A DNA stretch of 21,324 nt, from positions 1 through 21,324 of the forward strand of contig JACRKZ010000132.1 in NCBI GenBank assembly GCA_016235455.1, read 5' to 3'. Under the pieces are notes generated by a model, which worked only from the letters and a program-made list of their open reading frames with translations, had not been told where the DNA came from and did not search any database. Within the stretch, counting starts at the first letter, position 1; each line of letters opens with the position of its first letter. The position numbers were made by a program, and so were the translations under genes. Below are positions 1 to 21,324 of this stretch, one piece after another. The stretch is from Armatimonadota bacterium (GTDB lineage Bacteria; Armatimonadota; UBA10988).

Positions 1-605
1 AACTCCGCGCCGAAGGGCACATCGAGCCGGCCCACGGCCTGAAACGCGCCATCGCGACCGAGGAAGCTGGCGTGGATGCTGTCGTAGCCCACATTGTTGA
101 ACAGCAGCGCCTCGTGGTTCGGCCCATCCACGGCCAGCCCGCGGTACGAGTGCTCGGTGAACGCCGGCTGCCCATCCCACCGCGGCCGCAGCACCGTCGG
201 CGCGGCACCGCCCGGGCCGAACAGCAGCGCCTGCGGCTCGGCGGCGCCGCTGTAGGTGTCGGGCGGGGTGAGCGTGGGGTTGCTGGTGAGCAGCAGCCGC
301 CCATCGGAGAACACGCCCAGCGGGCACGGCTCGCGCTGGCGACCGGGGTCGGTCTGGACCCGCTGCCAGCCGCCCGCGGCGCGCTTCCACAGCACCCAGC
401 GCACGTTGTGCAGCGGCTTGGCGTCGGTGATGGTCTCGGAGCCGCTGACAAACACGTCGTCGCCGGCGCGGGCGATGCAGCTCGACCCGTAGCACCACAT
501 GGGTCCGGCGCCGTTGGCCGGGTCGGGCGAGGTGTAGATGGGCTCCTCGACCTCGACCGTGGGCGCGAGGGAGGCGGTCAGGGCGAGCAGGAACGGCCAG
601 AGCAT
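1..605 (-). CDS. Secreted hypothetical protein, 5' part only (runs off the window's left edge)
   Basis: Not in the ORF track. My translation from ATG at 605 gives MLWPFLLALTASLAPTVEVEEPIYTSPDPANGAGPMWCYGSSCIARAGDD..., open to position 1. Strong GC3 bias, AGGAG Shine-Dalgarno upstream, hydrophobic signal-peptide-like N-terminus. Confidence 0.85.
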   Translation of the reverse strand, partial: MLWPFLLALTASLAPTVEVEEPIYTSPDPANGAGPMWCYGSSCIARAGDDVFVSGSETITDAKPLHNVRWVLWKRAAGGWQRVQTDPGRQREPCPLGVFSDGRLLLTSNPTLTPPDTYSGAAEPQALLFGPGGAAPTVLRPRWDGQPAFTEHSYRGLAVDGPNHEALLFNNVGYDSIHASFLGRDGAFQAVGRLDVPFGAE

Positions 606-674
606 GGGGGTGGCTCCTGTGGCTGGTGGGTGGTGTTCGGAGGCTGCGAGGCGAGTCCTGCTGAGGTGCGGTGT

Positions 675-1388
675 TCAGGCGTCCACCGGCGCCTCGTCTT
701 CTCCTGGCATCTCGGCCGGGCTCAGCGCGCGCGCCTCGGTATCTGCCGTGCCGGCTACCGGCTCAGCAGCCGACAGGGCGGAGTTCGGAGGCAGTCCGGC
801 GATGTCCTCGGCCGTGGGCACGAGCCGGTCCCTGCGCCAGCGTTGGCCGATGATGCTCCGGGCAGCGGCGCGGACCCTGCGGCTCTGGCCTCCGTGCGGG
901 AGCAGCACGTCGCCTTGCCTGAACACCAGCAGGTCGCCATCGGGATGATAGCTCTCCTCGAGCAGGTCGCCCCACGGCCAGAACTCAGCGCGGGACCAGC
1001 GCCTGACGCACGACAGTCCGTAGCGGTTGGCACTGATACGGTCGAACGACGTGGCCGACACGAGGCCGTACAGGACGTAGGCGATAGCCAAGGTGGCCAG
1101 GAGCAGCGGCATCGCCACACCGAAGTCCCACCAGCCGATCTCCTCACCCGCGATGGCGGCGATGAACGCGGCGGCCGCGATGCCGGCCCGCTTCCGGCCA
1201 TTGGAGTCCAGATCCGGCCGGAGGAGGCGCACGTTGACGCTGCCCATTTCGCCGACGCCTAGCTCGACCTCAATCCAGGCGAACTGCTCGTCGCGCGTGC
1301 GCGGCAGGAATCGGCCTCTGCGATCGCGTCGCCGGGGCTTGCGGCGGGAGATCTCGGGCACGGCAGTGTACCCCCATCGGAGCGGCAT
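675..1388 (-). CDS. Hypothetical membrane protein (Arg-rich N-terminus, 2 TM helices, possible bacterial PH-like domain)
   Basis: Fills the gap between neighbouring minus-strand genes. ATG directly abuts the DegT stop (TGA-ATG); alternative GTG start at 1361. Two hydrophobic segments are followed by ISANRYGLSCVRRWSRAEFWPWGDL. The C-terminal motif is shared with 3527..4246. Confidence 0.7.
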   Translation of the reverse strand: MPLRWGYTAVPEISRRKPRRRDRRGRFLPRTRDEQFAWIEVELGVGEMGSVNVRLLRPDLDSNGRKRAGIAAAAFIAAIAGEEIGWWDFGVAMPLLLATLAIAYVLYGLVSATSFDRISANRYGLSCVRRWSRAEFWPWGDLLEESYHPDGDLLVFRQGDVLLPHGGQSRRVRAAARSIIGQRWRRDRLVPTAEDIAGLPPNSALSAAEPVAGTADTEARALSPAEMPGEDEAPVDA

Positions 1389-2609
1389 TCAACCCAGCCC
1401 CGCCGCCACCTTCCCCACCGCCGCCACCGCATCGTCGACCGCCTGCTCGTCCAGCCACTCGCTGATCGGGAACAGCAGGCACGAGGCCATGGCGCGCTCG
1501 GCGTTGGGGCAGAGGCCCGGCGCGTAGTCGGGCACCGCCGTCGCCTGGTCGAACGGCCAGTGCGAGTGGTTGAAGGCGCTGCGCTCGCGCAGGTAGCGGT
1601 AGGCCAGGTGGACCGGCTCCACATAGCCGACACGAACCGGCACACCCTCGGCCACGACCGCGGCGGCGAAAGCCGGGGCGTCGTAGCGCGCGGCGTCGAG
1701 CCCGATCAGGTAGATCCACCAGCTCGGCCACGCGCCGGGCACCGAGGTCGGGGCATGGACGCCGTCGAGGCCGGCGAGCCCGGCGGCCAGGCGCGCGCCC
1801 AGCGCGTGGCGGCGCTCGGCGATGGCCGGCAGGCGGTCGAGCTGGGCCAGCGCCACGGCGCTCTGCAGCTCGGTGATGCGGTAGTTGGGCGCGCAGAACT
1901 CCATCGGCCGCGAGCCGTCGATGCGGTCGTAGCACTTGTCGATGGCCAGGGCCGCGCGATGGTGCAGCTCGGGGTCGTTCGCGACGATCAGCCCGCCGTC
2001 GCCCGCGGAGATGTGCTTGAAATCGTTGAGCGAGTAGCAGCCGACATCGCCCATGGATCCGACCGGCCGGTCGTTGAGGCGGGCGCCCCAGGCCTGCGCG
2101 CAGTCTTCAATAAGCCGAATGCCACGACGCCGGCACAGCGCCAGCAGCGGGTTGAGGTCGACCGGATTGCCCTGGAGATGCACCGCGATCACTGCGCGCG
2201 TGCGCTCGGTGAGGCGGGCGGCGACGGTCTCGGCGGTCAGGTTGCATGAGCCGGGGTCGACATCGGCGAAGACCGGAATGGCGCCCTCATAGACGATGCC
2301 CAGCACCGTGCCGGCGTCGGTGATGGGCGACGTGACGACCTCGTCGCCCGGCCCCACGCCGCAGGCCTTGAGCGCGGCATGGATGGCAGCCGAGCAGGAG
2401 CTGCAGGCGATGGCGTACTCGGTGCCGACCAGCGCGGCCATGCGCTCACACAGCGCGCGGGTCTTGCCGCCCGCGGTGTAGAACAACGTGTTCTGCTCCA
2501 GCGCGGCGCGCAGCTCTTCGAGCTCCGTCTCACCAAACCGCCGGCCGGTCGCGGGCCAAGGCTCGCGGCGCACGGGCGTGCCACCGTAGATGGCCAGCGT
2601 GTCGCTCAT
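1389..2609 (-). CDS. DegT/DnrJ/EryC1/StrS family PLP-dependent aminotransferase
   Basis: Motifs GVGPGDEVVT, GAIPVFADVDP, IEDCAQAWG, YSLNDFKHISAGDGG (PLP Lys) and NYRITELQSA; 4-nt overlap with the upstream gene. Confidence 0.95.
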   Translation of the reverse strand: MSDTLAIYGGTPVRREPWPATGRRFGETELEELRAALEQNTLFYTAGGKTRALCERMAALVGTEYAIACSSCSAAIHAALKACGVGPGDEVVTSPITDAGTVLGIVYEGAIPVFADVDPGSCNLTAETVAARLTERTRAVIAVHLQGNPVDLNPLLALCRRRGIRLIEDCAQAWGARLNDRPVGSMGDVGCYSLNDFKHISAGDGGLIVANDPELHHRAALAIDKCYDRIDGSRPMEFCAPNYRITELQSAVALAQLDRLPAIAERRHALGARLAAGLAGLDGVHAPTSVPGAWPSWWIYLIGLDAARYDAPAFAAAVVAEGVPVRVGYVEPVHLAYRYLRERSAFNHSHWPFDQATAVPDYAPGLCPNAERAMASCLLFPISEWLDEQAVDDAVAAVGKVAAGLG

Positions 2610-3484
2610 GGCAGTGGCCCCAGCAATCGCTCCAGGTTGTCGTTCTCGATGGCAGCCAGCTTGGCCGCTGGCAGGCGGGCCTCGCCCAGGAAGCCCAGAA
2701 TCGGCGGCAGCGGATGGCTCGGGGCGAAGCGGTCGGTGCCCAGCAGCAGCTTGTCGGCGAACCGCGCCAGGAACTGCCGACCGTGCTCGGGGTCGCGGTT
2801 CAGCGCGTTGAACCCGCTGCCCGCCGACAGGTCGGCATGGAGGTTCGGGTAGCGGTCCAGAAGCTCATGCAGCCGCCCCGGCGTGACCGGCCCGGTGGGA
2901 TAGATGCCCCGGTCCTCGGCCCGCAGGTCGCCCGACATCTCGGCCCAGAAGGTCTGCGCATGGCCGATGAAGTGCGTCTCTGGGCAGGCGGTCAGCATCC
3001 GCTCCAGCCGCGGCAGACCCAGGTCGTCGGCCGGGCCATAGACCTCGCCGAGCTGATGCGCCACATGGAACAGCACGGGCAGCCCGAGCGCGCCGGCGTG
3101 GTGGAACAGGTTCTCCAACCGCGGATCGTCCAGGTGGATGTTGGCGGTGACCTCACCCACACCGCGCGCGCCGGCCTCCTGGAAGGCGGCCAGCAACACG
3201 CCGAGGTCGCCGCGGGCGCTGTTGTGCTGAGCGCGCGGGTCGACGTTGCAGAACGGGATGAGCCGGTCACGATGCGGCCGCGTGGCGCGCAGCACCTCGA
3301 TGGTGTGCGCGATGCCGACGTAGTCGGACTCGGGGTTGTCGATGGGCAGCACCACGGAGCGGTCGATGCCCTCTGCGTCCATGCGCCGCAGCAGGTCGTC
3401 CGCCTCGAACGGCTCGCGACCGAGCCGGGCCAGCAGGCTGCCGGCGTCGGTGACGGTCAGGTGGGTGTGGACATCGGTGCGCAT
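2606..3484 (-). CDS. Amidohydrolase superfamily (Amidohydro_2-like) metal-dependent hydrolase
   Basis: N-terminal DVHTH metal motif, GVGE, LPVLFH, FIGHA, LHADLS, LLLGTD. Confidence 0.92.
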   Translation of the reverse strand: MRTDVHTHLTVTDAGSLLARLGREPFEADDLLRRMDAEGIDRSVVLPIDNPESDYVGIAHTIEVLRATRPHRDRLIPFCNVDPRAQHNSARGDLGVLLAAFQEAGARGVGEVTANIHLDDPRLENLFHHAGALGLPVLFHVAHQLGEVYGPADDLGLPRLERMLTACPETHFIGHAQTFWAEMSGDLRAEDRGIYPTGPVTPGRLHELLDRYPNLHADLSAGSGFNALNRDPEHGRQFLARFADKLLLGTDRFAPSHPLPPILGFLGEARLPAAKLAAIENDNLERLLGPLP

Positions 3485-3526
3485 GGCTGGGGGCTTCGCC
3501 GTGGGGGAGCGCGGTCCCTTCAGCGA

Positions 3527-4246
3527 TCAGGCGTCGGTGGCCTGTTCGACGGGCGGCTCGGCGAGGCTGAGGGCGCGGTCGACGTCGGCCTCCTCGCCCG
3601 TCAGATGCGCGAGCGACAGGGCGGTGTCGGGCACATCCACGTAGGTATCGTCTAGCCAGTTGACTCTGCCCTGGCGGCCGACGACCCGGCGAAGTCTGGC
3701 AATGAAGGGTGCCGTGTGCGGCGTGACCGTAATGAACACGCCTCGGCGCCGACCGGTTCTGAACCGCACCTGCTCGGGTCCGCGATAGGTGAGCGCGAAG
3801 TCCTTGACTTCGCTGACCTCGGTCCAGGGCACGGTGCGGCTCCGCCCGATCCGGGCCGCGAGCACCAAGCCATCGGACGCCATGCTCAGCCGCCACGTCG
3901 GCAGCAGGGCGATCTGCGCCATCCGCCCAACGACGCACGCACCGCCCAGGAGTAGCGCAAGCGGCGCGAACAGCCCACGGTCGGGCTCCGGGTCGGCCCA
4001 TCCGACCTCGGCGACTGACACGACGATCACGCAGATCAGCACGCAGACCAGCGCGCAGATGACGCCCAGAAGCGTGCCGACCGACTCGGCGCCTCTGGCC
4101 CATACCCACTGGGCGACTGGCGCAGCCTTGGCACGCTGCCGCTTGACCAGCGGGCGGCGTGGTGCAACCGCCCGCCTGGCGCGCGCGGTCTCGCGCGCGG
4201 CCCGGGTGGTTTCCCTCTGAGCCCTTCGCCGCTCGCGCTTGTTCAT
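3527..4246 (-). CDS. Hypothetical membrane protein (Arg-rich N-terminus, 2 TM helices, possible bacterial PH-like domain)
   Basis: GAGG SD upstream. Two TM-like segments, then RLSMASDGLVLAARIGRSRTVPWTEVSEV, which resembles the 'ipW.eI..v' signature of membrane-flanked PH domains. Same architecture as 675..1388. Confidence 0.75.
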   Translation of the reverse strand: MNKRERRRAQRETTRAARETARARRAVAPRRPLVKRQRAKAAPVAQWVWARGAESVGTLLGVICALVCVLICVIVVSVAEVGWADPEPDRGLFAPLALLLGGACVVGRMAQIALLPTWRLSMASDGLVLAARIGRSRTVPWTEVSEVKDFALTYRGPEQVRFRTGRRRGVFITVTPHTAPFIARLRRVVGRQGRVNWLDDTYVDVPDTALSLAHLTGEEADVDRALSLAEPPVEQATDA

Positions 4247-4266
4247 GGTCGGTCAGCAGCCACCTC

Positions 4267-7200
4267 TCACCATTCCACCCGCTCCAGCGCCGCCACATCG
4301 CCATACGTCGCCAGACTCATCCAGCGCCGCGACCCGCCGGCCGGGGCGGTCACGCTCAGCGTCGCCGGCTGCCCAGGCGTCAGTCGGCCCGCGGGCAGGC
4401 TCAGCCAGAACACGCCAAAGGAGTCCTCATCCGTCGTGCGGCGCACGTCGTACTGCAACGTCACCGTCCCATCGGCGGTGCGCCAGGTGGCCGAAGTGGT
4501 CGTGAACGGCACGTCGAGCAGCGGCTTGCCGTTGAGCACGAGGGTGAACGCGCCGCCATCGGGCTGCGAGCGCCAGCCCATGCCGCCGGCCCAGACCAGG
4601 GCCACCGTGCCTGGCTTCCAGTCGCCCGGCAGCACGGCCGTCTGCCAGGTCAAGCGCTGCGCGCCGTCGGTCTGGCGGACGGCGTGGACCGGGACGTTGT
4701 CCTCGCGGTAGGTCTGCCAGAGCGTGGGCGCCTCGGTGCATTCGCCCAGCTTGCCATAGCCTTCCAGCCAGGTCTCCACCGGCGGCGGCGTGATGGCCGA
4801 GAGGCGTGGGCGCAGCCAGTCGACGGGCAGCACCGCGCGCGGCTGGAAGTCGGGGCTGGCGACATAACGCGTCAGGCTGGCGTGCAGGGCGGCGGCGGCG
4901 GGGTCGGCCGCGCGCGCGGTGGGCGACAGGTCCATGGTCGTGTACAGCAGCCGGCCCCGGCCCACGCGCGCCTCGAACAGGTAGGCCTTGCGGCGCATCT
5001 GCCAGGGCACATCGAGGCAGGCGATGATCGGCTCGATGCCGCCGGGCACCTCGTCCAGCAGCACCACGCGGCGGCTGTCGAGCAGGCCGAAGGTTTGCAG
5101 ATCGCCATAGCCCTCGTGCGGGAAGCCGCGCAGGCTGGGATGGTCGGCGAAGTAGTTGCCGAAGCTGTGGTCGTTCTGGTCGTCGCCCTTCCACCAGGCC
5201 GGCTTGAAGCGCGCGGTGAGCGAGGGGAACGGGCCGGCATCGCCGGCCACCAGCAGCGTCGCGCCGGCCTCGAGCTTGTCCAGCAACGGCGGCGTCAGGC
5301 GGCGCTGGACGACCACCTCGGCGGCCGGTGCGGGCGTCGGGTAGACCCAGATCGACCAGCGGTTGGTCACGTCTCCGGCGGAGGCCACCAGCTCCAGGCG
5401 AGCGCCCGCGGTCAGCGTCGGCGCGGCGATCTCGCCGGTCCAGGGGCCGAGCAGGCCGCGAGTCTCGCCGGCCGGCGGCGGCTTGAGCGCGATGGGCAGC
5501 TCGCCCAGGCGCGCGGTGACCGGGCCCAGCGGCACAGCGCTCGCCGGCCGGAAGTCGGAGACGAAGAGCCGCACGGGCACGGGCTCGCCGGCGCGGTAGC
5601 CAGCGCGATTGTGGTCCCACAGCACGACCGCGGGCGAGTTGAACTGCCGCGCGAAGGCCGGGCTGATGGCACGCTCCTCGTCGAACTGGTTGACGAAGCC
5701 CGACGACTGCGTCCAATAGTCGCGGAACAGCCACTGGTAGTAGCCGTCGATGCCCGGCTGCAGGCGCGCGGCCTCCAGATTAAGCTTGAGCACGCTGGCC
5801 TGGAGCCGGCTCGACGCGGCGCGGAGGGCGGGGAGCTGCGCGGTCAGGTGGCGCCGCTCGACGGCATCGCGCATCTGCTCCAGCCAGAACGGCCGAATGA
5901 CGCCGTTGTAGCGCGGGATCTCGGCAGGATCGGGCAGTGTGGAGATGTTGCTCATCTCATGCACCACCACCGGCCGGCCCGCCTGCTTGGCCGCGTATTT
6001 GCCGCGCGTGCCAGCCCAGGGCAGGCACCATTCGTCGAACAGCACGGTCAGGTAATCGATGGTGCGCCGCGTATGGCCGGGCCACTGGCCGTCGGTGTCG
6101 ATAGCCGGCCGGGTCGGGTCGAGCCCTTTGGCCACGTCGTACAGCTCGGGACCCATCTCCCAGCCGTCCCACTGCTCATTGCCCATGCACCAGGCCATGA
6201 CGCTGGGGTGGTTGCGCATCTGGCGGATGTAGTCGCGCCAGACCTGCCGGTACAGATCCTTGCCGCGCGGCGTGGCGGCCTTGAGGAACTGGTCGTAGGC
6301 GATGGGCAGTTCGGGCTGGACGAACATGCCCACCTCGTCCGCCGCGCGCAGGTAGGACTCGCCAAGCATGGTGGAATGGTGGCGCACGCCGTTGAAGCCG
6401 AACTCGCGGCGGCGCTGGAGGTAGCGCTTCCAGGCCGGCACGTTGGCCGGCGCGGCGATGGTCAGCGGGAATGTGTAGTCGTCGCCGTAGCCGCGCAGCC
6501 AGAAGCGGTCGCCGTTGAGCCGAAAGCCGTCGGCGGTGGTCTCCAGCCGGCGCAGGCCGAAGCGCACCTCGGTGCGGTCGAGCACCTGACCGGCACGCCG
6601 CAGGATCAGCTCCGAGGTCAGCAGGTTGGGCGATTCCGGCGTCCAGAGCGGCGCACCGGCCAGGTCCAGGCTGAGCGTCGTTTGGTCGCCGCGGGGCGCG
6701 ACGGTCACCTCGCGGTACACCCGGCCATCGCCGCCGCGCGTGCGGCAGATCACCTGGTCGCCGGCGGTGCCGGCCAGCGTGAGCCGCAGTTGGGCGCGAT
6801 GGGCGGCGGGATCGCCCACGGCGAAGGCATCGTCGATCCAGCCGTCGCCGGTGGAGTCCAGGGTCACCGATTCGGTGATGCCGCCCCAGGTCAGGTCCAT
6901 GTAGTCGATGACGTCGAACGCGCCCACCAGCGGGTCGCGGGCCTTGTCGTGGCGGCTGTCGACGGCGAGCACGACCTGCTGCGGCGCATCGGGCCGGACG
7001 GCGGCGGTCACATCGAGCCGGAACGAGGTGGGATAGCCGATATGCTCGCCCACGGACACGCCATTGAACCAGACCCGCGCGGAGCGGTGCACGCCGCCGA
7101 CATTGAGCCACAGCCGGCGCCCGCGCCAGCCCGCGGGCAGCGTCACCGCGCGGCGATACCAGCCCACGCCGACCGCGTTGTGGCGCATCTTGTCGGTCGG

Positions 7201-7410
7201 CTCGCCGACGCCCTGGGCGTCCCAGCAGCCGGGCACGTTGAGCCGACGGTCGAACGTCGTGCCGGGCTGGTACCAGCGCTCGGTCGAGCCGCGGTCGTCG
7301 GGCGCGAAGCGGAACTCCCAGGCGCCATCAAGCGCCACGGCGTCGGGCCGCTGCGCTGCGGCGCAGGTCTGACCGATGACGACGAACAGCAGGGCCCACA
7401 GACGGCGCAT
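4267..7410 (-). CDS. Secreted glycoside hydrolase family 2 (beta-galactosidase/glucuronidase-like), about 1047 aa
   Basis: Start reassigned to ATG 7410 (GGAG SD; signal peptide MRRLWALLFVVIGQTCAAAQ). GH2 motifs LDGAWEF, GVGWYRR, LWTPESPNL, RFGLR, RNHPSVMAWCMGNE (acid/base Glu) and PVVVHE (probable nucleophile). Confidence 0.93.
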   Translation of the reverse strand: MRRLWALLFVVIGQTCAAAQRPDAVALDGAWEFRFAPDDRGSTERWYQPGTTFDRRLNVPGCWDAQGVGEPTDKMRHNAVGVGWYRRAVTLPAGWRGRRLWLNVGGVHRSARVWFNGVSVGEHIGYPTSFRLDVTAAVRPDAPQQVVLAVDSRHDKARDPLVGAFDVIDYMDLTWGGITESVTLDSTGDGWIDDAFAVGDPAAHRAQLRLTLAGTAGDQVICRTRGGDGRVYREVTVAPRGDQTTLSLDLAGAPLWTPESPNLLTSELILRRAGQVLDRTEVRFGLRRLETTADGFRLNGDRFWLRGYGDDYTFPLTIAAPANVPAWKRYLQRRREFGFNGVRHHSTMLGESYLRAADEVGMFVQPELPIAYDQFLKAATPRGKDLYRQVWRDYIRQMRNHPSVMAWCMGNEQWDGWEMGPELYDVAKGLDPTRPAIDTDGQWPGHTRRTIDYLTVLFDEWCLPWAGTRGKYAAKQAGRPVVVHEMSNISTLPDPAEIPRYNGVIRPFWLEQMRDAVERRHLTAQLPALRAASSRLQASVLKLNLEAARLQPGIDGYYQWLFRDYWTQSSGFVNQFDEERAISPAFARQFNSPAVVLWDHNRAGYRAGEPVPVRLFVSDFRPASAVPLGPVTARLGELPIALKPPPAGETRGLLGPWTGEIAAPTLTAGARLELVASAGDVTNRWSIWVYPTPAPAAEVVVQRRLTPPLLDKLEAGATLLVAGDAGPFPSLTARFKPAWWKGDDQNDHSFGNYFADHPSLRGFPHEGYGDLQTFGLLDSRRVVLLDEVPGGIEPIIACLDVPWQMRRKAYLFEARVGRGRLLYTTMDLSPTARAADPAAAALHASLTRYVASPDFQPRAVLPVDWLRPRLSAITPPPVETWLEGYGKLGECTEAPTLWQTYREDNVPVHAVRQTDGAQRLTWQTAVLPGDWKPGTVALVWAGGMGWRSQPDGGAFTLVLNGKPLLDVPFTTTSATWRTADGTVTLQYDVRRTTDEDSFGVFWLSLPAGRLTPGQPATLSVTAPAGGSRRWMSLATYGDVAALERVEW

Positions 7411-7514
7411 GGCACGCTCCCAGGCCGAGCGTTCGCCTGGGTGAACCCGCCACCTTCCGGCCGCGGCAGGAGCCCGGGCCGTCATCGCCAATCTGCTGAC
7501 CATCGGAGCCCACC

Positions 7515-9050
7515 ATGCCCCAGTATCCGTCCCGTCGTACCTTCCTCGGCGCGAGCGCGCTGGCGATGGCCGGCGTGTCAGCCCGCGCCCAGGCACCCAA
7601 GGACAAGCTCAACGTGCTGTTCGTCGCCGTCGACGACCTCAAGCCGCTGATCGGCTGTTACGGCGACAAGACGGTCAAGACCCCGAACATGGACCGGCTG
7701 GCGGCGCGCGGCATGGTCTTCGACCGAGCCTACTGCCAGCAGGCGGTCTGCTCGCCGTCGCGGTCGTCGCTGCTGACCGGCACGCGGCCCGACACGACCA
7801 AGGTGTGGGACCTGGTAACGCATTTCCGCGATGCGCTGCCCGATGTGGTCACGCTGCCGCAGCACTTCCAGGCCAATGGCTGGCAGGCCGAGGGCATGGG
7901 CAAGATCTACCACGGCGGTTACGACGATCCGCGCTCGTGGAGCGTGCCGTCGTGGTTGCCCCGCGCCAAGGCCGTCGCGCCGGCCGAAGCCGCCGCCTGT
8001 GACTACCGCTGGGAGTACGCCTGCTCCGCGGCCGACGACTGGTATGAGCAGCAGGCCGAGGGCTTGCGGTTCGCCCAAGCCGGCGCGAAGCCGCCGACAC
8101 CGCCGCAGCCGCCGCGCGGCCGGCCGTGGGAGGCGCTGACCATGCCCGATGAGCAGACCGCCGATGGGCAGATCGCGCTGCATGCCGTCGAACGCCTGCG
8201 GGCCAACGCCAGGCAGGCCTTCTTCCTGGCCGTCGGCTTCCTCAAGCCTCACCTGCCGTTCGTCTCGCCCAAGAAGTACTGGGACCTCTATGACCGCGAC
8301 CAGTTCACGCTGGCCGACAACCCGGATCCGCCCGAAGGCGCCCCGAGCTTCGCCAAGACCACTTGGGGCGAGCTTCGGCAGTACCTGGGCATGCCCAAGA
8401 CCGGCCCGCTGAGCGATGACGAGGCGCGCTCCATGCTGCACGGCTACCACGCCGCGGTCAGCTTCATGGACGCGCAACTGGGCGTGGTGCTCGATGAACT
8501 GGACCGCTTGAAGCTGACCGAGCGGACGGCCATCGTGCTGTGGGGCGACCATGGCTGGCACTTGGGCGACCACGGCTTCTGGTGCAAGCACACCAACTAC
8601 GAGAGCGCCGCCCACGCGCCGTTGATCATGAGCGTGCCCGCTATGAAGCACGCCGGCGAGCACACCGGCGCGCTGACCGAGTTCGTCGACATCTACCCGA
8701 CGCTGTGCGACGTCTGCGGCATCCCCAAGCCGGCCCACCTGGAGGGCTGGTCGGCGGCGCCGGTGCTGGACGACCCCAAGCGCCCGTGGAAGCGAGCCGC
8801 CTTCAGCCAGTATCCGCGCGGCATGGGCCCGAAGGGGCCCGGCATGGGCTATGCGCTGGCCACCGAACGCTACCGATTCGTCGAGTGGCGGCCGCGGCGC
8901 CAGCCCGACGACAGCGTCTGCGAGCTGTATGACCACCAGACCGACCCGAAAGAGAACCACAATCTCGCGGACCGGCCCGCGCAGGCTGAGCGCGTCAAGG
9001 AGTTTCGCGCGCTGATCCGCGCCGGCTGGAAGGGCGCGCTGCCGGGCTAG
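7515..9050 (+). CDS. Tat-exported formylglycine-dependent sulfatase (iduronate-2-sulfatase-like)
   Basis: Twin-arginine SRRTFLG, NVLFVAVDDL, CSPSRSSLLTG, GKIYH, GFLKPHLPF, WGDHGWHLG, WCKHTNYE; GGAG SD. Confidence 0.95.
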   Translation: MPQYPSRRTFLGASALAMAGVSARAQAPKDKLNVLFVAVDDLKPLIGCYGDKTVKTPNMDRLAARGMVFDRAYCQQAVCSPSRSSLLTGTRPDTTKVWDLVTHFRDALPDVVTLPQHFQANGWQAEGMGKIYHGGYDDPRSWSVPSWLPRAKAVAPAEAAACDYRWEYACSAADDWYEQQAEGLRFAQAGAKPPTPPQPPRGRPWEALTMPDEQTADGQIALHAVERLRANARQAFFLAVGFLKPHLPFVSPKKYWDLYDRDQFTLADNPDPPEGAPSFAKTTWGELRQYLGMPKTGPLSDDEARSMLHGYHAAVSFMDAQLGVVLDELDRLKLTERTAIVLWGDHGWHLGDHGFWCKHTNYESAAHAPLIMSVPAMKHAGEHTGALTEFVDIYPTLCDVCGIPKPAHLEGWSAAPVLDDPKRPWKRAAFSQYPRGMGPKGPGMGYALATERYRFVEWRPRRQPDDSVCELYDHQTDPKENHNLADRPAQAERVKEFRALIRAGWKGALPG

Positions 9051-9056
9051 ACCGGC

Positions 9057-9632
9057 CTACTCGCGTTCGATGGCACAGCCCTCGCCCTGCACTCGGTCGG
9101 GGCTCGGCCGGCGGTTCGCCAGCACGGCCGCGATGGCGTTGCGCAAATAGCGCTTGGCCGGGTCCACGCGTTCGGGCCGGCTGGCGTTGTCGATGGCGCC
9201 CCAGTAGCGCAGCCGCAGGTCGGTGTCGAGCACAAAGGCCTCGGGCGTGGCCACGGCGTGATAGGTGTCGGCCACCTTGTTGTGATGGTCCTTGAGCACG
9301 GTGAAGGTCAGGCTGGCCGCGCGCTGATGAGCGCGGATGGCGTCGGCCGACTCGCCGGCGTTGGAGTTGATGGCGTACAGCACCACGCCCTTGTCGGCGA
9401 ACTCGTTGCGCAGCGCCTGCACGCGCTGCTCGTAGGCGTGGCAGACCGGGCAGTCGGAGCCGAACCAGAGCAACACGACGGCCTTGGCCTTGCCCTTGTG
9501 GTTGCTCAGCCGGTGCAGTGTGCCGCTCAGATCGTACAGCGCGAAGTCGGGTGTCGGCGAGCCCAGGGGCAGTTGCGCGGCGCAAGCCGCGGCCAGGGCC
9601 ATGAGCGCGATCAGCAGAGCGCGAGGGCGCAT
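9057..9632 (-). CDS. Exported thioredoxin-fold redoxin (AhpC/TSA-like, CxxC)
   Basis: Start reassigned to ATG 9632 (GGAGG SD; 1 nt after the upstream stop). Signal peptide, PDFALYDLSG, CPVC, AINSN, TPEAFV, YWGAIDN, C-terminal GCAI. Confidence 0.9.
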   Translation of the reverse strand: MRPRALLIALMALAAACAAQLPLGSPTPDFALYDLSGTLHRLSNHKGKAKAVVLLWFGSDCPVCHAYEQRVQALRNEFADKGVVLYAINSNAGESADAIRAHQRAASLTFTVLKDHHNKVADTYHAVATPEAFVLDTDLRLRYWGAIDNASRPERVDPAKRYLRNAIAAVLANRRPSPDRVQGEGCAIERE

Positions 9633-9633
9633 G

Positions 9634-11664
9634 TCACTTGCCTCCCAGCAGTGCGTCGAGCCGAGCGGCAAGCTGCTCGGCCGGCCAGACGCCTATCTTG
9701 GTCTCAACCACCGCGCCGATGCCGTTGACCACGAACGTGGTTGGCTTGATGCGGATGTCGTACCGCGCGATGAGCGCCTCATCGGGGCTGTCCTCGTCGA
9801 GCGAGACGTCGACGAACGCGATGCGACCAGCGTACTTGGGCCGTAGCTCGGTCACGATGCGGTCCATGGCGCGGCACGGAATGCAGCTGGCCGAGCGGAA
9901 GCTGAGCAGCACCGGCTGCCGGGCGGCCTTGGCGGCGACCAACGCCTGCTCGGCCGCGGTGGGGCCGGTGGTGGCCATGGTCACAACGCGGCGGCTGTAC
10001 CGCAGCCATGACCACATAGGCGCGGTGATGGGCTTGCCGTCGGTGCCGAACGGATCGAGCACGATGGGCGCCTCGAAGAACGGCGAGGCGTCGCCATGGC
10101 AATCGCCGCAGCCGCCAGCGCCCCAGGCCTGTCGGGCCGGCGCCACGTTGTGGCTGAACGTCCAGCGCAAGGGCTGTGCCTGGTCGCTCATCCGCACCCT
10201 CAGCTGGTCACCAACCAACTCGAACTCGCGCCAGCCTTTGACGAAGACCGGGTCGACGGCCGCGAACCGGCCGCCCTCCTGGCTCCTGGTGATGGCCCGC
10301 AGCATCGCGGTGATCTCCGCGGCGGTATTGGCCTCGGGCTTGTCATCGCCGTTGTCGTCGCGTATCTCGGCCTTGGCCAGTTCGAAGGCACGTTTGGTCT
10401 CGGCCAGCGTCAGCGGATGGACCGTGGCGCCCGCTCTGCTGCCCCACCAGGCCGGCAGCAGGGCGTTGCCGCTGTAGAGCTTGCCGTCGGCCAGACGGAA
10501 GTAGCTGGGCTGCCAAGGCGCGCTCTCGCCGTACTTCCGCGCCTGGGGCGAGGTGGGCAAGCCCATAGTGGCACCGGTTGTGGTGTCCACCGTGCCGACC
10601 GCGGCCACCTGGCCGCCGCGCACATGGCAGGTGACGCAGGCGATCTTGTCCAGATGGCCCGCGGGCAAGTCCGGGTGCTTGGGCCGTGGCACGCCGAGCC
10701 GCTTGCTGTGGCAGCCCTGGCAGGAGACGGTGTCGCTGTCGAGGTCGTTGCGCACGCTGACCTCGCTCGTCTGGCCCTTGGCAAACTGATGGTCCGCGCC
10801 CGACGCGTGGCAACTGACACAGCGCAGCCCAGCGGCGGTGTGGACGTCCGCCGTGCGTCCGTCCCAAACGTGGCCACGCTTCTTGGCCTCGGCTTCGGCA
10901 TGGCAGCTCAAGCAGGCGGCATCGGCGGGGCTGCGGACGATGTTCAACGACACCTTGCCGCTGGCCGATCCGTAGGTCAGCTTGGGCTTCTCGCCGGCCA
11001 GCACCGAGCCGTTGACCTGGCCCAGTCCACTGCCCACGGTCGCGGCCCAGCCGTAGTTGGCCCTGGCCAGTTGCGCGTTGCGCGCAGGCATGCTGTAGCC
11101 GGGCAGATGGCAGATGAGGCAGTCGGCTTCGACCACGCCCGATTGGTCCCAGCGGGCCTGGTGGTAGTCACCGTCCAGGCTCTTGGCCAGCGCTGGCTGC
11201 GCCTTCTGGCGGCGGTCGAAGCGTTGGCCGCCGCGGTCGGTCTCGAAAGCGCCGCCGCCCGGGTGGCACCCGCCGCAGCGCGTGCCGAACTCCCAGGCGC
11301 TCACCCCCACCTCGGCCTCGGTGCGGTTACTCTTGGCGGCAATCCACTCGTAGGACATGTGGAATTGCTTGCCGATCTGGCCGGGCGACCAGACCCAGGG
11401 CTTGTCAACGTTTGGCTTGGCCTCGTCGGCGCCCATCTGGAAGTGATAGCCCTGTGTGATCTTGGCGTAGTCGTGGCAGCCGCCGCAGGTCTGCCGGGGA
11501 CTGTAGGGCGCCGGGTCGGCCGCGCCAGGGTGGATGGCGCGGCCGTCGGCGTCCTTGAGCTGCACCGGCGCGTGCGGTCTGGCCACGGGCGCGGCGTCGG
11601 CACCCAGCCAGCCCAACGTTCCTGTCAGCAGGAGCGCGAAGCTGCGCCACCCAACCCTTCGCAT
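9634..11664 (-). CDS. Exported multiheme (8 x CxxCH) cytochrome c with C-terminal thioredoxin domain, about 676 aa
   Basis: Start reassigned to ATG 11664 (GGGAG SD; signal peptide). CxxCH at 11473-87, 11263-77, 11107-21, 10900-14, 10807-21, 10708-22, 10624-38 and 10096-10110. The last ~105 aa are Trx-like, with CIPC and a cis-Pro motif KPTT. Confidence 0.92.
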   Translation of the reverse strand: MRRVGWRSFALLLTGTLGWLGADAAPVARPHAPVQLKDADGRAIHPGAADPAPYSPRQTCGGCHDYAKITQGYHFQMGADEAKPNVDKPWVWSPGQIGKQFHMSYEWIAAKSNRTEAEVGVSAWEFGTRCGGCHPGGGAFETDRGGQRFDRRQKAQPALAKSLDGDYHQARWDQSGVVEADCLICHLPGYSMPARNAQLARANYGWAATVGSGLGQVNGSVLAGEKPKLTYGSASGKVSLNIVRSPADAACLSCHAEAEAKKRGHVWDGRTADVHTAAGLRCVSCHASGADHQFAKGQTSEVSVRNDLDSDTVSCQGCHSKRLGVPRPKHPDLPAGHLDKIACVTCHVRGGQVAAVGTVDTTTGATMGLPTSPQARKYGESAPWQPSYFRLADGKLYSGNALLPAWWGSRAGATVHPLTLAETKRAFELAKAEIRDDNGDDKPEANTAAEITAMLRAITRSQEGGRFAAVDPVFVKGWREFELVGDQLRVRMSDQAQPLRWTFSHNVAPARQAWGAGGCGDCHGDASPFFEAPIVLDPFGTDGKPITAPMWSWLRYSRRVVTMATTGPTAAEQALVAAKAARQPVLLSFRSASCIPCRAMDRIVTELRPKYAGRIAFVDVSLDEDSPDEALIARYDIRIKPTTFVVNGIGAVVETKIGVWPAEQLAARLDALLGGK

Positions 11665-11681
11665 CGTCGTTCTCCCTGGCG

Positions 11682-12062
11682 CTACTCGGCCAGACCCATC
11701 GCCCGACGCGTCGCCGTGACCGTCAAGGCAACTTCCTCGGCCTTCAGATCGAAGTCCCGGTTCTTGGCGACGCCCAGCTCCGTGACCACGATGTAGGTGT
11801 CTGGCTCGCGGCCCGCCTGAGCAGCCAGGCCGGCCTTGACGCAGCCCACCGCGCAACCGTCGATGGCAATCAGGTGCGACGCCTTGCTCGCGCCCGCCAC
11901 CAGCCCGTCAATGCCGGCCGCCACGCCCACAGCGCACTTCATGCGCCCCAGGCCGCCACGCTCCAGCTCGATGCCCGCCTGGTTGGCGATCTGCCCCACG
12001 TTGGAGCCGCCAGAGCAACCCAGAATCAGGACCTGGTCCTGCACCGAACAGCACTCACTCAT
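11682..12062 (-). CDS. DGC domain putative zinc-binding protein
   Basis: CSGGSNVGQIAN, MKCAVGV, IAIDGCAVGCVK; N-terminal CC; GGGGAG SD. Confidence 0.92.
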   Translation of the reverse strand: MSECCSVQDQVLILGCSGGSNVGQIANQAGIELERGGLGRMKCAVGVAAGIDGLVAGASKASHLIAIDGCAVGCVKAGLAAQAGREPDTYIVVTELGVAKNRDFDLKAEEVALTVTATRRAMGLAE

Positions 12063-12077
12063 CTCATCTCCCCATTC

Positions 12078-12767
12078 TCAGTTGGCTAGCACCAAATAGA
12101 ACGCGGTCGCCACCAGCAACCAGCCGCTACCGCGTTGCACTCGCTCCATATGCGGGCCGAGTTGCCTCAGCCGGCCCGCGGCGCCGGCGCACAGGCCCAG
12201 CACCAGCAGTGGCAGGCCATGGCCCACGGCATAGGCGAACAGCAGCATGCCGCCGAACAGCGGATGGCCCTTGGCCGCCGCCGCGGACAGAATGACCGCC
12301 AGGATCGGTGTCGCGCAGGGCGAGGCGATCAGGCCGAACAGCATGCCCAGCAGCAGCGCGGAAACGAAGCTGCCCGCTGCCGGTCGGAAGGCCTTGGTCG
12401 GCCCGATGACCGGCAAGCGCACGTCGATGGCGCCCGCCCAGACCAGGCCGAAGAAGAGACACACGCCGGCCGCCACCAAGCGCCAGGCCGCCGCCGACAG
12501 GCCGAGCAGGCCGCCGGCCGCCGAGAAGACGACGCCGATAGCCGCGTAGACCAGGCCCAGGCCCAGCACGAACGTGGCGGCCAGCGCCGGCGCGTGCCAG
12601 CGCGGACGCTCGCCCTGCGCGCCGATCAGCCCGATAAGCACCGGCACCGTCGGGTAGCTGCACGGGTTGAACCCGGTCAGGCAACCGCCCACAAAGGCCA
12701 GCCCCACGGATAGTACCGACACCTCGACCAGACTGGCGCCGCGCCGCGCGGCAATCTGCTCGAGCAT
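12078..12767 (-). CDS. ccdA: CcdA/DsbD-beta transmembrane disulfide electron transporter
   Basis: Start reassigned to ATG 12767 (TGATG overlap with the upstream stop). About 6 TM segments and two Pro-Cys motifs, GFNPCSYP and ASPCATP. Confidence 0.92.
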   Translation of the reverse strand: MLEQIAARRGASLVEVSVLSVGLAFVGGCLTGFNPCSYPTVPVLIGLIGAQGERPRWHAPALAATFVLGLGLVYAAIGVVFSAAGGLLGLSAAAWRLVAAGVCLFFGLVWAGAIDVRLPVIGPTKAFRPAAGSFVSALLLGMLFGLIASPCATPILAVILSAAAAKGHPLFGGMLLFAYAVGHGLPLLVLGLCAGAAGRLRQLGPHMERVQRGSGWLLVATAFYLVLAN

Positions 12768-13198
12768 CAGCGGCTCACCAGGTCGTCCAGACGCTTGGCC
12801 AGTTCGGCCGCCGGCCACAGGCCGATCTTGGTCTCGGCCAGATCGCCGTTCTTGGTGAGCAGCACCGTCGTCGGCTTGGTGCGGATCTGGTGGGCCTCGA
12901 TCAGCTTGACGTCCGGCGTGCCTTCGTCGAGCGAGACGTCGATGATGGCCACACGATCGCCGTAGCGCGGCCGCAGCTCGGCCAGCACCTGACCCATGGC
13001 CACACACGGCCGGCAGCTGTTGCTGCGGAACGCCAGCACGACGGGTTGCTGCGCGGCCTTGGCCGCCACGATCGCGCGCTCGGCCGGCGTGCCCGCGGAC
13101 GCCGCCGAAGATGAGCCACCGGTAGACATGAGCTGTCTGGCTGCCACCAGCGCCACGAAGGCGACGATGATGCCCACGCCCAGGGCTGACTTCCTCAT
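12767..13198 (-). CDS. Membrane-anchored/exported thioredoxin family protein
   Basis: N-terminal hydrophobic helix, Ser/Ala linker, CRPC active site, KPTT cis-Pro; ATGA overlap with the upstream gene. Confidence 0.92.
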   Translation of the reverse strand: MRKSALGVGIIVAFVALVAARQLMSTGGSSSAASAGTPAERAIVAAKAAQQPVVLAFRSNSCRPCVAMGQVLAELRPRYGDRVAIIDVSLDEGTPDVKLIEAHQIRTKPTTVLLTKNGDLAETKIGLWPAAELAKRLDDLVSR

Positions 13199-13437
13199 GA
13201 CACAGCACCCCTTAGCAGCGTGGCGATCTCGGTCGGCGTGAGCAGCTTGCCCATGCTCTTGACGGCGCCATCGATGGCCAGGGCCGGCGTCATCATCACG
13301 CCCATGGCCACGATCTGCTGGACGTCCTCGATCTTCTCGAGCCGGGCGTCGACGCCGGTCTCGGCGACAGCCTGCGCCGCCGCCTCATGGAGCTTCTTGC
13401 ACTTGGCACAACCGGTGCCCAGGATCTGCACTACCAT
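13195..13437 (-). CDS. Small redox-active disulfide protein 2 (Thioredoxin_3 / MTH895-like), 80 aa
   Basis: Start reassigned to ATG 13437. VQILGTGCAKCKKL ... GVMMTPALAIDG; AGGA SD. Confidence 0.93.
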   Translation of the reverse strand: MVVQILGTGCAKCKKLHEAAAQAVAETGVDARLEKIEDVQQIVAMGVMMTPALAIDGAVKSMGKLLTPTEIATLLRGAVS

Positions 13438-13442
13438 CGGTC

Positions 13443-13892
13443 CTACTCCTGTTCGTTGAGCATCTGCTCGAGGATCTCCGCGGCGGCGCCCACGGCATTG
13501 GGGCAGACGGTGCGGACCAGTCCCAACTCGCGCGCCTTGGCCATCTGCTCGGGGTCGGAGATGTCGTAGCCCAGCAGATCGCGGCAGTCCACCGCGCCGC
13601 AGCGCTGGGCGAAGCACTGGGTGAACTCATGCACCTTGTCGTAGACGTCGCCCTTGTTCCAGGCGCCATCCGTCTGCTTGCCCAAGGCCAGGCCCAGGAT
13701 CAGATAGGCACCGGTCACAGCGCCGCAGGTCTCACCCCGCCGACCCATGCCGGCGCCGAAGCCGATCGCGGCCCGCGCCAGCAGGTCGGCGTCGGCGCCG
13801 ACCCGTCCCGCGTAGGTCATCGCGACCGCCTGCGAACACGACATGCCCGTGGCGAACGCGGCCTGTGCCTTCTCTCCCATCACGCTCCCCAT
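13443..13892 (-). CDS. C_GCAxxG_C_C family putative redox-active protein
   Basis: Start at ATG 13892 (or 13880). Four spaced Cys motifs SCSQAV, GETCGAVTG, VDCRDL and VCPNAV, plus FGAGMG. Confidence 0.92.
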   Translation of the reverse strand: MGSVMGEKAQAAFATGMSCSQAVAMTYAGRVGADADLLARAAIGFGAGMGRRGETCGAVTGAYLILGLALGKQTDGAWNKGDVYDKVHEFTQCFAQRCGAVDCRDLLGYDISDPEQMAKARELGLVRTVCPNAVGAAAEILEQMLNEQE

Positions 13893-13903
13893 GCTCTTTC
13901 TCC

Positions 13904-14953
13904 CTAGACAATGGCGTTGAACAGCCAACCAACCGCCATGATGCCCGCGGCCACCACGCCGAAGAAGGTGGCGATGAGCTGCGGACGTAGCACCCGGCGC
14001 AGAATGATGGCCTCGGGCAGCGACAGCGCGATGACGGCCATCATGAAGGCCAGCACCGTGCCCAACGCCGCGCCCTTGCCCAGCAGCGCCTGCACAATGG
14101 GGATGATGCCCGCAGCGTTGGCGTACATCGGCACGCCCAGCAGTACCGCCAGCGGCACCGACCACCAGGCGTCGCGGCCCATGAACGAAGCCATCAGACC
14201 TTCGGGCACATAGCCGTGGATGCCGGCGCCCACGGCGATGCCGAGCACCACATAGGGCCAGACCTTGCCCACTATCTCGCGCACGGCATCGCGGCCGGCC
14301 TGAGTGCGCTCGGTCCAGGTCATCAGGTCGGGCGACAAGCCCGTCTGACCCGCGCCGACCTGATAGACCCAAGGCTCCACCCAGCGCTCGAGCTTCAGCC
14401 GCCCAATGATCCACCCGGCCACCATGGCGATGAGCAGACCGGTGCTCAGATACAGGGCCGCCACCCGCCAGCCAAACAGGCCGAACAACAGCACCAGCGC
14501 CACTTCGTTGACCATCGGCGCGGCGATGAGGAACGATAGCGTCACACCTAACGGCACGCCGGCCTGCACGAAGCCGAGGAACAGCGGCACGGCCGAGCAG
14601 GAACAGAACGGAGTCACCACGCCCAGCAGCGCCGCCAACACGTTGCCCACGGCTTCGCGCCGACCGGCCAGCAGTGATCGCGTGCGCTCAGCACTGAAAT
14701 AGGACCGCACAATACCGACGCCGTAGACGATGAGCGTCAACAGCATGAGCACCTTGGGCACGTCGTAGCAGAAGAACTCGACCGAGGCGCCCAGGCGGCT
14801 GCCCTGGGCCAGGCCCAGCAGGCCGTAGGTCAGAGCGCGCGACAGCCCGAGCAGATGGTGGTAGAGCAGGTACCAGCCGGCCACACCCAGCACCGCGAGC
14901 AGCGGCCTGATAGCCGCCGATGCCTCGCGCCGCGCCGTCGTCGCCATAGCCAT
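13904..14953 (-). CDS. arsP: ArsP-family permease (DUF318; organoarsenical exporter-like)
   Basis: Start at ATG 14953 (GAGG SD; alternatives 14959 and 14947). FFCYDVPK, TPFCSCSAVP, FLIAAPMVNE, GVPMYANAAG, ALSLPE; multi-TM. Confidence 0.9.
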   Translation of the reverse strand: MAMATTARREASAAIRPLLAVLGVAGWYLLYHHLLGLSRALTYGLLGLAQGSRLGASVEFFCYDVPKVLMLLTLIVYGVGIVRSYFSAERTRSLLAGRREAVGNVLAALLGVVTPFCSCSAVPLFLGFVQAGVPLGVTLSFLIAAPMVNEVALVLLFGLFGWRVAALYLSTGLLIAMVAGWIIGRLKLERWVEPWVYQVGAGQTGLSPDLMTWTERTQAGRDAVREIVGKVWPYVVLGIAVGAGIHGYVPEGLMASFMGRDAWWSVPLAVLLGVPMYANAAGIIPIVQALLGKGAALGTVLAFMMAVIALSLPEAIILRRVLRPQLIATFFGVVAAGIMAVGWLFNAIV

Positions 14954-14972
14954 GCTCATCCCTCTTGCTGGC

Positions 14973-15003
14973 AGTATAGCACATATGCGCAGATGTGCAT
15001 ACT
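14973..15003. promoter_or_regulatory. Palindromic operator (likely ArsR/SmtB type) overlapping an extended -10 promoter for the arsP operon
   Basis: AGTAT-a-GCACAT-a-TGCGCA-g-ATGTGC-ATACT is a near-perfect dyad in an AT-rich patch. The minus strand reads TG-c-TATACT (14981-14973), about 20 nt before the arsP start. Confidence 0.75.
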
Positions 15004-15055
15004 TGGTCAAAGAAAGCCGCGGGCGGGTGCGAGGACGGGCGGTCAGGCGTCGTGC

Positions 15056-15400
15056 TCAGCTGGCGCAGCACCCGCGCAGCAGCGCGGCGGCGGCCTGTTG
15101 CTGGATGATCAGCGGGTCGTCGGCTATCGCGTCGACGGCAGCATCGGCCAGCGCCAGCGTGGCGGGCGGCAGGTCGTCGCGCAGGCAGTAGTCCATGCGC
15201 GCGCCATTGCGGCGGCCCTCGACGAGTCCGGCGCGCCGCAGGATGCCGAGGTTGCGGGAGACCGTGTACTGCGCCAGACCCGTGACCTGCTCCAGCTCGC
15301 AGACGCAGAGGATGCCATGCGCGCGCAGCAGCGCTAGCAGGCGCAGGCGTGGCGGGTCGGCCAGGGCACGCAGCAGGTCTCCGGTTTGGTCGGCGGTCAT
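15056..15400 (-). CDS. arsR: ArsR/SmtB family metalloregulatory repressor, 114 aa
   Basis: Start reassigned to ATG 15400. LRALADPPRLRLL, LCVCEL, VSRNLGILRRAGLV..RR.G...Y; C-terminal GCC. Confidence 0.93.
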   Translation of the reverse strand: MTADQTGDLLRALADPPRLRLLALLRAHGILCVCELEQVTGLAQYTVSRNLGILRRAGLVEGRRNGARMDYCLRDDLPPATLALADAAVDAIADDPLIIQQQAAAALLRGCCAS

Positions 15401-15410
15401 GGCATCTCGC

Positions 15411-16802
15411 TTAGCTGCGACCCAGTGGCCCGACGGGCGCCGTTCGCAGGGTCGCATAGTGCGTATTGTAGAGGGAGTCGTCGCCAATCTCGGCCATCTG
15501 ACGCCACATCTTGCCGCACATGGCTTCGACGGTGACCTGCCAGGCGGGCTCGTCGATCAGATTGCGGCGCTCGTGGGGGTCGTCGGCCAGGTTGTACAGC
15601 TCGTCGATGCCGCCGGGGCTGAAGACATATTTGAGTTGGTCGCACCAGACAATGCGCTGGCTGTAGACGAAACGCTGGCCAAAGAACTCGGCATAGGCTG
15701 CCCGCCGGTCAGGTGACCCGTGCAGCGCCTGAGCGAGGCTGGCGCCGTGGGCGCCGGACAGGGGCTCAACGCCGCACAGATCGAGCAGCGTGGGCCCCAG
15801 GTCGACCAGTGAGCACAGCGTTTCGCCGTCCTCGCCAAACCGCGTCTGGCCAGGCACGCTCAGCACGAGAGGGATGTTGTAGACCTCCTCGTAGGCTGTC
15901 GCCACGCCCTTGGCGGCCAGCCCGTGGGCGCCGAGCATGTCGCCGTGGTCGCTGGTGAACACGACGATGGTGCGGTCGGCCTGGCCGGTCTCCTCGAGCG
16001 CGGCCAGCAGCCGGCCCAACTCGTGGTCCAGCCAGGAGACCGTGGCCCAGTAGCTGGCCCGCACGCGGCGCCAGTCGTCGTCGCACAGCCCGCGCCAGAC
16101 GCGGGCCATGCGGCGCACGACCTCGGGCTTGTCCAAGCAGGCATCCCGCAGGCTGTCCGGCAGCGGCACGGCATCCAGGTCGTAGCGCTCGAGCCACTCG
16201 CGTGGCGGCTTGTAGGGATCGTGTGGTTCGATGGTGCTGACAAAGCAGCACCACGGCTCGGCCTTGCTGGCCGCGGCCCGGACATACCCGATGCCGCGTT
16301 CGAACGCCGGATGGTGGACCGGCCCAGGCCGGTCGTTGATGCCGGCCAGCAGGTAATCGCGATAGCCGGGCGTGCGCACCACCACCTGCCCCTCGGGCGA
16401 AAGTTCGACGGCGGCGCCTTGGCAGCCCGCGTCGTGCTCCTGCCAGCCGAACCGCGCCAGGTCGCCGCTCTGCTCGACATGCCACTTGCCGAAGTAGCCA
16501 GTGCGATAGCCGGCGTCGGCCAGGTTGTGGCTGAAGTACCGGAAGCGGTCCGCCGGCACATCGACCCAGTCGGCGCGCTGGGTATGGGTGCAATCCCACA
16601 TCCCATGCGCCGAGGGATAGAGGCCGGTCATCAGCGAGGCGCGCGCCGGCGAGCAGATGGCGTTGGTGGTATAGCAGCGGCCGAAACGCAGGCCGCGGCG
16701 AGCCAACGCGTCCAGGTGCGGTGTCTGGCAGGGGCTGCCCGGCGCGATGGCAGCCGCATTGGTGTGGTCGGTCATGACAAACAGGATGTTCGGGCGCTCC
16801 AT
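15411..16802 (-). CDS. Cytoplasmic formylglycine-dependent sulfatase (choline-sulfatase-like fold; substrate unknown)
   Basis: ATG 16802 with GGAG SD. RPNILFVMTD, CSPARASLMTG, GKWH, EPHDPY, FTSDHGDMLG, ELYNLADDPHE; no signal peptide. Confidence 0.93.
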   Translation of the reverse strand: MERPNILFVMTDHTNAAAIAPGSPCQTPHLDALARRGLRFGRCYTTNAICSPARASLMTGLYPSAHGMWDCTHTQRADWVDVPADRFRYFSHNLADAGYRTGYFGKWHVEQSGDLARFGWQEHDAGCQGAAVELSPEGQVVVRTPGYRDYLLAGINDRPGPVHHPAFERGIGYVRAAASKAEPWCCFVSTIEPHDPYKPPREWLERYDLDAVPLPDSLRDACLDKPEVVRRMARVWRGLCDDDWRRVRASYWATVSWLDHELGRLLAALEETGQADRTIVVFTSDHGDMLGAHGLAAKGVATAYEEVYNIPLVLSVPGQTRFGEDGETLCSLVDLGPTLLDLCGVEPLSGAHGASLAQALHGSPDRRAAYAEFFGQRFVYSQRIVWCDQLKYVFSPGGIDELYNLADDPHERRNLIDEPAWQVTVEAMCGKMWRQMAEIGDDSLYNTHYATLRTAPVGPLGRS

Positions 16803-16844
16803 AGCGGGCTCCACGGACGTGATGGCTGCAACGCGCTGGCCGCC

Positions 16845-19010
16845 TCAGTCGCCGGTGGCGGGCGCGAGCACCGGCGCTGGTGGTCGGCGGCGGCGACGGA
16901 TGCCAGACAGCAGCTCGCGAGCCTGGGCCAGTTCGGCCTCGGTGAGCGGCTGCGGCGAGAATCGGCCGCGCGCAACGAGGTCGGCCAGCCGGCGGATGTC
17001 GCGCGCCAGCCAGGGCCGGGCCTCGGCCCAGCGCTGCGCCAGCGCCAGCTCGGTGTCGGCGGGATCTCGAGTCACGCCGGCCCGCCGGGCCGCCCGGACC
17101 ATGGACGCCAGCAGCCTCTCTCCGCGCCGCTCGGCGCGGTTCAGCCGCCGGCGGGCGACATGGGGCCGTGCCTTGACCTGGCGCGCCCTGTAGCGCAGGT
17201 AGAGCGCGATGCCGAGCAGGCCCATCAGCGTCAGGCCGATGGCCAGGGCTTTGCCCAACGGCAGCCTGGCTACGGTGTTGCGCCATGCACTCCGCGCGCG
17301 GTCCATGACCAGGGCCAAGCCGGTCAACTCCTCGACGGCCATGCCGGTCGGGTCGAACTCCACCCAGCCGCGGCCGGGCAGCCAGCACTCCACCCAGGCG
17401 TGCGCGTCCTTGACCTTGACCAGCCACGACCCATCGGGCTGCTGCTCGCCCGAGCTGTAGCCGCTGACGACCCGCGTGGGCACCGCCACGCTGCGCGCGA
17501 GCACCGCGAAGGACGAGGCGAAGTGGCGACACCAGCCCGATTGCATGACCAGCAGGAAGTACTCGACGGCGTCGACGTTGCGCGGCACCGGCTGCGGCCG
17601 TAGCGTGTAGGTCTTGTGGTCGCCGAACCAGGTCATCAGCGCGGCGATCTTCTCTTCATAGGTCGTGCAGCCCTGGGTGATTTGGCGCGCCAGCATGCCA
17701 ACCCGCAGCGAGGTGGTGCGTGAGGTCTGCAGGTAGCGGTCGCGGTCGGCCGGTTTGAGCACGTGCCGGGTGCCTTCAGCGTCCTTGCCCGGCGCCCAGA
17801 CGGTGTAGCTGGTGCCTGGACCCAGGCCGGGCACCGCGCAGACGGTGCCCGCGGTGTTGACGATCAGGCGTGATGTGCCCGTCTGCACATGGCTCGTGCC
17901 GCGCACAGTGTAGATCAGTGTGCCGATGTCCATCAGCCGGTCGAACCGGAAGCGCTGCAGGTGCGCCGTGTCGGCCGGCGCGTCGGGTTTGACCTGGATG
18001 ACGCCGTCGCCCAACGCCTGCAGGTTGTGCAGGGCCTTCTCACCGGTTGGCTTGAAGCGGCGCCCGTCGTACTCGCCGTAGACCGAGCCGCGCCACAGCA
18101 GACCGGCCGGGCCTTGAACGCGGAACACGGGCACTTCGTTGTTCGAGCCGCCAACGTCACCGACTTCCAGGCACGGCTCGGCGCCCTCGGCCAGACGCGA
18201 CGCCGAGTACTGGCCAATCCACTGGGACAGACGCATGGCCAACGGCGCGCCGATGGTCTGCACGAAGGTGCTATGGAGGTGAAGGCCGCTGAGCGACACA
18301 CTGAAGACCACCGCCAGCAGGCCCATGACCGCGCCCAGACGCGCCAGCAACGCGGTGTCCTGGCGCCAGTCGCCCAGTTCGGTGCGACCGGCCACCTGGT
18401 TGGCGGCCGCGAGTTGCTGCCGGCGCCGGACGCGCAAGCGCAGCAGCAGCGATGCGCCGATGAAGGGCAGCAGCGCCGTCACGACGGCCGCGTCGGAGGC
18501 GATGATGCCCAGCAGCACAAACTGACTCAGGCCGAAGCCGATGCACAGTTGCAGATCAAAGTCCGTCAGTAGCGTCATGGCGCGGAAGGCGACGACCCAG
18601 GCGATGAAGCGGATCAGCCAGGCCACGAAGATGCTCTCGCCGCTCATCAGCCGGTCCAGGCTGAGCGTGCCGTGGTTGACCGCAAGCGCCGCCATCAGCC
18701 CGCCGGCCGCCACGGCAGCCAGGGTGACCCAGCCGTTGAGTCGACGCTGATTGGCGCCGCGCCGGCGCAGTGCGAGGCTGATGGGCAGGCCGATCACGCT
18801 GAGCACCAACACGACCACCAGCATCATCGGCTCAACCGCCAGAACGCTCCAGCCGGCGAGCACGGGCGCGATCACCGCCACCGCGGTGGCCACGTACATC
18901 ACCGGGTCGGCCGGGCCAACATCGCGTCGCCAGGCGGCACGGGTCTCGGCCATCTCCCGGCGGCGCGCCTCGGCCGCCTGCCGCTTCTGTTCGCGGGTGC
19001 GTCGTCTCAT
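16845..19010 (-). CDS. Membrane-bound transglutaminase-like protein (TgpA / DUF3488-type)
   Basis: Start reassigned to ATG 19010 (GGAGG SD; ATGA overlap). N-terminal TM bundle; Cys-His-Asp triad motifs GWCRHFAS, PTRVVSGY, AHAWVE and WVEFDPT; C-terminal TM. Confidence 0.92.
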   Translation of the reverse strand: MRRRTREQKRQAAEARRREMAETRAAWRRDVGPADPVMYVATAVAVIAPVLAGWSVLAVEPMMLVVVLVLSVIGLPISLALRRRGANQRRLNGWVTLAAVAAGGLMAALAVNHGTLSLDRLMSGESIFVAWLIRFIAWVVAFRAMTLLTDFDLQLCIGFGLSQFVLLGIIASDAAVVTALLPFIGASLLLRLRVRRRQQLAAANQVAGRTELGDWRQDTALLARLGAVMGLLAVVFSVSLSGLHLHSTFVQTIGAPLAMRLSQWIGQYSASRLAEGAEPCLEVGDVGGSNNEVPVFRVQGPAGLLWRGSVYGEYDGRRFKPTGEKALHNLQALGDGVIQVKPDAPADTAHLQRFRFDRLMDIGTLIYTVRGTSHVQTGTSRLIVNTAGTVCAVPGLGPGTSYTVWAPGKDAEGTRHVLKPADRDRYLQTSRTTSLRVGMLARQITQGCTTYEEKIAALMTWFGDHKTYTLRPQPVPRNVDAVEYFLLVMQSGWCRHFASSFAVLARSVAVPTRVVSGYSSGEQQPDGSWLVKVKDAHAWVECWLPGRGWVEFDPTGMAVEELTGLALVMDRARSAWRNTVARLPLGKALAIGLTLMGLLGIALYLRYRARQVKARPHVARRRLNRAERRGERLLASMVRAARRAGVTRDPADTELALAQRWAEARPWLARDIRRLADLVARGRFSPQPLTEAELAQARELLSGIRRRRRPPAPVLAPATGD

Positions 19011-20251
19011 GCCGCCACCTCCCGCGGATCGAGCACCGCCGTGAGGCTGGCCCCCGGCTGCAGCACGCTCAACGCCACACCACTGCCGGCCAACCGAGCG
19101 CGCACCGCCTGCGGCGTGAGGAGACTGTCCGGCACGGGCTTGGCGTCGGCCGCGGCATAGGCGCGCGCGTCGGGCAGGATCAGCCACACGCCCCGACCCA
19201 GCTCGCCCAGCCGCCGCAGGTCGGCCAGCAGCGTCGCGTCGGCACCTGCCGAGATGACCACCAGCGCCGCTCCCGGACCCACCCGGTCGGCCTGCTGGGA
19301 GAGCAGCGCCGGCATCGACACCGCGCCATCGCCCCGCATCAGCGCCAGCGCGTCGAGCAGGTCGCGGTTGAGGCCGCGCCCGCCGTACGTGGCGAAGTCG
19401 AGGGCCTGCTCCTCGTGGGCCGCCAGCCGCGCCGGCCGGCCCTGCTCCGACAGCCAGGCCATGACCGAGGCCGCCGAGCTGACCGCCGCCTCCAGCGAAC
19501 TGCCGGGCCCAGCGCCAAACACCTGGCGTGCATCGAGATCAAGCAGGACGACGCCCTCGGCGGCGCTGGGCCGTTCGTACTCCTTGGTCATCAGCCGGCC
19601 GGTGCGGGCCGAGGCCAACCAGTGGACATGGCGCAGATCGTCCCCGGGCTGATACTCGCGCAGGCTGTGCAGGACCAGGCCGGACGCGGCGGTGCCCCGC
19701 CGGCCATCGTCCAGGCCGGTGCGACCCAGCGCCAGGTGGGCCGCGAGCGGCTCCACGCGCGGGTGCACCAGCACCTCCTGCCGCGTGTCGACCAGGTCAC
19801 GCGTCACCTCGAACAGGCCCAGCGGGTCGCCGACGGTCACCTGCACCGGCCCCAGCACGGTGCGTCCGCGCACCGCCGGCGGCGCTTCGGCCTCGACAGC
19901 CACCTCGGACTCGCCCGACAGAAGGGGCACGAGCACGCTGCGCTCGGCATGCACCCGCAGCGCCGCGTTGGCGTGTCGGTCATGCAGCATGAGGCCCGAC
20001 TTGGGTATCGAGCCCAGGTTGCGCACATCGAACCCGAGGCTCAGCGGCTGACCCACCACCAGCCGGTCGGGCAGCGCGCGGCGCCGCACCTCCAGGCCGT
20101 GCGCGCCAAACCGCGCCAGCGCATAGCAGACGACCAGCAGACTCATGGTCATCCAGGCCAGCACATAGAGCGCCAGGCGGTCATTGGCCGCGGCCACCAG
20201 ATAGAGGAAGCCGCTGGTGACGACCAGCATCCTGATCCCACGTCGCCGCAT
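19007..20251 (-). CDS. DUF58 domain protein
   Basis: N-terminal TM pair, DPLGLF, LVHPR, LREYQPGDDLRHVHWLASARTGRLMTKEYE, VLLD; directly downstream of moxR. Confidence 0.93.
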   Translation of the reverse strand: MRRRGIRMLVVTSGFLYLVAAANDRLALYVLAWMTMSLLVVCYALARFGAHGLEVRRRALPDRLVVGQPLSLGFDVRNLGSIPKSGLMLHDRHANAALRVHAERSVLVPLLSGESEVAVEAEAPPAVRGRTVLGPVQVTVGDPLGLFEVTRDLVDTRQEVLVHPRVEPLAAHLALGRTGLDDGRRGTAASGLVLHSLREYQPGDDLRHVHWLASARTGRLMTKEYERPSAAEGVVLLDLDARQVFGAGPGSSLEAAVSSAASVMAWLSEQGRPARLAAHEEQALDFATYGGRGLNRDLLDALALMRGDGAVSMPALLSQQADRVGPGAALVVISAGADATLLADLRRLGELGRGVWLILPDARAYAAADAKPVPDSLLTPQAVRARLAGSGVALSVLQPGASLTAVLDPREVAA

Positions 20252-20259
20252 GGCTCACC

Positions 20260-21192
20260 TCACGGTGCCGGCGTGCGCGCCAGCAGATCGCGGACAATGG
20301 CCTCGGCGCCGCCGCTGGTACCGCGGGCCGCGGCGTGAAGCGACAGGCGATGGGCCAGCACGGCCGGCGCCAGCTCCTGGACATCGTCGGGCCGCACGTA
20401 GTCGCGACCGTCGATGAGCGACAGCGTCTTGGCGGCGGTGCTCAGGGCCAGCGCGGCGCGCGGGCTGGCACCCAGGCGCACGCGCTCGTCGCGCCGTGTC
20501 GCCTCGATCAGGTCGAGCAGATAGTCGTCGATGCGCTGGTCACAATGCACCTGACCCACCTGCTGCTGGCACTCGGTGACGGTGGCCAGGTCGACCACCG
20601 GCTCGATGCCGGCCAGCGGGTCGGCGGCGGGATCGCGCCGCAGCAGCGTGCGCTCGTGCTCGCGGCCGGGATAGCCCAGGTGCAGCCGCATCATGAAGCG
20701 GTCGAGCTGCGACTCGGGCAGCGGGTAGACCCCTTCGAATTCCACGGGGTTCTGCGTGGCCATGACCAGGAACGGCCGCGCCACCTGATGCGCCTCGCCG
20801 TCGACGGTGACCGTCTCCTCCTCCATGCACTCCAGCAGCGCCGACTGAGTCTTGGGTGAGGCCCGGTTGATCTCATCGGCCAGCAGCACGTTGCAGAAGA
20901 CCGGGCCAGGCCGGAACCGAAAGGCGCCCGTGGCCGGCTCATAGAGCGTGACGCCAGTCACATCGGCGGGCAGCAGGTCGGGGGTGAACTGGATGCGCCG
21001 CGAGCTGCCACCCAGGCTCTTGGCCAGCGCGCGAGCCAGCATGGTCTTGCCCACGCCGGGCACATCCTCCAGCAGCACATGCCCGCCACCGATCAGCGCC
21101 ACCACCGTGTGCCGGACGACCGTGCGCTTCCCGAACACCACCCGCTCCACCGTCTCCACCAAGCGGTCAGCAACCACCTTTGCGTCGACCAT
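20260..21192 (-). CDS. moxR: MoxR family AAA+ ATPase
   Basis: Walker A EDVPGVGKT, RIQFTPDLLPADVTG, Walker B LLADEINRA, ATQNP, LPESQLDRF, GASPR. Confidence 0.96.
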   Translation of the reverse strand: MVDAKVVADRLVETVERVVFGKRTVVRHTVVALIGGGHVLLEDVPGVGKTMLARALAKSLGGSSRRIQFTPDLLPADVTGVTLYEPATGAFRFRPGPVFCNVLLADEINRASPKTQSALLECMEEETVTVDGEAHQVARPFLVMATQNPVEFEGVYPLPESQLDRFMMRLHLGYPGREHERTLLRRDPAADPLAGIEPVVDLATVTECQQQVGQVHCDQRIDDYLLDLIEATRRDERVRLGASPRAALALSTAAKTLSLIDGRDYVRPDDVQELAPAVLAHRLSLHAAARGTSGGAEAIVRDLLARTPAP

Positions 21193-21265
21193 GCCAAGCG
21201 ATCCTTTCTGCGTTTGAGCCCCGTGAGAACCCCGTTACAGTTACGTTCCCCGTTGGACCCAAAGG

Positions 21266-21299
21266 CAAGCCCCCCTGAGTGACCACTCAGGGGGGCTTG
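21266..21299. terminator. Perfect 16-bp inverted repeat; probable intrinsic terminator of a gene outside the window
   Basis: CAAGCCCCCCTGAGTG-ac-CACTCAGGGGGGCTTG. On the minus strand it is followed by CCTTT, only a weak U-tract. Confidence 0.6.
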
Positions 21300-21324
21300 G
21301 CAACCAATTCGCAATACGCGGCGC

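Follow-up and report, generated by a model that had tools for sequence, protein, structure and literature searches.

An octaheme cytochrome–thioredoxin fusion in an ars-type operon of an Armatimonadota bacterium: a possible periplasmic arsenical oxidoreductase

The window analysed here, a 21,324-nt stretch of DNA from an Armatimonadota bacterium, carries an operon whose core (ArsR, ArsP, an ArsE-type redoxin, a thioredoxin, CcdA, and a DGC protein) is the described ars-operon set; its addition is a multiheme cytochrome with the predicted fold of octaheme tetrathionate reductase (OTR). We tentatively propose, as a possible rather than a probable reading, that this is an ArsR-controlled organoarsenical-resistance operon in which the accessory periplasmic cytochrome oxidises the arsenical exported by ArsP. 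For the His-Met octaheme clade to which the cytochrome belongs, it is a serious possibility, held with somewhat less than even confidence, that the clade represents a heme-only periplasmic arsenical oxidoreductase, working on what ArsP exports, that arose from a Sec/Cys sulfur-redox ancestor, with thioredoxin (Trx) supplying the lost thiols.

Nine genes occupy positions 9057..15400, all on the minus strand, with arsR followed by eight tightly packed genes from arsP on. The arsR gene (15056..15400, 114 aa) scores 76 bits against NF033788 (cut-off 55) and matches HTH_5. Its product contains a CVC motif (C32, C34) and a C-terminal CC motif (C111, C112), both shared with the ArsR encoded before acr3 on contig C175 of the same genome. 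The 96-nt spacing between arsR and arsP holds an operator-like imperfect palindrome (14979..15002, not strand-specific; inverted repeat I8), which ArsR probably binds. At up to 3 mismatches this palindrome (14979-14998) is a single site in the genome, and a similar sequence also lies between arsR and arsP at locus L012. The successive gaps from arsP on are 11, 5, −4, −1, 15, 17, and 1 nt. Strand, coordinates, gaps, and family matches all agree with the original prediction of arsR, an operator, and eight close-packed co-oriented genes. No sigma-70 promoter was found, terminators did not exceed those in shuffled sequences, and no plasmid match was found. Judged from the sequence, the operon is probably co-transcribed and may be induced by arsenic.

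The arsP-family permease (13904..14959, 351 aa) reaches 240 bits against PF03773 (ArsP_1; cut-off 32), contains a CSC motif at residues 119-121 and 8 TM-like segments, and remains under the cut-offs of the SaoE and SO_0444 models. The MTH895/ArsE-family small redoxin (13195..13437; TIGR00412 100 bits, cut-off 62; PF13192) has no signal segment. The membrane-anchored thioredoxin (12767..13198; PF00085) begins with a TM-like segment and is 58% identical to the thioredoxin domain of the cytochrome itself. CcdA (12078..12767; PF02683, DsbD_TM) consists of the DsbD transmembrane domain only and keeps both Pro-Cys motifs, C36 and C151, in an alignment of 8 ars-linked CcdAs; a DGC-domain protein (11682..12062; PF08859) follows. 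Two further genes encode a C_GCAxxG_C_C family protein (13443..13892; PF09719, TIGR01909) and an exported AhpC/TSA-type redoxin (9057..9632; PF00578) with an N-terminal hydrophobic segment and a third Cys near its C-terminus. The CAKC, CRPC, and CPVC motifs of the ArsE-family redoxin, the anchored thioredoxin, and the exported redoxin are as originally reported, and N-terminal hydrophobic segments were found on the latter two. The exported redoxin matches the ResA model weakly (E 3e-14, under the cut-off) and is 58% identical to the product of the gene at the equivalent place in L012.

By sequence, the window unites the features of an ars operon, namely an ArsR with Cys sensor motifs and an operator-like site together with ArsP, ArsE, Trx, and CcdA. 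Section 3.9 of PMC2963123 describes CcdA and thioredoxin, along with redox-active disulfide protein 2, as ars determinants, and the arsR-arsP-arsE-DGC genes of P. mercurii ND132 are upregulated by arsenic (bioRxiv 2022.10.17.512643). The thiol relay, which had been put forward as a new system, is therefore not new. Nor do the genes form a conserved nine-gene system: of 28 His-Met clade loci, only the window has the C_GCAxxG_C_C protein, and redoxin-type genes occur in 4 of 22, so both are local additions.

As the original prediction held, no match to ArsC, Acr3, ArsM, ArsH, or a molybdopterin family was found among the 19 ORFs scanned in the window. The genome, however, has arsR-acr3 on C175 and arsR-arsM on C145. 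No Arr/Aio-type enzyme was found in the genome. The genome also encodes a separate 614-aa DsbD on C151, a CcmF/NrfE-type heme lyase outside the cluster, and 26 frames that each contain at least three CXXCH motifs. No heme lyase or delivery gene lies in the cluster, as the PF01578 matches are on C147 and C184, not on C90.

The cytochrome (9634..11664, 676 aa) contains 8 CXXCH motifs and a C-terminal CIPC thioredoxin; the OTR-fold domain spans approximately residues 28-560, and the thioredoxin domain approximately residues 569-676 (9634-9960). It is probably exported; its N-terminal sequence stayed under the hydropathy threshold applied. A first model, built from the whole protein with a 37-row alignment, was dropped (pLDDT 71, pTM 0.49); thioredoxins were all that a fold search with it retrieved. 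The model of the heme domain only reached a pLDDT of 94 and a pTM of 0.92. With this model, Foldseek returned 1SP3 at E 1.9e-7 as the sole match below 0.001, and VIA-align superposed the two with Z 13.9 and rmsd 4.0 over 322 aligned residues, the next row having Z 3.6. Moreover, a profile search against 1SP3 gave E 2.6e-11. A single-sequence PDB search with the heme domain returned nothing meaningful, and ESM Atlas matches were only to generically named multiheme clusters. Based on the predicted structure, the cytochrome has the OTR fold. It lies outside the OTR family model TIGR04315, scoring 30.9 bits against a cut-off of 375, while a canonical OTR of this phylum reaches 588. For TIGR04314 (MmcA), the window cytochrome gave no row at E 0.01 and its relatives match weakly; NF040886 matched neither it nor the relatives scanned. 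The earlier view of the cytochrome as an enzyme gains support from the modelled fold, which is that of an enzyme (OTR), and from retention of the catalytic heme 2.

The putative active-site loop extends from H102-M103 to K111 (11332..11361). H102-M103 directly follows the site occupied by Sec or Cys in relatives; in the His-Met clade, M103 and K111 are each present in 41 of 41 rows and H102 in 40 of 41. The heme 2 motif is also kept in all 41 rows. Across the wider alignment, K111 is found in 115 of the 116 rows retaining heme 2 vs 4 of the 14 without it, which makes it a candidate for the Lys that ligates heme 2. It precedes the heme 2 motif by 19 residues, and K109 of the OTR-type L098 does so by 18; in hhalign comparisons with three canonical OTRs, only hemes 4-7 were aligned and the K111 region fell outside. 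Additionally, an extra histidine, H265 (10870..10872), is located in a KKRGH segment that aligns with the VKHGD segment of OTR; its column is His in 41 of 41 His-Met rows and in none of the 89 others. The clade also keeps seven non-motif His without exception (31, 74, 275, 292, 330, 337, and 505), so that one of the eight hemes lacks a distal His, as is the case in OTR (bioRxiv 2023.04.20.537704). These ligand assignments are predicted. The active-site Cys found between Lys and heme 2 in OTR is absent from the window cytochrome.

At the loop site itself, the window cytochrome has Phe101, and no Cys occurs in this column across the 41 clade rows. The clade has lost the Sec/Cys of its relatives and gained H102, M103, and H265. 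Sec-type relatives carry a conserved in-frame TGA (27 TGA vs 1 TAA among stops in matches) with a hairpin after it, and other relatives carry Cys at this site. SelA was not found in the window genome, which is 93% complete. It is present in all four other cytochrome carriers tested; consequently, loss of Sec for lack of machinery was rejected, and the swap from Sec/Cys to His-Met seems to have been selected. Free thiols and selenols are poisoned by As(III). An ars link does not depend on the swap, since the Cys-type clade has one despite a different active-site loop.

The gene context of the cytochrome homologues points to arsenic. Of 22 His-Met loci, 16 have ArsP, Acr3, ArsC, or ArsM within 8 kb (19 if a split ArsP-like permease is counted), leaving six without a strict ars gene nearby, vs 0 of 34 loci of Sec-type and other relatives (0/15 Sec-type, 0/19 other); for the Cys-type clade, the proportion is 4 of 5. 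Left out of these counts were repeat entries for a single contig or protein (L002, L017, L025, L119-L125), copies of the window itself, the OTR-type loci (L096-L101), and any locus flanked by less than 5 kb (6 among His-Met, 12 among Sec-type, and 18 among other loci). The counts overstate independence, since some genera supply more than one locus. The most constant partner is full-length ArsP (15/22), followed by DGC and CIPC-type Trx (11/22 each), CcdA (10/22), Acr3 and ArsC (8/22 each), and ArsM (2/22); neighbours pass the curated cut-offs for Acr3 and arsenite methyltransferase. A phosphate-selective O/P-type porin adjoins the cytochrome in 10 of 22 loci, with none found in the window genome, and in 5 of 22 the cytochrome is followed by a SagB-like nitroreductase that has a hydrophobic N-terminal segment. 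A chromate transporter or RND pump is near some loci, the cassette in L012 adjoins a TtrA-like Mo enzyme, and no rhodanese or YeeE was present among 66 neighbours scanned. The co-occurrence with arsP and ars clusters on which the original prediction depended was thus found, in several gene orders.

The cytochrome is present in 16 of 401 genomes of its phylum, all among the 153 that bear ArsE, so about 90% of ArsE-bearing genomes searched lack it. It was found in 0 of 5 same-family genomes, and in 1 of 401 genomes of the phylum around G401. His-Met genomes gave one match each, with only 3 candidates scored per genome, and the clade has diverged to 50-60% identity. The Cys-type clade extends to other phyla, Desulfobacca acetoxidans (WP_013705083.1) being one of its cultured carriers. 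The His-Met and ars-linked Cys-type clades are not sisters in either tree. However, an AU test on 31 rows chosen from 130, with heme-2-less rows and outgroups left out, does not reject a single clade (p 0.27), so either one or two origins would fit.

The cytochrome had been described as wired to the thiol relay; the tie is weaker than claimed. The description holds only in part: CcdA and the CIPC-type Trx are near the cytochrome in 10 and 11 of 22 loci, against 15 for full-length ArsP, and all 16 Cys of the heme domain sit in CXXCH motifs, with no free cysteine, so the holo-enzyme cannot itself perform dithiol exchange. The fusion occurs in 4 of 47 His-Met clade proteins, and the Cys-type clade has its own. 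Thioredoxin was fused twice (window and P0002-4; P0068), with the domain at opposite ends and drawn from distinct ars-type Trx subfamilies. In many relatives an FdnI-type cytochrome b is fused on, a fusion missing from the His-Met clade; P0068 carries both Trx and cytochrome b.

In the proposed mechanism, ArsP would export a trivalent (organo)arsenical, and the OTR-fold cytochrome would take it at the open, probably Lys-ligated heme 2 and oxidise it there to a less toxic pentavalent form. Electrons would pass via seven bis-His hemes to periplasmic acceptors, making the cytochrome an oxygen- and molybdenum-independent counterpart of ArsH. CcdA would keep periplasmic Trx dithiols reduced, which could bind As(III) and, where fused or present, hand the arsenic to the cytochrome; the porin that adjoins the cytochrome in 10 of 22 loci is a plausible exit for an oxyanion. 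Arsenic is favoured over Se or S as the substrate by gene context, while the precise substrate, the reaction direction, and the carrier role of Trx are guesses. No electron acceptor for the cytochrome is encoded in the operon, no O/P porin was found in this genome, and CcdA delivers electrons outward, all of which count against the proposal.

A reductive direction is favoured in that OTR is known as a reductase and the redox range of OTR and MmcA is low (−100 to −450 mV for MmcA, with OTR described as similar; bioRxiv 2023.04.20.537704). A periplasmic reductase fed by CcdA/Trx and acting on As(V), a thioarsenical, or the N-O group of an arylarsenical is somewhat less likely than the oxidative reading; with a thioarsenical, As-S cleavage would resemble the way tetrathionate is split at its S-S bond. 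The substrates that OTR reduces are tetrathionate, nitrite, and hydroxylamine (bioRxiv 2023.04.20.537704), and the FdnI-type cytochrome b is missing from the clade, so CcdA/Trx could replace it as electron source; but only 10 of 22 loci have CcdA close to the cytochrome, P0068 shows that Trx is not simply a substitute, and no free Cys couples dithiols with hemes. The SagB-like nitroreductase would suit nitro-arsenicals, which ArsE/ArsF reportedly reduce; these compounds are, however, synthetic and recent, whereas the clade has diverged to 50-60% identity. Furthermore, As(III) made outside the membrane is not obviously protective. It is more doubtful still that the cytochrome performs sulfur/disulfide redox like its Sec/Cys relatives, serving envelope thiol homeostasis under arsenic stress with arsenic untouched. 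The TGA, Cys, and hairpin of the relatives resemble the Sec/heme polysulfide reductase MccSep (PMC13510729), and L012 places a TtrA-like enzyme beside the cassette. The clade has nevertheless lost the Sec/Cys needed for such chemistry, the single match per genome (3 candidates scored) leaves no Sec paralogue to back it up, and the 66 neighbours scanned lack rhodanese and YeeE.

In textbook cytochrome c maturation, CcdA and ResA/CcmG-like partners form the thio-reduction arm, and the weak ResA match, the porin, and the patchy spread (0/5 same-family genomes) would fit CcdA, Trx, and the redoxin only protecting heme attachment by keeping apo-CXXCH free of disulfides or As(III), the cytochrome being an electron-transfer or porin-cytochrome traveller with the island. 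A maturation operon as the main role was rejected on the lack of a heme lyase or delivery gene in the cluster and the presence of DsbD and a heme lyase elsewhere, in a genome with 26 multi-CXXCH frames. The protective role is also improbable because ars operons that lack a cytochrome also carry the ArsE/Trx/CcdA set (the operons described in PMC2963123; the genomes searched here), heme 2 and K111 are conserved, unlike in the electron conduit MmcA, and the ars linkage survives gene-order shuffling in two clades. Least likely, in our judgement, is another soft metal or metalloid (Sb, Hg, Cu/Zn, Se) as inducer and substrate. PF03773 permeases and CVC-type ArsR/SmtB regulators are not arsenic-specific, the permease has sub-threshold matches to SaoE and the SO_0444 Cu/Zn exporter, and chromate or RND transporters neighbour some loci; against this stand the Acr3, ArsC, and ArsM neighbours (8, 8, and 2 of 22), the Cys pattern shared with the genome's acr3 regulator, and the arsenic response of the ND132 operon (bioRxiv 2022.10.17.512643).

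If the preferred reading, arsenical oxidation at heme 2, or more broadly a multiheme arsenic redox enzyme, is true, this would be new chemistry missed by current marker-gene surveys. To our knowledge, the enzymes of arsenic redox are molybdoenzymes, thiol enzymes, or flavoproteins that depend on oxygen; anaerobes would gain a way to change the redox state of (organo)arsenic that needs neither molybdenum nor oxygen. The ars linkage gives the OTR-fold enzyme a concrete substrate class, where the native role of the family has been called cryptic (bioRxiv 2023.04.20.537704), and may suggest what the CcdA/thioredoxin genes do in ars operons, their transmembrane role having been left open in PMC2963123. 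The range is limited, at 16 of the 401 genomes of one phylum rich in uncultured members, and 1 of 401 for the phylum around G401.

Among known systems, ArsH, Aio/Arx, and Arr resemble the cytochrome in proposed role only (arsenical redox change), with no sequence or fold relation found; ArsH is flavin/O2-dependent and cytoplasmic, and Aio/Arx and Arr are molybdoenzymes. The ArsE-family redoxin links the window, by NCBIfam name, to ArsEFG of Shewanella putrefaciens 200, reportedly described for nitro-arsenical reduction plus efflux; ArsF and ArsG may correspond to the Trx and CcdA-like genes, and we know of no cytochrome in ArsEFG. Closest in gene content are the ars operons of the PMC2963123/ND132 type, with ArsR, ArsP, ArsE/TIGR00412, Trx, CcdA, and DGC in one cluster. 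ArsC accompanies 7 of 8 cases given in PMC2963123, whereas the window operon has none and adds the octaheme-Trx fusion, the C_GCAxxG_C_C protein, and the exported redoxin; the descriptions of these operons consulted here mention no cytochrome. MccSep/ExtKL of Geobacter sulfurreducens has Sec/Cys near heme, as suggested for the TGA-containing relatives, but is pentaheme (PMC13510729), whereas the window cytochrome is octaheme and its heme domain has neither Sec nor free Cys. MmcA of Methanosarcina (TIGR04314), like the window cytochrome, is an OTR-related multiheme protein; it is a conduit without heme 2 and Lys, both of which the window cytochrome keeps. With OTR of Shewanella oneidensis (1SP3, TIGR04315), the cytochrome shares the predicted fold over the whole domain, eight CXXCH, seven spare His, and heme 2, with a conserved upstream Lys as the candidate counterpart of the OTR Lys. 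It differs in having 22% identity over 322 aligned residues and in missing the active-site Cys (NNFC in L098/L099/L101), while H102-M103, H265, the Trx fusion, and the ars context belong to the window cytochrome.

On the minus strand of the window, the nine genes were confirmed in the order given by the original prediction: arsR (15056–15400), arsP (13904–14959), a C_GCAxxG_C_C gene (13443–13892), a small redoxin gene above the TIGR00412 cut-off (13195–13437; NCBI name MTH895/ArsE), an anchored thioredoxin (Trx) gene (12767–13198), ccdA (12078–12767), a DGC gene (11682–12062), the octaheme cytochrome-Trx fusion (9634–11664), and a redoxin gene (9057–9632). The intergenic spacing from arsP onward is 11, 5, −4, −1, 15, 17, and 1 nt. 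The 96 nt between arsR and arsP contain a palindrome, the candidate operator, which is single copy in the genome with up to 3 mismatches allowed. This candidate lies downstream of arsR, not before it; at 15400–15411, the stop of the upstream sulfatase gene is followed by 10 nt and the arsR start. Both operon flanks carry sulfatase genes unrelated to the operon. Similarly, the cytochrome locus L012 has a sequence resembling the palindrome at the same arsR-arsP position and an unrelated gene directly ahead of arsR. The window ArsR contains CVC and a C-terminal CC, as does the product of the arsR preceding acr3 on contig C175 of the same genome. Additionally, the arsR-arsM spacer on contig C145 (18250–18400) shares a 10-nt half-site with the candidate operator, possibly reflecting cross-regulation with the window operon or chance. 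Elsewhere in the window, two membrane-type ORFs that matched no Pfam family (675–1388 and 3527–4246), alike at their C-termini, flank an aminotransferase gene and an amidohydrolase gene, and MoxR ATPase, DUF58, and transglutaminase-like genes form an ordinary trio at 16845–21192.

The relay had been proposed as a new system; however, the core of the operon is already known as an ars set. ArsP is a methylarsenite permease, ArsH is an organoarsenical oxidase, and ArsEFG is reportedly an ars system. An ArsE-family gene occurs in 153 of 401 genomes of the phylum. According to bioRxiv 2022.10.17.512643, arsenic raises expression of an arsR-arsP-arsE-DGC operon in P. mercurii ND132. No paper linking an octaheme cytochrome with an ars operon was found in the literature searched, to which subscription journals were mostly external and from which supplements, whose gene tables may bear on this point, were excluded. 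When three candidates were scored per genome, the cytochrome was present in 16 of the 401 genomes, all with ArsE. Because it occurs in only 16/153 ArsE genomes and in 0/5 genomes of the same family as the window's, the cytochrome is an accessory.

No curated family covers the cytochrome, which scores 31 bits against TIGR04315 (octaheme tetrathionate reductase, OTR; cut-off 375). A heme-domain model built on 130 sequences (pLDDT 94, pTM 0.92) has OTR (1SP3) as its sole predicted fold match (Foldseek E 1.9e-7), with a structural alignment that spans 322 residues at Z 13.9 and rmsd 4.0, against Z 3.6 for the next match. Of the 116 alignment rows having heme 2, 115 carry K111, versus 4/14 rows without this heme, which makes K111 a candidate ligand of heme 2; the profile alignment to OTR stopped short of this region. 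The family is broad (365 representatives at E 1e-30), many members have an FdnI-type cytochrome b at the C-terminus, and named homologs are mostly from Armatimonadota.

The FastTree phylogeny (138 rows) contains the cytochrome's own His-Met clade (41 rows, window included), a Cys-type (WCSP) clade of 33 rows, a heme-2-less clade, and lineages in which one loop position holds an in-frame TGA. Stops at this position (27 TGA, 1 TAA) correspond to Cys in other relatives, and most of the 19 folded relatives, without a shuffled control, have a hairpin 3′ of the TGA; the TGA-bearing relatives look like selenoproteins. Those at L036–L094 (e.g., L037:9908–12418 and L063:1955–3796), P0066, and P0115, with the hairpin downstream, are split in databases or labeled "formate dehydrogenase gamma subunit" and are probable selenoprotein octaheme-cytochrome b fusions. 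A selenoproteome review (PMC13188914) tabulates one TIGR04315-named selenoprotein. SelA is encoded in 4/4 other cytochrome carriers tested; none was found in the window's genome, which is 93% complete. In the His-Met clade, F/I/Q/H/Y occupies the loop site, with H102 and M103 next to it; seven non-motif His are invariant, and an added His, H265, occurs in 41/41 rows versus 0/89 others. The H31 column (window 11572–11574) holds His in 41/41 His-Met rows, Cys in 28/28 WCSP rows, and Cys in 8/19 Sec rows, which may mark a heme ligand swapped between His and Cys, as at MccSep-type sites. An AU test did not reject His-Met and Cys-type as a single clade (p 0.27), a value compatible with either one or two recruitments to ars operons.

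Gene context was counted over 8 kb on each side, with duplicates removed, a flank of at least 5 kb required, and the window included. The predicted co-occurrence of cytochrome homologs with ars genes was found: ArsP, Acr3, ArsC, or ArsM is nearby in 19/22 His-Met loci (L018, L024, and L027 have none) and 4/5 Cys-type loci, but in 0/15 Sec-type loci and 0/19 other relatives, a contrast that is descriptive, not a statistic, because several loci share a genus and the queries were drawn from ars-linked loci. The strict His-Met count is 16/22, since L020, L117, and L118 depend solely on a split ArsP-like permease with a Pfam score just below the cut-off. This permease consists of two short membrane genes immediately preceding the cytochrome (L006:2897–3888, L010, L020, L023, L117, L118), and DUF169 and DUF6951 recur in such clusters. 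Near the 22 His-Met cytochromes are ArsR, ArsE, and full-length ArsP (15 each), DGC and CIPC-type Trx (11 each), CcdA and O/P-type porin (10 each), Acr3 and ArsC (8 each), nitroreductase (5), redoxin (4), ArsM (2), and C_GCAxxG_C_C (1). Gene order is highly variable, and a near-window order occurs only in L012 (50–61% identity). This cassette (L012:1–12549) is in a genome labeled Anaerolineae, adjoined by a TtrA-like Mo enzyme, porin, moeA, and mobA; because only 1/401 genomes sampled from that phylum matched, it reflects transfer or mis-binning. A Porin O/P-like gene directly adjoins the cytochrome, often overlapping it (L006:5593–6678, L014, L016, L018, L020, L022–L025, L029, L115–L118), possibly as a porin-cytochrome pair. 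In L004 (11722–12387), L005, L007, L008, L011, and L026, the cytochrome adjoins a SagB-like nitroreductase whose N-terminus has a hydrophobic segment, and a search with the locus nitroreductase found none in the window's genome. The module can decay, since L011:11060–12817 has a TAA within the cytochrome and L117:8247–8879 retains only its C-terminal fragment.

We tentatively propose, as the likeliest of five readings, that the cytochrome may oxidize ArsP-exported RAs(III) in the periplasm. RAs(III) would be exported by ArsP and oxidized at heme 2, CcdA would keep the Trx dithiols reduced to carry As(III), and the product oxyanion would exit via a porin, where one exists. No Arr/Aio-type Mo enzyme was found elsewhere in the genome either, whose three molybdopterin-family ORFs are NuoG/HoxU/Fdh-like. 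A reductive reading comes close behind, being only slightly less likely: CcdA/Trx would supply electrons for the cytochrome to reduce As(V), As-S, or N-O groups, in better keeping with the direction known for OTR.

The fused Trx domain shares 58% identity with the operon's separate Trx, and Trx fusions occur in 4/47 His-Met clade proteins; in the Cys-type P0068, a CIPC Trx belonging to the other ars subtype forms the N-terminus, and a cytochrome b is also present. Fusion on two separate occasions supports a functional contact between Trx and cytochrome. The predicted wiring of the cytochrome to the relay stands in part; against it, CcdA or Trx is absent in approximately half of the loci, and the window heme domain lacks free Cys. 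A service in sulfur or thiol homeostasis is improbable. That the relay serves heme maturation, with the cytochrome a passenger, is quite improbable; maturation may be one role but not the main one, since the genome has DsbD and CcmF/NrfE-type lyase genes outside the operon. Another metal as the target is the least probable.

According to bioRxiv 2023.04.20.537704, seven OTR hemes are bis-His, whereas heme 2, the catalytic one, has Lys as a ligand and a Cys close by; MmcA has lost heme 2 and its Lys. The cytochrome retains heme 2, unlike MmcA, and lacks the Cys of OTR. In contrast, the heme-2-less clade (L054, L062, L068, L081, L086, L087, L091, and P0147–P0186 rows), in which K111 is mostly lost too, parallels MmcA and may be a bacterial electron conduit. 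Collectively, the window operon adds an undescribed accessory enzyme of OTR fold to a known ars core.
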